Shown here: positions 1-64,000 of the stretch, in pieces
Position numbering within the stretch: position 1 is the stretch's first letter
Layout of the letters: every line of letters starts with the position of its first letter
The notes under the pieces: model-generated
What the model saw: the letters and a program-made list of their open reading frames with translations, nothing else
What the model was told of the DNA's origin: nothing
Database searches by the model: none
Virus record (IMG/VR): IMGVR_UViG_3300022602_000034
Direction: 5' to 3' (one strand)
Length of the DNA stretch: 64,000 nt
Source: an uncultured virus (IMG/VR IMGVR_UViG_3300022602_000034)
Taxonomy: Duplodnaviria > Heunggongvirae > Uroviricota > Caudoviricetes
Program-made: the position numbers and the translations under genes

Positions 1-774
1 GCCGTCAAACAAGTTGCTAAAATATCCATCACCATAATATGGACTAAACGGTGTAGCCTTTGTATTACCAACAGTAGCTAATGCAAAATTGTTTGTACTA
101 GCATCAGTAATATGCGGTGTAAGTGTTGTCTCACCATTCAATAACAATGCTGTATAGTTAAAGTAAGGATCACTTGTAATTAATGTAATAGAGAATGTTT
201 GTGCAGTTGCTTGCAACTCATTGTCTGTGGCAGTTACGCTGAATGTATATGTTGTGTCAACGCTAGGAGACACAACTCCACTCAATAATCCACCGCTAGA
301 CAGTGTTAGTCCGCTAGGTAGTGAGTATCCACTAGTAACTGTAAATGTTGTTGCATCGGCTGATGCTGCACTTAATTGAATATTAACAACTCCTGCATTT
401 TGTGAAAACGTTTGGCCTGATATCCAATATGGAGCTAATGCATAATTAATACCAAAAACTTTGATAGCAATATTACCACTTGGATTGATAACATAGATTG
501 GATATGTGCCACTAGTCATTGCAGGAACTAGAACACGTAATTGTGTTGAACTAATAAAAGAGATACTAGAACACAATGTTCCATCTACTGTAACTTGACA
601 ACCACTTACGAATCCTGTACCGTTTACATAGATATAGCCACCATTTAATGGCATGGCAGTCTCAGGAAGTACATTATAACTGTTATCTAAGTATTGAATA
701 CCTGTAATGGTTGGACCCGTTAATGATGAGATTAACGTTGTTGAAAAGTTAGCTGAGGATACTTTAGTTACCAT
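1..774 (-). CDS. Virion adhesin-like protein, truncated by the window edge: IPT/TIG domain, putative Ig domain and start of a LamG/ConA-like domain
   Basis: Not in the ORF track. Manual translation from ATG 774 is open to base 1: MVTKVSSANF...GGYIYVNGTGFVSGCQVTVDG...STQLRVLVPAMTSGTYPIYVINPSG (IPT-like), LPSGLTLSSGGLLSG...YTFSVTATD (Ig-like), DPYFNYTALLLNG...DASTNNF...FSPY..SNLFDG (typical lead-in to phage LamG domains). Confidence 0.75.
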   Translation of the reverse strand, partial: MVTKVSSANFSTTLISSLTGPTITGIQYLDNSYNVLPETAMPLNGGYIYVNGTGFVSGCQVTVDGTLCSSISFISSTQLRVLVPAMTSGTYPIYVINPSGNIAIKVFGINYALAPYWISGQTFSQNAGVVNIQLSAASADATTFTVTSGYSLPSGLTLSSGGLLSGVVSPSVDTTYTFSVTATDNELQATAQTFSITLITSDPYFNYTALLLNGETTLTPHITDASTNNFALATVGNTKATPFSPYYGDGYFSNLFDG

Positions 775-775
775 G

Positions 776-1132
776 TTATGAATAATTTATAATTGTTGCA
801 CTTGTAAATCCATTAGGGTTTACAACATATAGAGTTTTACTACCTGATGTACTTGGTGGTAAGAAAGCGTCAATTTCTTGTTGATTATTATAAACAACTG
901 TAGTTGCATTCTGTGTCAATCCGCCCATTCCACCGGTCTTAACTACAACTTGAGCGCCATTGACTAAATCGTTGCCAATAATCTTTACATAGCTACCATT
1001 AGTTGCAGATATGTTTCCGCCAATTGGTGGCAAATATGTTGAATCTGTTACGTATACAGCCGTGATGGTTGGTGCTTCATATGCACTTTGAGCACTAGTT
1101 GCAAGGTTATAGTAATCTAGTTTGGTACTCAA
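776..1132 (-). CDS. Small stand-alone IPT/TIG-like domain protein
   Basis: 118 aa. PTITAVY...GSYVKIIGNDLVNGAQVVV...EIDAFLPPSTSGSKTLYVVNPNG aligns by eye with the N-terminal domain of 1-774. The TTG start overlaps the upstream TGA. Confidence 0.7.
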   Translation of the reverse strand: MSTKLDYYNLATSAQSAYEAPTITAVYVTDSTYLPPIGGNISATNGSYVKIIGNDLVNGAQVVVKTGGMGGLTQNATTVVYNNQQEIDAFLPPSTSGSKTLYVVNPNGFTSATIINYS

Positions 1133-3621
1133 CGAGGTAACTCCCTAATTTGAATAATTGTTCCATTTGATGGTGCAATGTCAAAAGAAAGCAACGAGCT
1201 TGTTATTGTATAGTCAGTTGTTGGCATTTGGCAGATACCGTTTAAGAAAGCAAGAATGTTGTTTACATTACATCCACTTGATACTGCAAAACTATTTGTA
1301 GTGCCATCACCGGTATAACTTCTATTGACATATCCACTACTACTTGATGGTGCTGAGATAGTGCTGCTAGTGATGTCAAACCAGTAACTATTTGTACCAT
1401 CACTCATGTATTCATACAATACATTGGTTGATGTATTAAACCATTGATCGGCAATGTTTGCAGTTCCCGGTGGTGTTACGTTAGCAGTATATGTAATGCC
1501 ACTACCACTTCCACCTGAAACAGTAGCCCAACTTAAGTTACCAGTTCCATCTGTTTTTAAATATTGTCCTGTAGTACCACCAGTAATTTTTACATTACCA
1601 ACTGCTCCTAAACTTACGTTTGGACTAGATGTAAAATTAATATTACCTGAAGCGGTTAAGTTACCGGTAGATTCATTAGAAGATGTGATATTTCCAGTAC
1701 CGCCAGTACCAACTGTTAAATTACCAGTAATACCAATATCGCCTGCTTTGCTGCCATAATATGTACTAATTGCATTAGTACCAGAACTATCTTGTATGTT
1801 TGGAGTTTTAACTACACCAGAAACAGTTAAACTTGTTAATGTACCAACACTAGTAATGTTTGGTTGTGATTGTGTAGTTAATGTTGCTGCAATTTTGTCA
1901 ACAGTTAACGTATTGCTTGTGTTGTTAAAGAAGAAGTTGGCACTAGCACCAAAACTACCTGCGTTATTATACTGAACATATGTATTACTACCACCAGGTG
2001 TTCCGCTACCAAAACTCCAAGCAACACCGTTTGCGTATAATAGGTTATTAGTTAAAACATTACCTGCAGCAACGTTTGCGGTTACTGTTACGCTAGACAA
2101 TGTACCAACACTAGTGATGTTTGGTTGTGCATTAGTTAATACAGTACCTGCATATAATGAGTAATTTGCGTTAGCAATTGTACCTGTTAATGAACTACCA
2201 TTAGCAATGATGTAACTAGCAGTTACGTTCCCTGATGCGGTTAAAGTACCNNNNNNNNNNNNNNNNNNNNNNNNNNNNNNNNNNNNNNNNNNNNNNNNNN
2301 NNNNNNNNNNNNNNNNNNNNNNNNNNNNNNNNNNNNNNNNNNNNNNNNNNTTACCTGCATGAATGTTACCATAGGTATTAATCGTTACAACATTGTTGCT
2401 TTGTAAATTTGCATTACTTGCGAATACGAATTCACCTGCACTAAGTTTCCAACCCATGAATGCATCAACTGGTGCTGTGGTATAATAGTGAAGTATCTCA
2501 CCCAAATCTACACCTGCGTTACTTGCAAGTGCTGCACCATTTGCATTTCCACCCTGTTGAATGACAGGATCGGTGATATTAACACTAGTTGAATTTACAT
2601 ATTCGTGATTACCAGTAATTGTTAAGTTACCAGTAATAGTTGTATCACCCGCTGCTAATGTTCCGGTAACACTTAAACTTGAAAGTGTACCAAGACTAGT
2701 AATGTTAGATTGACTTGCATTAACAACATTACCCGCGTATGCGGCATAGTTTGCATTGGCTGCGGTTCCAGTAATATTAGCACCCGATATACCTGTTAGT
2801 AAACTACCGTTACCACTGAAGTAGTTTGCAGTGACCAAGTTACCTAAATTAGCATTACCTGATGTAATGTTTGCAGTAACAGTTAGACTAGTTAGTGTAC
2901 CAACACTTGTAATATTTGGTTGTGCGTTTGTAGTAACTGTACCTGATGTAGTTGCACTTCCTGCACTAGCCGCATATGTTGCATTAGCTACTGTACCAGT
3001 TACATTAGCTCCGGTTAAACTTGTTAATAAACTACCATTACCAGTAAAGTAGTTACTAGTTACTAGATTACCTAAATTAGCGTTACCACTAGAGATGTTT
3101 CCAGTTACGGTTAAACTAGTTAATGTACCGACGCTTGTAATATTTGGTTGAGCATTAGTATATACTGTACCGGCTACTAGACTGTTAGCTACTTGACCTG
3201 TTACGTTGCCACCAACAATATTGCTTAGTAAGTTACCTGCTCCTAAGAAGAAGTTGGCAGTAACTAAGTTACCTAAACTAGCATTGATTGCCGTAACGTT
3301 GCCAGTTAACGAAACTGTATTACCAGTGATATTTCCAGTATATGTAGGTAAGTAACTTGCTACGTTGGAGTTTGAATATGTGCCGCCACCTGAAACAGTG
3401 GCCCATGATAGGTTACCAGTGCCGTCAGTTTGAAGATATTGTCCTGAAGTGCCGCCTGAAATATGAACATTACCAACAGCACCTAGGTTTGCGGATGCAG
3501 GAACAGACAGGTTTGCGACAACGTAATTTGCTGTAATGTTGCTACTACTAGCATCTAAAATAATATTTCCAGTAGTTAAGCCATTCTTAACTACGAAATT
3601 CTTCGTAAATCCCGTTGTCAC
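1129..3621 (-). CDS. Fibre-like virion protein (QPNITSVGTL-repeat family), spans an N gap
   Basis: GTG start after AGGGA. N-terminal FVVKNGLTTG, QPNITSVGTL and GQYLxTDGTGNLSW repeats, C-terminal YTGDGTT...LNGICQMPTTDY...AP module. True length is uncertain because of the gap at 2251-2350. Confidence 0.75.
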   Translation of the reverse strand: MTTGFTKNFVVKNGLTTGNIILDASSSNITANYVVANLSVPASANLGAVGNVHISGGTSGQYLQTDGTGNLSWATVSGGGTYSNSNVASYLPTYTGNITGNTVSLTGNVTAINASLGNLVTANFFLGAGNLLSNIVGGNVTGQVANSLVAGTVYTNAQPNITSVGTLTSLTVTGNISSGNANLGNLVTSNYFTGNGSLLTSLTGANVTGTVANATYAASAGSATTSGTVTTNAQPNITSVGTLTSLTVTANITSGNANLGNLVTANYFSGNGSLLTGISGANITGTAANANYAAYAGNVVNASQSNITSLGTLSSLSVTGTLAAGDTTITGNLTITGNHEYVNSTSVNITDPVIQQGGNANGAALASNAGVDLGEILHYYTTAPVDAFMGWKLSAGEFVFASNANLQSNNVVTINTYGNIHAGXXXXXXXXXXXXXXXXXXXXXXXXXXXXXXXXXXGTLTASGNVTASYIIANGSSLTGTIANANYSLYAGTVLTNAQPNITSVGTLSSVTVTANVAAGNVLTNNLLYANGVAWSFGSGTPGGSNTYVQYNNAGSFGASANFFFNNTSNTLTVDKIAATLTTQSQPNITSVGTLTSLTVSGVVKTPNIQDSSGTNAISTYYGSKAGDIGITGNLTVGTGGTGNITSSNESTGNLTASGNINFTSSPNVSLGAVGNVKITGGTTGQYLKTDGTGNLSWATVSGGSGSGITYTANVTPPGTANIADQWFNTSTNVLYEYMSDGTNSYWFDITSSTISAPSSSSGYVNRSYTGDGTTNSFAVSSGCNVNNILAFLNGICQMPTTDYTITSSLLSFDIAPSNGTIIQIRELPR
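2251..2350. other. Assembly gap (100 N)
   Basis: Run of exactly 100 n. Confidence 0.99.
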
Positions 3622-3650
3622 AGTTCCATATTCCCTGTATAATCAAATTG

Positions 3651-3658
3651 TATTTATA
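3651..3658 (-). promoter_or_regulatory. T4-type late promoter TATAAATA
   Basis: Exact T4 late box, intergenic, 29 nt upstream of the GTG at 3621. It overlaps a 9-bp hairpin at 3655-3676. Confidence 0.65.
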
Positions 3659-3679
3659 GGGCTTTATAGCCCTATATTT

Positions 3680-6600
3680 TTAGTCGTTCAAGTAGATTGG
3701 AACTAAGTTCACTGTTGTACTTGTACTTGCAGTATTTGCATAAACTCTTACGTTTCCGCTTGTACCATCAATATTACTTGAGAAGTTCAAAAGATCCGCA
3801 GTAGCATTAGAACAGATACTACCATAAATTGTGATGTAACTATTTGTTCCATCTTGTACTAGCAAGATTTCAGCAGATTGATATCCGTTTGTACCTTTAC
3901 CAGTAATGTAATATTTAGCACTTCTGAAACTTGTTGTAGGGAATTGGTCAATAATCGTATCAGTACTTGTACCAGGAATTGATACGTTACTTCTATTACT
4001 TAAAATACCGCCGTTAATCTTGACATTACCAACAGTTGCATTACCTGTAACTGCTACACTGGTTAGTGTACCAACACTAGTGATGTTTGGCTGTGCTGCT
4101 GTAGTTACTGTAGCTGCAACAGTTGCACTTGCAACAGTTCCTGAAACGTTAGCACCTTGAATGTTACTTAGTAAGTTACCACTACCACTGAAGAAGTTTG
4201 CAGTTACTAAGTTACCCAAATTAGCATTACCAGCACTGACATTTCCTGTTACTGATAAACTTACTAATGTACCAACACTAGTAATGTTTGGCTGTGCTGC
4301 TGTAGTTACTGTGCCTGCTGTTGTTGCAGTAGTTGCAGTAGTTGCACTTGATGCTGATACGTTTGTAATCAAGTGACCATCACCGCTGAAATAGTTAGCA
4401 GAAACTAAGTTGCCACCTGAAACGTTACCAGCATTGATGTTACCTGTTACACTGAATGCACCGTTTGCATTGTACAATCTTGCTTTAATGTTTCCTGTTT
4501 GGAAGCCACCTGTAGCAAAGATAATGTCTTTTGTAGTACCAGTGTTACCAGTAGCGATAACCATGTTACCACCAAAACTTGTATTACCTTGCACAAAGAA
4601 GTAACCGTCACCTGCGGCTGTTACTGTATAGTTAGCGTCACTGAAACTGTTTCCAGTAAAGCCCATGTCAGCCCAAGATTGAGTATCATCACCGTTGTTA
4701 CCATATGTTGTAATATCAGCACTACCTGTACCAGTTGTGTTAATGACAGCAACTTGGTCATATGATGCACCAGATCCACTGAATACTGCGACTGGATTTA
4801 CTAATGATGTTGTTGACAAACCAACCAACATCTTACTTTGTGTAATTACGTTGCCACTTACATTAAATGTACCAGTTACGTTAGCACCAGTACCTGTAAC
4901 AACAACAACGTTTGCGTTACCTGCACTTGAAATAGTAACGTTAGCATTTGATAATACACTAACATTGCTGTTACCGTTGCTGAGACTTGATGTACTAATT
5001 GTTTGCCATGTTAGTGTACCGCTACCATTAGTTTGCAAGTATTGACCGCTTGAACCACCTGTAATTGTAACATTACCAACAGCACCCAAGTTAGTTGTGC
5101 CAGATACTGTCAAACTTGACAATGTACCAACACTTGTAATATTTGGTTGTGCGTTTGTATAAACTGTACCTGCAATTAATGCATTACCTACTTGACCAGT
5201 TACATTACCACCAGTTAAACTTGTCAATAATGAACCATTGCCACTGAAGTAATTAGATGTAACTAAGTTACCTAAACTTGCATTAGCTGCGGTTACATTA
5301 CCGCTAATATTAGCAAAACCTGAAATTGTGTGTGAACCTGATTTAAATGAGTCTAAAACTAAGTTAGCATTTGACAAATCAACTGTTCCACCACTTGGTT
5401 CTGCTGCATTACTGAACATGTACCATGTGTTATCTGCGTGATTACGAACGACACCGGTATGTTGATAACCGTTAGCAACTGTAGGAGTACCTGGGCTTGT
5501 TTGGAAGTGACTGTATACACCAATTTCATAACTATATGGATAAGGTGTACTTGCAGCTAGATAAACTAATGGGTCACTAACTTCAAGTGTTTGTGATGTT
5601 GTAGATACTAGATTTGGAACATAGATATTACCACCAACATACAAATCTTTAGTAATACTTGCACCACCCGCAACTATCAATGCACCGGTGCCTGTACCAG
5701 TTGCATTTAATGTATTTGTAACGTTGATATTACCTGCGGTGTTTAAGTTACCAACGTTTGCATTAGCAGTTACTGAAACACTTGCTAGTGTACCAACACT
5801 AGTAATATTTGGCTGTGCATTAGTTAGTACAGTACCTGCATATAATGAGTAATTTGCATTTGCTACTGTACCAACAATATTAGCAGCAGTAATGTTACTT
5901 AATAAGCCACCGTCACCAGAATGATAGTTAGCAGATACTAAGTTTGCACCGCTAATAGTACTTGTAGCGTTTGTTAATGTGATGTTACCGTTAATAGTAA
6001 CAACATTAGATGACTTATTGAATTTGAAACCGTCACTCGCACCAGCAGCACCAGAGTCGTTGAAAATTACATCAGTGTTGTTACCTGGAACTGTCAAATT
6101 ACCACTGATGTTACCATAAACGTTACCGATGAAGTATGGTGCAGTGATATTACCTGTTGCAGTTAAGAATCCATTACCATTACTATCAGTAATAGTTACG
6201 TTAGCTGTACTATTACCAATGACTAGTGTAGTCAATCTACCTGTGCTAGTGATATTTGGTTGAGCTCCTGTTGTTACAGTACCGGCTGTTGTAGCAGAAC
6301 CTGCAGTTCCTGCGCTTACTGCATATGTTGCATTAGCCACTGTACCAGTTACGTTTGCACCAGTGATACTGGTTAACAAACTACCATTACCGCTAAAATA
6401 ATTAGCAGAGACTAAGTTACCGCCTGATATATTACCTGAAGTAATATTTGCAGACACACTTAAACTTGTTAGTGTACCAACACTGGTAATGTTTGGCTGT
6501 GCGTTTGTATAAACAGTACCTGCAATTAATGCATTACCTACTTGTCCTGTTACGTTTGCACCAGTTAATGCAGATAGTAAGCTACCGTTTCCTTGAAAGT

Positions 6601-6730
6601 AATTAGCTACTACTAAGTTACCTAAGTTAGCGGTTCCGCCGCCGCCCATTGTAATATTACCATTTGATCCATCAATTGTAATATTGCCTGTTGTTAAACC
6701 ACCTTTAACGTTAAAATATTTTGTTGTCAT
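3680..6730 (-). CDS. Fibre-like virion protein (QPNITSVGTL-repeat family)
   Basis: 1016 aa. N-terminal YFNVKGGLTTG, QPNITSVGTL repeats, C-terminal IDQFPTTSFRSAKYYI...YQSAEILLVQDG...ITIYGSI domain. AAGGA SD upstream. Confidence 0.8.
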   Translation of the reverse strand: MTTKYFNVKGGLTTGNITIDGSNGNITMGGGGTANLGNLVVANYFQGNGSLLSALTGANVTGQVGNALIAGTVYTNAQPNITSVGTLTSLSVSANITSGNISGGNLVSANYFSGNGSLLTSITGANVTGTVANATYAVSAGTAGSATTAGTVTTGAQPNITSTGRLTTLVIGNSTANVTITDSNGNGFLTATGNITAPYFIGNVYGNISGNLTVPGNNTDVIFNDSGAAGASDGFKFNKSSNVVTINGNITLTNATSTISGANLVSANYHSGDGGLLSNITAANIVGTVANANYSLYAGTVLTNAQPNITSVGTLASVSVTANANVGNLNTAGNINVTNTLNATGTGTGALIVAGGASITKDLYVGGNIYVPNLVSTTSQTLEVSDPLVYLAASTPYPYSYEIGVYSHFQTSPGTPTVANGYQHTGVVRNHADNTWYMFSNAAEPSGGTVDLSNANLVLDSFKSGSHTISGFANISGNVTAANASLGNLVTSNYFSGNGSLLTSLTGGNVTGQVGNALIAGTVYTNAQPNITSVGTLSSLTVSGTTNLGAVGNVTITGGSSGQYLQTNGSGTLTWQTISTSSLSNGNSNVSVLSNANVTISSAGNANVVVVTGTGANVTGTFNVSGNVITQSKMLVGLSTTSLVNPVAVFSGSGASYDQVAVINTTGTGSADITTYGNNGDDTQSWADMGFTGNSFSDANYTVTAAGDGYFFVQGNTSFGGNMVIATGNTGTTKDIIFATGGFQTGNIKARLYNANGAFSVTGNINAGNVSGGNLVSANYFSGDGHLITNVSASSATTATTATTAGTVTTAAQPNITSVGTLVSLSVTGNVSAGNANLGNLVTANFFSGSGNLLSNIQGANVSGTVASATVAATVTTAAQPNITSVGTLTSVAVTGNATVGNVKINGGILSNRSNVSIPGTSTDTIIDQFPTTSFRSAKYYITGKGTNGYQSAEILLVQDGTNSYITIYGSICSNATADLLNFSSNIDGTSGNVRVYANTASTSTTVNLVPIYLND

Positions 6731-6748
6731 TTTGTTTTTCCTTTAGCG

Positions 6749-9700
6749 TTAGTTGTCCGCTACATAAGTTCCTATTAAGTTAACTGCTGTATTAGCGGTA
6801 CTAGACAACGCTAATAATTCCACATTTCCTGTATTAATATCAGCCGAAAGCAATACTATATCACTTCCAGAAGTAGAAATACTACCATAAACAGTAATCA
6901 ACGCATTTGCTGAATCATGTATCAACAGTGCCTCAATTGACTGATAACCCGCATCACTATTCACTCTGATAGTGTATTTAGCTGTCCTGTACAAAGATAC
7001 CGGGAACACATCAATAATAGTTGATGTATTGATTGGAACCGATACTGCTGCACGATTACTATAGAAGTTGTTTACTGCAATATTAGTTGCACTAATCAAA
7101 TTAGATGTAATTGATGTATTTGCAGTGATTGTATTAGCTATCAAGTTACCGCGGGCTGTCACATTTCCAGAACTTGCACCTAAAACAACGTTTCCTGATA
7201 GACCAATATTGACATTGCTGATAATACTAGTGAACAATCCAGCATTTGAACCTGCTACAGCAATAATACCACCATTTAGTGTCAAATAACCACCGGATGC
7301 TACAATATTAGCGTTTGCAGTGATTGTGTTTGCAGTAATATTGCCGCCCACTGTCAATACGTTAGCTGAACTGTCAAATGTAAAGTTTGTTGCGCCGGCT
7401 ACATTTCCGTTGTTATTGAACAATACCTCAGTATTTGATCCAGCTCCTGTTGTGCTATATGATGTAATTTCAATCTTCTGACCACTAAGTGGTGCAGTTG
7501 TGAAGTTGACTGTTGATCCAGATAATGAGTATACTGAACTTTGCTGTATCAATCCATCAATGTTAACCACAACTGCTGCACTTGAGCTTGGAGTTGAGCT
7601 TAAGTGGAATGCGGTAGTTGAATTATCGCCTGTAAAGTCATCTTGTGTTACCCCAACGAAACCAGTCATTCCACTAGTAGATTGTGGTTGCCAACTTAAT
7701 AAACCGTATCCATTTGTTGCTAGAACATAACCACTTGATCCACCTGAAATAGTAATATTTCCAACTGCACCTAAGTTAGTCGTACCAGATACTGTTACAC
7801 TAGATAGTGTACCAACACTAGTAATATTAGGTTGAGCACTTGCTGTAACTGTCGCTGCCGTTGTTGCGGACCCTGCACTGGTTGCATAAGTTGCATTAGC
7901 TACGGTACCGGTTACATTTGCACCGTTGATTGCAGTCAATAGTGATCCATTACCTGTGAAGTAGTTTGCTGTTACTAAGTTACCTAAGTTAGCATTACCG
8001 GCTGTGATATTAGCAGTTACAGTTAAGTTGGCTAATGTACCCACTTGAGTAATATTAGATTGAACTGCATTAACTACATTACTCGCATATGCAGCATAGT
8101 TTGCATTTGCAACTGTACCGGTAATATTAGCACCAGCAATATTGCTTAACAAACCACCGTCACCGCTAAAGTAGTTACTAGTAACTAAATTACCTAAATT
8201 TGCATTTGTAGCAGTGATGTTGGCACCACTAGTAATATTACTTGTAACGTTTAGATTTGCTAATGTACCAACTTGAGTAATGTTAGATTGAACTGCATTG
8301 ATTATATTACCAGCATAACTTGCATAGTTTGCGTTTGCAACTGTTCCTGTTACATTAGCACCAGTAATACTTGTTAACAATGAACCATTACCACTGAAAT
8401 AATTAGCTACAACTAAATTACCTAAACTTGCATTTGCAGCAGTGATATTTGCACTGGCTGTAATATTACCAGTGACATTTAAGTTAACGAGAGTACCAAC
8501 ACTTGTAATGTTAGGTTGTGCATCGGTTGTTACTGTACCTGCAGTAGTAGCACTAGATGCTGCTACACCTGTCAATAAACTACCATTACCGCTGAAGTAA
8601 TTAGCAGTTACTAGATTACCCAAACTTGCATTTGCGGCAGTAATATTTGCTGCGCTACTGATATTACCAGTTACATTCAAGTTAGCTAATGTACCAACTA
8701 ATGTAATATTAGATTGACTTGCATTGATTACATTACCTGCATATGCTGCATAGTTTGCATTAGCAACAACTCCACTTACATTTGCACCGGCTACACTATT
8801 GGCAACTGTTGCAAAATCGACTGGGCCTGAAACATTTGAACCTGAAACTGAGTATGCAGTATTTGCAACGTTAGCATTTGGTACAAATCCTGTTACGTTT
8901 GCACCAGTGATACTTGTTAATCCTGCACCATTAGCAACAATCTTATCAACTGTTAATGTGTTATTTGTATTGTTAAATGTGAAGTTAGCACTTGCGCCAA
9001 AACTTCCAGCATTGTTATATTGTACTTGTGTGTTAGAACCAGAGATACCTGTACTACCAGCACTTGCCCATGTCAAGTTACCAGTACCATCTGTTTGTAG
9101 TACTGCACCGCTTGTGCCACCGGTAATCTTAACATTACTATTAGATCCAAGACTTACATTACTTGCAGTAGTAAAGTTAATTGTACCAGTTGCAGTTAAA
9201 CTGTTTAGTGTACCAACACTTGTAATGTTAGATTGACTTGCATTAACTACGTTACCTGCGTATGCTGCATAATTTGCATTGGCAATAGTACCTGTGATAT
9301 TACTTGCTTGAATATTGCTTAATAGATTACCAGAGCCAGTGAAGAAATTAGCGGTTACTAAGTTACCTAAGTTAGCATTTGTAGCAATGATATTTGCAGC
9401 ACTAGTGATGTTACCGCTTATATTTGCTTCACCGTAAGCAACGATTCCACCCAACTTAATAGAATCATATACTAAGTTAGCGTTCGCTAAATCAACGGTT
9501 CCACCACTTGGTTCTGCTGCATTACTGAATAGATACCAATAGTTATCAGCGTGGTCACGTACAAAACCAGTATGTTGATATCCGTTACCGGGTGGCAATC
9601 CTGTGGTTGAAAAGTGGCTATAGAAACCAATATCATATGTATACGGATATGTTGGACTTGCTGTTAGATATAATAGTGATGCGTTTGCATCTAAAGTAGT

Positions 9701-12700
9701 TGAGTTTACATATGCATAGTTAGGAGCATAGATAGTTCCACCTACATACAAATCTTTTGTGACACTTGCACCACCTTGAACAATCAATGCACCGGTACCT
9801 GTACCAGTTGCATTCAATGTATTAGTGATGTTTACATTACCAGCAGTATTCAAATTACCAACGTTTGCATTGGCAGTTACATTCACACTAGCTAATGTAC
9901 CAACTTGTGTAATATTAGACTGAACAGCATTAATTACGTTACCGGTGTAGGCTGCATAATTTGCATTAGCTACAGTACCAACAATGTTGGCTGCGGCGAT
10001 ATTGCTCAATAAACCACCATCACCAAAATGATAGTTTGCGGTTACTAGATTACCTAAATTAGCATTTGCAGCAGTGATATTTGCAGCACTACTGATGTTG
10101 CCAGTAACATTCAAGTTAGCTAATGTGCCAACAACAGTGATATTAGATTGTGTTGCATTAACAACATTACCTGCATATGCAGCATAGTTTGCATTGGCAA
10201 TTGTACCGGTGATATTAGCCGCTTGAACGTTGCTTAATAGATTACCGCTGCCGCTGAAATAGTTGGCAGAAACTAAGTTGCCCAAACTTGCATTTGCAGC
10301 AGTAATGTTTGCGGCACTACTGATGTTGCCAGTTACATTCAAGTTAGCCAATGTACCAACTAATGTAATATTAGATTGGCTCGCATTGATTATGTTACCC
10401 GCATATGCAGCATAGTTTGCATTAGCCACAGTACCAGTAATATTAGCAGCCTGAATGTTACTTAGTAAGTTACCTGCTCCACTGAAGTAGTTTGCAGTTA
10501 CTAGATTACCCAAATTAGCATTTGCAGCAGTGATATTTGCAGCACTACTGATGTTGCCAGTTACATTCAAGTTAGCCAATGTGCCTACTTGTGTAATGTT
10601 AGATTGGCTTGCGTTAATTACATTACCGACATATACAGCATAGTTTGCGTTTGCTATAGTACCTGTAATATTACTTGCTTGGATGTTGCTTAGTAAGTTA
10701 CCACTACCACTAAAGTAGTTTGCAGTTACTAGGTTACCCAAGTTAGCATTACCACTAGAGATGTTTCCAGTTACGGTTAAACTTACTAATGAACCGACAC
10801 TAGTAATGTTTGGTTGAGCGTTTGTTAATACTGTACCGGCATATAATGAATAGTTTGCATTGGCCACAGTACCGGTAATGTTTGCAGCTTGGATATTACT
10901 TAGTAAGTTACCTGCTCCACTGAAGTAGTTTGCAGTTACTAAATTACCTAAGTTAGCATTAGTTGCAGAAACGTTAGCTCCGCTTGTGATATTGCCAGAT
11001 ACATTTAAATATCCAGTTACGTTTGCACCAGTGGTTGTTACGGTAACTGTAGTGTTGCCACCAACACCAATAATTACATTACCATTAATTGTTGGAATAG
11101 AAACATTACTTGTTCCATTAGCAACTGCGGCAGTAGCAATTGTTCCCCAAGACAAGTTACCAGTACCGTCAGTGTATAGATACTGACCGCTTGTACCACC
11201 AGTTAATTTAACGTTTGCGTTTGAACCTAAACTTACATTACTTGCAGTTGTAAAGTTGATTGTACCTGTAGCAGTTAATCCACTTAATGTACCTACACTA
11301 GTAATATTTGGTTGTGCATTCGTTAATACAGTACCGGCATATAATGAATAGTTTGCGTTAGCTACTGTACCAGTAATGTTTGCTGCTTGGAGATTACTCA
11401 ATAAGTTACCACTACCACTGAAATAGTTAGCTGTAATATAGTTGACGTTTGTAATGTTACCGGATGTAGCAGTACCAACAGTGATTCCAGTCGTAGTAAT
11501 AGTTACTACGTTTGCAACACCACCTACGCTTAATTGAATGTTTCCATTTGCAGACGGAATATTAATGTTACTATTACCATTTGCGAATACGCCGATCAAA
11601 TTACCAACAGTGGCATTGCCAGTAACAGTTAAACTTGTTAATGTGCCAACACTTGTAATATTTGGTTGAGCTGGTGTGGTTAATGTTCCACCAACTAAGT
11701 TAGCATTGAATGTACCGGTAGCCAAACTTACGTTGATATTTGCGTTACTACCTATCTGATAGTTACCTGATGTTGATCCACTAACAAACGTTGGGTAAAA
11801 TGTTCCGGTTGTTTGTGCAACTGTATTGCTATAGTCACTTACATTAGAATAACTTACATTTAAGTTTGCAACACGTGTTGTACTTGCAACTGCGATAGGT
11901 GCAGTACCTGTAACAACAGATGAAAAGAAGATGCCCGAAGTAGTAAAGTTTCCACCTTGAACGTTACCAATAGCTGTAATTATTCCACCAGATCCTAAAT
12001 TTCCAACGTTAGCATTACCTGCTATGTTTGCATAACCTGCAATGTTTACACCGGTACTTGCTGCAATCAATTGAGCAGTAGTATTACCTGCAACAAACAA
12101 GCTGATATTAGCATTGGCTGCAATGGAAACGTTTGAGTTACCATTTGCATGTGGTCCAATCAGGTTAGCACCGCTGATGTTACCGATGGCTGTTATCAAA
12201 CCATTAGTACCCAAATTACCAACGTTAGCATTACCTATTACTGATAATAATCCATTAGATGTTATGTTAGCACCCTGAATATTAGCTGTAGCAGATATGT
12301 TACCTGAAGCGTAAATATTAGCACCACTAGAGATGTTTCCACCAATAGTGTTGATGTTATAAGATATACTAAGATTGTTACCACTGATAGTTCCAGTAGC
12401 GGCTAATCCTCCGTTTGATGTTATGTTTCCACCAATGATGTTTCCTGCACCGGTATTTACGTAACCTGCTACATTAATACCTGTGCTAGTGAATACTACA
12501 GTGTTTGATGTTCCACCAATACTTACAGTGATGTTACCATTAACTGTCCCGGCAGTAATGTTACTCGTACCGTTACTCAATGATCCGGATGCAATAGTTG
12601 CCCAAGATAAGTTACCAGTACCATCTGTTTGTAAATATTGTCCAGTAGTACCACCTGTTAATTTGACGTTTGCATTTGAACCCAAACTTACATTACTTGC

Positions 12701-15382
12701 TGTAATGAAGTTAACGGTACCACCACTAGTTAAGTTAGATAATGTACCAACACTAGTAATGTTTGGTTGTGCGTTAGTTAATACGGTACCTGCGTATAGT
12801 GAATAGTTTGCGTTAGCTACAGTTCCAGTTATGTTACTTGCTTGAATGTTGCTTAGTAAGTTACCTGAACCAGTGAAATAATTAGCAGTTACAATGTTAC
12901 CTGCGTTGATGCCGCCGGTAGCAATTACATTCATTCCGGTACTTGTAAACACTAGTGTGTTTGAAACGCCGCCAATGCTTACAGTGATGTTACCGTTAAC
13001 AGTCCCTGCTGAGATATTACTTGTACCATTACTTAAACTACCAGCAGAACCTACACCAGTAAGCATACTGCCGTTGCCAATAAAGTAATTAGCAGTTACA
13101 TTTCCATTACTATCACGTTGCACTAATGTGTTTGCAGTTGCACTTACACTAGCACTGATATACCCGCTTGTGGTATCTACCCAATAATAACTAGTACCAT
13201 CAAAGAAGTACTTGTAAAGAATATCATTAGCTTGGTCATACCATTCATCACCCATTCTTGGGTTACTAGGAGCAGTGGTTGCACTAGCGAATGTAGGTAC
13301 ATTTTTGCTATCACGCTGAATGTTGCCAGTAACGCTTAATAAGTTAGTAGCTTGGTTAAATGTAAAGTTAGCACTAGCGTTGGCATTACCTTGATCGTTA
13401 AAGATAACTTGTGTATTTCCACCAGTAACATCTAAATTACCAACAATGTTACCAATGAAGTTACCATAAAAGTTTGCACCAATGATATTAGCAGCACTAC
13501 TGATGTTACCCGTTACATTCAAGTTAGCTAGTGTGCCTACCTGAGTAATATTTGGTTGAGCACTAGATGTTAATGTACCTGTAAGATAGTTTGCACTAAT
13601 CAAATTACCACCGGTAAAGCTGTTTGCAGCACCTAGTGTTGTATTTGTTAATGTACCAACACTTGTAATATTAGGTTGAGCACTGGTTGTCAATGTACCA
13701 GTGATATAATTAGCACTGACTAAGTTACCACCGGTGAAACTGTTTGCGGCACCCAGTGTTGTATTAACAAGAGTTCCGACACTTGTAATATTTGGCTGAG
13801 CACTAGTTGTTAGTGTACCTGTAAGATAGTTTGCACTAACTAAGTTACCACCGGTAAAGCTATTAGCAGCACCCAATGTTGTGTTAACTAATGTACCAAC
13901 TTGTGTAATATTAGATTGTACCGCATTGATTACATTACCTGCATATGCAGCGTAATTTGCATTAGCAACCGTACCAGTTACATTTGCACCAGTGATACTT
14001 GTTAAACCAACACCATTAGCTACAATCTTATCAACGGTAAGAGTATTGCTTGTTTTGTTAAAAGTTAAATTAGCACTAGCACCAAATGCACCATTGTCAT
14101 TAAACTGTATGTCAGTGTTGGCTCCTGCAACACCAACCAATGATGGGCTTTCCCAACTTACATTTCCTGATCCATCTGTAGTTAATACATAACCACCAGT
14201 ACCACCTGTGATTTTTACGTTAGCAACTGAACCCAATAGTACGTTTGATGTACCAGTAAAGTCAATATTTCCAGTTGCTGTTATGTTAGCAAGAGTACCA
14301 ACACTTGTAATATTTGGCTGTGCTGCATTACGAACTGTATTTGCAACTGTTGCGTTTGCAACAAACCCCGTAACGTTTGCACCGGTAAGAGCAGTTAGTA
14401 AACTACCATTACCAATAAAATAGTTAGAAGTAATAGAGTTAGCACCTGTTATGAACCCTGTTCCAGTAATTGTTAGATTAGCAAGTGTGCCGACACCAGT
14501 GATATTTGGCTGATTAGCAGTATAAACTTGGTCAGCAATATTTGCATTTGCTACTTGTCCAGTAACATTAGAACCGGTTAAGTTAGCTAATAAGTATCCA
14601 TCACCTTGAAAGTAATTTGCTTTGGCTAAGTTACCTAAGTTAGCATTACCTGTTTTTAAGTTACCAATAACGTTTGCAGATGATAGATTACCTAAACTAG
14701 TGATGTTTGGTTGTGAGCTTGCAATAACAGTACCAGCATACAATGCATAGTTTGCATTAGCAACTACATCAGTAACGTTTGGTCCATAGATAGCAGACAA
14801 GTTACTACCATCGCCATACAAGTATGATGCAACTGCAATATATCCTAAGTTAGCGTTTGCAGAAGTTAAGTTACCACCTGAGCTAATATTACCGCTAACA
14901 TTTAAATTAGCCAATGTACCAACTAATGTGATATTAGATTGTGTTCTACCTGTTACGTTTGCTGCATATGCAGCATAGTTTGCATTGGCTACAGTACCGG
15001 TAACATTGGCACCATTTAAACTAGTTAAACTTGCACCGTTTGCTACAATCTTATCAACTGTTAATGTATTTGAAGTTTTATCAAATGTTAGATTTGCACT
15101 GGCGCCAAAAGCACCACTGTCATTAAATTGAATTTGAGTGTTTGATCCTGTAACACCCACATCAAGTGGATTTTCCCAAGATAGTACACCTGAGCCATTT
15201 GTCTTTAATACATACCCGGCACTACCACCGGTGATTGTAAGGTTACTAATTGCACCTAAGTTTGTCGTACCAGTTACAGTTAAGTTATTTGCAGAAACGT
15301 TGGCGTTAATGTCAACAACATCATAAATGGTTGTTTCACCTACTGAAAACCCCTGGACGGCATTAAACTTTTTGATTCCCAT
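6749..15382 (-). CDS. Giant fibre-like virion protein (QPNITSVGTL/QSNITQVGTL-repeat family)
   Basis: 2877 aa, Asn/Thr/Gly/Ala-rich, many internal repeats, same C-terminal domain (IDVFPVSLYRTAKYTI...YQSIEALLIHDS...ITVYGSI). Confidence 0.8.
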   Translation of the reverse strand: MGIKKFNAVQGFSVGETTIYDVVDINANVSANNLTVTGTTNLGAISNLTITGGSAGYVLKTNGSGVLSWENPLDVGVTGSNTQIQFNDSGAFGASANLTFDKTSNTLTVDKIVANGASLTSLNGANVTGTVANANYAAYAANVTGRTQSNITLVGTLANLNVSGNISSGGNLTSANANLGYIAVASYLYGDGSNLSAIYGPNVTDVVANANYALYAGTVIASSQPNITSLGNLSSANVIGNLKTGNANLGNLAKANYFQGDGYLLANLTGSNVTGQVANANIADQVYTANQPNITGVGTLANLTITGTGFITGANSITSNYFIGNGSLLTALTGANVTGFVANATVANTVRNAAQPNITSVGTLANITATGNIDFTGTSNVLLGSVANVKITGGTGGYVLTTDGSGNVSWESPSLVGVAGANTDIQFNDNGAFGASANLTFNKTSNTLTVDKIVANGVGLTSITGANVTGTVANANYAAYAGNVINAVQSNITQVGTLVNTTLGAANSFTGGNLVSANYLTGTLTTSAQPNITSVGTLVNTTLGAANSFTGGNLVSANYITGTLTTSAQPNITSVGTLTNTTLGAANSFTGGNLISANYLTGTLTSSAQPNITQVGTLANLNVTGNISSAANIIGANFYGNFIGNIVGNLDVTGGNTQVIFNDQGNANASANFTFNQATNLLSVTGNIQRDSKNVPTFASATTAPSNPRMGDEWYDQANDILYKYFFDGTSYYWVDTTSGYISASVSATANTLVQRDSNGNVTANYFIGNGSMLTGVGSAGSLSNGTSNISAGTVNGNITVSIGGVSNTLVFTSTGMNVIATGGINAGNIVTANYFTGSGNLLSNIQASNITGTVANANYSLYAGTVLTNAQPNITSVGTLSNLTSGGTVNFITASNVSLGSNANVKLTGGTTGQYLQTDGTGNLSWATIASGSLSNGTSNITAGTVNGNITVSIGGTSNTVVFTSTGINVAGYVNTGAGNIIGGNITSNGGLAATGTISGNNLSISYNINTIGGNISSGANIYASGNISATANIQGANITSNGLLSVIGNANVGNLGTNGLITAIGNISGANLIGPHANGNSNVSIAANANISLFVAGNTTAQLIAASTGVNIAGYANIAGNANVGNLGSGGIITAIGNVQGGNFTTSGIFFSSVVTGTAPIAVASTTRVANLNVSYSNVSDYSNTVAQTTGTFYPTFVSGSTSGNYQIGSNANINVSLATGTFNANLVGGTLTTPAQPNITSVGTLTSLTVTGNATVGNLIGVFANGNSNINIPSANGNIQLSVGGVANVVTITTTGITVGTATSGNITNVNYITANYFSGSGNLLSNLQAANITGTVANANYSLYAGTVLTNAQPNITSVGTLSGLTATGTINFTTASNVSLGSNANVKLTGGTSGQYLYTDGTGNLSWGTIATAAVANGTSNVSIPTINGNVIIGVGGNTTVTVTTTGANVTGYLNVSGNITSGANVSATNANLGNLVTANYFSGAGNLLSNIQAANITGTVANANYSLYAGTVLTNAQPNITSVGSLVSLTVTGNISSGNANLGNLVTANYFSGSGNLLSNIQASNITGTIANANYAVYVGNVINASQSNITQVGTLANLNVTGNISSAANITAANANLGNLVTANYFSGAGNLLSNIQAANITGTVANANYAAYAGNIINASQSNITLVGTLANLNVTGNISSAANITAANASLGNLVSANYFSGSGNLLSNVQAANITGTIANANYAAYAGNVVNATQSNITVVGTLANLNVTGNISSAANITAANANLGNLVTANYHFGDGGLLSNIAAANIVGTVANANYAAYTGNVINAVQSNITQVGTLASVNVTANANVGNLNTAGNVNITNTLNATGTGTGALIVQGGASVTKDLYVGGTIYAPNYAYVNSTTLDANASLLYLTASPTYPYTYDIGFYSHFSTTGLPPGNGYQHTGFVRDHADNYWYLFSNAAEPSGGTVDLANANLVYDSIKLGGIVAYGEANISGNITSAANIIATNANLGNLVTANFFTGSGNLLSNIQASNITGTIANANYAAYAGNVVNASQSNITSVGTLNSLTATGTINFTTASNVSLGSNSNVKITGGTSGAVLQTDGTGNLTWASAGSTGISGSNTQVQYNNAGSFGASANFTFNNTNNTLTVDKIVANGAGLTSITGANVTGFVPNANVANTAYSVSGSNVSGPVDFATVANSVAGANVSGVVANANYAAYAGNVINASQSNITLVGTLANLNVTGNISSAANITAANASLGNLVTANYFSGNGSLLTGVAASSATTAGTVTTDAQPNITSVGTLVNLNVTGNITASANITAANASLGNLVVANYFSGNGSLLTSITGANVTGTVANANYASYAGNIINAVQSNITQVGTLANLNVTSNITSGANITATNANLGNLVTSNYFSGDGGLLSNIAGANITGTVANANYAAYASNVVNAVQSNITQVGTLANLTVTANITAGNANLGNLVTANYFTGNGSLLTAINGANVTGTVANATYATSAGSATTAATVTASAQPNITSVGTLSSVTVSGTTNLGAVGNITISGGSSGYVLATNGYGLLSWQPQSTSGMTGFVGVTQDDFTGDNSTTAFHLSSTPSSSAAVVVNIDGLIQQSSVYSLSGSTVNFTTAPLSGQKIEITSYSTTGAGSNTEVLFNNNGNVAGATNFTFDSSANVLTVGGNITANTITANANIVASGGYLTLNGGIIAVAGSNAGLFTSIISNVNIGLSGNVVLGASSGNVTARGNLIANTITANTSITSNLISATNIAVNNFYSNRAAVSVPINTSTIIDVFPVSLYRTAKYTIRVNSDAGYQSIEALLIHDSANALITVYGSISTSGSDIVLLSADINTGNVELLALSSTANTAVNLIGTYVADN
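9950..10760 (-). repeat. Intragenic tandem repeat with 228-bp (76-aa) period
   Basis: GCACTACTGATGTTGCCAG recurs at 10086, 10314 and 10542. Boundaries are approximate. Confidence 0.85.
13535..13895 (-). repeat. Intragenic tandem repeat, about 3 x 120 bp (40 aa)
   Basis: Near-identical blocks at 13561, 13681 and 13801 encode NTTLGAANSFTGGNLVSANYLTGTLTTSAQPNITSVGTL. Confidence 0.9.
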
Positions 15383-15395
15383 GGTACCCTAAATT

Positions 15396-17453
15396 TTAGA
15401 TTGTTGTATACTTAGTGGTCCATGTAGTAGAATTACTACTAGACGGTGTCACTGCAATTTGAATATTCCCTGATGCAATACTTACTACGAACTGACCACC
15501 TGCTGCACCCACACCACTTGAAAGAGAGATTCCTCCAAACACATCCCAGTCTACGTTTGCACCATCAGTAACCGCATGAATCTTAGCAATAGTATACTTA
15601 TAATTAGTATCAACACCTTTTACAAAATATTCAACACCGTTAATTCCAGTTACCGAGAAGGTCGCAAGAATTTTGGCTGATGTACTTGAACTTGTTACAG
15701 TAGTTGCCCCCTGTGTTGAGTTACCAGTAATTAAAGTAGTACCTGTTATGTTATTAGCCGAGACATTGTTAGCAGTAATATTACCTGTAATATTTGCATA
15801 ACCTGTAATATTTGCACCAGTTGGAGTAATAGTTACAGTTGTGTTTCCTGCCGCAGTGACAGTTACGTTACCACTTGCTGCAACGTTTACGTTACTTGTA
15901 CCATTAGTAATACTACTTGTACTTACAGTAGACCAAGATAGTACGCCCGATCCGTTTGTCTTCAAGAATTGACCAGAAGTACCATCTGTAGTTGGATATG
16001 TCAATCCACTAGCAATAAATGTACCTGAAACAGTTAAACTTGACAATGTACCAACACTTGTAATATTTGGTTGAGCATTTGTTGTTAAATTACCTGCAAC
16101 TGTTGTAGCAACAACGTTGCCCAAGAAATAAGCAGCATGAATATTTGCATATCCACCGTAAGATGCTGAGACATTCGGTACTACAGAATCGCCTGCAGTG
16201 ATTGATGATACATCAGATATAGCACGGAATTCATTATTAAGTGTGCTCCAAACAAATGCTTGGCTTACAGGACCTGCATTTAATGGCAAATAGTTACGTA
16301 AAATTAAACCTCTATCTTTGTTATCCGTACTTGTCGCATTAGCGGTTGCATTTCCACCACCTAAATAGATTAATGGTTCTTCAACTGACAATATATCTAC
16401 ACTTGTATATTGAGTTGTACCTGCAACAATCAAGTTACCACTAACAGTTAAATCTGTGCCAACTGTTGCACTTGATTGAACTGACAATACACTAACGTTA
16501 GCAGTATTAGCAACTTGGAATGCATCAACTTTAATAACGTTTCCAGTTGCTCTAATGTATCCAGAAGTACTTCCAATATAGATATTAGAAGAAACATATG
16601 CGTTACGCCAGTAGTTAGTTGAATTACCTAAATCATATGTGGCATTTGTAGCGGGTATCCATGAGCTAAGTACTGCACCTGTTAGACTCAAGTTACCTGT
16701 ATAAACATTACCAGAGTTTGCATTAGCAGTAACAGTCAAACTTGTTAGTGTACCTACACTTGTAATGTTAGGTTGTGCCCCGGTAGTTAATGTACCTTGA
16801 TGATAGTTAGCAATAACTAAGTTGCCCAAGTTAGCAGTACCAGTTGCTACTAAGTTGATGTTATCTACAGCTAATGTGTTAGATGTTTTAGTGAAAGTAA
16901 AGTTAGCACTACCAGCGAATGAACCATTGTCATTAAATTCAACTTGTGTATTAGAACCACCAATACCAACACTACTTGGGCTTACCCAAGTCAATGCACC
17001 TGAACCGTTTGTTTGCAACACATAACCAGTGCTACCACCGCTGATATGAACATTTGATACTGGACCCAATGTTACGTTAGCTGAACTAGTAAAGTTTACA
17101 GTGCCGTTAGCATTCAAGTTTGCAACGTTAGCAATAGTATTTGAATATAACGATGTAAGAATTGCATTACCAGTTAGTGTTAAATTAGATACACCATCAA
17201 ATGTTAAGTTAGCTGAACCTGCTAAGTCACCGCTGCTGTTATATTGTAGTTGTCCAGTAGTCCCACCGGCTTGTAAGAAGTCCCATGAAACTCCGTTAGC
17301 ATGTAATAAATGATCTGTTAATACGTTTCCTGCAACAACATTTGCGGTTAGGGTAGCGTTACCGGTTGTGATATCACCGTTCGCTAAGATCACGTTTGCT
17401 GGGGTTTCGCCTACTGAGTAGCCACCAACTGAGTTAAAGAGTCTAATCGCCAT
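15396..17453 (-). CDS. Fibre-like virion protein (QPNITSVGTL-repeat family)
   Basis: 685 aa. N-terminal LFNSVGGYSVG, two QPNITSVGTL repeats, divergent copy of the shared C-terminal domain (LATFSVTGINGVEYFVKG...IHAVTDG...DVFGGI). Confidence 0.8.
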   Translation of the reverse strand: MAIRLFNSVGGYSVGETPANVILANGDITTGNATLTANVVAGNVLTDHLLHANGVSWDFLQAGGTTGQLQYNSSGDLAGSANLTFDGVSNLTLTGNAILTSLYSNTIANVANLNANGTVNFTSSANVTLGPVSNVHISGGSTGYVLQTNGSGALTWVSPSSVGIGGSNTQVEFNDNGSFAGSANFTFTKTSNTLAVDNINLVATGTANLGNLVIANYHQGTLTTGAQPNITSVGTLTSLTVTANANSGNVYTGNLSLTGAVLSSWIPATNATYDLGNSTNYWRNAYVSSNIYIGSTSGYIRATGNVIKVDAFQVANTANVSVLSVQSSATVGTDLTVSGNLIVAGTTQYTSVDILSVEEPLIYLGGGNATANATSTDNKDRGLILRNYLPLNAGPVSQAFVWSTLNNEFRAISDVSSITAGDSVVPNVSASYGGYANIHAAYFLGNVVATTVAGNLTTNAQPNITSVGTLSSLTVSGTFIASGLTYPTTDGTSGQFLKTNGSGVLSWSTVSTSSITNGTSNVNVAASGNVTVTAAGNTTVTITPTGANITGYANITGNITANNVSANNITGTTLITGNSTQGATTVTSSSTSAKILATFSVTGINGVEYFVKGVDTNYKYTIAKIHAVTDGANVDWDVFGGISLSSGVGAAGGQFVVSIASGNIQIAVTPSSSNSTTWTTKYTTI

Positions 17454-17464
17454 TTTTCTTGTCC

Positions 17465-18157
17465 TTATTCTTTATAGCTTGTTACCATTATCTTGTAAGT
17501 GATAGTATCTGAAGACATTGGATTTACTGTTAAATTTACATTACTTGTTCCATCGTATGCAACTGAGAAGTCAGCAACGCCTGGGCTAGATTGCGGAACA
17601 TCAATTGTACCATATTCATAAAATCCAACTTCAGTACCTAATACACTTGCAAATAATTTGCTGGTTTGTCTAGTATTAGCAGTAGCATCAGTAGCAATGA
17701 TTGTATAATCAACTGAACAAATTGCATTAGCATATTGTGAATGCAATACTTGTCCAGCAGAACTACTAAAAGTAGTTGCCATCACAACAGTCGTTGTTGA
17801 GAATTCATTTACACCTGTACCTACAGTAAATGAACTTGCTTCTACTCTACCGGTGACTGTTAGTAATGCACCAATAGGGTCAAACGTGAATTCACCATTT
17901 GATGACGCTGCTCCACCCGCATTGAACAATACCCAACCATCTAAGCCTGGAGTAATTAAGTTACCAGAAATATTACCACTGAAGCTACCAATGAAGGTGT
18001 TAGCTACAATATTACCAGTAACAACTTGGTCACCGCTAATAGTAACATTACCGATGTTTGCTTGGTTTACTGTTAAATTTCCGTTAGCGTCTATAATAGG
18101 TATCGGAGGAATTCCTACTGTATATCCACCTACTGAATTAAATGCATCAACTGCCAT
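17465..18157 (-). CDS. Shortest member of the fibre family, first gene after the capsid gene
   Basis: Start reassigned to ATG 18157 (MAVDAFNSVGGYTVG, matching paralog N-termini, GGGA upstream). C-terminal SVDYTIIATD...RQTSKLFASVLG...YEYGTI domain. Confidence 0.75.
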   Translation of the reverse strand: MAVDAFNSVGGYTVGIPPIPIIDANGNLTVNQANIGNVTISGDQVVTGNIVANTFIGSFSGNISGNLITPGLDGWVLFNAGGAASSNGEFTFDPIGALLTVTGRVEASSFTVGTGVNEFSTTTVVMATTFSSSAGQVLHSQYANAICSVDYTIIATDATANTRQTSKLFASVLGTEVGFYEYGTIDVPQSSPGVADFSVAYDGTSNVNLTVNPMSSDTITYKIMVTSYKE

Positions 18158-18185
18158 GTATGGTCCCAAATATTATCTTATCATT

Positions 18186-18193
18186 TATTTATC
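18186..18193 (-). promoter_or_regulatory. Late promoter GATAAATA for the fibre cluster
   Basis: Intergenic, between the capsid terminator and ATG 18157. Confidence 0.65.
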
Positions 18194-18225
18194 ATTTTTT
18201 GACAATAGCTTCCTGTAGTGCCAAC

Positions 18226-18249
18226 AAAAAAGCACACCGAAGTGTGCTT
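18226..18249 (-). terminator. Intrinsic terminator after the major capsid gene
   Basis: AAGCACAC-TTCG-GTGTGCTT followed by TTTT (cUUCGg tetraloop). Confidence 0.9.
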
Positions 18250-18296
18250 AATTGTAACTTCCCATCCCTTTGAGAAATAAAAAGTTTAGTCTTTGA

Positions 18297-19511
18297 TTAC
18301 TGGAATGTAACGTTAGACATTTGGATCTCACCCAAATAGTCAGCAGCGTTGCCGAAGCTAGATGCTGTGTTTGTCAATTCGATATAACCATAACGTGTCA
18401 TAAATGATACGACTGGTTCGAATGTTGATGGATCTAGAACAACACCACTGCTCATCAATGGAATGTATGGGCAATAGAATGCTGCTGCATCTGTTTCAGA
18501 TGAACCTTTGTAACCAACTAGAACTGGTGTGTTGTCTGCTGCATATGTGTTAACGAAAACACGCATTGCACCATTCAATGTACCAACCAATTTTGTATTT
18601 GTTGGAGCTTCGAAAGTACCTTCTGTTGTACGTGCAAAAGCTGAAGTAGTTGCAGATTGCAATACTGTCAATGCTTGTGGACTTACAACTGCCCAGTTAC
18701 CTGCACCGCGACGTGTACGTTGAGCGATCAAGTTAGCAACGCGGTTAATTAAAACTGCCAATGCTGCATGTTCGTCACCAACGAAAGTAGCTGTACCAGA
18801 TACTGTAGCTTGGTTATATGTTGCTTCTGTAGAAGCCAATGTTGACAATGACAACAAGATTTCTTGGTCAATTTCAGCAGTGATTTCTTGTGCAAGAGCA
18901 GCCATAATTTCTGCTTCAACGTCAATACCGTGTTGTGATTGAGCGTCTTGAGCAGCTTCAAATGTCCAACGTGCTTGTAACTTACGTGACTTAGCTTCAA
19001 CAGCTTGACGCAAGATTTGTACGCTGATTTGTTTACCGCCGTTACCTTCCAAGTTTGCTGTTGGAGCACCAGTATAACCAGATGCTGTGTTAGAATCTGA
19101 ACGTACTGTTGAGTATGCTTGAGCAATTTTGAATGGAGACAACGCTTCTTCGCCGCCTGTAACATTGTATGGGCCGCCGTTTGATCCGTAAGGATAATCA
19201 GCACCTGATACGCTGTTAGCGTAGCGAACACGTAGAGTGTGAATCTGACCAACTGGTCCTGTCATTGGCTGAACACCAACTAATTCGTTAGCGATAACTG
19301 TTGGCATAACACGACGGATAACTGGAAGAATCACACGGTTTAATGTAGCGATGTTACCAGCTGTAGTTGTGCCTGCAACAGATTCAGACAATAATGATTT
19401 GCGAGTGTTTTCTAAGATAACACCCATCGTTGATTTACGAGTACCTTTAAGACCTTCAAGTAGGGCTTCTTTAGTCTCATCCCAACGGCTTTCTAATAGA
19501 ACTTGTGACAT
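18297..19511 (-). CDS. gp23: Major capsid protein (T4 gp23-like)
   Basis: ELVGVQPMTGPVGQI, EAKSRKLQARWTFEAAQD, LAQEITAEIDQEI, AAFYCPYIPL, FEPVVSFMTRYG. AGGAG SD. Confidence 0.97.
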   Translation of the reverse strand: MSQVLLESRWDETKEALLEGLKGTRKSTMGVILENTRKSLLSESVAGTTTAGNIATLNRVILPVIRRVMPTVIANELVGVQPMTGPVGQIHTLRVRYANSVSGADYPYGSNGGPYNVTGGEEALSPFKIAQAYSTVRSDSNTASGYTGAPTANLEGNGGKQISVQILRQAVEAKSRKLQARWTFEAAQDAQSQHGIDVEAEIMAALAQEITAEIDQEILLSLSTLASTEATYNQATVSGTATFVGDEHAALAVLINRVANLIAQRTRRGAGNWAVVSPQALTVLQSATTSAFARTTEGTFEAPTNTKLVGTLNGAMRVFVNTYAADNTPVLVGYKGSSETDAAAFYCPYIPLMSSGVVLDPSTFEPVVSFMTRYGYIELTNTASSFGNAADYLGEIQMSNVTFQ

Positions 19512-19541
19512 TTATGTTTCTCCTAAATATGTCTTTTAATT

Positions 19542-20636
19542 TTAAAGCCCTGCCAAACGTCTTAGATTAATCACGTTGTCACGTGATTCATCATCAACTT
19601 GTTTAACAGTTTTATCTCCAGTAACAGCTTTTACACTTTCAGATAGAACAGGCTTTGCAGCTTTCTTTTCTGAAGATGTGTTAAGTACTGCCGGTAGATA
19701 CTTATCAAAAGCGGCCTGAAGACGAGGTGTCTGGACGCTTTCTAGTAAGTTACGCATTACGGTTGCTTTTTCCTCATTTAGAGTTGTTAACAATTCATCC
19801 ATAGCTTTTTGACGACTATTAGATTCTTTAATAATACGAACTTCACGTTCTTTGCTTTCCACTAATTTCTTAGCTTGAGCGATTTGTACGGTAGATTCAG
19901 CCAATTGCTGTTCTTTCTGTGCTAATGCTTGCATTAGGCCACGTGTTTCTGCTTTTTCATTTAAGTAAGTAGCAGAGAATTCGGTAGCGAAAGATTCAAA
20001 GATTCTACGACCAAAATCGTTTTCACGAGCGATCTTAATATCTTCTTTCAACTGACTTAGTTCACCCTTAAGATGTTTTGCAACAGATTCGTTAACTCTC
20101 TTAGCACTTTCAGCAACAAATTGTGCCTTCAATGCTTCTAATTGTTTACGACCTTCAGCAACTAATTTGACCTTAGCTTCAACAACGGCTTGTTTATCTT
20201 GTGAGAATTCTTTGATTTCACGTGATAGTGCATGAACAATAAATTGTTCTAGTTTGTTTTGGCTTTCTTTTTGAATTGAACGTTCGTTACGCAATTCTTT
20301 GATTTCTTCGGCTAAGTGTTTAACCATGAAGTCATTGAACTTGCTTGCATTTTCACGCAATTTTTGGTGCGCTTTAACGCGGTCTTCATTCATTGCTTGT
20401 TTTTCTGCTTTAAATTCTTCAATCTCAGCAGATAAACCATCTGTCATCATTTTATCTAGGGCTTCTACCATTATTGTTTTATCGTGTTCATAGCGTTGTG
20501 CGAATTCTTCACGTAATTCAACACGAACTTGTTCACGGGCTTCATTCAACTTAGATTCCCATGCCTCGTTTATGGCTTGGCTAGTTTCTTCGTTGATAAT
20601 ACCACTTTCAAGTAATGGTTTGATAGCATCAAACAT
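19542..20636 (-). CDS. gp22: Prohead core scaffold protein (gp22-like)
   Basis: E/K-rich coiled coil between protease and capsid genes, with FGRRIFESF motif. Confidence 0.85.
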   Translation of the reverse strand: MFDAIKPLLESGIINEETSQAINEAWESKLNEAREQVRVELREEFAQRYEHDKTIMVEALDKMMTDGLSAEIEEFKAEKQAMNEDRVKAHQKLRENASKFNDFMVKHLAEEIKELRNERSIQKESQNKLEQFIVHALSREIKEFSQDKQAVVEAKVKLVAEGRKQLEALKAQFVAESAKRVNESVAKHLKGELSQLKEDIKIARENDFGRRIFESFATEFSATYLNEKAETRGLMQALAQKEQQLAESTVQIAQAKKLVESKEREVRIIKESNSRQKAMDELLTTLNEEKATVMRNLLESVQTPRLQAAFDKYLPAVLNTSSEKKAAKPVLSESVKAVTGDKTVKQVDDESRDNVINLRRLAGL

Positions 20637-20639
20637 GCT

Positions 20640-21281
20640 TTATCCCCTTTGTATTTTGAGGTCCTTGATAAGACGAACCATTTCGTCTTTCAGGTATCTC
20701 TGAACTTTTTTGTCGCCTTGGGCGTCTTTTGCAATCTCAAGTAACTTATGACCATGACGCATGTTCATCATGCCTTCATAAATTGCTTTAGGATATGCAT
20801 TAGGTGCGCTTGGTTGTGCAACAATATCCACAGTGACTATTTCAAAGTCACTAACTTGGCCATTCATATCGTTAACGTTACCGCTACCTCTACTACTGAC
20901 TCCGAGTTTCACACCACTCTCCAACATTGTCTCTACGAGCTTACCCATTGGAGTTGGTAATATTTTTAACTTGCCGAATCCATTAGGACCATCCATCCAC
21001 ATTTGAGTAATCATATGTGATACACGATCCAAATTGATTTTTAAATCATCAGGGTGATCTACTTCACCTAATACTGAATAACCTGTTTTGATTTGTTCAT
21101 TAAGAGTATCAACAGCAGCTCCAATTTCAGAAACAGGGTAAACACGCTCATTTGCGTTTTTTACCCCGCCCTGAATGAAGATCCCTTTCATATAAAGGGA
21201 CTTCTTACTGCCTTCACCTTCGCTTTCAACTATGATATTAGCACGGTCGAAAGTTAGGTTTTCTCTGAGATACAAAGCCAT
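20640..21281 (-). CDS. gp21: Prohead core protease (gp21-like)
   Basis: GIFIQGGVKNANERVYP, LGEVDHP, VSHMI, ILPTPMG, LGVSSRGSG, DIVAQPSAPNAY. Confidence 0.95.
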   Translation of the reverse strand: MALYLRENLTFDRANIIVESEGEGSKKSLYMKGIFIQGGVKNANERVYPVSEIGAAVDTLNEQIKTGYSVLGEVDHPDDLKINLDRVSHMITQMWMDGPNGFGKLKILPTPMGKLVETMLESGVKLGVSSRGSGNVNDMNGQVSDFEIVTVDIVAQPSAPNAYPKAIYEGMMNMRHGHKLLEIAKDAQGDKKVQRYLKDEMVRLIKDLKIQRG

Positions 21282-21294
21282 TTCTCAGGTATCC

Positions 21295-22155
21295 TTACTT
21301 CTTAATGATTTTCTTTGTAGACTTTTTGCTTTCGCCTACAATTGATTTTGTGTTTTGGCCGTCATCACCATGCTTTGGTTTTGGAGCTGCTTCACCTTTT
21401 TCACTGAAGTTACCTTTGCCTGGAGCATTCTTAAATGTACCAGCACCTTTTAGGTCTTTAGTTGTTGGGTTTAACAAACCACCTTGTGTACCACCTTTAG
21501 TTGACTCACCGCCGCCTAATGATACAACTTTAGCACCATTACTAGAGATTTTTGTATTCTTGTTTAATGATGGGCTTTTTGTGTAAGCACCATTGTCACC
21601 GTGTGTTACGGAAACTTTTTGCAATTGAACTGCTTCTTCCAAAGTTTCTTCTTCATCATCTTCATCATCTTCAGATGCTTCCATCATGTCTTCTTCTTCA
21701 TCATCTTCAGAAGATTCCATCATGTCATCACCGTGTTCTTCACCTTCGTCACCGAAGTCTTCACCGTGTTCTTCACCGTCTTCTTGAGCCATTAGTTCTT
21801 CAAACTCGGCCATCAATTCGTCTAGTTTGTCTTCTAAGTCAACAACACGGTCTTCTAGGTCTTCTTCACCACCTTCTTCACCGCCAAACTCGTCACTGTC
21901 CATATCAACTTGGTCATCGCCTTCGATATCATCAAATTCTTCTTCGCCGTCGCTTTCACCAATGCCTTCTTCCTCAGCACTGATCTCGTCTAATAGTCCA
22001 CCAACTTGGTCTTGTGAACCAAATTCTTCGTCCATTAGACTTTCATAAATTTCACGACTTTTTTCTACCACGATATCGTGGAATAAAGCACGTGCTTTAG
22101 ATTCGTCCTCATTGATAATCAAATCCATGAGTTGTTCAAATTTTTTATTATCCAT
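21295..22155 (-). CDS. Highly acidic prohead core/internal protein (gp67-like position)
   Basis: 286 aa with a D/E-rich N-terminal part and basic tail, located between portal and protease. AGGAG SD. Confidence 0.6.
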   Translation of the reverse strand: MDNKKFEQLMDLIINEDESKARALFHDIVVEKSREIYESLMDEEFGSQDQVGGLLDEISAEEEGIGESDGEEEFDDIEGDDQVDMDSDEFGGEEGGEEDLEDRVVDLEDKLDELMAEFEELMAQEDGEEHGEDFGDEGEEHGDDMMESSEDDEEEDMMEASEDDEDDEEETLEEAVQLQKVSVTHGDNGAYTKSPSLNKNTKISSNGAKVVSLGGGESTKGGTQGGLLNPTTKDLKGAGTFKNAPGKGNFSEKGEAAPKPKHGDDGQNTKSIVGESKKSTKKIIKK

Positions 22156-22192
22156 TGTTTATCTCCTAAGTGTAAATGGCTTCTTGTAGAAT

Positions 22193-22200
22193 TATTTAGT
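22193..22200 (-). promoter_or_regulatory. Late promoter ACTAAATA for the core-protease-scaffold-capsid operon
   Basis: Immediately after a terminator and 37 nt upstream of ATG 22155. Confidence 0.6.
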
Positions 22201-22209
22201 GGGTATCAT

Positions 22210-22232
22210 AAAAAAGAGCACAATAAGTGCTC
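22210..22232 (-). terminator. Intrinsic terminator
   Basis: GAGCAC-TTATT-GTGCTC followed by TTTTTT on the minus strand. Confidence 0.75.
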
Positions 22233-22260
22233 ACTTTTTACGTTTTCATTAAAGATATGC

Positions 22261-22482
22261 TTATAATGCTGGTGTTTCAGCAACAGGTTCATATTGTTTA
22301 CGAATTTTTTTTAAGTTTTTAGCTTTTTCATAGTTACGAACATCAAGCATTTTACGTAGTTTACGTATCTGTCTTAATGTCAATTTTGTTTTTCTTGTCT
22401 CGCCCCATTTGATTTTACTGTTATCTTTACTAGTGTCTTGATAACCATCAATTGGTGCATCGTACATTTCAAATAGCTTCAT
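22261..22482 (-). CDS. Small basic head-module protein (gp68-like position)
   Basis: 73 aa, TRKTKLTLRQIRKLRKM, directly after the portal. AGGA SD. Confidence 0.65.
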   Translation of the reverse strand: MKLFEMYDAPIDGYQDTSKDNSKIKWGETRKTKLTLRQIRKLRKMLDVRNYEKAKNLKKIRKQYEPVAETPAL

Positions 22483-22494
22483 GTTAGTTTCCTA

Positions 22495-24279
22495 TTACAT
22501 TGGTGGGGGTGGAGTTGCGCCGCCCGGTGCTGCGCCGGCTAATTCAGGACCGCCCATCGCTGGTGTTGTTTCACCACCCATATTATCACCGCCCTCTGGT
22601 GATTGTTCCATATTATCAATTGATTCAGTATCTTGTTCAATGTCACCTGCACTAATACCAATACTACGCAAGTCGCCACCTTCAGGTCCAGATTCTTCAG
22701 GGTCTTCTCGTTCTTCAAACCATAGTCGTTGATTTTCTTCAATTTCTTCTTTAGTCAAGCCCAAGAAACGTTCCATAGCAAAACGCTTACTGATATAAGG
22801 GAATGCTTCCATTGTTTGAAATACTGACACACGTGCATTGTCTAATTCACTTTGACGATATGCAGCAAAGTTTTGTGGCTTGTTGAATTTAATATCAAAC
22901 AATCCACTATCAATGTTAAAGCCTCTCCAACGTAAGAATAACTTAAATTCTTCGTTAAGTTTCTGACTAATATAGTTCTGTAGTCGTTCACAATATTGAT
23001 TGAAACGGAACTCTTGAATCATTGCTGTACCAACACGGCCATCACTCAGTGGCATAGGATTGTCTTCAGGACCTTGCGGCAAATAACTACTTGGAACACG
23101 CAAACCACGTGCTAGTCTATTGTTGAAATAACGCAAGTCATCAATCTCACCTAAGTTTTGTCCACCTTGTAACATTTCAACGCTTGATCCACGACCATCT
23201 GCTGTTACTGGGAAGAAATAATCTTCGTTCATGCTTAATGGATTATATGTAGCATCCATCATAGCACCACCACCACCCACTGATGGGATGCGTCTTTGGT
23301 GAATTTCATTTTTTACACGGTCAACATATGCCATAGCCATGTGACTTGGCATGTTTCCAACGTCAATTTTGAACACTCTACGTTCAGGAGCACGTTGTAC
23401 ACGATAGATAAGAATAGCATCTTCAAGCAATTCTTTTTGCTTGTAAACTTTAAAGATGTTCTCTAAAACACTCATGCCAAAAGGCCAGTATCTGTCCAAG
23501 CCTTCGGTTAAACTTAGATGAACTACATGTTTCGCATCTATGGCAGCTTCATTCAATGCTAAACTAAAACGACTTCCTGCTGTTCCGGATGGCATACTTG
23601 GAACTGTATAACCTTGACTAGCTATACCACCGCCTGTGCCACCAAATCCTGTGCTAGGGTTAGCTTGGAAGTCTGTTGCGACTTTCTCAGCAACGCTTAA
23701 ATTTTGTAAATTAGGGTTAATGTCTTTGATAACATACTGTTCAGGTAGTTTACCTTCCGTTTCATTGACAATAACTTTAGTAACTTTTACCATGTCAACC
23801 CAGTATAACTTGAAGTTTTCTGGGTCACGAACAAATATTTGATCTCCGTATTTAATAGCATTACGGAAGATTTTGAACACTCTAGTGTCAAATTCATTCA
23901 TCTTACACCATTGTTGCAATTGCTTCTTGATTAGTTCTACTTCATGGGGAGTAGGATCTTCACGAAATTCTATCTCAAAAGGTGTGTTATTTTGATTGTT
24001 TTTCTGTGTACTGAATTCAGCGATAATGTCTAAACATGCATTAACTTCTGCATCAACATCCATCATTTCATACTGATTATAACGTTCAATACGGTTTGGA
24101 TGCCCTGTATAAACTTCAGGTAAACGACTCATGTAGTTTTTATATCCAAACTCACTATTACTCCAGCCGCCGTCCTGGTCACTACCCATGCCATTATTCC
24201 ATGCACCTTTATTGCTATTAGCACCGGAAATAGGGCCTAGTTGACCTGTTAAGTTAGAAAAACGCTTTTTATATGCCAT
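22495..24279 (-). CDS. gp20: Portal protein (gp20-like)
   Basis: LEDAILIYRVQRAPERRVFKIDVGNMP, EDYFFP..ADGRGSSVEMLQGGQNLGEIDDLRYF, LRVPSSYL. Start reassigned to ATG 24279 (MAYKKRF). Confidence 0.95.
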   Translation of the reverse strand: MAYKKRFSNLTGQLGPISGANSNKGAWNNGMGSDQDGGWSNSEFGYKNYMSRLPEVYTGHPNRIERYNQYEMMDVDAEVNACLDIIAEFSTQKNNQNNTPFEIEFREDPTPHEVELIKKQLQQWCKMNEFDTRVFKIFRNAIKYGDQIFVRDPENFKLYWVDMVKVTKVIVNETEGKLPEQYVIKDINPNLQNLSVAEKVATDFQANPSTGFGGTGGGIASQGYTVPSMPSGTAGSRFSLALNEAAIDAKHVVHLSLTEGLDRYWPFGMSVLENIFKVYKQKELLEDAILIYRVQRAPERRVFKIDVGNMPSHMAMAYVDRVKNEIHQRRIPSVGGGGAMMDATYNPLSMNEDYFFPVTADGRGSSVEMLQGGQNLGEIDDLRYFNNRLARGLRVPSSYLPQGPEDNPMPLSDGRVGTAMIQEFRFNQYCERLQNYISQKLNEEFKLFLRWRGFNIDSGLFDIKFNKPQNFAAYRQSELDNARVSVFQTMEAFPYISKRFAMERFLGLTKEEIEENQRLWFEEREDPEESGPEGGDLRSIGISAGDIEQDTESIDNMEQSPEGGDNMGGETTPAMGGPELAGAAPGGATPPPPM

Positions 24280-24284
24280 AGATA

Positions 24285-24292
24285 TATTTATC
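24285..24292 (-). promoter_or_regulatory. Late promoter GATAAATA 5 nt before the portal ATG
   Basis: GATAAATA-TATCT-ATG with no SD. It overlaps the upstream TGA. Confidence 0.6.
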
Positions 24293-26741
24293 AATGTTTA
24301 GTGTATGTAAGTAATTGTTCATTCACATCTAAAACTTTGCGTTGTTGTGCAATCATATCGTCAAATTTATCGGACATTAAGTCCATAAATCCGCTTAGTG
24401 TTCTAACCAATTCATCACTTGAAGTGCTTGAGTTGAAACTTGTATTCAATGAACTTAATGGGCTATTAGTTACCGATTTTTGTTCTTTCTCATCCATTTT
24501 ATTATAGAAGTTATTGAATTTGCTCATTGGAAGTACTGCTTCATGTCCATGTAGTTCAACTTGATAACCTGATTGAGGACCACTAAAGATACCACCCGTT
24601 CTTGCTCCCAATTGTGCATGAATATGATCTCCGGTAGCCACCGTGTTATTAGAATTCTTCTGCCCCTTCATCTCTACACCTACTTTAGAGAATCCAAGAG
24701 CAGTAAGTGCTTTGATATATGCTTCTTTTTGTGAAGGGTCAAAATTAGCAGGTACAAAGTCTACTGCTCTACCTGCTCCATGTGGATCGGGTAATGCATG
24801 TCCAGGGAAGATATCAGAATCATTTAATCCAGTAATAGTACCACCGGGGAACGCTTCTGCTAATTTTTCTAATTTTTCTTGTAGCTCAGGAGTAATTGCT
24901 CCCATACCAACTCTACCGTTTGTGTTCAATGTTGTTGGTATACTAGGAGCTGTTCCACCTTGATTTGAAACTGTAACATTAGACTGTGCCGCACCCAATT
25001 GTTTTTGTGATTGATGTACTTGTTCTAATCTTGATTGCAATTGACCAATAGAGGCTTGGTTAGCAGCAGCTTGTTGTTTGTGGATATCAAGGGCCCCTTG
25101 ACCTTTAAAATCTTTTCCTTGAGCCTTTTTATTTGCTTCCTCACCAGCAATTATAGAGTCAAGAATTTTGCCACTTTCAAGTCTTCCTTGTATCTCGTCT
25201 TTAATTTCAACTTCTTCTTTATTTTTCTTTGTTAAAGTTTCTGTTACTTCTGATAAGTTAGACATATCAACGAACAAATCTCGTAAGTCAGGTCCACCAA
25301 ACTTGAAAAGCATATCTGCAAAAACTTTACCCAAACTATTCATTATCGTTTGAAATCTAGTGATTGCAGGTACTAGAGATTGACCTATAGTCATCTCTAG
25401 TTGTTCATATGCGTTACGCATCATACGTTGTTGTTTAACTTGAGTAGTATTTTGATCTTGACCGTTCTTCTCAGTAAGATCCATTGTCTTTTTAAGATTG
25501 GCTGCAAAGGTAGGAATGTCAGTTCCCATTGCTCTATTAGCCATCTTATATAAATCTGCATTTAAACCAACAGATTCACCTAAATCATTACCACCTGCTT
25601 TAATAGCTGAACCAAATACTCTAAATTGATTTTTTATATCACCCGAAACACTGTGCAATGCTGTACCAAGTGCTACAGGAAAATCATCGGTATTAGTGTT
25701 GAATGCGGTGACTAACTTATTCAACTGACCACCGGTTGCTAGATTGGCCTTAACCGCTGCTTCATCTACAATCGCACCGTGGTTGACAATACTAGACTTA
25801 ATACCTTCTGCTAATCCAGGAGGTAATGCTGCCATACCCCTAGCCAAATTATCGGCCATGTCAATGTTAGATTTAATTCCTGTAGCACGTAGCTCTTCCA
25901 AATGCATTTGGAATCTAACATCGTTACTATCCTGTTGCATTCTAGCTTCCATCGCTTCACGACTTTGACCAGTCAAGTCACTCAATGCAGTTAAATTAAC
26001 TAGATAACTCTTTGTTGAACTAGCTAATTGCTCATCGTTTAACTTAGTTTTAGCACCTGATACAGCTAATTGTCCTGACCAAAATGCCGCATGTTTAAAT
26101 GCGTCTTCTGAATTGTATCCAAGTCTACCTAGTGTATATTCAAACTGTCCTAATGCGCCGGCTTTACCAAACAAGTCAAGAAGATTTTTACGACCTTCAG
26201 TAACAGTACCACCAAATCCTGCAATACCTTCAGCATTTTGTGCTATGATACTAGCATACTTTTCACCACCGTCAGTGACAGAAAATCCAGCTTTTTGTAT
26301 GTCATTGGCTAGTTGACCAAAATCAGCATTACCCAAATCACCTGCAGCAGCAAGTGCTTTGCTTGTTTTTACTAATGCTTCTTGTTGTTTAAGTGCGCCA
26401 CCTGCAAGTGCACCAAATATATTAATCAATCCACCGGCTACTTTACCTAGTATACCAAGCTGACCAGCCATGCCTGCGAAGGCACCTGTTGCACCTTCAA
26501 CTCCGGTAGCGTATTTACCTACTCCCTCGTCAGCAGATACCATTGACTTAGCCATTGAACCCAATGACTTGGTTAAGTTTCCAAATTCTGCTGTTAGTTT
26601 TTCTACTTTGTCTTTACTCTTTTTAGCCTGTTCTTCTGCTTTCTTTTCTTCCTCGGTAAGAGGTTGCATGGCATCCGTAAGTTCGGAGATACTATCTAAG
26701 AACTTCTTTAAAATTTCATCTTGGTTTAAATTATCGGACAT
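24291..26741 (-). CDS. Tape-measure-like protein with C-terminal M15/LAS-type Zn peptidase motif
   Basis: Long helical Ala/Gly-rich body, H-x6-D (PHGAGRAVDF) and HxH (DHIH), then ARTGGIFSGPQSGYQVELHGHEAVLP, typical of tape-measure C-termini. Start reassigned to ATG 26741. Confidence 0.7.
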   Translation of the reverse strand: MSDNLNQDEILKKFLDSISELTDAMQPLTEEEKKAEEQAKKSKDKVEKLTAEFGNLTKSLGSMAKSMVSADEGVGKYATGVEGATGAFAGMAGQLGILGKVAGGLINIFGALAGGALKQQEALVKTSKALAAAGDLGNADFGQLANDIQKAGFSVTDGGEKYASIIAQNAEGIAGFGGTVTEGRKNLLDLFGKAGALGQFEYTLGRLGYNSEDAFKHAAFWSGQLAVSGAKTKLNDEQLASSTKSYLVNLTALSDLTGQSREAMEARMQQDSNDVRFQMHLEELRATGIKSNIDMADNLARGMAALPPGLAEGIKSSIVNHGAIVDEAAVKANLATGGQLNKLVTAFNTNTDDFPVALGTALHSVSGDIKNQFRVFGSAIKAGGNDLGESVGLNADLYKMANRAMGTDIPTFAANLKKTMDLTEKNGQDQNTTQVKQQRMMRNAYEQLEMTIGQSLVPAITRFQTIMNSLGKVFADMLFKFGGPDLRDLFVDMSNLSEVTETLTKKNKEEVEIKDEIQGRLESGKILDSIIAGEEANKKAQGKDFKGQGALDIHKQQAAANQASIGQLQSRLEQVHQSQKQLGAAQSNVTVSNQGGTAPSIPTTLNTNGRVGMGAITPELQEKLEKLAEAFPGGTITGLNDSDIFPGHALPDPHGAGRAVDFVPANFDPSQKEAYIKALTALGFSKVGVEMKGQKNSNNTVATGDHIHAQLGARTGGIFSGPQSGYQVELHGHEAVLPMSKFNNFYNKMDEKEQKSVTNSPLSSLNTSFNSSTSSDELVRTLSGFMDLMSDKFDDMIAQQRKVLDVNEQLLTYTKH

Positions 26742-26749
26742 AGTTGTGC

Positions 26750-26779
26750 TGCTAAATAATGGGTATGTAGTATTTAGCA
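26750..26779. promoter_or_regulatory. Pair of oppositely oriented late promoters (GCTAAATA on both strands)
   Basis: TGCTAAATA at 26750-26758 (+) and its inverse at 26771-26779 (-), between divergent genes. Confidence 0.65.
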
Positions 26780-26809
26780 TCCGTTTTCAATGCATTTTTA
26801 GGAGTAAGC

Positions 26810-27634
26810 ATGTCAGATAATCCACTAAAACAATTTTTTCGTAGACCAACCGTTTATTTTAAACTACCTAGCGGGGGCATTGGGTATCCCGAAGGTTCAA
26901 TTGACATTCCGGAGAATGGTGAAATACCAGTATATCCAATGACAGCGATTGATGAAATTACTAGCAAAACACCTGATAGTTTGTTTAACGGTGTAGCGGT
27001 CGTGGAACTTATCAAAAGTTGTATTCCTAACATCAAAGATCCATGGGTCATTTCAAGCGTAGATTTAGATCCTATATTAGTTGCGATTCGTGCTGCTACT
27101 CACGGTGGTGTAATGGAAATTGAAACTAAATGTCCAAGCTGTGATGAAACTTCAAAGTTTGATGTTAATTTAGCAGGTATACTTGCTGGTTTTAACCCAG
27201 CAGATTATAGTGTTCCATTAGAGATTGGTGATGTAAAGATCAAGTTCAAACCAATTCAATATCGTGAAATTAATAATTCTAGTTTACAACAATTTTCAAT
27301 ACAACGTTCATTAAGAGATATTGTAGCAATTACTGATGATGAAGAACGTGACCAACAAAGTGGTAAATTATTAAAAGAGATTTTTACTTTAACAGCTACC
27401 TTAGTTGCAAATAGTATTGAATATATCAAAGTACCATCTGCTACTGTGTTTGAAACTAACTTCATTAAAGAGTTTTTAACTGAATGTGATACAGGAACAT
27501 TTGAAAAGATTAGAGACTACAGCACATCATTAAAACGTAGTACTGAAAACAAACCACTAGACATAACTTGCCCTGAATGCCATCATGAGTTTCAACAAGC
27601 ATTCAATATTAACGCCAGCGATTTTTTCGGATGA
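26810..27634 (+). CDS. gp26: Baseplate hub assembly protein (gp26-like), putative tail assembly chaperone
   Basis: NPLKQFFRRP.VYFKLPSGG, PVYPMTAIDEI, two CxxC motifs (CPSC, CPEC), ends ...SDFFG. AGGAG SD. Confidence 0.75.
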   Translation: MSDNPLKQFFRRPTVYFKLPSGGIGYPEGSIDIPENGEIPVYPMTAIDEITSKTPDSLFNGVAVVELIKSCIPNIKDPWVISSVDLDPILVAIRAATHGGVMEIETKCPSCDETSKFDVNLAGILAGFNPADYSVPLEIGDVKIKFKPIQYREINNSSLQQFSIQRSLRDIVAITDDEERDQQSGKLLKEIFTLTATLVANSIEYIKVPSATVFETNFIKEFLTECDTGTFEKIRDYSTSLKRSTENKPLDITCPECHHEFQQAFNINASDFFG

Positions 27635-27671
27635 GACTCTTAACTCTTGATCCGAAAGAGATTAAGAGTCT
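27622..27671 (+). promoter_or_regulatory. Putative programmed -1 ribosomal frameshift signal
   Basis: In-frame T TTT TTC (27622-27628), 5-nt spacer, hairpin AGACTCTTAACTCTT / AAGAG-A-TTAAGAGTCT (27634-27671). The downstream ORF is in the -1 frame. Confidence 0.65.
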
Positions 27672-27858
27672 TATTGATGATATGGAAAAAGAATGTAACC
27701 GTATTAAGTCGGACTCACTTAAAATGGCATGGTTTATGAGAGGTGGTATTTCCTATGAAGATATACTTAACTTGTCGATCCCTGAGAGACAGGCCATAAG
27801 TAAAATTATTGAAGATAACTTAGAAACAACTAAAAACAGTAGATTGCCATTCTTCTAA
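27631..27858 (+). CDS. gp51-like small protein, or frameshift extension of the gp26-like protein
   Basis: 75 aa, WFMRGGISYEDILNLSIPERQAI. ATGA overlap and no SD. Confidence 0.7.
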   Translation: MRLLTLDPKEIKSLIDDMEKECNRIKSDSLKMAWFMRGGISYEDILNLSIPERQAISKIIEDNLETTKNSRLPFF

Positions 27859-27964
27859 ACCGTAACTGTTCATTTATCACAACTTAGGGTTAACATTAAC
27901 GATGAGCTTTGCTCATCAACCTTCACTTATTTCTTCGCTTCGCTCAGAAATTACGCTCGGTCAT

Positions 27965-28390
27965 TGTTTTGTATTCTATTAGTAATTCTAGTACTAATAT
28001 CTTTAGGGAGAATACACTTGCCGCTTAGAAGCCATGGTAGTGCTGTTCAAGCACTACCATTGGATTAACTTGCCATGCCCGTCTCCCACGTTGTTTATAC
28101 CCGTATATTCTGCCAACTTGATTAAGCAAATATACGCCACCGGTTGCCCTATAAGGTTTATGGTCTGTAGTTGAATATACGCACGGTTTAGTGTTTCATT
28201 CTGCAACGCATGTTCTATACCATCAAAACAAAGTAGGTATAGACTCATTGAGAGTTCGCTGTTTACTCGATTGCTCTCTCGGTGTTCCACACAATCAAAA
28301 GATCATGTGCTCTTCTCCAGAATCTGACGGCTTGTAACTTTCAAAGCAATCTCAAGGAGGACTGACAAACTCAGTCAACTAGTTAAGGGT
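27965..28390 (-). ncRNA. Candidate large structured non-coding RNA, family not recognised
   Basis: Largest non-coding gap in the window, with stems at 27970-28016, 28034-28060, 28102-28136, 28214-28243, 28250-28278, 28288-28309 and 28360-28376, plus a long-range 28020-28029/28323-28331 pairing. Strand is inferred from G-U pairs and upstream transcription. Confidence 0.5.
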
Positions 28391-28398
28391 TCTGTGTA

Positions 28399-28932
28399 TT
28401 AATTATTTTGTTTTTGACTTGGTGTCTGTGAATATGATTTTACTAAATCTGTATTATTTTTGAAAAAGTTAGAATGCTCTACAATGATCCAATCGCCCCA
28501 TGTCTTGCTACTATATAGAATGCATGAATCTGCCTTCCATGTTAATTTGCCTTGAACTGCGACATATTGACCTTTACGATTAAACTTCATAAAAAGAAGA
28601 TTTAAATCGCCTTCGTCTTCTACATCAAGTAGTTGCTCTAGCCACGAATCAAGTTGTTTACACTCCCCAGTAAGGGTCAAGTGCCACGGAAAGTCAGCAT
28701 AGCTTTTCGCTTCAGCATTGAAATGCTTCCAATCATCAGGTGGAATGATATCACCTTTAAATGATTTAACTTGATTCTCACTTAGATATTCTTTTCGGCG
28801 ATTGTTTGTCCCACCGATAAATGCACCGCTGTGTGCAGCTCTAACAAAAGACTCACCATAAGTTTTAGATAAAAAGTTAGCAACCTCACGTTCAAATGCG
28901 TTGCCTTTATTTTTACTTTTTGATCCACTCAT
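28399..28932 (-). CDS. PD-(D/E)XK nuclease, Holliday junction resolvase (Hjc)-like
   Basis: KNKGNAFEREVANFL, SGA, GDII, AEAK motifs. Located downstream of gp46. Confidence 0.75.
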   Translation of the reverse strand: MSGSKSKNKGNAFEREVANFLSKTYGESFVRAAHSGAFIGGTNNRRKEYLSENQVKSFKGDIIPPDDWKHFNAEAKSYADFPWHLTLTGECKQLDSWLEQLLDVEDEGDLNLLFMKFNRKGQYVAVQGKLTWKADSCILYSSKTWGDWIIVEHSNFFKNNTDLVKSYSQTPSQKQNN

Positions 28933-29017
28933 TCAATGCCTCTTTGTATAAATTAATATCTTTGTGTATTCTACTTATCAGTTCCTGATCGCAACCAAAC
29001 TTTTTTGATAAGGTGAT

Positions 29018-30462
29018 TTATTCTATATCGGTTGATGTAGCGTAATTTGTAAAACCGTTCTCTTTTACTACTTTCAGTACGCTAGGAACACGACCTGCAA
29101 GTTCCTCACGATGTGAAACTAGCCAAATACTCTTTTGTCTAGTTCTACTCATGTCTTTTAAGATAGCAATACTGTTTTCAACGCCCATTGTATCAAGTCC
29201 CGAGTCAATTAACTCGTCAATGAACAATGTGTTGATAGGAACATATAAACTTTCCCAAACATCACGGAAAGCGAAACTTAATCCTAAGATCAAACGATTG
29301 CGCTCACCACGACTTAAATTGTCAAAGTCTAACTCACGACCTAATTCAGTAATCTCAACTTGTAAATCATTTTTGAATACAACATTGTGAGGTAAACCGA
29401 TCTTGTCTAGGTAATGAGTCAAACGATTGTTTAGATAACTCAAGTTTTGGTCAATAATCTTTTTACGAACAAAACTATCTTTGCTGGTCAATAAGTCAAG
29501 CAAGAACTTTTGGTGTTCTAGTTTCTTGGTTAACTCATTGATTTTGTTAAAGTCAACTGTTTGTAGTGCATCACTTTCCATTTCAGTGATTTGCTCAGTG
29601 TATGGATCAGTTTCAACTGCTTTGTCTTCTAATTGTTTTTCAACACTTGCTAGTTTGCTGCGATGCTCAACTGCCTTTTCTTCTGTATCATAAATTGTTT
29701 TAGGTTGTGTGCCTAGTACAACTTCAGGATGATCCAACAACTGTTTTGCATAAGGATCAACTTCTTTTTGTTTTTCTAGTATCTTGTTTTGTAAGTTACT
29801 TGCTTCGCTACCGTGACGAATTGCTTCTGCTTCTGTTTTATAGAATGTCTTGGGCTTGTTACCGACAATAATTTCTTTATCGTTCAATTCATTGTATTGA
29901 TTCAATAGTATAGTAGCATGTGACTGTGCATCTTCCAACATCTGTTNNNNNNNNNNNNNNNNNNNNNNNNNNNNNNNNNNNNNNNNNNNNNNNNNNNNNN
30001 NNNNNNNNNNNNNNNNNNNNNNNNNNNNNNNNNNNNNNNNNNNNNNCTCATGTGGATGATACGCTCAATTTCTGCTTGAGTTTCTTTGTTCTCACCTTGT
30101 GCATCATCAGTCTTTTTCAAATTGTTATTGACATAGAACTTAAGAACATTGGGCTTGCGACCACGCTCAATCTTATACTCAATGCCATTCACACTAAACT
30201 CTAATGTAACCATCATGTTTTTAGCATTGGTTCTATTGACTAGGTTATCTTTACGAATGTCATTGATAGGAACGCCAAAAAGGGCGTAACTTAATCCCTG
30301 AATCAATGTTGTCTTACCCGTACCATTACGAGCGCCATCGCCGCCTAAGTCTAAGTTCTCACCTAGAATAAGTGTCAGTTCTTGTTTATTAAAGTCAACT
30401 GCTTGTGTTACTGCACCGATTGATAGAAAGTTTCGTAATGTTATGTTTTTAAGTAGGATCAT
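29018..30462 (-). CDS. gp46: Recombination ATPase gp46 (SbcC/Rad50-like), split in the ORF track by the N gap
   Basis: LRNFLSIG, Walker A GARNGTGKT, signature LSRGERNR, Walker B LFIDELID, H-loop VSHR. Confidence 0.93.
29947..30046. other. Assembly gap (100 N)
   Basis: Run of exactly 100 n inside gp46. Confidence 0.99.
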
Positions 30463-31067
30463 AGGTTGTCAATTATATCATGTAATTCAGGTTCAAATCT
30501 ACTGCTGAATACCCCTCTGGGTAAATTGTGATACGCAATAGGCGTATGTGGTATGCCGTAGTTTATCCATGCAGGTTGATTGCTATCCATTCTAGCAATT
30601 TCTACAGGAGTACATCCTTCTTTAACAAATCTTGCAGGGCTATTGCCGTTTGTTAAATTTGTATCAACATATGTGTTATTCTGCAAAGAAGATTGATCGG
30701 CATCAGATATGATCTCCGCATCATAGAATGTAGTGAATGTGTTAGCACAATTCAATGTAGGGATGTTCAATGAAAACGAACGTATTTGCCATGCAGTACT
30801 ATCAACATGAATAGGTAGCGTTTCCCCGTTGTTGGTATATATCATCAAAGAATATGACCATCTATCATAGATTCCTAATGATTTAAGATACTCAACAAAT
30901 AAAGGAGTATGTTGTTCTATGTGTTTCTTTGGAATATATTTAGTTTTAGGTATCCAAGTCTCTGGATCAGGATTAACCATAACCATATATTGACGCAATT
31001 CTAGTTGAATATCATCAAGGTTTTTTATGTTTGTTACTGGTTTGAAACACCATGTTGGTTTGTTCAT
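30459..31067 (-). CDS. Hypothetical protein, possible 2OG-Fe(II)/cupin-fold oxygenase
   Basis: 202 aa, LPIHVD...SLNIP...WINYGIPH...R pattern (HxD...H). ATGA overlaps at both ends. Confidence 0.55.
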   Translation of the reverse strand: MNKPTWCFKPVTNIKNLDDIQLELRQYMVMVNPDPETWIPKTKYIPKKHIEQHTPLFVEYLKSLGIYDRWSYSLMIYTNNGETLPIHVDSTAWQIRSFSLNIPTLNCANTFTTFYDAEIISDADQSSLQNNTYVDTNLTNGNSPARFVKEGCTPVEIARMDSNQPAWINYGIPHTPIAYHNLPRGVFSSRFEPELHDIIDNL

Positions 31068-32077
31068 AGTGTGTTGTAAATATCTAGTAAAATCTTTTTG
31101 TCAAAACTGTTTGACTCAATACTATTAATTTGGTCGATGACGATTTGATCTACACTTTCAAAGTGTAACCCGTCGGGACCTTGTTGTTCAGCTTGTTCAA
31201 CCTTCATAGGTATCAATGCCATTTCACGCAATTTGTGTTCGGGAATAAGTGTTTCACGAATAAAGTTTGCTTCTTCATAACTGATATCAATGTCAAGATG
31301 TACTCTAACATGACTATCAGGTAATAATAAACCCTGTGGGTTCTCAAGTATCTCTGATAACTTATAGACTCTGAACAATGGTTGTCCAGGCCAACTACGA
31401 AACTCTGGCTCACTATCCCATTCAAGTATCATCATGCCACGTTGGTCATCACCTGCATCAGCATAGTTATGAGGGAATGCATTGCCAATATACCAAATGT
31501 TTTTCTTTGCTTGTCGTTTATGAAAATGACCACTAAAGACTTTATCAAAACCACTCACGTGGTCAGTGTTAAGTTCACCGTGATCTGGCATCTCAACCAT
31601 AGCGTTCATGTAGAAGTGTGGTAACTCAAAATGACCAAACAAATATTTGCCTTTGAGTTTTTGCAATTTCTTGTAATCTTCTTGTACAAGCCATGGTGCG
31701 ATTGCTACGTTACCCTCACTGAAGAACTCATTAATAATTTTAACGTTTGGTAGATGTTTTGCCCATTCAACAGAATGAATATCACGGCGATCACGATAAT
31801 ATAAGTCGTGATTACCGGGGATAAAATATACAGTATCAAATGCATTGTTTAATTTCTCTAATGCTTGTAAACCAAATTGAAGTGTGTGAATGTTGATACT
31901 TGCACGATGATGATTCCAGTCACCCAAGAAAAAACAAGTCTCGCAATTTTCTTTTTTAGCTTCTTGTATGAACCAATCTACAAAATTGGAACAGTCGGTG
32001 TTATGTACTAGGCTATTTGACTTCAAACCAAAATGAATATCGGTGAAGACAGCAGCTTTCTTAAAAAGGTTACTCAT
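31064..32077 (-). CDS. gp47: Recombination nuclease gp47 (SbcD/Mre11-like)
   Basis: Metallophosphoesterase motifs TDIHFG, LGDWNH, GNHD, GHFE, SGHFH. Confidence 0.95.
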   Translation of the reverse strand: MSNLFKKAAVFTDIHFGLKSNSLVHNTDCSNFVDWFIQEAKKENCETCFFLGDWNHHRASINIHTLQFGLQALEKLNNAFDTVYFIPGNHDLYYRDRRDIHSVEWAKHLPNVKIINEFFSEGNVAIAPWLVQEDYKKLQKLKGKYLFGHFELPHFYMNAMVEMPDHGELNTDHVSGFDKVFSGHFHKRQAKKNIWYIGNAFPHNYADAGDDQRGMMILEWDSEPEFRSWPGQPLFRVYKLSEILENPQGLLLPDSHVRVHLDIDISYEEANFIRETLIPEHKLREMALIPMKVEQAEQQGPDGLHFESVDQIVIDQINSIESNSFDKKILLDIYNTL

Positions 32078-32084
32078 AAGTGTT

Positions 32085-32121
32085 AGTATAAAGGAATAGG
32101 GACTACAAAAGCAATCCCTAT
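32085..32121 (-). promoter_or_regulatory. Sigma70-like promoter (TTGCTT-N18-TATACT) overlapping an 11-bp hairpin that may terminate gp55 transcription
   Basis: -35 at 32109-32114 and -10 at 32085-32090, 7 nt before the gp47 ATG. Hairpin ATAGGGATTGC-TTTT-GTAGTCCCTAT at 32096-32121. Confidence 0.5.
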
Positions 32122-32129
32122 GGTTAAAT

Positions 32130-33023
32130 TTATTCTTCGTATGAACCAGCAGTGATACCTTGACGAGTCCAACTTGGATTAAGCCCGTTTAGTTCTAAGA
32201 TATCGTCACGAATGTTCTGGTTACGTTTTTCTGAGTTCAACACACGGCAGAAACTGTTTGTGATAGCTGCTGTATAGTAAGCGAATGGATTAGCCGATTT
32301 AGCTTCGTTAAAGCGTAAGCCGACATACGTAAGCTGTAGAATGGCGCTGTTACGCATTTCATCGTTGTATGTGTATCCACGCCAGTTAAATTTCATAGCA
32401 TATTTCTCACACATCATAATGTACATACGTGCTAGTTTGTTGGTGATTTGTCCGTGATCCTTGCTGAACTCGCCGCCTTTTAAATCACCGATCCAATGAC
32501 TTTTGCCCACACATTTGATGTTGCCACCGCGGGTAAACTTGAAATGTTGAAATGGTGGGAAGTTTACTTTGACATGAACCATGTCGTCAATTTCTTGTTT
32601 GGTAGTTGTGTCTTCTAGGTCAGAAAAGATTTCATCTGGATCTTCTTCAAACGAAAAGATATCTTTTGCTGTTTTCTTTTTGTCAACTTTACGTGGTGCT
32701 TTGGGTGCAACTGGAATATGATCCCAAGTCATGACACGAAATACCAAATCAGTGTCTTTGATATCTTCTGGGTTTACTTTAGTCCCACTTTCAACGCTTA
32801 GCCGAGTAGCACGAGTTTCTTTTGCTTCCTGAATAATTTCAGGTTTCTGCATATGTTTAAAACTCTTTTCAAGCGTTTCAGTTGGCATATCAACAATATA
32901 GTCGTATCTATGATCGGTTGGATCTTTGAATAAACAATATGCGTTTTTGCTCGTGTGAATCTCTTTTAAAATGTCTTTGTTGTTAAGGTAGTTAACCGGC
33001 TTTTTGTGTGGTATGAGGCTCAT
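32130..33023 (-). CDS. gp55: Late-transcription sigma factor (gp55-like)
   Basis: NYLNNKDILKEI, NWRGYTYNDEM, FNEAKSANPFAYYT..ITNSF.R.LNSEK. Synteny with gp47/gp46. GGAGA SD. Confidence 0.9.
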   Translation of the reverse strand: MSLIPHKKPVNYLNNKDILKEIHTSKNAYCLFKDPTDHRYDYIVDMPTETLEKSFKHMQKPEIIQEAKETRATRLSVESGTKVNPEDIKDTDLVFRVMTWDHIPVAPKAPRKVDKKKTAKDIFSFEEDPDEIFSDLEDTTTKQEIDDMVHVKVNFPPFQHFKFTRGGNIKCVGKSHWIGDLKGGEFSKDHGQITNKLARMYIMMCEKYAMKFNWRGYTYNDEMRNSAILQLTYVGLRFNEAKSANPFAYYTAAITNSFCRVLNSEKRNQNIRDDILELNGLNPSWTRQGITAGSYEE

Positions 33024-33048
33024 ATTTCTCCGTTATTATGATCTAGAT

Positions 33049-33077
33049 ATTGTAATACTTTCGTTGCAAAAATGCAA
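33049..33077 (-). promoter_or_regulatory. Sigma70-like promoter for gp55 (TTGCAT-N17-TACAAT)
   Basis: -35 at 33072-33077, -10 at 33049-33054, 17-nt spacer. Confidence 0.6.
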
Positions 33078-33110
33078 CAGATTACGGTAAAAATGGGGGT
33101 TTTTTGATGC

Positions 33111-33126
33111 GATAAATATATTTAGT
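33111..33126. promoter_or_regulatory. Late promoter GATAAATA (+) abutting ACTAAATA (-)
   Basis: GATAAATATATTTAGT in the divergent intergenic region. The plus box is 23 nt before ATG 33142. Confidence 0.6.
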
Positions 33127-33141
33127 AAAGGTATATTCACC

Positions 33142-34440
33142 ATGGCAGATCCAACAGTATCAAATTCAGACCCCGCCGCCGAACAAGCAAACACAAATGC
33201 TTCAATATTATCGGCTATAACGAACGGGGCAGTAAGCCAGCCTGCAACGGTTCAAGAGGCACTAGCCCCAACTACGGTTACCACACAACAGAATTCTCAT
33301 ACACAACAGGATATCATCGTCAATTCTCAAACAGAAGCAGACGGTACATTGATAGAAACTTTTGGTGATGGATCAGTATTGGTAACCAACCCAGACAAGA
33401 CACAAACTTTTACTTCTTTATCTCAAGTACAGTCAGAATTTAAGGTACAAGAGCAACGAAACATAGTTGTATCTACACAGACATTTGATGATGGTTCAAG
33501 TATTCAAACATTTGGTGACGGATCAACTTTGGTTACTGATAGTAATGGTAACCAAACGTTCAACTCAGTGGGGCAACCAGTATACACTGATGGGTCAAAC
33601 ACTAATACAACATCTATTAGTACAACTTCTATCAAACAAAAAGCTAATGCGGCAACTCCTGTAACTGATTGGAGAGTTAAACTTAGTTTAGCTAAAGGTT
33701 CAAAGTATTTGTATAATGCTGCAACTTCTAGCGATATATTGTGGCCTTTGCAATATACTGATGGTGTAGTATTCCCGTATACTCCTACCATTCAAACAGC
33801 ATATCGTGCAAACTATGATCCTGCTGACTTGACACATTCAAACTATAAAATGTTTTTCTATAGAAACAGTAATGTTGATGATATAAGTATCAGTTGTGAC
33901 TTCACCGCACAAGATAACGCTGAAGCAAATTATTTGTTAGCAGTAATTCATTTCTTTAAATCTGCTACTAAAATGTTCTATGGTCAAGATGGTATTAAAG
34001 GGGGTGTATCTGCTGGTACTCCTCCTCCGTTAGTATATCTTTCTGGGTACGGCCAGTATCAATTCAACAACCACCCTATGTTGATTAGTTCATTCACATA
34101 TAGTTTACCTAATGATGTAGACTACATCAGGGCTTCCTTTAACACTAGTGCATCATTGTCTTCAGGAAACGCACCCAAAGCTTCATATAATCCGGGCATA
34201 GACTATGTAAAAAATAGGTTGTTTGGATCTAAATTAAATCCAGGTGGAGCACCAAGTCAACCTACTTTTAATCTATCAACAATAGGTGAAACAACATATG
34301 TTCCTACTAAAATTCAATTATCTATAAATTGTTTACCAGTAGTAACAAGAAATGATATATCAAATAATTTTAGTCTTGCAGATTATGCAACAGGAAAATT
34401 ATTGTTAGGGAACAATCGAGGTGCAGGAGGTATTTGGTAA
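33142..34440 (+). CDS. Baseplate/tail-tube initiator-like protein (gp54/gp48-like) with N-terminal extension
   Basis: GVVFPYTPTI...THSNY...FTAQDNAEANYLLAVIHFFKSATKMFYG...GTPPPLVYLSGYG...ISSFTYSLPNDVDY. Precedes the gp53-like gene. Confidence 0.6.
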   Translation: MADPTVSNSDPAAEQANTNASILSAITNGAVSQPATVQEALAPTTVTTQQNSHTQQDIIVNSQTEADGTLIETFGDGSVLVTNPDKTQTFTSLSQVQSEFKVQEQRNIVVSTQTFDDGSSIQTFGDGSTLVTDSNGNQTFNSVGQPVYTDGSNTNTTSISTTSIKQKANAATPVTDWRVKLSLAKGSKYLYNAATSSDILWPLQYTDGVVFPYTPTIQTAYRANYDPADLTHSNYKMFFYRNSNVDDISISCDFTAQDNAEANYLLAVIHFFKSATKMFYGQDGIKGGVSAGTPPPLVYLSGYGQYQFNNHPMLISSFTYSLPNDVDYIRASFNTSASLSSGNAPKASYNPGIDYVKNRLFGSKLNPGGAPSQPTFNLSTIGETTYVPTKIQLSINCLPVVTRNDISNNFSLADYATGKLLLGNNRGAGGIW

Positions 34441-34739
34441 TGAATTATCCACAAACAAGTCCATATCACAATTCAGAAATTTACAATGGGCAATTTTTAG
34501 ACATTATGATTAACGTTGATATTCCAGTAGATACGTCTGATACACTATGGGGAATCACATCAACATATCATTTACGCCCTGACCTATTGGCGTATGACTT
34601 ATATAATGACAGTAGACTGTGGTGGGTATTTGCTCAACGCAATCCTAATAAACTTAAAGATCCAGTTTTTGATTTTGTTGAAGGTATCAATATCTATATC
34701 CCTCAGTTATCTAACTTGCAAACTGCTTTAGGAATATAA
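34440..34739 (+). CDS. gp53: Baseplate wedge gp53-like (LysM-like) protein
   Basis: RPDLLAYDLYNDSRLWWVFAQRN...DPVFDF..G..IYIP. TAATG overlap gives ATG 34440. Confidence 0.75.
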   Translation: MNYPQTSPYHNSEIYNGQFLDIMINVDIPVDTSDTLWGITSTYHLRPDLLAYDLYNDSRLWWVFAQRNPNKLKDPVFDFVEGINIYIPQLSNLQTALGI

Positions 34740-34740
34740 T

Positions 34741-36966
34741 ATGGCAACAACAGTTAATGAGTTTGGACAAATAGTACCAGACGATGATGCTAGTGGTGAT
34801 AAAATAAAATCACAGTCTGATAATAATAACAATATTGTTACCGGTGACTCTAATGGATCTTCTAGTCCCACAATGCGTCAACATAATCCATTAGCAACTT
34901 ATAGTAGTTCTACTTATAGATTAGGATTATATATGATTACCCCTGAAGACGGTAATCAGTTTGCTCAGACTGGTACATGGGATTTAAAATCAATGACTTT
35001 GATAGTCCAAAGCGGTGGCATAACTAAGAGTATAGATGGGAACAGAAGTCCATACTTTGGATTAGATTTGTATATGGACAATTTAGAAATTGATTCTGTA
35101 GTAAGTCCAAAAGGCAATCAAGTTTCAACTACATCATTCAAGTTTAAGTTTCAAATATTTGAACCTTACGGTATTAGCTTTACAACTAATCTGATTAATG
35201 CTGCAATTGATATGCAAAAAAAATCAGAAATACAACGTTCATTAGATCAACCTATTGAAGCATTGATGGTTGATTACTTGTTAGCTGTGCATTTTTACGG
35301 GTATGATGCAGATGGCAAAATAACTTCAGGTCCACCTGACATTAACGGAACACAATCAAGCGCAGCAGGCGGTGCAGCTTTTGAAAGACTTTTCCCAATA
35401 ACTATCACTAAAATGGGATTTAAATTAGATAACAAAATGGCTATCTACGACATACAGGCTACTATGAGTAACTTTCAAGTGGCATTTGGTCAAAAGCGTG
35501 GTATAATTGAAGACGCAACATCAGTGAACGCCGATACTGTACAAACTGCATTAGATTTAATTGCAGCAGCAATGAATAGAAAACAGGAACTTATTTCAGG
35601 GTCACAAAAAGGCGCAACTCAAGAAATTCCAGATGAATATGAATATGTCTTTGTAGGAAATTCAAATACAATAGGTAATGAATATATTGTAGATAAGAAT
35701 CATTATGTCATTAGTTCAACCCCAATGCCGGATGTAATTAGTGGATTGAATATTAATGTTAGACTTGCTGACAGTGCAAAATCTGAAGTTGTAAAGCAAA
35801 AAAGACAAATTCAATTGGCACCCGGTAGTACAGTTATGAGCGTGATAGATCAAATTATCACACAAAGTACTTTTGTATCTAAGGCATTGGAAGTAGTAGA
35901 TAAAGAAATTATTGATAAAACAAAATCTACCGAACAAGGATATTCAACTAACGCTAAACCAAAACCTTTGTACTGGTATCACGTGACACCTCAAATTATT
36001 AAAAAGAAATTTGACCATAAACGACATGACTTTGCATATAAAATTCGTTATTTGATACAACAAAAAGAAGTACCATACGTTCGTTCACCTGCAGTCAAAA
36101 CTACCACATCTTATAAAGGTGCATTTAAGCGTTATGATTATTGGTACACAGGAAAAAATACTGAAATTTTGTCGTATGAGCAAACATATAACATGCTATA
36201 CTTTACTACAGGCGCCGCAAGTAGTGAAGCTGCTACTACGCCAAACAAAGATGTTGCGCCCACAAGTCAAAAAACAGTATCAGATGCTTCTGGTGTTGGT
36301 TCTTTGCCTAATTCAAAAGAAAATCCCAATACAGTAAGAACTGCTTTGTATAGCCCGGGCGATCAGATAAACGCACATATTAAAATTTTAGGTGATCCTG
36401 ATTATCTAGTTACATCAGAAGCAGGTGCAGAAAACCTAGTAGCACAACAGTGGTATGGAAATGATTATACACTGAATCCTGCAACTGGCCAAGTTTTTAT
36501 TGAAATTGGATTCAGACAAGTCACTGATTATAATATTAATTCAGGCCTATTAGAGCCAAATAATGACATTGTTTTTTGGGACTATCCTAATGAAGTAAAG
36601 GCTATAGCTGGAAATAGAATGATATATATGGTTATATCCTTTAAGAGTAATTTTAGCAGGGGAATGTTTACACAAGAATTGAAAACAATTATCCCACCGT
36701 TTTCAACGAAAAGTGATACTACTAAAGAAACGCAAAGAGAAACACCGGCAGCTAAACCGGCAAATCAATCTACATCATCTACACAAGCTGATATAGCATA
36801 TATTAATAATACTCCGTTTTCTAGTGTGGTTTCAAGTGGAAATAGTCGGGATTCGGAAGATGAAAATGCAAACAAAGCAGTGAAACCACAAAAACCAGGT
36901 GGTGGTCGTGGCAGCACTAAACAATATGATACAAGTAATAAAACTACTAACCGTTTTGCAAAATAA
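34741..36966 (+). CDS. Probable baseplate hub protein (gp27-like position)
   Basis: 741 aa between the gp53-like and gp5-like genes. YDYWYTGKNTEIL, IKILGDPDYL and C-terminal FSRGMFTQEL. Confidence 0.55.
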   Translation: MATTVNEFGQIVPDDDASGDKIKSQSDNNNNIVTGDSNGSSSPTMRQHNPLATYSSSTYRLGLYMITPEDGNQFAQTGTWDLKSMTLIVQSGGITKSIDGNRSPYFGLDLYMDNLEIDSVVSPKGNQVSTTSFKFKFQIFEPYGISFTTNLINAAIDMQKKSEIQRSLDQPIEALMVDYLLAVHFYGYDADGKITSGPPDINGTQSSAAGGAAFERLFPITITKMGFKLDNKMAIYDIQATMSNFQVAFGQKRGIIEDATSVNADTVQTALDLIAAAMNRKQELISGSQKGATQEIPDEYEYVFVGNSNTIGNEYIVDKNHYVISSTPMPDVISGLNINVRLADSAKSEVVKQKRQIQLAPGSTVMSVIDQIITQSTFVSKALEVVDKEIIDKTKSTEQGYSTNAKPKPLYWYHVTPQIIKKKFDHKRHDFAYKIRYLIQQKEVPYVRSPAVKTTTSYKGAFKRYDYWYTGKNTEILSYEQTYNMLYFTTGAASSEAATTPNKDVAPTSQKTVSDASGVGSLPNSKENPNTVRTALYSPGDQINAHIKILGDPDYLVTSEAGAENLVAQQWYGNDYTLNPATGQVFIEIGFRQVTDYNINSGLLEPNNDIVFWDYPNEVKAIAGNRMIYMVISFKSNFSRGMFTQELKTIIPPFSTKSDTTKETQRETPAAKPANQSTSSTQADIAYINNTPFSSVVSSGNSRDSEDENANKAVKPQKPGGGRGSTKQYDTSNKTTNRFAK

Positions 36967-36975
36967 GGAATATTA

Positions 36976-39900
36976 ATGCCAGAAGATACAGTCAATCAGT
37001 ATAGAGCACCCAAACAGTTTAGTGATGATAGAGGTGGCGCAAACTTATTCCCGCATCCCATTGTTGGTATTGTAAAGCACAACATTGATCCTACCCGTAC
37101 AGGTATGATTCGTGTATTGTTGAAACGAATGAACGGTGCTTATCCTGAAGATATTCCTGCTAACTGGTCAAGCCCCATTCGTTATCTAAGTCCTTTCTTT
37201 GGGTATACCCCGAATGAATCAAGTACAAATGACAATGGAAGTTTTGCTGGTAATCCACATAGTTATGGCATGTGGATGACACCTCCTGACATAGGCACAG
37301 AAGTATTATGCATATTTGCTAATGGAGATCCTAACTTTGGATACTACATTGGCTGCATTCCTATTCCAGGACTTAATCATATGGTGCCTGCTATTGGTGC
37401 CGCAGATAAAGTTATATTGAACAATCAAGAGGGTGCTAGTTATGGTGGTGCATTGCGTCTTCCGGTTGGAGAAATAAACAACGCTAACGACAAGAATGCA
37501 AACTCAGGTGTATTAAGCGACCAAGCAAGACCTGTACATAGTTATCAAGCTGCGATTTATAATGCTCAAGGATTATTGAGAGATCCGGATAGGGGTCCTA
37601 TTGGTTCAAGCTCCCAGCGTGAAAGCCCTAGTAGAGTATTTGGTATCAGTACTCCGGGTCGTCCTATATATGCAGGTGGATATACTGATGATAATATTCA
37701 AAATGCAATCAATGATAACAGTGTTCCTGATGCTAGTTTAAAAGTCACTGGTAGAGTAGGTGGACATACATTTGTTATGGACGACGGTGATGTTGAAGGC
37801 AATGACCAATTGGTTAGAATTCGTACTGCACAAGGTCATACTATATTAATGAACGATGCGGCGCAAACATTGTTCATTATGCATAGCAACGGACAAAGCT
37901 ATATTGAGTTAGGTAAAGAGGGTACAATTGATATGTACTCAACAAACTCAGTAAACATTAGAACACAAGGTGATTTGAACTTACATGCTGATAGAGATAT
38001 CAACATGAATGCAGGTAGAGATTTAAACATCTTTGGTAAAAATACACACATTGAAAGTCAAGAAAATACAACACATTTCACTGGTAAAGCTATGAACACT
38101 ACAGTGTTGGGTACTCATACACATCATATAGGTGGTAGTTATAGCGTATTAGCAGGTAATGATGTTGGATTGTCAGCAACATTAGGATCAGTATATTTAA
38201 AAGGTGGTCCAATGATTATGATGAATAGTGGCATCTGTCCAACTGTTCCATTACCAGCAAGTCAGCTTCCTAGGGTATTACACACTGATACATTGTATGA
38301 TTCTAACGTGGGATATGCGGCTGCTCCGCAAAAACTATCAAGTATTGTTAGTCGTGCCCCTGCTCATGCTCCGTGGGCTGCTGCAGGAAAAGGAGTCGAT
38401 GCTACTGCTGATTTAAATTCAGGTAATGCAGTTGCTAGTGTTCCTTCCCCAATAGTAACTCAAGTTAATTCAACAGTCCCACCTTCACCAATTAACCCAA
38501 CTAATGAAACTCTTGTTGCAACAGTACCAACTACATCTCAAGTAGCAAGTTCAGGCTCAATTGATCCAGCAACAACATCAGCTATGGTTTCTCAAATGGC
38601 TGTAACTGCTTCAACAGGACCAGCAGGAGAAGCAATTCAACAATCTGCCGCGGTGGTTGATACGGGAACTAATAAACAAATTGTCATTGGTTCATTGGGA
38701 CTAACACCTCAACAACTTGTAACAGCCGGTTACTTAAAACCCGGATCTGATATTGCTGTTCAAGCATCAATTAATGCCGGACAATCAATAGAACAATCAA
38801 TGACACCTAACTTCTTTACTGGTAAAGATGGTATCAATAGTCTTGCTGATTTAGTAGGAAACACTTTGGTTCAAACTAACATTGCATCAACACTATTAAA
38901 CAAAGCTAAAGATACACTAGTAAATCAAGGTGTCATTACAGGTAAAGAGGCTATTTCACAAACCGGTGGATTGATTATGAGTACCGCTGTTGCAGGATTA
39001 AAACCCACATTACAATATGCAGGAAATGCAGCTAAATCGTTAATTCAGGGTGATACTGCAGGGTTTACTAAAAACATTTCAGCAATTGGCGATAATATTT
39101 CAGGTACAATCAATAACGTTGAAGATAAGATTTCATCCACTGTTTCTAATATTGAAAACAATATTTCAACAACAGTATCTAATCTTGAAAATTCTATCGA
39201 GAATGGAATCAGTAATGCATATGATAACATCAGTTCTTCTATTGATGATTTAATGTCAGGTGGTTTATTTGCATCATTGGACGTTGAGGAACGTTTGAAT
39301 TCTACTAAAGTAGATTCGTTCTTAAAAGGATTACAAGACAATACTGCGGGGGCATTTAACCAAGTTATCTCAGCATTTAGAGCATTGGAACCTAACGTTC
39401 CAATCAGTCTGTCGGCAGCAAATGATGGGTTACAAGCTGAACTAACAGCAGCAGATTTGCCACCGGCTAACCCAACTACATACGCAGATGCAAGCAACAT
39501 ATTGAATAAACAATCTTCTAATCAAGGATTCGTCAACAGTGTTGTTTTGGTCATGGATTTAGCTAAAGGTACTGATATTAGCACTGTATCATCAGATGTA
39601 AGTAATAATTCAAATATTAACCAATTAGTAACTACATCAGGTGGCACACCTTCTGATACCCCTGTCACATTAAGCGTAGCATCAAATGATGCGGTAGTGG
39701 GAGGAGTAGCCGGTGGATTGACCGCAATCAGCAACGTTGTAACAAACGGACAAACACCCGTACAATCAATACCGGGCACAGGACCAGTATCAACATTAGT
39801 CACTAATGTTTCAGGTGCGATAGGTACGACACAGAGTTTTGTATCTTCAATTCAAGGTGTGGCAACTAAACTACAATCTAGCGGATTGTTGAGTATGGCA

Positions 39901-40293
39901 TCATCGGGATTAAACAAAGCAGGCTTATCACAGTTATCCGGAGTACTGGGATCACTAGGTCTTGGTGGTCCGTTCAAAACTTCACTACCTACAATGGCAA
40001 CTGCTACTAATAAGATTGCGGCAGTTGAAGCTCAGTCACGTAGATTATTAGGAGATCCTAAGATTCCACCAATTAATCTTACAGGAAAATCTACTGCTAC
40101 TGTCTCTACTGCTCAAATTGAAGCTAAAAATAAACAAGTTTCTCAATTAAATGCGGCAGTAGAAAAGCAACAACAAGCAAAAGATAAATGGGCAACTGCA
40201 AGAGACATGAACGGTGATACTGATCCAGCGACACTACAAGCACATGCTGAGTATGTTCAGGCTACTCAACAAGTGGATTCATTAACTGCATAA
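36976..40293 (+). CDS. gp5: Baseplate central spike (gp5/VgrG-like) with long C-terminal extension
   Basis: OB-fold-like GIVKHNIDPTRTGMIRV...SYGMWMTPPDIGTEVLCIFANGD, beta-helix GHTFVMDDG...RTAQGHTILMND...GDLNLHADRDINMNAG. Confidence 0.75.
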   Translation: MPEDTVNQYRAPKQFSDDRGGANLFPHPIVGIVKHNIDPTRTGMIRVLLKRMNGAYPEDIPANWSSPIRYLSPFFGYTPNESSTNDNGSFAGNPHSYGMWMTPPDIGTEVLCIFANGDPNFGYYIGCIPIPGLNHMVPAIGAADKVILNNQEGASYGGALRLPVGEINNANDKNANSGVLSDQARPVHSYQAAIYNAQGLLRDPDRGPIGSSSQRESPSRVFGISTPGRPIYAGGYTDDNIQNAINDNSVPDASLKVTGRVGGHTFVMDDGDVEGNDQLVRIRTAQGHTILMNDAAQTLFIMHSNGQSYIELGKEGTIDMYSTNSVNIRTQGDLNLHADRDINMNAGRDLNIFGKNTHIESQENTTHFTGKAMNTTVLGTHTHHIGGSYSVLAGNDVGLSATLGSVYLKGGPMIMMNSGICPTVPLPASQLPRVLHTDTLYDSNVGYAAAPQKLSSIVSRAPAHAPWAAAGKGVDATADLNSGNAVASVPSPIVTQVNSTVPPSPINPTNETLVATVPTTSQVASSGSIDPATTSAMVSQMAVTASTGPAGEAIQQSAAVVDTGTNKQIVIGSLGLTPQQLVTAGYLKPGSDIAVQASINAGQSIEQSMTPNFFTGKDGINSLADLVGNTLVQTNIASTLLNKAKDTLVNQGVITGKEAISQTGGLIMSTAVAGLKPTLQYAGNAAKSLIQGDTAGFTKNISAIGDNISGTINNVEDKISSTVSNIENNISTTVSNLENSIENGISNAYDNISSSIDDLMSGGLFASLDVEERLNSTKVDSFLKGLQDNTAGAFNQVISAFRALEPNVPISLSAANDGLQAELTAADLPPANPTTYADASNILNKQSSNQGFVNSVVLVMDLAKGTDISTVSSDVSNNSNINQLVTTSGGTPSDTPVTLSVASNDAVVGGVAGGLTAISNVVTNGQTPVQSIPGTGPVSTLVTNVSGAIGTTQSFVSSIQGVATKLQSSGLLSMASSGLNKAGLSQLSGVLGSLGLGGPFKTSLPTMATATNKIAAVEAQSRRLLGDPKIPPINLTGKSTATVSTAQIEAKNKQVSQLNAAVEKQQQAKDKWATARDMNGDTDPATLQAHAEYVQATQQVDSLTA

Positions 40294-40300
40294 ATAAAGT

Positions 40301-40750
40301 ATGGCAACATTCATTGGTTTTAACACACAAAATTACACAACCGTTCGTCCAACTCAGATTGGAACAGGAGCAGATGCTGGCATCGGAGGATTTACCAAAC
40401 CCAACTTGTTTGGTAAAAAGTTTACAGGGTATGACGAACAAATCGTAATTCGTGACTTTATAAATGCGTTGAATATTACGCAGGGTTCTAAGCCAGGGAA
40501 CCCCAAATATGGAACAACATTGTGGTCTTTTATTTTTGAACCAAATGACACGACTACCCAAGCAGCATTGGACACTGAAATTAGAAGAATTGGTGCGCTT
40601 GACCCTAGAATGGTTATCAATAATATTCAGATGTATAACCAAGATAACGGTATTCTTTTAGAAGTAGAATTTGCAGTTGTGCCCTTCAACAACGTACAAA
40701 CATTGCAAATATTATTTGACCAAGGTAGCAACACCGCCTCCCAACAGTAA
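40301..40750 (+). CDS. gp25: Baseplate wedge subunit gp25-like
   Basis: DFINALNITQGSKPGNPKYGTTLWSFIFEP...DPR. Confidence 0.88.
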   Translation: MATFIGFNTQNYTTVRPTQIGTGADAGIGGFTKPNLFGKKFTGYDEQIVIRDFINALNITQGSKPGNPKYGTTLWSFIFEPNDTTTQAALDTEIRRIGALDPRMVINNIQMYNQDNGILLEVEFAVVPFNNVQTLQILFDQGSNTASQQ

Positions 40751-40770
40751 AAAACGCCATTTTCTGTAAT

Positions 40771-40778
40771 GATAAATA
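40771..40778 (+). promoter_or_regulatory. Late promoter GATAAATA
   Basis: Intergenic, 21 nt before ATG 40800. Confidence 0.65.
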
Positions 40779-40799
40779 CATTATTGAGAGAATAAACCT

Positions 40800-43700
40800 A
40801 TGGCAACAAGTTCAAGACAATCAGCAATCTTTGGGGTAAACGATTGGAAATCAATCTATAAAAATTATAGCCAAGCAGATTTCCAGAGCTATGACTACGA
40901 AACACTAAGAAAAGTGTTCGTGGACTATCTACGCGCCAACTATCCTGAAACATTTAATGACTATGTAGAATCTAGCGAATATGTTGCTTTGCTTGACGTT
41001 ATTGCATACATGGGCCAAGCCCTTGCTTTTCGTAATGACTTAAATACCCGTGAAAATTTCATTGATACTGCTGAACGTAGAGATAGTGTAATTAAATTAG
41101 CCAACTTAGTTGGATATAATCCTAAACGTAATCTGAGTGGTCAAGGATTTGTAAAAATTACCAATATTGCAACTACCGAGCAATTGCGTGATATTAACAA
41201 TGTTAACTTAACGAATCTAACCATTCTTTGGAATGATGCTGCTAATCAAAATTGGCAACAACAATTTAATACTGTATTGAATGCTGCCTTAATTAATAGC
41301 CAACGAATCGGTAATCCAGGACATTCTGCAAGTATTGCTGATGTACAAACTGATGAATATAGCGTTCAAGTTCCCACAGGAACACTCCCAACATTTACAT
41401 TCTCAGCTAATGTCAATAACATAAACATGACATTTGAATGTGTTAGTATGTCTAGCGTAAACTCAACAAGTTTATATGAAATGGACCCAGGAACAACTAC
41501 TACTTTCAATATTTTATATCGTAATGATATGTTGGGTTATGGTAGTGCAAATACAGGATTCTTCTTATACTTTAAGCAAGGTACACTTGAAACATATAAT
41601 TTTAGTTTAGCTAATCAATTAGCAAATCAAACAGTTGATATCCCAATTCAAGGTATTAACAATGAAGATACTTGGTTGTACAAAATTGATTCAATCTCAC
41701 AAGCATTAAGTAAATGGACTCAGGTAGATAGCATATATTCTACCAGTTACACTAAAACACCAAACCAAACAGTGTTCAGCGCAACATCCGGATATAATGA
41801 CCAAGTAACTTATAACTTTGGTGATGGTGTATTTGGTCAGATTCCTGTAGGTAATTTTATTGCTTATTTACGTGCAAGTGACGCCACAACATATACGATT
41901 GATCCAAGCGAATTCCAAGGCACAACAGTTCAAATTCCATATGTCAGTGCAAATGGACGCACTGAAACGTTGACTATTGGTATTGAATTGACATTACCAG
42001 TGTCAAATGCACAAGCTCGTGAAACATTAGCTAATATCAAAGAACGTGCTCCTCAACGTTACTATACGCAAAATCGTATGGTTAATGGCGAAGACTACAA
42101 TAACTTCCCATTTACACTATACAGTTCAATTATCAAAAGCAAAGCATTGAATCGTAGTAGTATTGGTGTAAGCCGTAATTATGATTTATTAGATCCAAGC
42201 GCACGTTATTCAAGCACTAATGATTTTAGTGATGACGGTGGTTTGTTTCAAATTATTGATGATGGTTTTGTTAACTTAACTGTTTCTACTACTAATGATA
42301 TTGTTAGATTCTTAACAGACAACCTAGCAAGTATCCTTAGTAGCAACCGCTCATATCAATTTTACGTACAAGAGTTTGATCGTTACTTGGCACAAGCTGA
42401 TTCTGGCACCGGTGAAGTATTTTGGGAACAAACAACCAACGATGCAACTGAATGTACTGGTTTCTTTTTAACTACACTTGCTCCAATTAGTGTAGGTGTG
42501 TATGCAAGTAACACAGTTAAGTACATTACTGAAGGCGCATTGTTGGGGTTTATTCCACCTGCAGGTTTTTACTTTGATGTAAATAATCGTTTAGTTCCTG
42601 GATTACCTGGACCAAGTGATATCACTGTTATTTGGACAAGTGTATCAAATGTAGTTGGTGATGGATCAAACGCAGGTCAAGGTAACCTCTCAACTGGATT
42701 GGGCCCGATCACATTAACTAATCCTGTACCAACAGGATGTATCTTAGTTTCAATCGCACCGTCATTTACAAACGTATTTGGCAATGCACTGATTCAAAAT
42801 ATCATCACATCAGTGACACTAAATCAAAGTTTTACATTGGTTTACAATAATTCATTCTTAGCTAATCAAGAACGTTGGTCACTAAGCACAATTGACGACA
42901 GTAGCTATTTTGTAAAATTCTTAAGTTTAGGTAATAACAATTATCAAGTAACATACCGTTCAATCATTTATTACTTTGGTAGTGTAGCTAACATTAAATT
43001 TGTGTTTGATAGAGATAAAATTATCTATGATCCAGTTACTGGTGAATTGATGAAAGATACTATTACTGTATTGAAATCAAATAGTCAATATGGTTCTAAC
43101 TATCCAATTGCACAAGATGTGAAATTAGAAGTAGTTGGTCAAATGATTGAAAGTGACGGATACGTTGATGACTATTCTATTGAAGTATCTACATCGGGCT
43201 TGACAGTTCCTGGAACAAATAAAAACCCAGACTTCTTTAATGAGATTACTGGTTATAATTATGGTTCTTTAAATCTAAGACAATTTGCGTTCTTTAATAA
43301 AATAACAGACACAAACTTGTTAACAAGAAATGTTATGGTAGCATCTACTGATATTGTTTATAGCTATGGAACACTAAGCGATATTGCATTGGTTAAGTAT
43401 GATTACCCTGTTGGTCAAATATTTTATGCAGTGTTAGAAAACAGATTCTATCAGTTGATACAAGATCCAACATACAATAACATTGTTGATTTAGTATCAG
43501 CCCCTACATATAGTGTTAAGTATGGTCGTCAGGGTATGTATTTCCAATATAGACATGTATCGGGTGACACTAACCGTGTTGATCCTGCAACTACTAACAT
43601 TATTGATTTGTATGTGTTGCCACAAGGCTATTATACTAGTTATCAAAACTGGATAGCTGACACTACTGGTAAAGTAAGTGAACCATTAGTACCAACTATA

Positions 43701-44153
43701 ACTGAATTGACACAGGATTACAATCAGTTAAATAGTTATAAGATGTTAACCGACAGCGTAATTTTAAACTGTGCTAAGTTCAAACCATTGTTTGGATCAA
43801 AAGCTCCTTCTGAATTGCAAGGGACTATCAAGTTAGTTAAGTCATCAACAACAAACGCTAGTGATGGAGAAATTATTTCTACAGCACTAACTAACATCAA
43901 CTCATATTTTGACATCACAAACTGGGACTTTGGTGACACCTTCTATTTCAGTGAATTAAGTGCATACTTGCATTCTGAGATGGGAGATATGATTAGCTCT
44001 GCTATTCTAGTTCCAAATGACCCAACATTAACGTTTGGTGATTTGTATGAAATTAACTCAGCACCATATGAAATTTTTGTAAGCGCAGCTACCGCAGCAA
44101 ACATAACAGTAATCACAGCTCTAACACCGGCTGCATTGACCCCCGCAGGATAA
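40800..44153 (+). CDS. gp6: Baseplate wedge subunit gp6-like
   Basis: DFQSYDYETLR, LLDVIAY, ENFIDTAERRDSVIKLANLVGYNPKR, FGDGVFGQIP, ETLANIKERAP..Y.TQNRMVNGEDY. Confidence 0.88.
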   Translation: MATSSRQSAIFGVNDWKSIYKNYSQADFQSYDYETLRKVFVDYLRANYPETFNDYVESSEYVALLDVIAYMGQALAFRNDLNTRENFIDTAERRDSVIKLANLVGYNPKRNLSGQGFVKITNIATTEQLRDINNVNLTNLTILWNDAANQNWQQQFNTVLNAALINSQRIGNPGHSASIADVQTDEYSVQVPTGTLPTFTFSANVNNINMTFECVSMSSVNSTSLYEMDPGTTTTFNILYRNDMLGYGSANTGFFLYFKQGTLETYNFSLANQLANQTVDIPIQGINNEDTWLYKIDSISQALSKWTQVDSIYSTSYTKTPNQTVFSATSGYNDQVTYNFGDGVFGQIPVGNFIAYLRASDATTYTIDPSEFQGTTVQIPYVSANGRTETLTIGIELTLPVSNAQARETLANIKERAPQRYYTQNRMVNGEDYNNFPFTLYSSIIKSKALNRSSIGVSRNYDLLDPSARYSSTNDFSDDGGLFQIIDDGFVNLTVSTTNDIVRFLTDNLASILSSNRSYQFYVQEFDRYLAQADSGTGEVFWEQTTNDATECTGFFLTTLAPISVGVYASNTVKYITEGALLGFIPPAGFYFDVNNRLVPGLPGPSDITVIWTSVSNVVGDGSNAGQGNLSTGLGPITLTNPVPTGCILVSIAPSFTNVFGNALIQNIITSVTLNQSFTLVYNNSFLANQERWSLSTIDDSSYFVKFLSLGNNNYQVTYRSIIYYFGSVANIKFVFDRDKIIYDPVTGELMKDTITVLKSNSQYGSNYPIAQDVKLEVVGQMIESDGYVDDYSIEVSTSGLTVPGTNKNPDFFNEITGYNYGSLNLRQFAFFNKITDTNLLTRNVMVASTDIVYSYGTLSDIALVKYDYPVGQIFYAVLENRFYQLIQDPTYNNIVDLVSAPTYSVKYGRQGMYFQYRHVSGDTNRVDPATTNIIDLYVLPQGYYTSYQNWIADTTGKVSEPLVPTITELTQDYNQLNSYKMLTDSVILNCAKFKPLFGSKAPSELQGTIKLVKSSTTNASDGEIISTALTNINSYFDITNWDFGDTFYFSELSAYLHSEMGDMISSAILVPNDPTLTFGDLYEINSAPYEIFVSAATAANITVITALTPAALTPAG

Positions 44154-44167
44154 TATAGGTAATATAA

Positions 44168-47100
44168 ATGGCAACAATTAGAACACTTGATTTTTTACCA
44201 GAGATTTTTCAAACCACACCTAACCAACAATTTTTATCATCTACATTAGATGTGTTGGTACAACAACCTGACTTTAATAGAGTTCAAGGTTTTATTGGTA
44301 GTAAGTTTGGGTATGGTGTCAACTCAACCGATCAATATATCAGTGAACCCACTAGTATTCGTAAAAACTATCAACTTGAACCTGCTATTGTCTTTACAAA
44401 AACAGGTACTAATAAAGCAGTTGACTTACTCACATACCCCGGAACAATAGATGCATTGAAACATAACGGTTCCATCACAGATAACCACAACCTATTGTTC
44501 TCTAGTGAATTCTATTCATGGGATAGTTTTGTTGATTTAGATAAAATGATTAACTATAGTCAGTACTACTGGATTCCAGAAGGTCCTGAGCCAGTAACAG
44601 TTACCAACACTCAGATATATTCACAGTTAAATTATCAAGTTACCGATAATATATTAGATTATTCATTTACAACTAACAAGTTTAACATAACACAAACTAA
44701 CCCTGATATTACATTAGTTCGTGGTGGTACATATGAGTTTGTAGTTAACCAAGCTACAAACTTTTGGATACAAACTGAGCCTGGGATTTCTGGTATTGAT
44801 TCAACTAAATCAAACATTTCAACAAGAGAAGTATTTGGTGTAACTAATAACGGGTTAGCTGATGGTACAATCACATTCAATGTACCTAACGCCGATGACC
44901 AAGATTCAATGATTTATCCAGTTGGATTAGAAGTTGATTTAGCATGTAATTTAACTGTTGAGCAAGTTGATGGTCTATTAGCAAGTGATGTTATCATTGA
45001 TAGTGTTTCTTTCCTAAACAACAAAACTGTAATATTTACAGAAATCTCTCCAACTTCAACATCAACTATTAACGGTCAATCAATTGAAGTTAACAAGTAC
45101 TATTATCAAATTACCTATCTAGTTGGTGTTGATGGAACAACTACAACTAAACTAACACCGGTTGGTTTAATACCTGACAATCAAGCAATTGTAATCAAGT
45201 CAGGTACTCAATATATTGGCAGACAGTTTGTTAAAAATTCATACGACTATATCTCATTAGTACCAATCATTACAGCTTCATATGATACATTGTATTATCA
45301 AGATGGTACTGATCCTACTAAGTTTGGTAAAATAAAACTTATCAATTCTAACATCTCTGTGATACTTGACGTTAATGATATTATTGGTAAAGCAACATAT
45401 ACTAGTCCAAATGGAATCACTTTCACAAATGGATTGAAAGTTCAATTCCAAGGTAATGTTGTACCACAAAAATACTTAACAGACTTATACTATGTTGAGG
45501 GCGTTGGTACTAGCATTGTGTTGGTGCCTGAATCTGAATTAACAGTGCCTGAAAATTATAGTCAAACATTGACAACCGCGTTTGATGACACAACTCATGG
45601 TTTTGACGCATTACCTTTTAGTGAATCATTCTTTTTACCAGTAACTCCTGATTATCTTACTATCAATCGCGGTGCATTGAATAGAAATGCATGGTCAAGA
45701 AGCAATCGTTGGTTCCATACAGATGTTTTAAAAATGTCAATTAGCAACAACTTAATCGCACCTTTAGCAAGCGCCGCATTAAGTAGTTCATCAAGCATGG
45801 CTAAACGCCCAATCTTAGAATTCTATCCTAACTTGAAACTATTCAATTATGGTTCTGTCGCTAGAGGAAGTGTAAATTACATTGACTTTAACACAACTGA
45901 TGCTTTTACTCAAGTAGCAGGTCAAGTTAGCTATATGCCTGACGGTAATACATCGTCAATCAATGATGGAACTAAGATTATTTTTGCTGCTGATTCTAAT
46001 CCAGATGTTAGAAACAAAATCTATGAAGCACAAATTGAAGCTATTGACGATTCTTCAAAAGTAACATTAACAACTGTTTTGGCAAGAGGATATTCACAAG
46101 TACGCTTTGCAATCCCACATCAGGTTGTACCTCCTACAGTAGGTAGATATTATTTTGTTACCAATAATAGTAACGTCAACTATAACGGTTCTTACATTGT
46201 AACTGACAGTACTCAAACATCTGTTACATTGTTGTATCCAGCTGATCCGGGTACTTTTGGTACAGGAACAACTACTATGGTTGTGCAACCTGAAATTGTG
46301 TTAGCACCAATCGCTGAAATTAACTTCAACGACATGGTATCAGTATTAGCCGGCGATTCAAATGCAGGATTATCTTTCTACTTCAATGGATTAAACTGGA
46401 TACAAACACAACAAAAAACAACAGTTAATCAAGCACCGTTATTTGATTTGTTTGATTACTTGGGTAACAGTTTAGGTGAACAAGATTACTATCCTAGTTC
46501 AGACTTTGTTGGTTGTACTTTACTAGAGTACAAACGTGGTACTGGTACTAACGATAGCATTTTGGGATTTCCTATTAGCTATACTAGCGTTAGTAATTTA
46601 GGTGACGTTGAGTTTAATATCTCATTGAATAGCGCAACCTTCAACTATTCATTGAACAATGTGTCAACAACTGCGCTTGTAAAAACTGCATACGTTTATG
46701 ACTATTCTTCAAATATAAATTTTACTAGGAACATTGGTTGGCAAACGGCAGTTGATACAAGTTATCAAAACCAAGTGTTTGATCTTCAGTACACAGGTGT
46801 ACCTTATATTCCTACATTCACATTAGATATTGCAATGAAGGATCCAACTAGCACTAAATGGCCTACTATTGTTGTGTATGTTGATAATTCTCGTATAGAT
46901 TCATCACAGTATACAGTCTCCACAACAAGTGACAGTACAACTGTTACATTAACAACTATCCCTGCTATAGGTACACCGGTTGTTATTATGTTATATAGTG
47001 ACCAAGTTAGTAAAATTGGTTACTACGAGATACCAACAACTATGGAAAGTAACCCGTTTAACCAAGCGATTGGATTAATCACGTTGGGTGATGTTCGTGG

Positions 47101-50100
47101 GCATTACAAGAGCATTTGTAATAATATTTCTAACTTAAGTGGTAGTGCATTTGGAGCAAACAACTTTAGAGATTTAGGTAACTTAGTTCCCTACGGTACA
47201 CGTATTATTCAAAACAGTGCACCGCTAGTGTTACCGGCTGCGTTTATTAGAAATAATGATTTTAACTTTTTCTCTGCTGCATCATATAATGCGTATGAGT
47301 ATGATAAATTTAAAAATTTAATGGTTGCAAGTATCAATACATTGCAACTAGACTTAACACAATCAACTGCAACATTGTTAGATGATATTATCGGTAATAT
47401 AACAGCGTCCGGTACAGAATCAAGCCCATTCTTTTGGAGTGATATGCTACCAAGCAAAACTCCTACCGTATCAAATACCTATAGTTTTAAAACTAACTTA
47501 CCAATCTCATATTTTCAATTGAGTCAAGTTTATAATTTTACTACTGCTAACTATAACAGCGTATTGGTATATTTAACACGTACGGTAGAAGCACAAGGTA
47601 CAACAGTAACTCAACTTATAAGAGATGTTGATTATATTGTTTCTCCTACTACTGCTAGATTAGAAATCATTAGTGACTTATTGCCAAATGATATTATCAC
47701 TATCAATGAATATTCACAAACATATGGAAACTTTGTACCAAGTACACCAACTAAGTTGGGATTATACCCAGCATTCTTACCTGAGTTGGTGTTAGATGAT
47801 ACATATTCAACCCCAACATACTTCATAAGAGGTCATGATGGTTCACAGACTAAACTATACGGTGATTATGCTAATGGATTGTTAACTGATTTACGTGACA
47901 AGGTTTTGTTTGAATATGAAATGCGTGTCTACAACAACTTGAAAGTGGCAGTATCCACACCTATCAACATGGATGAGATTATTCCAGGTATGAATAGAGA
48001 TGTAGGGTACACACCTGAACAGTTTTTAGCGGCATATTCTCCTAAGTTTTTAAGTTGGGTTGGTATAAATCGTGTTGACTATTCAACACAGTATTATGAC
48101 GCACATAATGAAAAAACTTGGAACTATTCAGGCAGCGGACTTAAGTCAAATAATTCAAAATTAACACAAGGTAACTGGAGAGGTATCTATCTTTGGTTAT
48201 ATGATACCACTTACCCACATACACGTCCATGGGAAATGTTAGGGTTGTATGTAAAACCAACATGGTGGGACAGTTATTATGGTGCTGCACCCTACACAAG
48301 TGAAAACTTAGTAATGTGGACTGATATTAGCAAAGGATATGTTTATAATGACGGTAATCCTTATGTAAATCAAAAACGCATTCGTCCAAACTTATTGTCA
48401 ATGATACCTGTTGATAATCAAGGTAACTTGGTATATCCATTTAATGGCATTGTTGGTAGTTATGATTTCAACAAGTTTAAGAACAGTTGGAATGTGGGCG
48501 ACATGGGACCTACAGAATTTGCATATCGCACTAGCAGTTCATGGCCATTTGATTTAGTACAACTTACCGCATTGTTACGTCCTGCTAAATTCTTCACATA
48601 CAATATTGATTTGGATGTATATGCATACAGCCAAGAGTTTAGTCAATGGTTAGTCTATAATAGACTACGTACAAATATTGGTGATCCTACCAATCTATTG
48701 AATTTCTATGGAACTGATACTACATCAGCAGAACATAGTTACTTAAACTGGATTATTGATTATCAAAAACAGTTTGGTATGAACGGAACCAGTCAAATCG
48801 TTAACTTATTCACTAACGCCGATGTAAGACTAGCATATAGAATGGCTGGATTTAGTGATAAGTCACACTTGCAGTTCTCATTGGAAATGAGTTCTACAAA
48901 TACCAATTCATTATTAATTCCCGACGATAGTTATAGTGTATTTTTATATAACAATCAACCAACAGACACATTAGTTTATTCAAGTATTATTATTCAAATA
49001 ACTCAAAATGGTTATAAAGTTTATGGTAACAAACAGTTCAATTCATATTTTTCAGCGTGTTTGCCTAAATTAGGTATCTATGATACTATTACTGTTAATA
49101 CAAATTCAGTTCAAATACCTAGAAACTTTGATGCAACTAGCAGCCAAGTCTATCCGTACGGCGCTGAGTTTTATTCAATTCAAGATTTATTGACCTTTGT
49201 TAAAGGTTACGGTGTTTATTTAGAAAGTCAAGGGTTCCAATTCAACAATATAGAGAACGGCATTGTTCTATCTTGGGATCAAATGTTGAATGAGATTCTC
49301 TATTGGATTACTACAGGATGGACTGTTGGTTCAACTATTAGTATCAACCCAGGAACAAGTCAACTTGTGGTTGATAATGGTCAATCAATTGTACAACCAT
49401 TGACATTGCAAAAAGACAACTTTATCTTAAATCAAAATCTATTGCCAATCGCAATAAATGATTTAGCTATTACTCGTTCAGATACAAAGTTATCAGTTCA
49501 AACATTGAATTCAGGTGATTCAATTTCACTATTCAATGCAACAGTGAGTACAATTGAACATGTTATTGTATTTGACAATACAACATTGTTTGGTGACTTG
49601 ATTTATAACCCAGTAACCGGATTACGCCAACAACGTATTTTCTTGCGTGGTTCTAAATCTGCAAATTGGAATGGTTCATTGAATGCTGCTGGGTTTATTC
49701 TTGCACAAGACAATATCAATGATTGGCAAGCCAATACAAAATATGTTAAAGGTACAGTAGTTAACTATAAGAACAGCTATTGGATGGCTAATGTTGATGT
49801 GGTTCAACCAAGTGCAACTTTTGACAATAAGTATTGGGATCAAACAACATATGATATGGTTCAACAAAACATGTTGCCTAACCCTAGTACAAAATCTGTG
49901 GAGTCAATCAAGTTCTACAACCCTAATCAAGCTAACTTAGCCAATGATGCTGATTTGTTGAGCTTTAGTTTGATTGGTTATAGACCACGCCCATACTTAT
50001 CTGATGCTGATTTTGATGATCCTTCACAAGTTAACTTGTATAAGAGCATGATTGAGTCTAAAGGTACTAATCAAGCTGCACAAGGATTGAATGGTATTCA

Positions 50101-53100
50101 AATCAACAACAATGAATTGTCTTATACTGTACATGAAAACTGGGCTATTAAGAACAGTGAGTACAGTGGTTTGAATAACCACAACTTTATTCAAGTTACA
50201 CTTGACAAATCTAAACTTACTGGAAATCCAGCGATTGTTAGTGTTGTTGGTGACACTAATGTAGAAGGCAGTCAGCAACAGATTCCATTGAATCAAGTTA
50301 AGAACTATGCTAGAAATATTTCAAATACTAATATCTTAGCAACACTAAGTGAATCTAGTATTGTTGGTAGAATCCCAACAGCTGGATACGTCAATGTTGA
50401 TGATGTTGTTGAATTGGGATATAATGTAGCTTCATTACCAAACGGTAGTATTTACGCAATCTATCGAGGTGACTATATTTGGTTAGCCAATGTCAATGGT
50501 AGTTGGGATGTATATACACCATTGCCAACAAACATCGCAGTAACTAATATCATTAATAACTTAAACGGAACAATCACTGTCAATTTCTCCGGTGCACACA
50601 ATTTACAAGTAAGTCAAATTGTAGGTATACTAAACTTTGATTCCAGAGTTGATGGTTACTATACTGTAAAAGCAATCAACAATTTAACTTCAATTGTAGT
50701 TACAAGTAACTTAGTAAAAACCACATCAGTTGTTAACGGATACGGAGCTTTCTTCTTATTACAAAGTCAACGTGTTATTACTTCTAGAGATATTGTTGGT
50801 TTACCGTTAAACAATCAAGAATTTGATACTAATTTAGTTTGGGTAGATGAGAATCAAAACGGTGAGTGGACTGTTTATAGCAAAACACCTAACTACTTAC
50901 ATAATGAACTACCTAAAACTAGAAGCAATAATGCATTTACTACTATTAAGTTTGGTACAGCAGTTGCAAATGTGCCGGTGTTAGGATATGTAGTTGGAGA
51001 TGCTGCCGACAACAAAATATATCATTATTTGGATAGCATCAATGGCGACGGCACTTTCTTTACTGACTATTTCCTATCATATAAAGATGGATGGTATAAT
51101 CCTGCAACAAATCAAACTGAGACTGTTGCAGCATTTGGATCAGTAATTGTTTACAGTGATGAAGTGATGGTGGTATCATCTCCAGACGACACATATACAA
51201 ATAACCATATCTTTATCTATAGAATTCCTAGCGAAAGTAATATCAGATACCCCGTGCTTGAGCAAGTTATTAACTTACCTTCAGGCGTAGATGGTGATGG
51301 GAATCCTTATCATGTGAAAGCCGGCTATGCTATGGCAATCTCCGGTGATAGCAATGTATTATATGTTGGTGCAAAAAATAAACAGGGTGATTATGGTGCA
51401 TCAGAATATCTATTGTCTTTTGCAAGAGACCCTAATTTAGAATTCACTAATTTGGGTTTTGTGTTAGCACAACCAACAACGTTAAACAAAAACTCATTTG
51501 TCATTTTTGGTAACGCTTTATCTAGTATTACTGAAGGTCAGCGTGTCTCGTTTATAACATTCTATCTACAAGTTGGTATTCTTGCAATTAATGCAATTCA
51601 AAACAATAACTACTTTGTATGTGAAGGTGACGTAAGTCAAAACATCTATACTGGTATTCAAGTATCTTTCAGCAATACCGGTACTGCAGGAGACCAATTA
51701 TATACTGTAACTCATACATCTTACGATCCTGATGCTAACACAACTACCGTATATACTGAAGAAATTATAGCAGTTACTACATACAATGGTACAATTGTGT
51801 ATGCAGCATCCTTTAGCCAAGATATTATCTACACGGTTGTTACTGGTTTGTATGAAAACACACTAGTAAATGACTATACAGGTGACGGTGTTACTGTTGG
51901 ATTTAGATTAGCGCATATTTCTACACCTAACACTGTAAGAAATTCAGCAAACACTGTGGTTAAAATTAATAATACAGTGCAAGCAACTTCTACTTACTCA
52001 TTTACTGGTAACTATATTACATTCAATACTGCACCAAGCAACAATGCTAGTATTGATATCACAACAACTATTAATTGTACAACATTCTTTATCGTAGGTA
52101 CAATGCAACATATATCTCTTGCAGGTGCAGCGGTATATCATTCTCATATTAACTATCAATTAGTAGGTGCAGCACAACCTCCGGTTGTTAACTTTGGTGA
52201 TAACTTTGGTGCAAGTATTGCAACTAACTATGACGGTACTCGTGTATTTGTTGGATCTCCTAATGCTTCGTTTACCACTACTGACAATGTCCATACAATT
52301 TCTAATGTAGGTCGTGTTTGGGTAGCCGATGCTATTATTGAAAATTATCAAATCAAGTATGACCAAAACATTAATACACCTTTCTTTGCTTTAACTGTTG
52401 CATGGATCCCCACAGCTAACTCCATTGTTTTGTGGAATGGAACTCCGCTACCAACAACAAAATATATTATTATCCCTGGCAATGCACAAACAAACGTGGG
52501 TACTGTTATCTTGATTGGGCCAGTTGGATTAAAAGCAGGTGACATATTAACATTTAGAAGCTACAACTTAGTGTTCTCTCAATTCTTAATGAAGTCAACT
52601 AACTATGCTGATTTGCGTCCAGGAGAATTGTTCGGTGCAAGTGTTGCTTGTAATAAATGGGCTAGTGAAGTTATGGTTGGAGTACCAAACGGTGTAGTTG
52701 ATAACGACCAAGAAGGTGCTGTAATTAGATTTACTTGTGAAGGTAGAAAATTTGGTACAATGAGTGCATTAGTTGCTGCGGACTCATTCCAACCCACATA
52801 CATTTATATTAATGGTTTTGTTGTTAACTTGTTTTTATCTGTTGATTCAACAAGTAGCTTTACTCACGGTTCAACTACGATATCAGTTAGTCCTGACATT
52901 GCAGCAAGAATGCCGCAAATTGGTATATTGACCATTCAGAATATCTATAGTAATAATTATACTATGGAATATACTAGTGTCAATCTTACTACTGGTGTGA
53001 TTACATTAGCTATTGCATTTGCAACAGATTTAACATCAAGTGCATATCCTTCAGGTGTGTGGCCTGCAAGTGATTTGCAAGTTGTTATCCCGTTAGGCGA

Positions 53101-56100
53101 CGCCGCTGACATAGCATATGTGATTAATCAAACAAATATTGTAAACGTGTTTGCTGGTACCGATAATGAAGATAGATTGATTATTTCTTTGATTGATACC
53201 ACATTGGGTCAAAGTGAGAACAAACTCAACGTCATGGCATTGAATGGTAATGTCATTACTGAAATGGGTATGTCATTGTATACCAAGACACAAACTATTT
53301 CTAACCCACACCCACAACATAATTCATTGTTTGGTACTGTTGTTAAATTTAATGAAACTGGTTCAATCGCAGTAAGCGCCCCGGTAACTGATAGATTCTT
53401 AAAAACAACATTTGATTATGATTATACAATGGATATACATAGTCAAACTGCATTTGATAGTAACTTAACTGAGTTTATTGATTCATTTGATCGTGCTGGC
53501 GCGGTATATATCTTTGATTATATCCCTTGCTATAACGAATCATTGTTGAATCTAAGTAATTATATCTATGCACAACCATGTCATGATACCGTACAAGATT
53601 ATGGTACATTGCCTATGTATGGTAATGCCTTAGACTTTAGAGACAATTTGTTAATGATTGGTGCACCTAACTTCAAGTTAGATACTGCCGGTGGTAAAGT
53701 TGTAATGTACAGAAACAGTATAGGTACAAGTAACTGGACTACATATCGCTACCCTGATAGTATTGTAGATATTAGCAAAGTACAAAAAGTTCAATTGTTT
53801 GATAACACAAATGATAAGACACTATTGTCTTTAGATTATATTGATCCTTTACAAGGTAAGTTCTTGGGGGCTGTGGCAGAAAACATTGACTACACTACTT
53901 CAATTGACCCAGCCGGATACAATAGTGCAAACTATAACAAAGGCAAGATTGTATGGAATAAAAATCAAGTTGGTAGTATTTGGTTTGATGTATCTACAAG
54001 TAGATTCTTAGACTATCATCAAAATGATGTTTCATACAACAGCAAATATTGGGGACAAACATTCCCAGGAAGCAGTGTAGATGTTTACACTTGGGTAGAA
54101 TCACTGAACCCACCTAATTTATACAAAGATACAACCGGAACACCGTATGATGTTTCTAAGTATGCAGTGACATTCGTAACTGATGCTAATCATGCAATCG
54201 TGCCTATGTACTATTATTGGGTCAAGAATACAAACAAATTGTATGCATTACAAGGAAAAACATTAAGCGATTATACAATTTCTCAATATATTGCTAATCC
54301 AACTAATTCTGGTATAGCATTTATGGTTCCATTACGTTCAAATACATATGGTATCTATAATGCAAATAACTATATCAATGGATTGACAACTAACTTGCAT
54401 ATTGGCTTTAGTACAAGTACTAATGATACCCCTGCTCACATTGATTATAAGTTAATTAGAACAGATTATCCTGAAGACTTCTTATCAGGATTCCCTGATG
54501 CTAAACGAGGAAATCCTGATCCAACTGGTGTCTATGAGAAATTGATTGATAGTTTTGCAGGTAGTGATAGTTTTGGTGCAGTTGTACCCGACCCAATACT
54601 ACCTAAGATGTTACAAATTGGAACAAACATTAGACCACGTCAAAGTATGTTTGTTGATAGATTTGCTGCACTGAAAAATTTCATTGAATTCACAAATAAT
54701 ATTATTGTAAATTATCCAATCAGTGAGATTGAAAACTTAACATTGTTAAGTGAATACAGTGATACTTTTGACACCAGAATTTATTGGGAATATACCTATT
54801 GGTATGCTACTGGCTATTCCAGCACTACTAAAACTAACCTAGAAGTTCAAACTTATTCTGATTTACTAACATTCAGTGCATATGAAGGTATGATTGTAGG
54901 TGTTGCAAAGAATGGTAAAGGTAAACGAGAAATCTATGTATACACAAATAGTGTATGGAATCGTGTTGGATTACAAGACGGAACTATCAACTTCTTAAGT
55001 AGCTTGTATGATTATGCTAATAACAAGATTGGTTTTGGTAATGACTTCTTTGATGCATCAGGATTTGATGCACACCCAACAGTAGAATCTCGTTACATTG
55101 TTCGTGGTATATTTGAACAGATTTTCGTTAACGATTTATTTGCATATAGAAATAAAGCGTTGATCTTGATGTTTGAATTTATCTCTAGCGAAAGTGTTTC
55201 TTCAAATGGTTACTTACCTTGGTTGAACAAAACAAGTTTTGCAGATATCACTTATAATGTAAGAACCTTAGCACAGGATACTAAGTATCGTTCAGATAAC
55301 TTGGGATTATTAGAAGGCTATTTGAATGAAATAAAGCCATATCATGTGGTTATCAAAGAGTTCACATTAGAATACTCTGCATTAGATACTATTACAGGTA
55401 CCATATCAGACTTTGACTTACCAACATTTTTTGATAGTAATTTAGGTAGATTTGTATCACCTCAATTGACATTTAAAGGTCCAACTAATAGTTTTGAATA
55501 TCAAGATTCTGATCCAATCTGGTCTAGTTCACCTGAATTCATCAGATGGCATGACAACTTTGGGTTATCTTTAGTTGATAGTCCTGATGTTGTAGTTGCG
55601 TTTGTTAACCAATATCTAAGACCTAATGACACTGTATTATATGTTGATAATGCAAGGGGTATGCCAGTCGAGGGTATTATTCTTGTAGATTCTGAATTGA
55701 TTAGCTATACAGGTATTGATAGAGAAAATGGTATACTGACCGGTCTCAATAGAGGATTGAATGCCACTCAACCTACATTCCATATCCCGGGCGTTCAAAT
55801 TATTATGGATATACCTAGTGTAACATTATTGAATGAAGGTAGGGGATATACATTTATTCCTAACATTGTCGCATATATTGATACAACAATTTATCCTGCA
55901 CCGTCAATCCCTGCAGTATTGTCACCAATCATGTCAGGTGATAAAGTTATTGGTATTACTATAAATGATCCAGGACAAGGGTATGTTGTATTACCTGAAA
56001 TTATCATTGACCCAAGTATCACATTTGCATTCTCTACTAGTGCTATTAACAATAACGGTTTTATTGTTTTAGGAACTTCTGAGTTTAATACTGGTGATTT

Positions 56101-59100
56101 AGTAAGATCAGTTGGTAGTGGTACTAATGGATTAACATTTATTCCCGATGGAAACTATTATATCAACGTATTCTATCAACAAGTTACTGGTCTATCTTTG
56201 ATTTCATTCCACAAAAGCTATGGAGATAGTTTAAGAAAAGTAAATCCTATCACGTTTACTCCTGTTGAGAATTTATCTAGTGGATATACTCATAGTATTG
56301 GTGTATGTGCATACGCTGTTGTTTATGCAAATAATTCGCAGGTTCGTGGATTTAGAACTACACTTAAATTTGATAGAACAAGTTATAGATCAACCGTAGT
56401 TCCTTGGACACCAAATCAATATTGGTCAAGTGCTTTTCACAATGCATCTTCAAGTGTAAACACAGATCGCACTTTGGGCTATTCTGCAACTTATACGATT
56501 GGTCTAGATGCTAGTACTGTTAGTCCCTTAGGTGGTTCTGGTGCCACATTCACTGTGTTGAATTGGGTGGAAGCAGGAATATATGAGGCTAGCCTAACTA
56601 CAGGGGGTTCTGGGTATAATTCTGGTGCTTGGGTATCATCATGGACACTAACTCAAGCATTATCAAACTTTACCGGTAGTATTATAACTATATCCGGACT
56701 ACATTTAGAAGGAAGTAGCGCAAATAATTGCTATATCTTTGTAACATCAGTTAATGGGTCAGGTAAAATTTTAACATATCAAGTGTTGGGTACACCTGCA
56801 ACTGTAGACACTACAAGTTTACAAAGTGCAGTGTTACCAATATTAGGATTACAATCATCTGGTACAGGTGGTGCGGTAATTTCAGTTGACTATTCATATA
56901 GTAGATTATTACCTGGTCAAGTTAATGGTACACAACTGTATTTCTATCGTGTACATGCTGGTTATTTGTTTACTGATACCGGTGGCGCTCAGTTTATGGT
57001 AACTAGACCTACATTCAATGATGGAAAAATCATTAACAACTATACTGTTACTTTAATTGCAGGCGGTACAGGATATACTCAAGGACAAACATTACGTGTA
57101 TTGGGTTCATATCTAGGTGGAACAAATTACACAAATGATGCTATTATTCAAATAATACAGGTCAATAATGACTCATCAGTGTATTTGGTAAGTGTTACTG
57201 GAACACCCGTTAACGACTTCCAACAATATTATGTTAAAGCAATCAATGACTCACAATTGGGTATCTATTTTGACCCAACATTAAAAGTTGAAGTTCCATC
57301 ATCATCATTCATTTGGGACGGTTCAACATCTTATACTTCAAATGGTTACGGTTATCCAGGAACAGATTATGCGTTCTTGCCAGAACCGTTGTATAGCAAT
57401 ATGAACTTTGGATATTCAACTCGTTCATTAACAAGCTATGCAAATACAATTTGGCAGTGTATTGAGACTAATCATGATTCATATTTTGATCCTACTAAGT
57501 GGGTACCTATAAGTCAAAGTGATTTTGGTCTAAATGCATTAGACAGAATTGAAGGGTTCTATCAACCATCATTTGATATGCCTGCTAAAGACATTCAACA
57601 GTTGTTGAAAGGTGTAACTTATCCTAATCCAACATATTATGGTAATAAGTTCAGTGCAACAGATCAACTACCATTAGATGCTACTCTAGTTGACAGACCT
57701 TTCTATCCAGTTGACCCTAACATTAAATCAATTATTAATGATAACTCACAGTATCTAGCGGTAGTAGACACACCGACTAAAACAGTTATAATTAGAAGTG
57801 CTGATTCTACAATTTGGTATACAACTACATTGTCTGAGATACCATTGGGTGTAACTAGTATCGCATCACATGATTTGATTACAACTGATCCTGGTACAGG
57901 TATAGCGCATCATCAATATACATATGTGATAACTACTAACACATCTACGTCAGGATTGATGGTTAGCTTTGATTTAGGTAATTGGTTAACTATAGGATCA
58001 CAAGAGAACTATGATGACCTGCGTTATGATATTGGTGAATTTGATGTATCTGCAATCACTGCTCCTACTATACCATTGCAAAAAGTTAAGTACTTAAACG
58101 GTGCTTTCTATGCGGTTGGTACACAAATTATTAGTAGCACCGATGCATTGAAATGGAACACATTGTACCAATTCAATAGTAGATTAACAAACGTGTTGAA
58201 TGACATTGACTACGTTAATATCCCTGCATATATTGGTTATATTGCAGTTGGTTTGGGAAGTCAGATTATTTCTGGTATAAACACCTCAGCTCCTATCATT
58301 AATCCTATTACTAGAATTATAACAAGTATTGATGGTGTTACATGGAACACACATCCAATTGGACTTTCACAATATGCACTAACTGGCGTGACTCACGGTA
58401 ACTCATTGATTGTTATTGTAGGCGATAACGCTCAAATCTTCTATAGTGTAAACTCATACAATTGGTCCGCAGCAACAATTGCAGGAACAACTATTACTGC
58501 AAAGATTAATAGTGTTGCTTATGGTAATAATTTGTTTGTTGCTGTAGGTAACAAGACAGGTACCGAGGCAAGTGATCCTGGTTTAATCTTAAAATCTAGT
58601 GATGGTAAAACATGGGTACAAGAATCTAACAGTTCTATTACTACAGAAAATTTGCACAATGTAACGTTTGATGGTAATTTCTTCTATGCTGTGGGTGACA
58701 ATGATACTATCCTTCGTAGTATTGATGGAATCAGCTGGGTAAGTCAATCTAGTCTAGCATCAGAAGATCCTACATATATTGTTAAAGGCAATGACTTCTT
58801 GTTTGGTTATGGACCAGAAGAACTAGTACCCGGAATCGTATCAGATGCTATTAGTATGCAAGTAAATACTGCGCCTAGCGCATATTGGGATATTGATAAT
58901 ACAGGGCTTCAATGGTATAAAAATTCTGGCTTTAGCATGACTCAAGTTTTAGGTAGACCCGACGCTAATAATCAATTTAGTTTTAATGGTGTGGTAATCA
59001 ATCCTATTCAAATTGCAGTGTTCTATTATGATCCTACATATGCAGGTTATACTAGAGTTTATGAAAACATAACGGTTAGTCCTAATAACCCATATACATA

Positions 59101-60655
59101 TACTGTAGATTGGTTTAATAGAGTTATCACATTGAATATACCAATTGACGTATCTCAGTCATTGATGGTTGAGGTATATGAAGTTGGTAACGGTGTTGAG
59201 TTAACTCGAGGTAATTCTGATTTGATACCGTTCCGTGTTGATAATGTTACTGGTCATAGTATGATTTTGTTGGATGTATTATTTCAATCGCTTGAAACTG
59301 ATCCATTGATCTTTGTACAAACTACTACAAGTAATACTAAGTTAGTGAGAGGTGTTGATTATGATCTATTACCTTACGAGACTGGATCAGGTAGTCAACC
59401 TATGCGAATTCAATTCAACACAGCATATGACCAATCTTCCACTAAGATTCTATACTCAGTATTCAGTGATTTAACTACACCTAATCACTCAACACCGTAT
59501 GGTTATTCTTATCCACAGACACAAACATTCCGTGGTGCATCAGGTGGAAGCCTTACATATACATTGACGTTACCTACATCGGGGTTGAATGCCGCTAACG
59601 GCATTGTGGAAATTGATGGCATCAGACAAGTTCCTGGAACTGCGTACTCAATTAGCGGATCAACATTAACATTTACAACTTCTATTGATGATTCACGTTT
59701 GATTGCATATACTTCATACTATGATACAAGTAGATTATTTGCATCAACGACTACAGCAACAGCATCACACAACGGTAATTTGGTGATAACTGTTCCTTAT
59801 CCAACAGTACCTAACCCAATGCCCAATATGACATATACTGATGAAACTAAATCATGGGTGACATTAAACGGAAGACGTTTGCCATCTACAGCATATATCT
59901 ATGGTGCTAGCAACCAATTAACTGTTTATGGATTATATAACGGTGACAAAGTTATTGTAACTGCGTTTGTTGACGGTGGAAGTCCTAACCCATCAGGCTT
60001 CAAGTTACTAGTTGATAAGACAGGTGTACAGTCAGCTTATAGAGCAAATCCAACTGATAGAACTTGGTTAACAGTTGATCTCGGGTTAACTGATACCGAA
60101 ATGTTTGTAAATGATATTTCTAAACTAGTTGAAGAAATATCAGTCACTAAAACTGTTACTCAAATTAGTTCTTTGATTAATAGTTACAACGACAGTGATA
60201 TTGGTTTCTTGACTGATTTCGACACCAATGCTATTACGTATGTTACGGCATTTAATATTAATAAAGGAACCACAATTCCAGCAGAGAATATTAAATTTGA
60301 AAGATTCTTGGGATCATACGGTATTTCGTTTGATGACCCAAATACTGCTGTCAACGATGTTGTTAAATTAACTGTATATGTTGGTAATTTATTAGAAACT
60401 AATGGCGAAAGAATCCAATTTGCTAGTGTTGATCCTTCAACAAATATCATTTCAGGATTGACTAGAAACGCACAAAATACAGTTACTACTACACATCATC
60501 AATATGATTATGTTTATAGTCTAAGTCCTGCTAGAAAACTTGACCCAAGTCAGCTTTCTGTGTTGTGGAATAGTTCTAACTATGTTGCGTTTGGTGACCC
60601 ATTATCAGTTAGCACAACAACTGCGGCTGAATTCTTAAATTCCGGAAATAGATAA
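44168..60655 (+). CDS. Giant (5495 aa) baseplate wedge protein, gp7-like position, multi-domain
   Basis: Follows gp6. RTLDFLPEIFQT N-terminus, YLNEIKPYH motif, FG-GAP-like and Asp-box repeats. Confidence 0.7.
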   Translation: MATIRTLDFLPEIFQTTPNQQFLSSTLDVLVQQPDFNRVQGFIGSKFGYGVNSTDQYISEPTSIRKNYQLEPAIVFTKTGTNKAVDLLTYPGTIDALKHNGSITDNHNLLFSSEFYSWDSFVDLDKMINYSQYYWIPEGPEPVTVTNTQIYSQLNYQVTDNILDYSFTTNKFNITQTNPDITLVRGGTYEFVVNQATNFWIQTEPGISGIDSTKSNISTREVFGVTNNGLADGTITFNVPNADDQDSMIYPVGLEVDLACNLTVEQVDGLLASDVIIDSVSFLNNKTVIFTEISPTSTSTINGQSIEVNKYYYQITYLVGVDGTTTTKLTPVGLIPDNQAIVIKSGTQYIGRQFVKNSYDYISLVPIITASYDTLYYQDGTDPTKFGKIKLINSNISVILDVNDIIGKATYTSPNGITFTNGLKVQFQGNVVPQKYLTDLYYVEGVGTSIVLVPESELTVPENYSQTLTTAFDDTTHGFDALPFSESFFLPVTPDYLTINRGALNRNAWSRSNRWFHTDVLKMSISNNLIAPLASAALSSSSSMAKRPILEFYPNLKLFNYGSVARGSVNYIDFNTTDAFTQVAGQVSYMPDGNTSSINDGTKIIFAADSNPDVRNKIYEAQIEAIDDSSKVTLTTVLARGYSQVRFAIPHQVVPPTVGRYYFVTNNSNVNYNGSYIVTDSTQTSVTLLYPADPGTFGTGTTTMVVQPEIVLAPIAEINFNDMVSVLAGDSNAGLSFYFNGLNWIQTQQKTTVNQAPLFDLFDYLGNSLGEQDYYPSSDFVGCTLLEYKRGTGTNDSILGFPISYTSVSNLGDVEFNISLNSATFNYSLNNVSTTALVKTAYVYDYSSNINFTRNIGWQTAVDTSYQNQVFDLQYTGVPYIPTFTLDIAMKDPTSTKWPTIVVYVDNSRIDSSQYTVSTTSDSTTVTLTTIPAIGTPVVIMLYSDQVSKIGYYEIPTTMESNPFNQAIGLITLGDVRGHYKSICNNISNLSGSAFGANNFRDLGNLVPYGTRIIQNSAPLVLPAAFIRNNDFNFFSAASYNAYEYDKFKNLMVASINTLQLDLTQSTATLLDDIIGNITASGTESSPFFWSDMLPSKTPTVSNTYSFKTNLPISYFQLSQVYNFTTANYNSVLVYLTRTVEAQGTTVTQLIRDVDYIVSPTTARLEIISDLLPNDIITINEYSQTYGNFVPSTPTKLGLYPAFLPELVLDDTYSTPTYFIRGHDGSQTKLYGDYANGLLTDLRDKVLFEYEMRVYNNLKVAVSTPINMDEIIPGMNRDVGYTPEQFLAAYSPKFLSWVGINRVDYSTQYYDAHNEKTWNYSGSGLKSNNSKLTQGNWRGIYLWLYDTTYPHTRPWEMLGLYVKPTWWDSYYGAAPYTSENLVMWTDISKGYVYNDGNPYVNQKRIRPNLLSMIPVDNQGNLVYPFNGIVGSYDFNKFKNSWNVGDMGPTEFAYRTSSSWPFDLVQLTALLRPAKFFTYNIDLDVYAYSQEFSQWLVYNRLRTNIGDPTNLLNFYGTDTTSAEHSYLNWIIDYQKQFGMNGTSQIVNLFTNADVRLAYRMAGFSDKSHLQFSLEMSSTNTNSLLIPDDSYSVFLYNNQPTDTLVYSSIIIQITQNGYKVYGNKQFNSYFSACLPKLGIYDTITVNTNSVQIPRNFDATSSQVYPYGAEFYSIQDLLTFVKGYGVYLESQGFQFNNIENGIVLSWDQMLNEILYWITTGWTVGSTISINPGTSQLVVDNGQSIVQPLTLQKDNFILNQNLLPIAINDLAITRSDTKLSVQTLNSGDSISLFNATVSTIEHVIVFDNTTLFGDLIYNPVTGLRQQRIFLRGSKSANWNGSLNAAGFILAQDNINDWQANTKYVKGTVVNYKNSYWMANVDVVQPSATFDNKYWDQTTYDMVQQNMLPNPSTKSVESIKFYNPNQANLANDADLLSFSLIGYRPRPYLSDADFDDPSQVNLYKSMIESKGTNQAAQGLNGIQINNNELSYTVHENWAIKNSEYSGLNNHNFIQVTLDKSKLTGNPAIVSVVGDTNVEGSQQQIPLNQVKNYARNISNTNILATLSESSIVGRIPTAGYVNVDDVVELGYNVASLPNGSIYAIYRGDYIWLANVNGSWDVYTPLPTNIAVTNIINNLNGTITVNFSGAHNLQVSQIVGILNFDSRVDGYYTVKAINNLTSIVVTSNLVKTTSVVNGYGAFFLLQSQRVITSRDIVGLPLNNQEFDTNLVWVDENQNGEWTVYSKTPNYLHNELPKTRSNNAFTTIKFGTAVANVPVLGYVVGDAADNKIYHYLDSINGDGTFFTDYFLSYKDGWYNPATNQTETVAAFGSVIVYSDEVMVVSSPDDTYTNNHIFIYRIPSESNIRYPVLEQVINLPSGVDGDGNPYHVKAGYAMAISGDSNVLYVGAKNKQGDYGASEYLLSFARDPNLEFTNLGFVLAQPTTLNKNSFVIFGNALSSITEGQRVSFITFYLQVGILAINAIQNNNYFVCEGDVSQNIYTGIQVSFSNTGTAGDQLYTVTHTSYDPDANTTTVYTEEIIAVTTYNGTIVYAASFSQDIIYTVVTGLYENTLVNDYTGDGVTVGFRLAHISTPNTVRNSANTVVKINNTVQATSTYSFTGNYITFNTAPSNNASIDITTTINCTTFFIVGTMQHISLAGAAVYHSHINYQLVGAAQPPVVNFGDNFGASIATNYDGTRVFVGSPNASFTTTDNVHTISNVGRVWVADAIIENYQIKYDQNINTPFFALTVAWIPTANSIVLWNGTPLPTTKYIIIPGNAQTNVGTVILIGPVGLKAGDILTFRSYNLVFSQFLMKSTNYADLRPGELFGASVACNKWASEVMVGVPNGVVDNDQEGAVIRFTCEGRKFGTMSALVAADSFQPTYIYINGFVVNLFLSVDSTSSFTHGSTTISVSPDIAARMPQIGILTIQNIYSNNYTMEYTSVNLTTGVITLAIAFATDLTSSAYPSGVWPASDLQVVIPLGDAADIAYVINQTNIVNVFAGTDNEDRLIISLIDTTLGQSENKLNVMALNGNVITEMGMSLYTKTQTISNPHPQHNSLFGTVVKFNETGSIAVSAPVTDRFLKTTFDYDYTMDIHSQTAFDSNLTEFIDSFDRAGAVYIFDYIPCYNESLLNLSNYIYAQPCHDTVQDYGTLPMYGNALDFRDNLLMIGAPNFKLDTAGGKVVMYRNSIGTSNWTTYRYPDSIVDISKVQKVQLFDNTNDKTLLSLDYIDPLQGKFLGAVAENIDYTTSIDPAGYNSANYNKGKIVWNKNQVGSIWFDVSTSRFLDYHQNDVSYNSKYWGQTFPGSSVDVYTWVESLNPPNLYKDTTGTPYDVSKYAVTFVTDANHAIVPMYYYWVKNTNKLYALQGKTLSDYTISQYIANPTNSGIAFMVPLRSNTYGIYNANNYINGLTTNLHIGFSTSTNDTPAHIDYKLIRTDYPEDFLSGFPDAKRGNPDPTGVYEKLIDSFAGSDSFGAVVPDPILPKMLQIGTNIRPRQSMFVDRFAALKNFIEFTNNIIVNYPISEIENLTLLSEYSDTFDTRIYWEYTYWYATGYSSTTKTNLEVQTYSDLLTFSAYEGMIVGVAKNGKGKREIYVYTNSVWNRVGLQDGTINFLSSLYDYANNKIGFGNDFFDASGFDAHPTVESRYIVRGIFEQIFVNDLFAYRNKALILMFEFISSESVSSNGYLPWLNKTSFADITYNVRTLAQDTKYRSDNLGLLEGYLNEIKPYHVVIKEFTLEYSALDTITGTISDFDLPTFFDSNLGRFVSPQLTFKGPTNSFEYQDSDPIWSSSPEFIRWHDNFGLSLVDSPDVVVAFVNQYLRPNDTVLYVDNARGMPVEGIILVDSELISYTGIDRENGILTGLNRGLNATQPTFHIPGVQIIMDIPSVTLLNEGRGYTFIPNIVAYIDTTIYPAPSIPAVLSPIMSGDKVIGITINDPGQGYVVLPEIIIDPSITFAFSTSAINNNGFIVLGTSEFNTGDLVRSVGSGTNGLTFIPDGNYYINVFYQQVTGLSLISFHKSYGDSLRKVNPITFTPVENLSSGYTHSIGVCAYAVVYANNSQVRGFRTTLKFDRTSYRSTVVPWTPNQYWSSAFHNASSSVNTDRTLGYSATYTIGLDASTVSPLGGSGATFTVLNWVEAGIYEASLTTGGSGYNSGAWVSSWTLTQALSNFTGSIITISGLHLEGSSANNCYIFVTSVNGSGKILTYQVLGTPATVDTTSLQSAVLPILGLQSSGTGGAVISVDYSYSRLLPGQVNGTQLYFYRVHAGYLFTDTGGAQFMVTRPTFNDGKIINNYTVTLIAGGTGYTQGQTLRVLGSYLGGTNYTNDAIIQIIQVNNDSSVYLVSVTGTPVNDFQQYYVKAINDSQLGIYFDPTLKVEVPSSSFIWDGSTSYTSNGYGYPGTDYAFLPEPLYSNMNFGYSTRSLTSYANTIWQCIETNHDSYFDPTKWVPISQSDFGLNALDRIEGFYQPSFDMPAKDIQQLLKGVTYPNPTYYGNKFSATDQLPLDATLVDRPFYPVDPNIKSIINDNSQYLAVVDTPTKTVIIRSADSTIWYTTTLSEIPLGVTSIASHDLITTDPGTGIAHHQYTYVITTNTSTSGLMVSFDLGNWLTIGSQENYDDLRYDIGEFDVSAITAPTIPLQKVKYLNGAFYAVGTQIISSTDALKWNTLYQFNSRLTNVLNDIDYVNIPAYIGYIAVGLGSQIISGINTSAPIINPITRIITSIDGVTWNTHPIGLSQYALTGVTHGNSLIVIVGDNAQIFYSVNSYNWSAATIAGTTITAKINSVAYGNNLFVAVGNKTGTEASDPGLILKSSDGKTWVQESNSSITTENLHNVTFDGNFFYAVGDNDTILRSIDGISWVSQSSLASEDPTYIVKGNDFLFGYGPEELVPGIVSDAISMQVNTAPSAYWDIDNTGLQWYKNSGFSMTQVLGRPDANNQFSFNGVVINPIQIAVFYYDPTYAGYTRVYENITVSPNNPYTYTVDWFNRVITLNIPIDVSQSLMVEVYEVGNGVELTRGNSDLIPFRVDNVTGHSMILLDVLFQSLETDPLIFVQTTTSNTKLVRGVDYDLLPYETGSGSQPMRIQFNTAYDQSSTKILYSVFSDLTTPNHSTPYGYSYPQTQTFRGASGGSLTYTLTLPTSGLNAANGIVEIDGIRQVPGTAYSISGSTLTFTTSIDDSRLIAYTSYYDTSRLFASTTTATASHNGNLVITVPYPTVPNPMPNMTYTDETKSWVTLNGRRLPSTAYIYGASNQLTVYGLYNGDKVIVTAFVDGGSPNPSGFKLLVDKTGVQSAYRANPTDRTWLTVDLGLTDTEMFVNDISKLVEEISVTKTVTQISSLINSYNDSDIGFLTDFDTNAITYVTAFNINKGTTIPAENIKFERFLGSYGISFDDPNTAVNDVVKLTVYVGNLLETNGERIQFASVDPSTNIISGLTRNAQNTVTTTHHQYDYVYSLSPARKLDPSQLSVLWNSSNYVAFGDPLSVSTTTAAEFLNSGNR

Positions 60656-60657
60656 GA

Positions 60658-60665
60658 GATAAATA
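60658..60665 (+). promoter_or_regulatory. Late promoter GATAAATA
   Basis: Right after the stop of the giant gene and 7 nt before ATG 60673. Confidence 0.6.
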
Positions 60666-60672
60666 ATAGATT

Positions 60673-60837
60673 ATGAATTCCGAGAACAAAGATACAAATC
60701 AGCAGAAAACAACAAATCCCCCGGTTCGTGAATCGGGAGGTTTTAACGAACTTTCAGGCATTTATTTTAGTTCAAGTATTAAGATATTCGATCCTAATAC
60801 CAATGAAGTATTAGTACACAAACGAGGCGACAATTAA
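60673..60837 (+). CDS. Small 54-aa protein missing from the ORF track
   Basis: MNSENKDTNQQKTTNPPVRESGGFNELSGIYFSSSIKIFDPNTNEVLVHKRGDN. It fills the gap exactly and has a TAATG overlap with the next gene. Confidence 0.7.
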   Translation: MNSENKDTNQQKTTNPPVRESGGFNELSGIYFSSSIKIFDPNTNEVLVHKRGDN

Positions 60838-61457
60838 TGTTAAACAACTTGCTACCCATTTCAATTAGGGGTTTTTTAAAGATTCACGACCCAAACAACG
60901 GGGAAGTCTTTGTAGATAAAGACAATGCGATCCATTATGAGAATATAAGTATTGGTATTGCAAATTCATTATCCAATAGAGGTACAGGAACTATCTATAA
61001 GATGGCTTTTGGTAACGGTGGTTCAAGTATTGACCAAACCGGTATCATTACATATTTGCCACCGAACACAGTAGGTACAAATGCTAGTTTGTACAATCAA
61101 ACATATGACAAAGTGGTTGATGACACAAATATTTTAAATACAAACCCATCTAGAAACAAGATGACGATTAGCCATCTTTCAGGAAAAGTTTATACAGATA
61201 TTGTCATTCAATGTTTGTTAGATTACGGTGAACCATCTGGTCAAATGGCATTTGACAATAGCACATCAGTAAACAGTCCATACGTTTTTGACGAATTGGG
61301 TATTTTGGGCTATTATGGAACAGACAATTCAGGTAACATATTGACTCAATTAATGACTCATGTTATCTTTCACCCAGTGCAAAAAGCATTGAATCGTCAA
61401 ATACAGATTGATTACACAATCAGAATTCAGACCCTAACTAACTTGGTTACGGTTTAA
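60837..61457 (+). CDS. Virion structural protein (baseplate/fibre attachment, putative)
   Basis: 206 aa, MAFGNGG, LLDYGEP, YVFDELG, THVIFHPVQK. Sits between wedge and fibre genes. Confidence 0.6.
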   Translation: MLNNLLPISIRGFLKIHDPNNGEVFVDKDNAIHYENISIGIANSLSNRGTGTIYKMAFGNGGSSIDQTGIITYLPPNTVGTNASLYNQTYDKVVDDTNILNTNPSRNKMTISHLSGKVYTDIVIQCLLDYGEPSGQMAFDNSTSVNSPYVFDELGILGYYGTDNSGNILTQLMTHVIFHPVQKALNRQIQIDYTIRIQTLTNLVTV

Positions 61458-61465
61458 GATAAATA
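61458..61465 (+). promoter_or_regulatory. Late promoter GATAAATA
   Basis: Intergenic, followed by GGAG SD and ATG 61486. Confidence 0.65.
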
Positions 61466-61485
61466 TAAGATATCGGAGCATTTAA

Positions 61486-62697
61486 ATGTCATATACAATC
61501 ATAAGAAGCGATAATTCAACGGTTCTTACAACTATTCAAGACGGTACAATTAATACAACTAGTACTAGTCTGGGACTTCCTGGACGCAACTATGCAGGTT
61601 ATGGTCAATCTTTAGACACTAACTTTGTGAGAATGTTGGAGAATTTCGCAAATGATACTCCTCCTTCAAACCCACTAAAAGGTCAATTGTGGTTTAACAC
61701 AATTACAAATACATTAAATATTTGCCCAGCAGACGGTACAACCGTCGCGGGTAATTGGATTACATTAACTAGTGCTACAAGTGCAGGGGCAACAAGTTTG
61801 GGTAATGTTACTATCACCGGTGATATCGTAACATCAAACAATGCTAACGTTACTAATCTATTAACTGCTGGGACTATCACAGTTGGATCTGTGACAGTTT
61901 CTACTGGATTATCAACAAACATTGCAACTATTACTACTGCTAATGCAAACGTAGTTAATACTAGAATCGTTTCAACTGGTTCAAATGCTAATCCAGGTGT
62001 TTTGACAGGTAAATGGAACGTAGATGGCGTAGGTAATGCACTAACTGTAACATCAGGTAATATTGTTTTTGGTACTGGCTTTGGTATCAAATGCGGTAAC
62101 TACATGAATGCTGACGGTACACCATTCAACCCAACCGGTACATATAATAACGGTAATGTCAGTGATTTCTTAACTGGAGCAAATGCTATTACACAGTTTA
62201 CTGGTAACATTGCACCTACTCAAGTTACAACAACACGACTAGCAGGTGGAGGCACAATTCAAGGTGTGTGGACGTTAGAGACAGGATCACGCATCAATGC
62301 AACATATGCTGACTTGGCAGAACGCTTTGCAGCCGACGCTATATATGATGCAGGTACAGTCGTTGAAATTGGCGGTGATAAAGAAATTACTGCTGTTGAA
62401 ACTGATTTAAGCGAAGATGTATTCGGGGTTATTTCTACCACAGCTGGTTTCACTATGAACGGTGCTGCTGGTAGTGATGAAACACATCCATCAATCGCTG
62501 TATCAGGTCGTGTACCAGTTAAAGTAATTGGTAAAGTCAAAAAAGGTCAACGTTTGGTCAGTGCGGGTATTAGAGGATATGCTCGTGCTGCTAAGAGAGA
62601 AGAAATGACAGCATTTAACGTTATTGGTCGTGCTTTAGAAGATAAAACAGATATGACAGCCGGTGTTGTTCTTGCAGTAGTGTCAATCACTAAGTAA
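61486..62697 (+). CDS. Tail fibre protein with C-terminal intramolecular-chaperone (peptidase G2-like) domain
   Basis: N-terminal GRNYAGYG...NFVRMLENFANDTPPSNPLKGQLWF. C-terminal YADLAERF...GTVV...FGVIS...SGRVPVKVIGKVKKGQRLV...IGRALE. Confidence 0.72.
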   Translation: MSYTIIRSDNSTVLTTIQDGTINTTSTSLGLPGRNYAGYGQSLDTNFVRMLENFANDTPPSNPLKGQLWFNTITNTLNICPADGTTVAGNWITLTSATSAGATSLGNVTITGDIVTSNNANVTNLLTAGTITVGSVTVSTGLSTNIATITTANANVVNTRIVSTGSNANPGVLTGKWNVDGVGNALTVTSGNIVFGTGFGIKCGNYMNADGTPFNPTGTYNNGNVSDFLTGANAITQFTGNIAPTQVTTTRLAGGGTIQGVWTLETGSRINATYADLAERFAADAIYDAGTVVEIGGDKEITAVETDLSEDVFGVISTTAGFTMNGAAGSDETHPSIAVSGRVPVKVIGKVKKGQRLVSAGIRGYARAAKREEMTAFNVIGRALEDKTDMTAGVVLAVVSITK

Positions 62698-62706
62698 GGA
62701 TTTTAA

Positions 62707-63696
62707 ATGTCATACATAACCAATGGCTTAATTCAGGCTTCTGACTATAATACTTTTGCTACCCAGCTTAATACGTTATGGGCCACTGGTTCTGGACCTC
62801 AAGGGTTAGGTCAAACAGCTATTCCGTTAGTTACTAAAGGCAATGAAGTTACTGCATCACAATGGGATTCTATCCTCTCAGTGATATCTGCTTTGGCAGC
62901 ACAGCAAAGTCCTAGTTCTCAATATGTTACTCAACCAGATTACGTACCGTCAAACAGTGGTAGTGATGCACAGGCACTAATTAGATATATTTCTAGTATC
63001 TCAACTAACATCAGTACATTATCAAGCAACTATTTGAATGCGGCAAGTCAAGTATCAACTACTCCGGCTATAATTACATCAACTCAACGTTGGTCTAATC
63101 AAGCAGTTTATACATTTACTGTTCAATTCTCAAGTGGGGATGCAGCAAGATATTTCTTTAATGCAGGCGGACAATTAAAACTATCTATGTCGCATCCTAC
63201 TGGTACACCGTTGGATAGTATGTTTAGATTGTTATGCCAACAAATAGGTACATTGGTTATAAGTGCTCCTGGTTTAAGTCCATCAACTACACATATTGCA
63301 GGTGTGGATTATCAAGGACTTACACAAGTTATTACTCAACAAGGTGCAGTCCCTGATTCTTTCCTAGCACAAGCAGGATATTATGGACTAACCGCAGCAA
63401 GTACAGAAATATTCAAACAACGCATGGATACAGGTTTTTATTCTAATTATTTAGGTTCATCCATTACTGTACGTGCTAACACAAATGGTACACAAGGTGG
63501 GAATAATGACAATGGTAGCAGTGTTACTATTGAAGTTATTTGGAGTGAAATTCCACCAACACTGTTTGTAAGTGTGGGAACACAAATTGCGTTAACTATT
63601 GTAAGACCAGCACTATCTTCAGATTCTGGGTCATCTTCTCCATTGGTAAAAGCATGGGGAACATATTTAGTTCAAGCAAGTCAATCGTACATATAA
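62707..63696 (+). CDS. Virion structural protein (tail/fibre associated, putative)
   Basis: 329 aa, Ser/Thr/Gly-rich, IQASDYN and FSSGDAARYFFNAGG. AAGGA SD. Confidence 0.6.
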   Translation: MSYITNGLIQASDYNTFATQLNTLWATGSGPQGLGQTAIPLVTKGNEVTASQWDSILSVISALAAQQSPSSQYVTQPDYVPSNSGSDAQALIRYISSISTNISTLSSNYLNAASQVSTTPAIITSTQRWSNQAVYTFTVQFSSGDAARYFFNAGGQLKLSMSHPTGTPLDSMFRLLCQQIGTLVISAPGLSPSTTHIAGVDYQGLTQVITQQGAVPDSFLAQAGYYGLTAASTEIFKQRMDTGFYSNYLGSSITVRANTNGTQGGNNDNGSSVTIEVIWSEIPPTLFVSVGTQIALTIVRPALSSDSGSSSPLVKAWGTYLVQASQSYI

Positions 63697-63711
63697 AAAT
63701 AATGGTAAAGA

Positions 63712-63741
63712 TGTATCCATGTAAATATTCACATGGATACA
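63712..63741 (+). promoter_or_regulatory. 11-bp inverted repeat enclosing a late-promoter core and the next start codon
   Basis: TGTATCCATGT-AAATATTC-ACATGGATACA. TGTAAATA at 63720-63727, ATG at 63733. Confidence 0.65.
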
Positions 63742-64000
63742 AAAACTTTAATCGCAGATGCTAAAGCTCGTTTCAGCTTCAATGCATCTAAAACATACCT
63801 CAATGACAAATATACCAGCAAATTGATTTTTGCTGACCAAAATGGGTTATGGCGCGCTAGTGTAGAACTTATCTCATTGTTGAGTACGTTAGATGATGAT
63901 ATAATAATTCTGTTAGATGACTATAAAAATCCCATCAAAGTAAACAGGCCAACACTGTTAGCAAAAACAAAGAATGTATATACCAAAGTTATGGAAGATT
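63733..64000 (+). CDS. Hypothetical protein, truncated by the window edge
   Basis: Manual translation MDTKTLIADAKARFSFNASKTYLNDKYTSKLIFADQNGLWRASVELISLL...ILLDDYKNPIKVNRPTLL... is open to the end. Confidence 0.7.
   Translation, partial: MDTKTLIADAKARFSFNASKTYLNDKYTSKLIFADQNGLWRASVELISLLSTLDDDIIILLDDYKNPIKVNRPTLLAKTKNVYTKVMED

What the first reader, a model, noticed from the sequence alone, without database searches (positions are those of the whole stretch)
27965..28398. Unrecognised large structured RNA candidate directly downstream of the PD-(D/E)XK nuclease
Seen: in a genome whose genes abut or overlap, ~540 nt are non-coding, richer in G/C than other spacers and tiled with stems. These include ATGGTAGTGCT/AGCACTACCAT (11 bp, 28034-28060), CGTATATT/AATATACG (28102-28136), TCTATACC/GGTATAGA (28214-28243), GAGAG/CTCTC (28250-28278), CACATGATC/GATTGTGTG (28288-28309, two G-U pairs only on the minus strand), GACTGA/TCAGTC (28360-28376), TGTATTCT/AGAATACA (27970-28016) and a GG-GCAA-CC GNRA loop (~28142-28149). 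A long-range GCCG-containing helix (28020-28029 with 28323-28331) would close a ~310-nt multi-branch domain. It does not match tRNA, tmRNA, group I/II intron or CRISPR patterns by eye. Inference: a co-transcribed ncRNA that could partner the nuclease, act as a ribozyme or serve as a replication primer.
Basis: partly seen in the sequence, partly recalled or inferred. Interest (0 to 1): 0.8.

Follow-up and report, generated by a model that had tools for sequence, protein, structure and literature searches.

The report
New pseudoknotted RNA of giant phages
The 540-base gap behind the nuclease gene holds a gene for a large, intricately folded non-coding RNA that is conserved in well over a hundred uncultured freshwater giant phages and matches no described RNA family, so it is a strong candidate for a new class of functional RNA.

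Summary
The finding holds up. Window 27859-28398 is the largest non-coding gap in the 64 kb. It lies between the PD-(D/E)XK nuclease gene (minus strand) and a convergent 75-aa ORF.

The gap encodes a structured RNA on the minus strand:
- a ~360-nt core (28018-28376);
- a variable linker;
- two conserved 3' hairpins (27901-27962), the last terminator-like.

I fetched 128 distinct homologous cores from IMG/VR contigs of ~360-kb T4-like freshwater phages. On a plain MAFFT alignment of them:
- my 91-pair model (14 helices, two of them pseudoknots) is 92.7% paired, against 32-42% when the partners are slid;
- 64 pairs show compensatory changes.

G-U outnumbers A-C 657:181, which fixes the strand. 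No reading frame is conserved.

Rfam (4227 families) and ARAGORN find nothing. The RNA is single-copy and always syntenic. It is slightly better conserved than the nuclease gene.

Its GNRA loop is wrong and its long-range GCCG helix is unsupported.

Function is unknown. The best reading is a free-standing RNA that acts through a compact tertiary fold, as an RNP or assembly core or as a ribozyme. A role as partner of the nuclease is possible but unsupported. No expression data were available.

The parts
27885..28380 (-). Approximate extent of the whole RNA: core, variable linker and 3' hairpins. Neither end is mapped.
   Evidence: Conservation starts at hairpin H1 and ends after hairpin T in 42 aligned intergenic regions. 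Window-specific constrained fold. A terminator-like site on the - strand at 27918-27900.
28018..28376 (-). Conserved ~360-nt core.
   Evidence: A2 (33 seqs) and A5 (128 distinct seqs). 91-pair model 92.7% paired on A5, against 32-42% when slid.
28360..28376 (-). H1, 5' hairpin (GACUGA/UCAGUC).
   Evidence: 4 of 6 pairs covary on A2 and 5 of 6 on A5. Position 2 is mostly G-U.
28315..28359 (-). H2 domain: CUCC(28356-28359)/GGAG(28315-28318) enclosing H2a/H2b (28326-28351).
   Evidence: H2 is nearly invariant. In H2a/H2b, 3 of 7 pairs covary on A2 and 6 of 7 on A5.
28288..28309 (-). H3 hairpin (CACAUGAUC/GAUUGUGUG); variable in sequence and length.
   Evidence: All 6 pairs covary. L034-L036 carry a ~45-nt insertion here.
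28138..28284 (-). Central domain closed by long-range helix HA: CACCG (28280-28284) with CGGUG (28138-28142).
   Evidence: HA is 100% paired on A2 and 98.1% on A5, with UA 55 / CG 44 at the outer pair. Model R1 of this domain scores 134.6 bits in the window.
28250..28278 (-). Ha hairpin (GAGAG/CUCUC with inner UCG/CGA).
   Evidence: 100% paired; 4 of 5 outer pairs covary on A5.
28210..28248 (-). Hb hairpin (AUG/CAU plus UCUAUACC/GGUAUAGA), with a large loop that carries the 5' strand of PK2.
   Evidence: 99.4% paired; 10 of 11 pairs covary on A5.
28226..28231 (-). PK2, 5' strand (UUGUUU in the Hb loop). It pairs with 28091-28096.
   Evidence: All six window pairs are Watson-Crick. 98.0% paired and 5 of 6 pairs covary on A5. 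192 of 198 cells paired in 33 held-out sequences.
28091..28096 (-). PK2, 3' strand (AAACAA).
   Evidence: As for the 5' strand.
28143..28207 (-). Hc (GUUGC 28203-28207 / GCAAC 28143-28147), enclosing the variable hairpin Hd (28173-28201), the invariant ACUACAG and the 5' strand of PK1.
   Evidence: Hc is 96.2% paired with 4 of 6 pairs covarying. Hd's outer helix covaries, but MAFFT mis-registers it in part of the rows (72.9%).
28162..28164 (-). PK1, 5' strand (ACC; UCCC in most relatives). It pairs with 28099-28101 (GGU).
   Evidence: 94.9% paired and 3 of 4 pairs covary on A5. 119 of 122 cells paired in held-out sequences. It crosses HA and Hc, so it is a pseudoknot.
28099..28101 (-). PK1, 3' strand.
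28102..28136 (-). He hairpin (CGUAUAUU/AAUAUACG with an inner helix).
   Evidence: 9 of 11 pairs covary on A5.
28064..28090 (-). Nearly invariant unpaired stretch (consensus ...GGAUGACGGGCAUGGCAAG).
   Evidence: Conservation lines of A2 and A5. No covarying partner was found.
28032..28063 (-). Hf, a long hairpin with an almost invariant stem (GGUAGUGC/GCACUACC).
   Evidence: 94.9% paired. 5 of 11 pairs never vary; there are a few G-U and GC/UA exchanges.
28018..28031 (-). Conserved 3' tail of the core (CUUCUAAGCGGCAA).
27963..28017 (-). Hypervariable A+U-rich linker.
   Evidence: It cannot be aligned among relatives. No significant match elsewhere in the window.
27918..27962 (-). Hairpin X: a long hairpin whose tip is GAGCGAAGCGA (tandem G-A pairs plus a GC/GAA/GC mini-hairpin).
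   Evidence: Seen in the A1 alignment with stem exchanges such as UUCU/AGAA, UACU/AGUA, GAAC/GUUC. The same fold is predicted in most relatives.
27901..27917 (-). Hairpin T (GAUGAGC-AAA-GCUCAUC; GAA triloop in most relatives). Likely terminator, shared with the convergent gene.
   Evidence: Terminator-like site on the - strand. Stem exchanges in relatives include GAUGACC/GGUCAUC, GAAGAAC/GUUCUUC, GUUGUUC/GAACAAC.
28399..28932 (-). Upstream neighbour: 177-aa PD-(D/E)XK nuclease (context).
   Evidence: Pfam PF24608 PDDEXK_15, E 4.7e-23. phrog_244 'RusA-like Holliday junction resolvase', E 4.9e-18.
27631..27858 (+).
   Evidence: No Pfam or PHROG match. Conserved next to the RNA in 69 of 80 RNA-anchored loci.

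Best explanation
The gap holds the gene for a previously undescribed class of large structured non-coding RNA, carried by a clade of uncultured freshwater T4-like giant phages (~360 kb).

Shown:
- It is read from the window's minus strand.
- It is not translated.
- It folds into about 14 helices, two of them pseudoknots. PK2 joins the Hb loop to the strand after He. PK1 crosses helices HA and Hc.
- Long runs of invariant unpaired bases sit at the junctions.

Inferred:
- It is made as the last part of the leftward gp47-gp46-nuclease transcript, or from a promoter of its own just upstream of H1. It ends at the conserved hairpin T.
- It then acts as a free-standing RNA whose function depends on a compact, precisely conserved tertiary fold. 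That would make it the RNA core of a ribonucleoprotein or of a self-assembling RNA particle, or a ribozyme. It would not be an antisense RNA, a simple cis-regulatory hairpin or a guide for the neighbouring nuclease.
For: Conservation. 53 of 61 nuclease-anchored loci match the gap by blastn at 66-76% identity. There are 128 distinct near-full-length cores among 215 nhmmer hits. Core identity to the window has a median of 72.4%, against 68.9% for the nuclease CDS; the core is higher in 27 of 31 comparisons.

Structure:
- RNAalifold: 70 pairs, 37 with compensatory change.
- 91-pair model on MAFFT alignment A2: 95.1% paired against 31-42% slid; 52 pairs with both-side changes against 9-17 slid; 0 of 500 shuffles reach the observed value on any of the five measures.
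- 33 held-out sequences: PK2 192/198 cells paired, PK1 119/122, HA 156/165, Ha 261/264, Hb 351/361.
- Fresh MAFFT alignment of 128 sequences: 92.7% paired against 32-42%; 64 against 27-38 pairs; 1538 against 172-277 cells; score 0.370 against <=0.086.

Strand. G-U/U-G 657 cells against A-C/C-A 181.

Non-coding. The window's 78-aa frame is stopped within 4-59 codons in 64 of 66 sequences. Variability is equal at the three codon positions (0.223/0.226/0.210). No shared ORF appears even with one stop codon recoded.

Copy number. One match in each of 5 of 5 large contigs, two of them rated 100% complete.

3' end. Terminator-like hairpin on the minus strand, conserved with stem exchanges.

Not a known family. 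No Rfam match at the gathering thresholds or at E<=10 in the window, nor at E<=1 in 10 homologous loci. ARAGORN finds nothing.

Complexity. Two pseudoknots, a closed multi-branch domain and invariant junction strands. From general knowledge, this is what ribozymes and RNP or assembly RNAs look like, and simple regulators do not.
Against: - No expression data: neither a transcript nor its ends were observed.
- No catalytic motif, ligand or protein partner is identified, so the 'acts through its fold' step is inference from anatomy alone.
- The window itself lacks the A-rich box (ATAAAAATT plus 5 nt) that precedes H1 in most relatives. That box is not enriched in the window, so an own promoter is unproven.
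- The U-tract after hairpin T is weak.
- The strict adjacency to the nuclease gene is equally compatible with a functional link.
- The almost invariant Hf stem could reflect a constraint other than RNA folding.
- The structure was partly derived from the same family, so the slid-partner controls favour it somewhat. The held-out test mitigates this.
Confidence: 0.65

Rival explanations
1. RNA partner of the adjacent PD-(D/E)XK nuclease. The RNA is co-transcribed with the nuclease gene, binds the protein, and scaffolds, regulates or targets it. The layout is like omega-RNAs, which overlap the 3' end of TnpB genes.
For: - Same strand and directly downstream. In 11 of 33 aligned relatives the nuclease ORF runs 6 nt into hairpin H1.
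- The order nuclease-RNA-75-aa ORF is kept in 69 of 80 RNA-anchored loci. The other 11 are 6 contig-end cuts and 5 chance matches without the RNA.
- A hypervariable segment follows the conserved core, as a guide segment would.
Against: - Adjacency sits inside a conserved gene block (hub genes, nuclease, gp46/47), so it need not mean a functional link.
- The nuclease family PF24608 is found in isolated phages (PA5oct 48% identity, SCTP-2 39%) whose loci give no R1 match. The enzyme therefore does not generally need such an RNA.
- It is a small resolvase-type PD-(D/E)XK protein, not a TnpB/IscB/Cas type. To my knowledge no RNA-guided PD-(D/E)XK enzyme is known.
- The linker has no significant match in the 64-kb window (best E 0.16).
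Confidence: 0.08
2. Cis-acting 3' untranslated element of the nuclease/gp46/gp47 operon. It would protect the mRNA from 3' exonucleases, insulate convergent transcription, or regulate the upstream genes.
For: It lies at the 3' end of a leftward gene run, between convergent units, and ends in a conserved hairpin shared with the opposing gene. The window has no obvious promoter of its own in front of H1.
Against: - About 360 nt with two covarying pseudoknots and long invariant unpaired strands is far more than stabilisers or terminators need.
- It is conserved slightly better than the gene it would serve.
- Ordinary terminators in this window are simple G+C hairpins followed by U-runs.
Confidence: 0.1
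3. A very diverged or degenerate member of a known catalytic or RNP class: a free-standing group-I-like ribozyme, a minimal RNase P RNA (these phages carry large tRNA arrays), or a tmRNA.
For: - The size and pseudoknotted architecture are in the range of these classes.
- PK1 crosses a long-range helix, somewhat as P7 crosses P3 in group I introns (recalled topology).
- The complete relative genome G006 carries 34 tRNA genes.
Against: - No Rfam model reaches even E<=10 over the region, nor E<=1 in 10 homologous loci.
- It interrupts no gene.
- ARAGORN finds no tmRNA here. The relative genome has its own tmRNA about 48 kb away from its copy of this RNA.
- The 5' and 3' ends do not pair as they do in RNase P or tmRNA.
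Confidence: 0.05
4. A DNA-level element, such as a replication origin, a recombination or packaging site, or hairpins formed in single-stranded DNA, rather than an RNA.
For: - It lies beside recombination genes (nuclease, gp46/47).
- The motif GCGAAGC, which I recall as an unusually stable DNA mini-hairpin, occurs twice in the 3' module.
- The Hf stem is almost invariant in sequence.
Against: - Compensatory changes maintain 14 helices, two of them long-range pseudoknots. Protein-binding duplex DNA shows no such pattern.
- The strand asymmetry of wobble pairs (657 against 181) requires one specific single strand.
- There are no repeats or iterons typical of origins.
Confidence: 0.04

Closest known systems
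GOLLD and ROOL RNAs (large 'ornate' RNAs of phages and prophages, function unknown; reported to form RNA-only homo-oligomers by cryo-EM; PMC12286853, abstract seen in search listing)
   Same: Phage-encoded, several hundred nucleotides, many covarying helices with pseudoknots, no known function. Found partly in lake metagenomes. This is the best analogy for what it may work like.
   Different: No Rfam family matches; I take the GOLLD and ROOL models to be among the 4227, from recall. This RNA is smaller (~360-490 nt). It is not next to tRNA genes: 0 tRNAs in the 64-kb window, and in the relative genome G006 the tRNA cluster is more than 90 kb away. I saw no conserved self-complementary loops. 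Oligomerisation is untested.
Group I self-splicing introns of T4-type phages
   Same: Similar size, T4-like host phage, pseudoknotted core with peripheral hairpins of variable length.
   Different: It interrupts no gene and lies between two stop codons. There is no match to the Rfam intron model at E<=10. No P1/internal guide, G-binding site or homing endonuclease was identified. The extra gene found beside the RNA in L126 has an N-terminal GDS motif that I read by eye as a GDSL-type hydrolase; no domain search was run.
Omega/reRNAs of TnpB and IscB (guide RNAs encoded at the end of their nuclease gene)
   Same: The RNA starts at or overlaps the 3' end of a nuclease ORF on the same strand. It has a pseudoknotted scaffold followed by a variable segment.
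   Different: The nuclease is a 177-aa PD-(D/E)XK resolvase-like protein, not a RuvC-type TnpB or IscB. There are no transposon ends. No target match was found for the variable segment. Relatives of the nuclease exist without the RNA.
phi29 packaging RNA (pRNA)
   Same: A phage-encoded structured RNA that works as part of a virion-assembly machine through loop-loop pairing. PK2 here could in principle form between molecules.
   Different: pRNA is much smaller (~170 nt, recalled) and belongs to a different phage group. No Rfam match here. No evidence links this RNA to packaging.
Bacterial and phage tmRNA, and RNase P RNA
   Same: 300-400 nt, multiple pseudoknots. Giant phages are known to carry tmRNA, and the relative genome G006 has one.
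   Different: ARAGORN and the Rfam models find nothing here. There is no tRNA-like end pairing or tag ORF. The relative's tmRNA is a separate gene elsewhere.

Membership tests
Group I intron | Matches the family covariance model | tested here: not met
   cmscan against all 4227 Rfam families. No match at the gathering thresholds in the window. None at E<=10 over 27600-28700. None at E<=1 in 10 homologous loci.
Group I intron | Interrupts a gene, with exons on both sides that join into one frame or RNA | tested here: not met
   It lies between the stop codons of two convergent ORFs. The same arrangement holds in 57 related loci.
Group I intron | P3-P7 pseudoknot with a guanosine-binding site; P1 with a U-G at the splice site | tested here: inconclusive
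   A pseudoknot (PK1) crosses long-range helices, but no G-site or P1 could be recognised. The comparison is by recalled topology only.
RNase P RNA | Matches a bacterial, archaeal or type-T RNase P covariance model (P4 pseudoknot with the conserved regions) | tested here: not met
   No match at E<=10, nor at E<=1 in 10 relatives.
RNase P RNA | Cleaves pre-tRNA 5' leaders | not testable with these tools
   This needs an in-vitro assay. The context only shows that the relative genome has 34 tRNA genes.
tmRNA | tRNA-like domain plus a tag-peptide reading frame | tested here: not met
   ARAGORN finds 0 genes in the window. In the relative genome G006 it finds a tmRNA at another place (L399:6402-6878), while the copy of this RNA lies at G006:98599-98749.
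GOLLD / ROOL ornate RNAs | Matches the family covariance model | tested here: not met
   No Rfam match. That both families are in Rfam 15 is my recollection.
GOLLD / ROOL ornate RNAs | Phage or prophage origin, large size, many covarying helices | tested here: met
   Found on IMG/VR viral contigs only. 0 of 80 fetched cellular-genome pattern matches carry it, against 74 of 80 viral ones. 91 modelled pairs.
GOLLD / ROOL ornate RNAs | Frequent adjacency to tRNA genes (recalled feature) | tested here: not met
   No tRNA in the 64-kb window. The tRNA cluster in G006 sits at the contig ends, more than 90 kb from the RNA.
GOLLD / ROOL ornate RNAs | Forms homo-oligomeric RNA-only particles | not testable with these tools
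   This needs native gels, SEC-MALS or cryo-EM.
TnpB/IscB omega-RNA type guide RNA | Encoded at or overlapping the end of its nuclease gene, on the same strand | tested here: met
   The nuclease stop lies 6 nt inside H1 to 60 nt before it in 33 aligned members. Synteny in 69 of 80 RNA-anchored loci.
TnpB/IscB omega-RNA type guide RNA | The partner is a RuvC-type (TnpB, IscB, Cas9/12) nuclease | tested here: not met
   The partner candidate is PF24608 PDDEXK_15 / phrog_244.
TnpB/IscB omega-RNA type guide RNA | A variable guide segment complementary to a target | tested here: inconclusive
   A hypervariable linker exists. It has no significant match within the 64-kb window. Host and complete genome were not searchable for it.

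The most novel reading that the evidence does not exclude
The RNA is a new natural ribozyme class, or the catalytic RNA subunit of a new RNP, that giant T4-like phages need during infection. Its two pseudoknots would build an active site from the invariant junction strands (ACUACAG, GGAUGACGGGCAUGGCAA, CCAUGGCUUC). A variant of this reading, also not excluded, is that it programmes or gates the adjacent PD-(D/E)XK resolvase. That would be the first RNA-dependent enzyme of that fold.
Probability: 0.12. Interest if true: 0.95.

Novelty: categorically new. Interest (0 to 1): 0.82.

Why it matters
Large RNAs with this degree of conserved tertiary structure are rare. Almost every class found earlier turned out to be a ribozyme, an RNP core or a self-assembling RNA particle. 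Examples are RNase P, group I and II introns, tmRNA, OLE, GOLLD, ROOL and omega-RNAs.

This one is a core gene of an abundant but uncultured group of freshwater giant phages, and it is slightly better conserved than its protein-coding neighbour. That implies a function the phage cannot do without.

It comes ready for experiment:
- about 360-490 nt, a size suited to cryo-EM;
- at least 128 distinct natural sequences for covariation analysis;
- two testable pseudoknots;
- a defined genomic neighbour to test for binding.

I call it new at the level of RNA class. It matches none of the 4227 Rfam families, and four full-text searches turned up no description. What kind of system it belongs to remains unknown.

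Tried and rejected
- Protein-coding reading. No ORF is shared among 42 distinct gaps, even if TAG, TGA or TAA is read through. The window's 78-aa ORF (28054-28290, minus) has no Pfam or PHROG match. Its frame is broken in 64 of 66 relatives, and there is no codon periodicity. Rejected.
- Known RNA families. Rfam at gathering thresholds and at permissive E-values and ARAGORN: nothing.
- DNA similarity to 50,697 GenBank phage records: no match.
- Nearest isolated phages by the nuclease protein (PA5oct group 48%, SCTP-2 39%). Their loci give no significant R1 match. The best hit, E 0.1, lies inside the baseplate-hub gene.
- Own assembly: not held. The nearest held record G001 lacks the region.
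- Expression: no RNA holder listed. The 24 listed runs are all DNA.
I modelled the 150-position central domain instead (R1; R2).
- T4 late-promoter consensus TATAAATA (recalled): 1 match in the window against 9.4 expected. The A-rich box seen before H1 in relatives, ATAAAAATT, has 3 matches against 3.1 expected. I make no promoter claim.
- Guide-like complementarity of the variable linker: best in-window match E 0.16.
- Pattern scan of cellular genomes with a 15-mer: at least 120 matches. 0 of the 80 fetched carry the RNA, so they are chance matches.
- More diverged clades (nuclease about 50% identical, e.g. L053 and L072-L090). They keep a 374-653-nt non-coding slot at the same place and the two 3' hairpins. 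R1 misses them. R2 gives only weak syntenic hits: 53 bits for L091/92, 20 for L096/99, 19 for L088, 15 for L078. Whether they hold a diverged homologue or a different RNA is left open.
- Further helices among the invariant strands: none with covariation.
- Literature: four full-text searches, passages of PMC2864571 and of preprint 10.64898/2026.10.21.760802. Nothing describes this RNA. No supplementary files were consulted; candidate-motif lists in supplements of RNA-discovery papers could in principle hold it.
Full report
WHAT IS THERE

The window is part of a T4-like phage. On the + strand lie a baseplate-hub gene (26810-27634; Pfam T4_baseplate, E 8.3e-20) and an overlapping 75-aa ORF (27631-27858). 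On the - strand lie a 177-aa PD-(D/E)XK nuclease (28399-28932; PF24608, E 4.7e-23; phrog_244 'RusA-like Holliday junction resolvase') and SbcC/SbcD-like gp46/gp47 genes.

The 540 bases 27859-28398 therefore sit between two convergent stop codons. They form the largest non-coding gap of the 64-kb window; the next largest is 181 nt. G+C is 0.41-0.435, against about 0.29-0.37 beside it. Both strands fold better than all 100 shuffles (z -2.94 and -3.17). Rfam finds no family at its gathering thresholds in the whole window. At E<=10 over 27600-28700 it lists only five chance-level rows, the best 17.3 bits against a threshold of 91. ARAGORN finds no tRNA or tmRNA.

RELATIVES

There is no DNA match among 50,697 GenBank phage records. 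The nuclease protein, however, retrieved 61 IMG/VR loci.

- In the 57 loci where both flanking genes could be found, the gap between nuclease and 75-aa ORF is always present and 476-668 nt long.
- 53 of the 61 loci match the window's gap by blastn at 66-76% identity.
- The 42 distinct gaps share no ORF, even with TAG, TGA or TAA read through.
- The window's 78-aa ORF frame is closed within 4-59 codons in 64 of 66 aligned sequences. Variability is the same at the three codon positions (0.223/0.226/0.210).

So the conservation is not due to coding. It is also high. Core identity to the window has a median of 72.4%, against 68.9% for the nuclease CDS, and is higher in 27 of 31 comparisons.

STRUCTURE AND STRAND

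Alignment of the gaps (A1) shows three parts:
- a sharply conserved core, corresponding to window 28018-28376;
- a hypervariable A+U-rich linker;
- two conserved hairpins.

RNAalifold on 33 cores (A2) gave 70 pairs, 37 of them with compensatory changes. A scan for covarying column pairs added two pseudoknots and several helices that MAFFT had mis-registered. The resulting model has 91 pairs.

Nested helices:
- H1;
- H2 with H2a/H2b;
- H3;
- a long-range helix HA (CACCG/CGGUG) closing a domain that contains Ha, Hb and Hc/Hd;
- He;
- the long hairpin Hf.

Pseudoknots:
- PK2 pairs six bases of the Hb loop with the strand that follows He.
- PK1 pairs UCCC, just after the invariant ACUACAG, with GGGA, just after He. 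It thereby crosses HA and Hc.

Results on A2, a plain MAFFT alignment:
- 95.1% of cells form standard pairs, against 31-42% when the partners are slid by 1-3 columns;
- 52 pairs show changes on both sides, against 9-17 when slid;
- the covariation score is 0.346, against <=0.063;
- 0 of 500 shuffles reach the observed value on any of the five measures.

Because I derived the model from these sequences, I tested it on 33 further distinct sequences added later. Paired cells were PK2 192/198, PK1 119/122, HA 156/165, Ha 261/264, Hb 351/361, Hc 184/198 and H2 127/128. Values were lower only in the variable hairpins that MAFFT aligns poorly.

Results on a fresh MAFFT alignment of 128 distinct cores (A5; counted):
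- 92.7% paired, against 32-42% slid;
- 64 pairs with both-side changes, against 27-38;
- 1538 cells with both-side changes, against 172-277;
- score 0.370, against <=0.086;
- PK2 is 98.0% paired with 5 of 6 pairs covarying (for example UA 70 / CG 55);
- PK1 is 94.9% paired with 3 of 4 pairs covarying.

Wobble pairs fix the strand. There are 657 G-U/U-G cells against 181 A-C/C-A cells, so the model is 92.7% canonical on the window's minus strand and 88.3% on the plus strand. Several positions are predominantly G-U.

In the window itself all helices can form. PK2 there is UUGUUU/AAACAA, a fully compensated version of the consensus CUAUCU/AGAUAG.

THE 3' MODULE

After the linker come hairpin X (27918-27962) and hairpin T (27901-27917). 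Hairpin X has the tip GAGCGAAGCGA, and its stem changes by paired exchanges among relatives. Hairpin T has a GAA triloop in most relatives, also with paired stem exchanges. The consensus scan marks T as terminator-like on the minus strand, although its U-run is weak.

The 5' boundary is not mapped. In most relatives an A-rich box (ATAAAAATT plus 5 nt) precedes H1. In 11 of 33 the nuclease ORF runs 6 nt into H1. The window has neither feature, and I make no promoter claim.

DISTRIBUTION AND CONTEXT

A covariance model of the central domain (R1, 150 positions) gave these results:
- One match in each of 54 of 62 sources.
- One match in each of 5 of 5 large contigs, two of them rated 100% complete at 359,563 and 367,104 bp. 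These are giant phages and the RNA is single-copy.
- A second protein-anchored fetch gave matches in 42 of 80 loci, 38 of them above 100 bits.
- A scan anchored on the RNA itself (a 15-mer) gave R1 matches in 74 of 80 fetched viral loci and in 0 of 80 fetched cellular-genome loci.
- In that RNA-anchored set, 69 of 80 loci have the nuclease upstream on the same strand and the 75-aa ORF convergent downstream. Six are cut by contig ends and five are chance matches without the RNA.

Altogether nhmmer finds 215 matches, 191 of them near full-length, giving 128 distinct cores.

The nearest isolated phages by nuclease similarity (PA5oct group 48%, SCTP-2 39%) give no significant match. More diverged uncultured clades keep a non-coding slot of 374-653 nt and the 3' hairpins. 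They give only weak syntenic hits with a broadened model, so their status is open.

The complete relative G006 also encodes 34 tRNAs and a separate tmRNA elsewhere in the genome.

WHAT IT IS AND HOW IT PROBABLY WORKS

Shown: a conserved, untranslated, strand-specific, single-copy RNA gene. It has about 14 helices, two of them pseudoknots, and long invariant unpaired strands at the junctions.

Inferred: it is transcribed at the end of the leftward gp47-gp46-nuclease unit, or from its own start, and stops at hairpin T. It then acts as a folded, free-standing RNA.

This degree of tertiary constraint is typical of ribozymes and of RNP or self-assembling RNAs, and not of antisense RNAs, terminators or mRNA stabilisers. 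I therefore commit to a trans-acting RNA whose function depends on its compact fold (confidence 0.65 for the whole statement; that it is a real structured RNA gene I put above 0.9).

Within that reading, my subjective split is:
- RNP or RNA-assembly core: about 0.4;
- ribozyme: about 0.12;
- anything else, for example a decoy: the rest.

The rivals are a nuclease partner (0.08), a cis-acting 3' element (0.10), a diverged known class (0.05) and a DNA-level element (0.04). They are set out with their tests in the Rival explanations section.

COMPARISON WITH WHAT IS KNOWN

- GOLLD and ROOL. It works most like these phage 'ornate' RNAs, but it matches no Rfam model, is smaller and is not tRNA-linked.
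- Group I intron. Not a member: there is no model match and it interrupts no gene.
- tmRNA and RNase P RNA. Not a member: there is no model match.
- TnpB omega-RNAs. The gene layout resembles them, but the nuclease is of a different fold and its relatives live without the RNA.

Four full-text searches and the two papers opened gave no description of it. I saw no supplements.

Earlier notes of this scan on three related genomes concern a possible -1 frameshift in the neighbouring hub gene, not this RNA.

VERDICT

This is a new RNA class of high interest. The main gaps are expression data and any biochemical function.

Noticed in passing
window 27622-27634: A TTTTTTC run (27622-27628) lies just before the stop of the baseplate-hub gene, where the 75-aa ORF's ATG overlaps it (ATGA). 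Earlier notes of this scan on three related genomes propose a -1 frameshift that fuses the two ORFs. I only saw the run in the sequence.
   Followed up: partly
window about 29940-30045: A run of N (34 X in the translations) interrupts the gp46/SbcC-like gene, which is therefore split into two listed ORFs, 29018-29941 and 29902-30462. It is presumably a masked stretch.
   Followed up: no
G006 (relative, 359,563 bp): L392:347-4590, L409:11233-19066, L399:6402-6878: The complete relative genome carries 34 tRNA genes in one cluster that spans the contig ends, and a 477-nt permuted tmRNA with tag ANDSQFALAA (ARAGORN).
   Followed up: partly
L011, L012, L015, L025, L027, L054: the 17-60 nt between nuclease stop and H1: These relatives carry, after the nuclease stop, a second copy-like stretch (AGCAGACACAAAG[GT]T[CT]GCATAATAT...) that resembles the end of the nuclease coding sequence (CAGACACCA[AC]GTC). 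It looks like a short duplication in front of the RNA.
   Followed up: no
L126:3520-4266 (also L127); L084-L089, L107, L112, L130: In some relatives the slot is over 1 kb long. In L126 a 248-aa gene with an N-terminal GDS motif, which I read by eye as a GDSL-type hydrolase (no domain search run), is inserted between the RNA and the 75-aa ORF. In L108/L109 about 680 nt after the RNA hold no ORF of 50 aa or more.
   Followed up: partly
L034-L036 (H3) and L032/L037 (between H2 and H3): There are insertions of about 20-45 nt at peripheral hairpins while the core is kept. Expansion segments of this kind are typical of structured RNAs.
   Followed up: no
window 60656-60836: This is the second-largest non-coding gap (181 nt). 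It contains a G+C-rich inverted repeat (CCCCCGGTTCGTGAATCGGGAGG). No Rfam match.
   Followed up: no
A2 columns 325 and 386 (window about 28076 and 28024): Two unpaired, distant positions change together from G to U (GACGGGC to GACGGUC, with AAGCGG to AAUCGG) in 7 of 33 sequences. This is not a Watson-Crick pattern. It may be a tertiary contact or shared ancestry.
   Followed up: no
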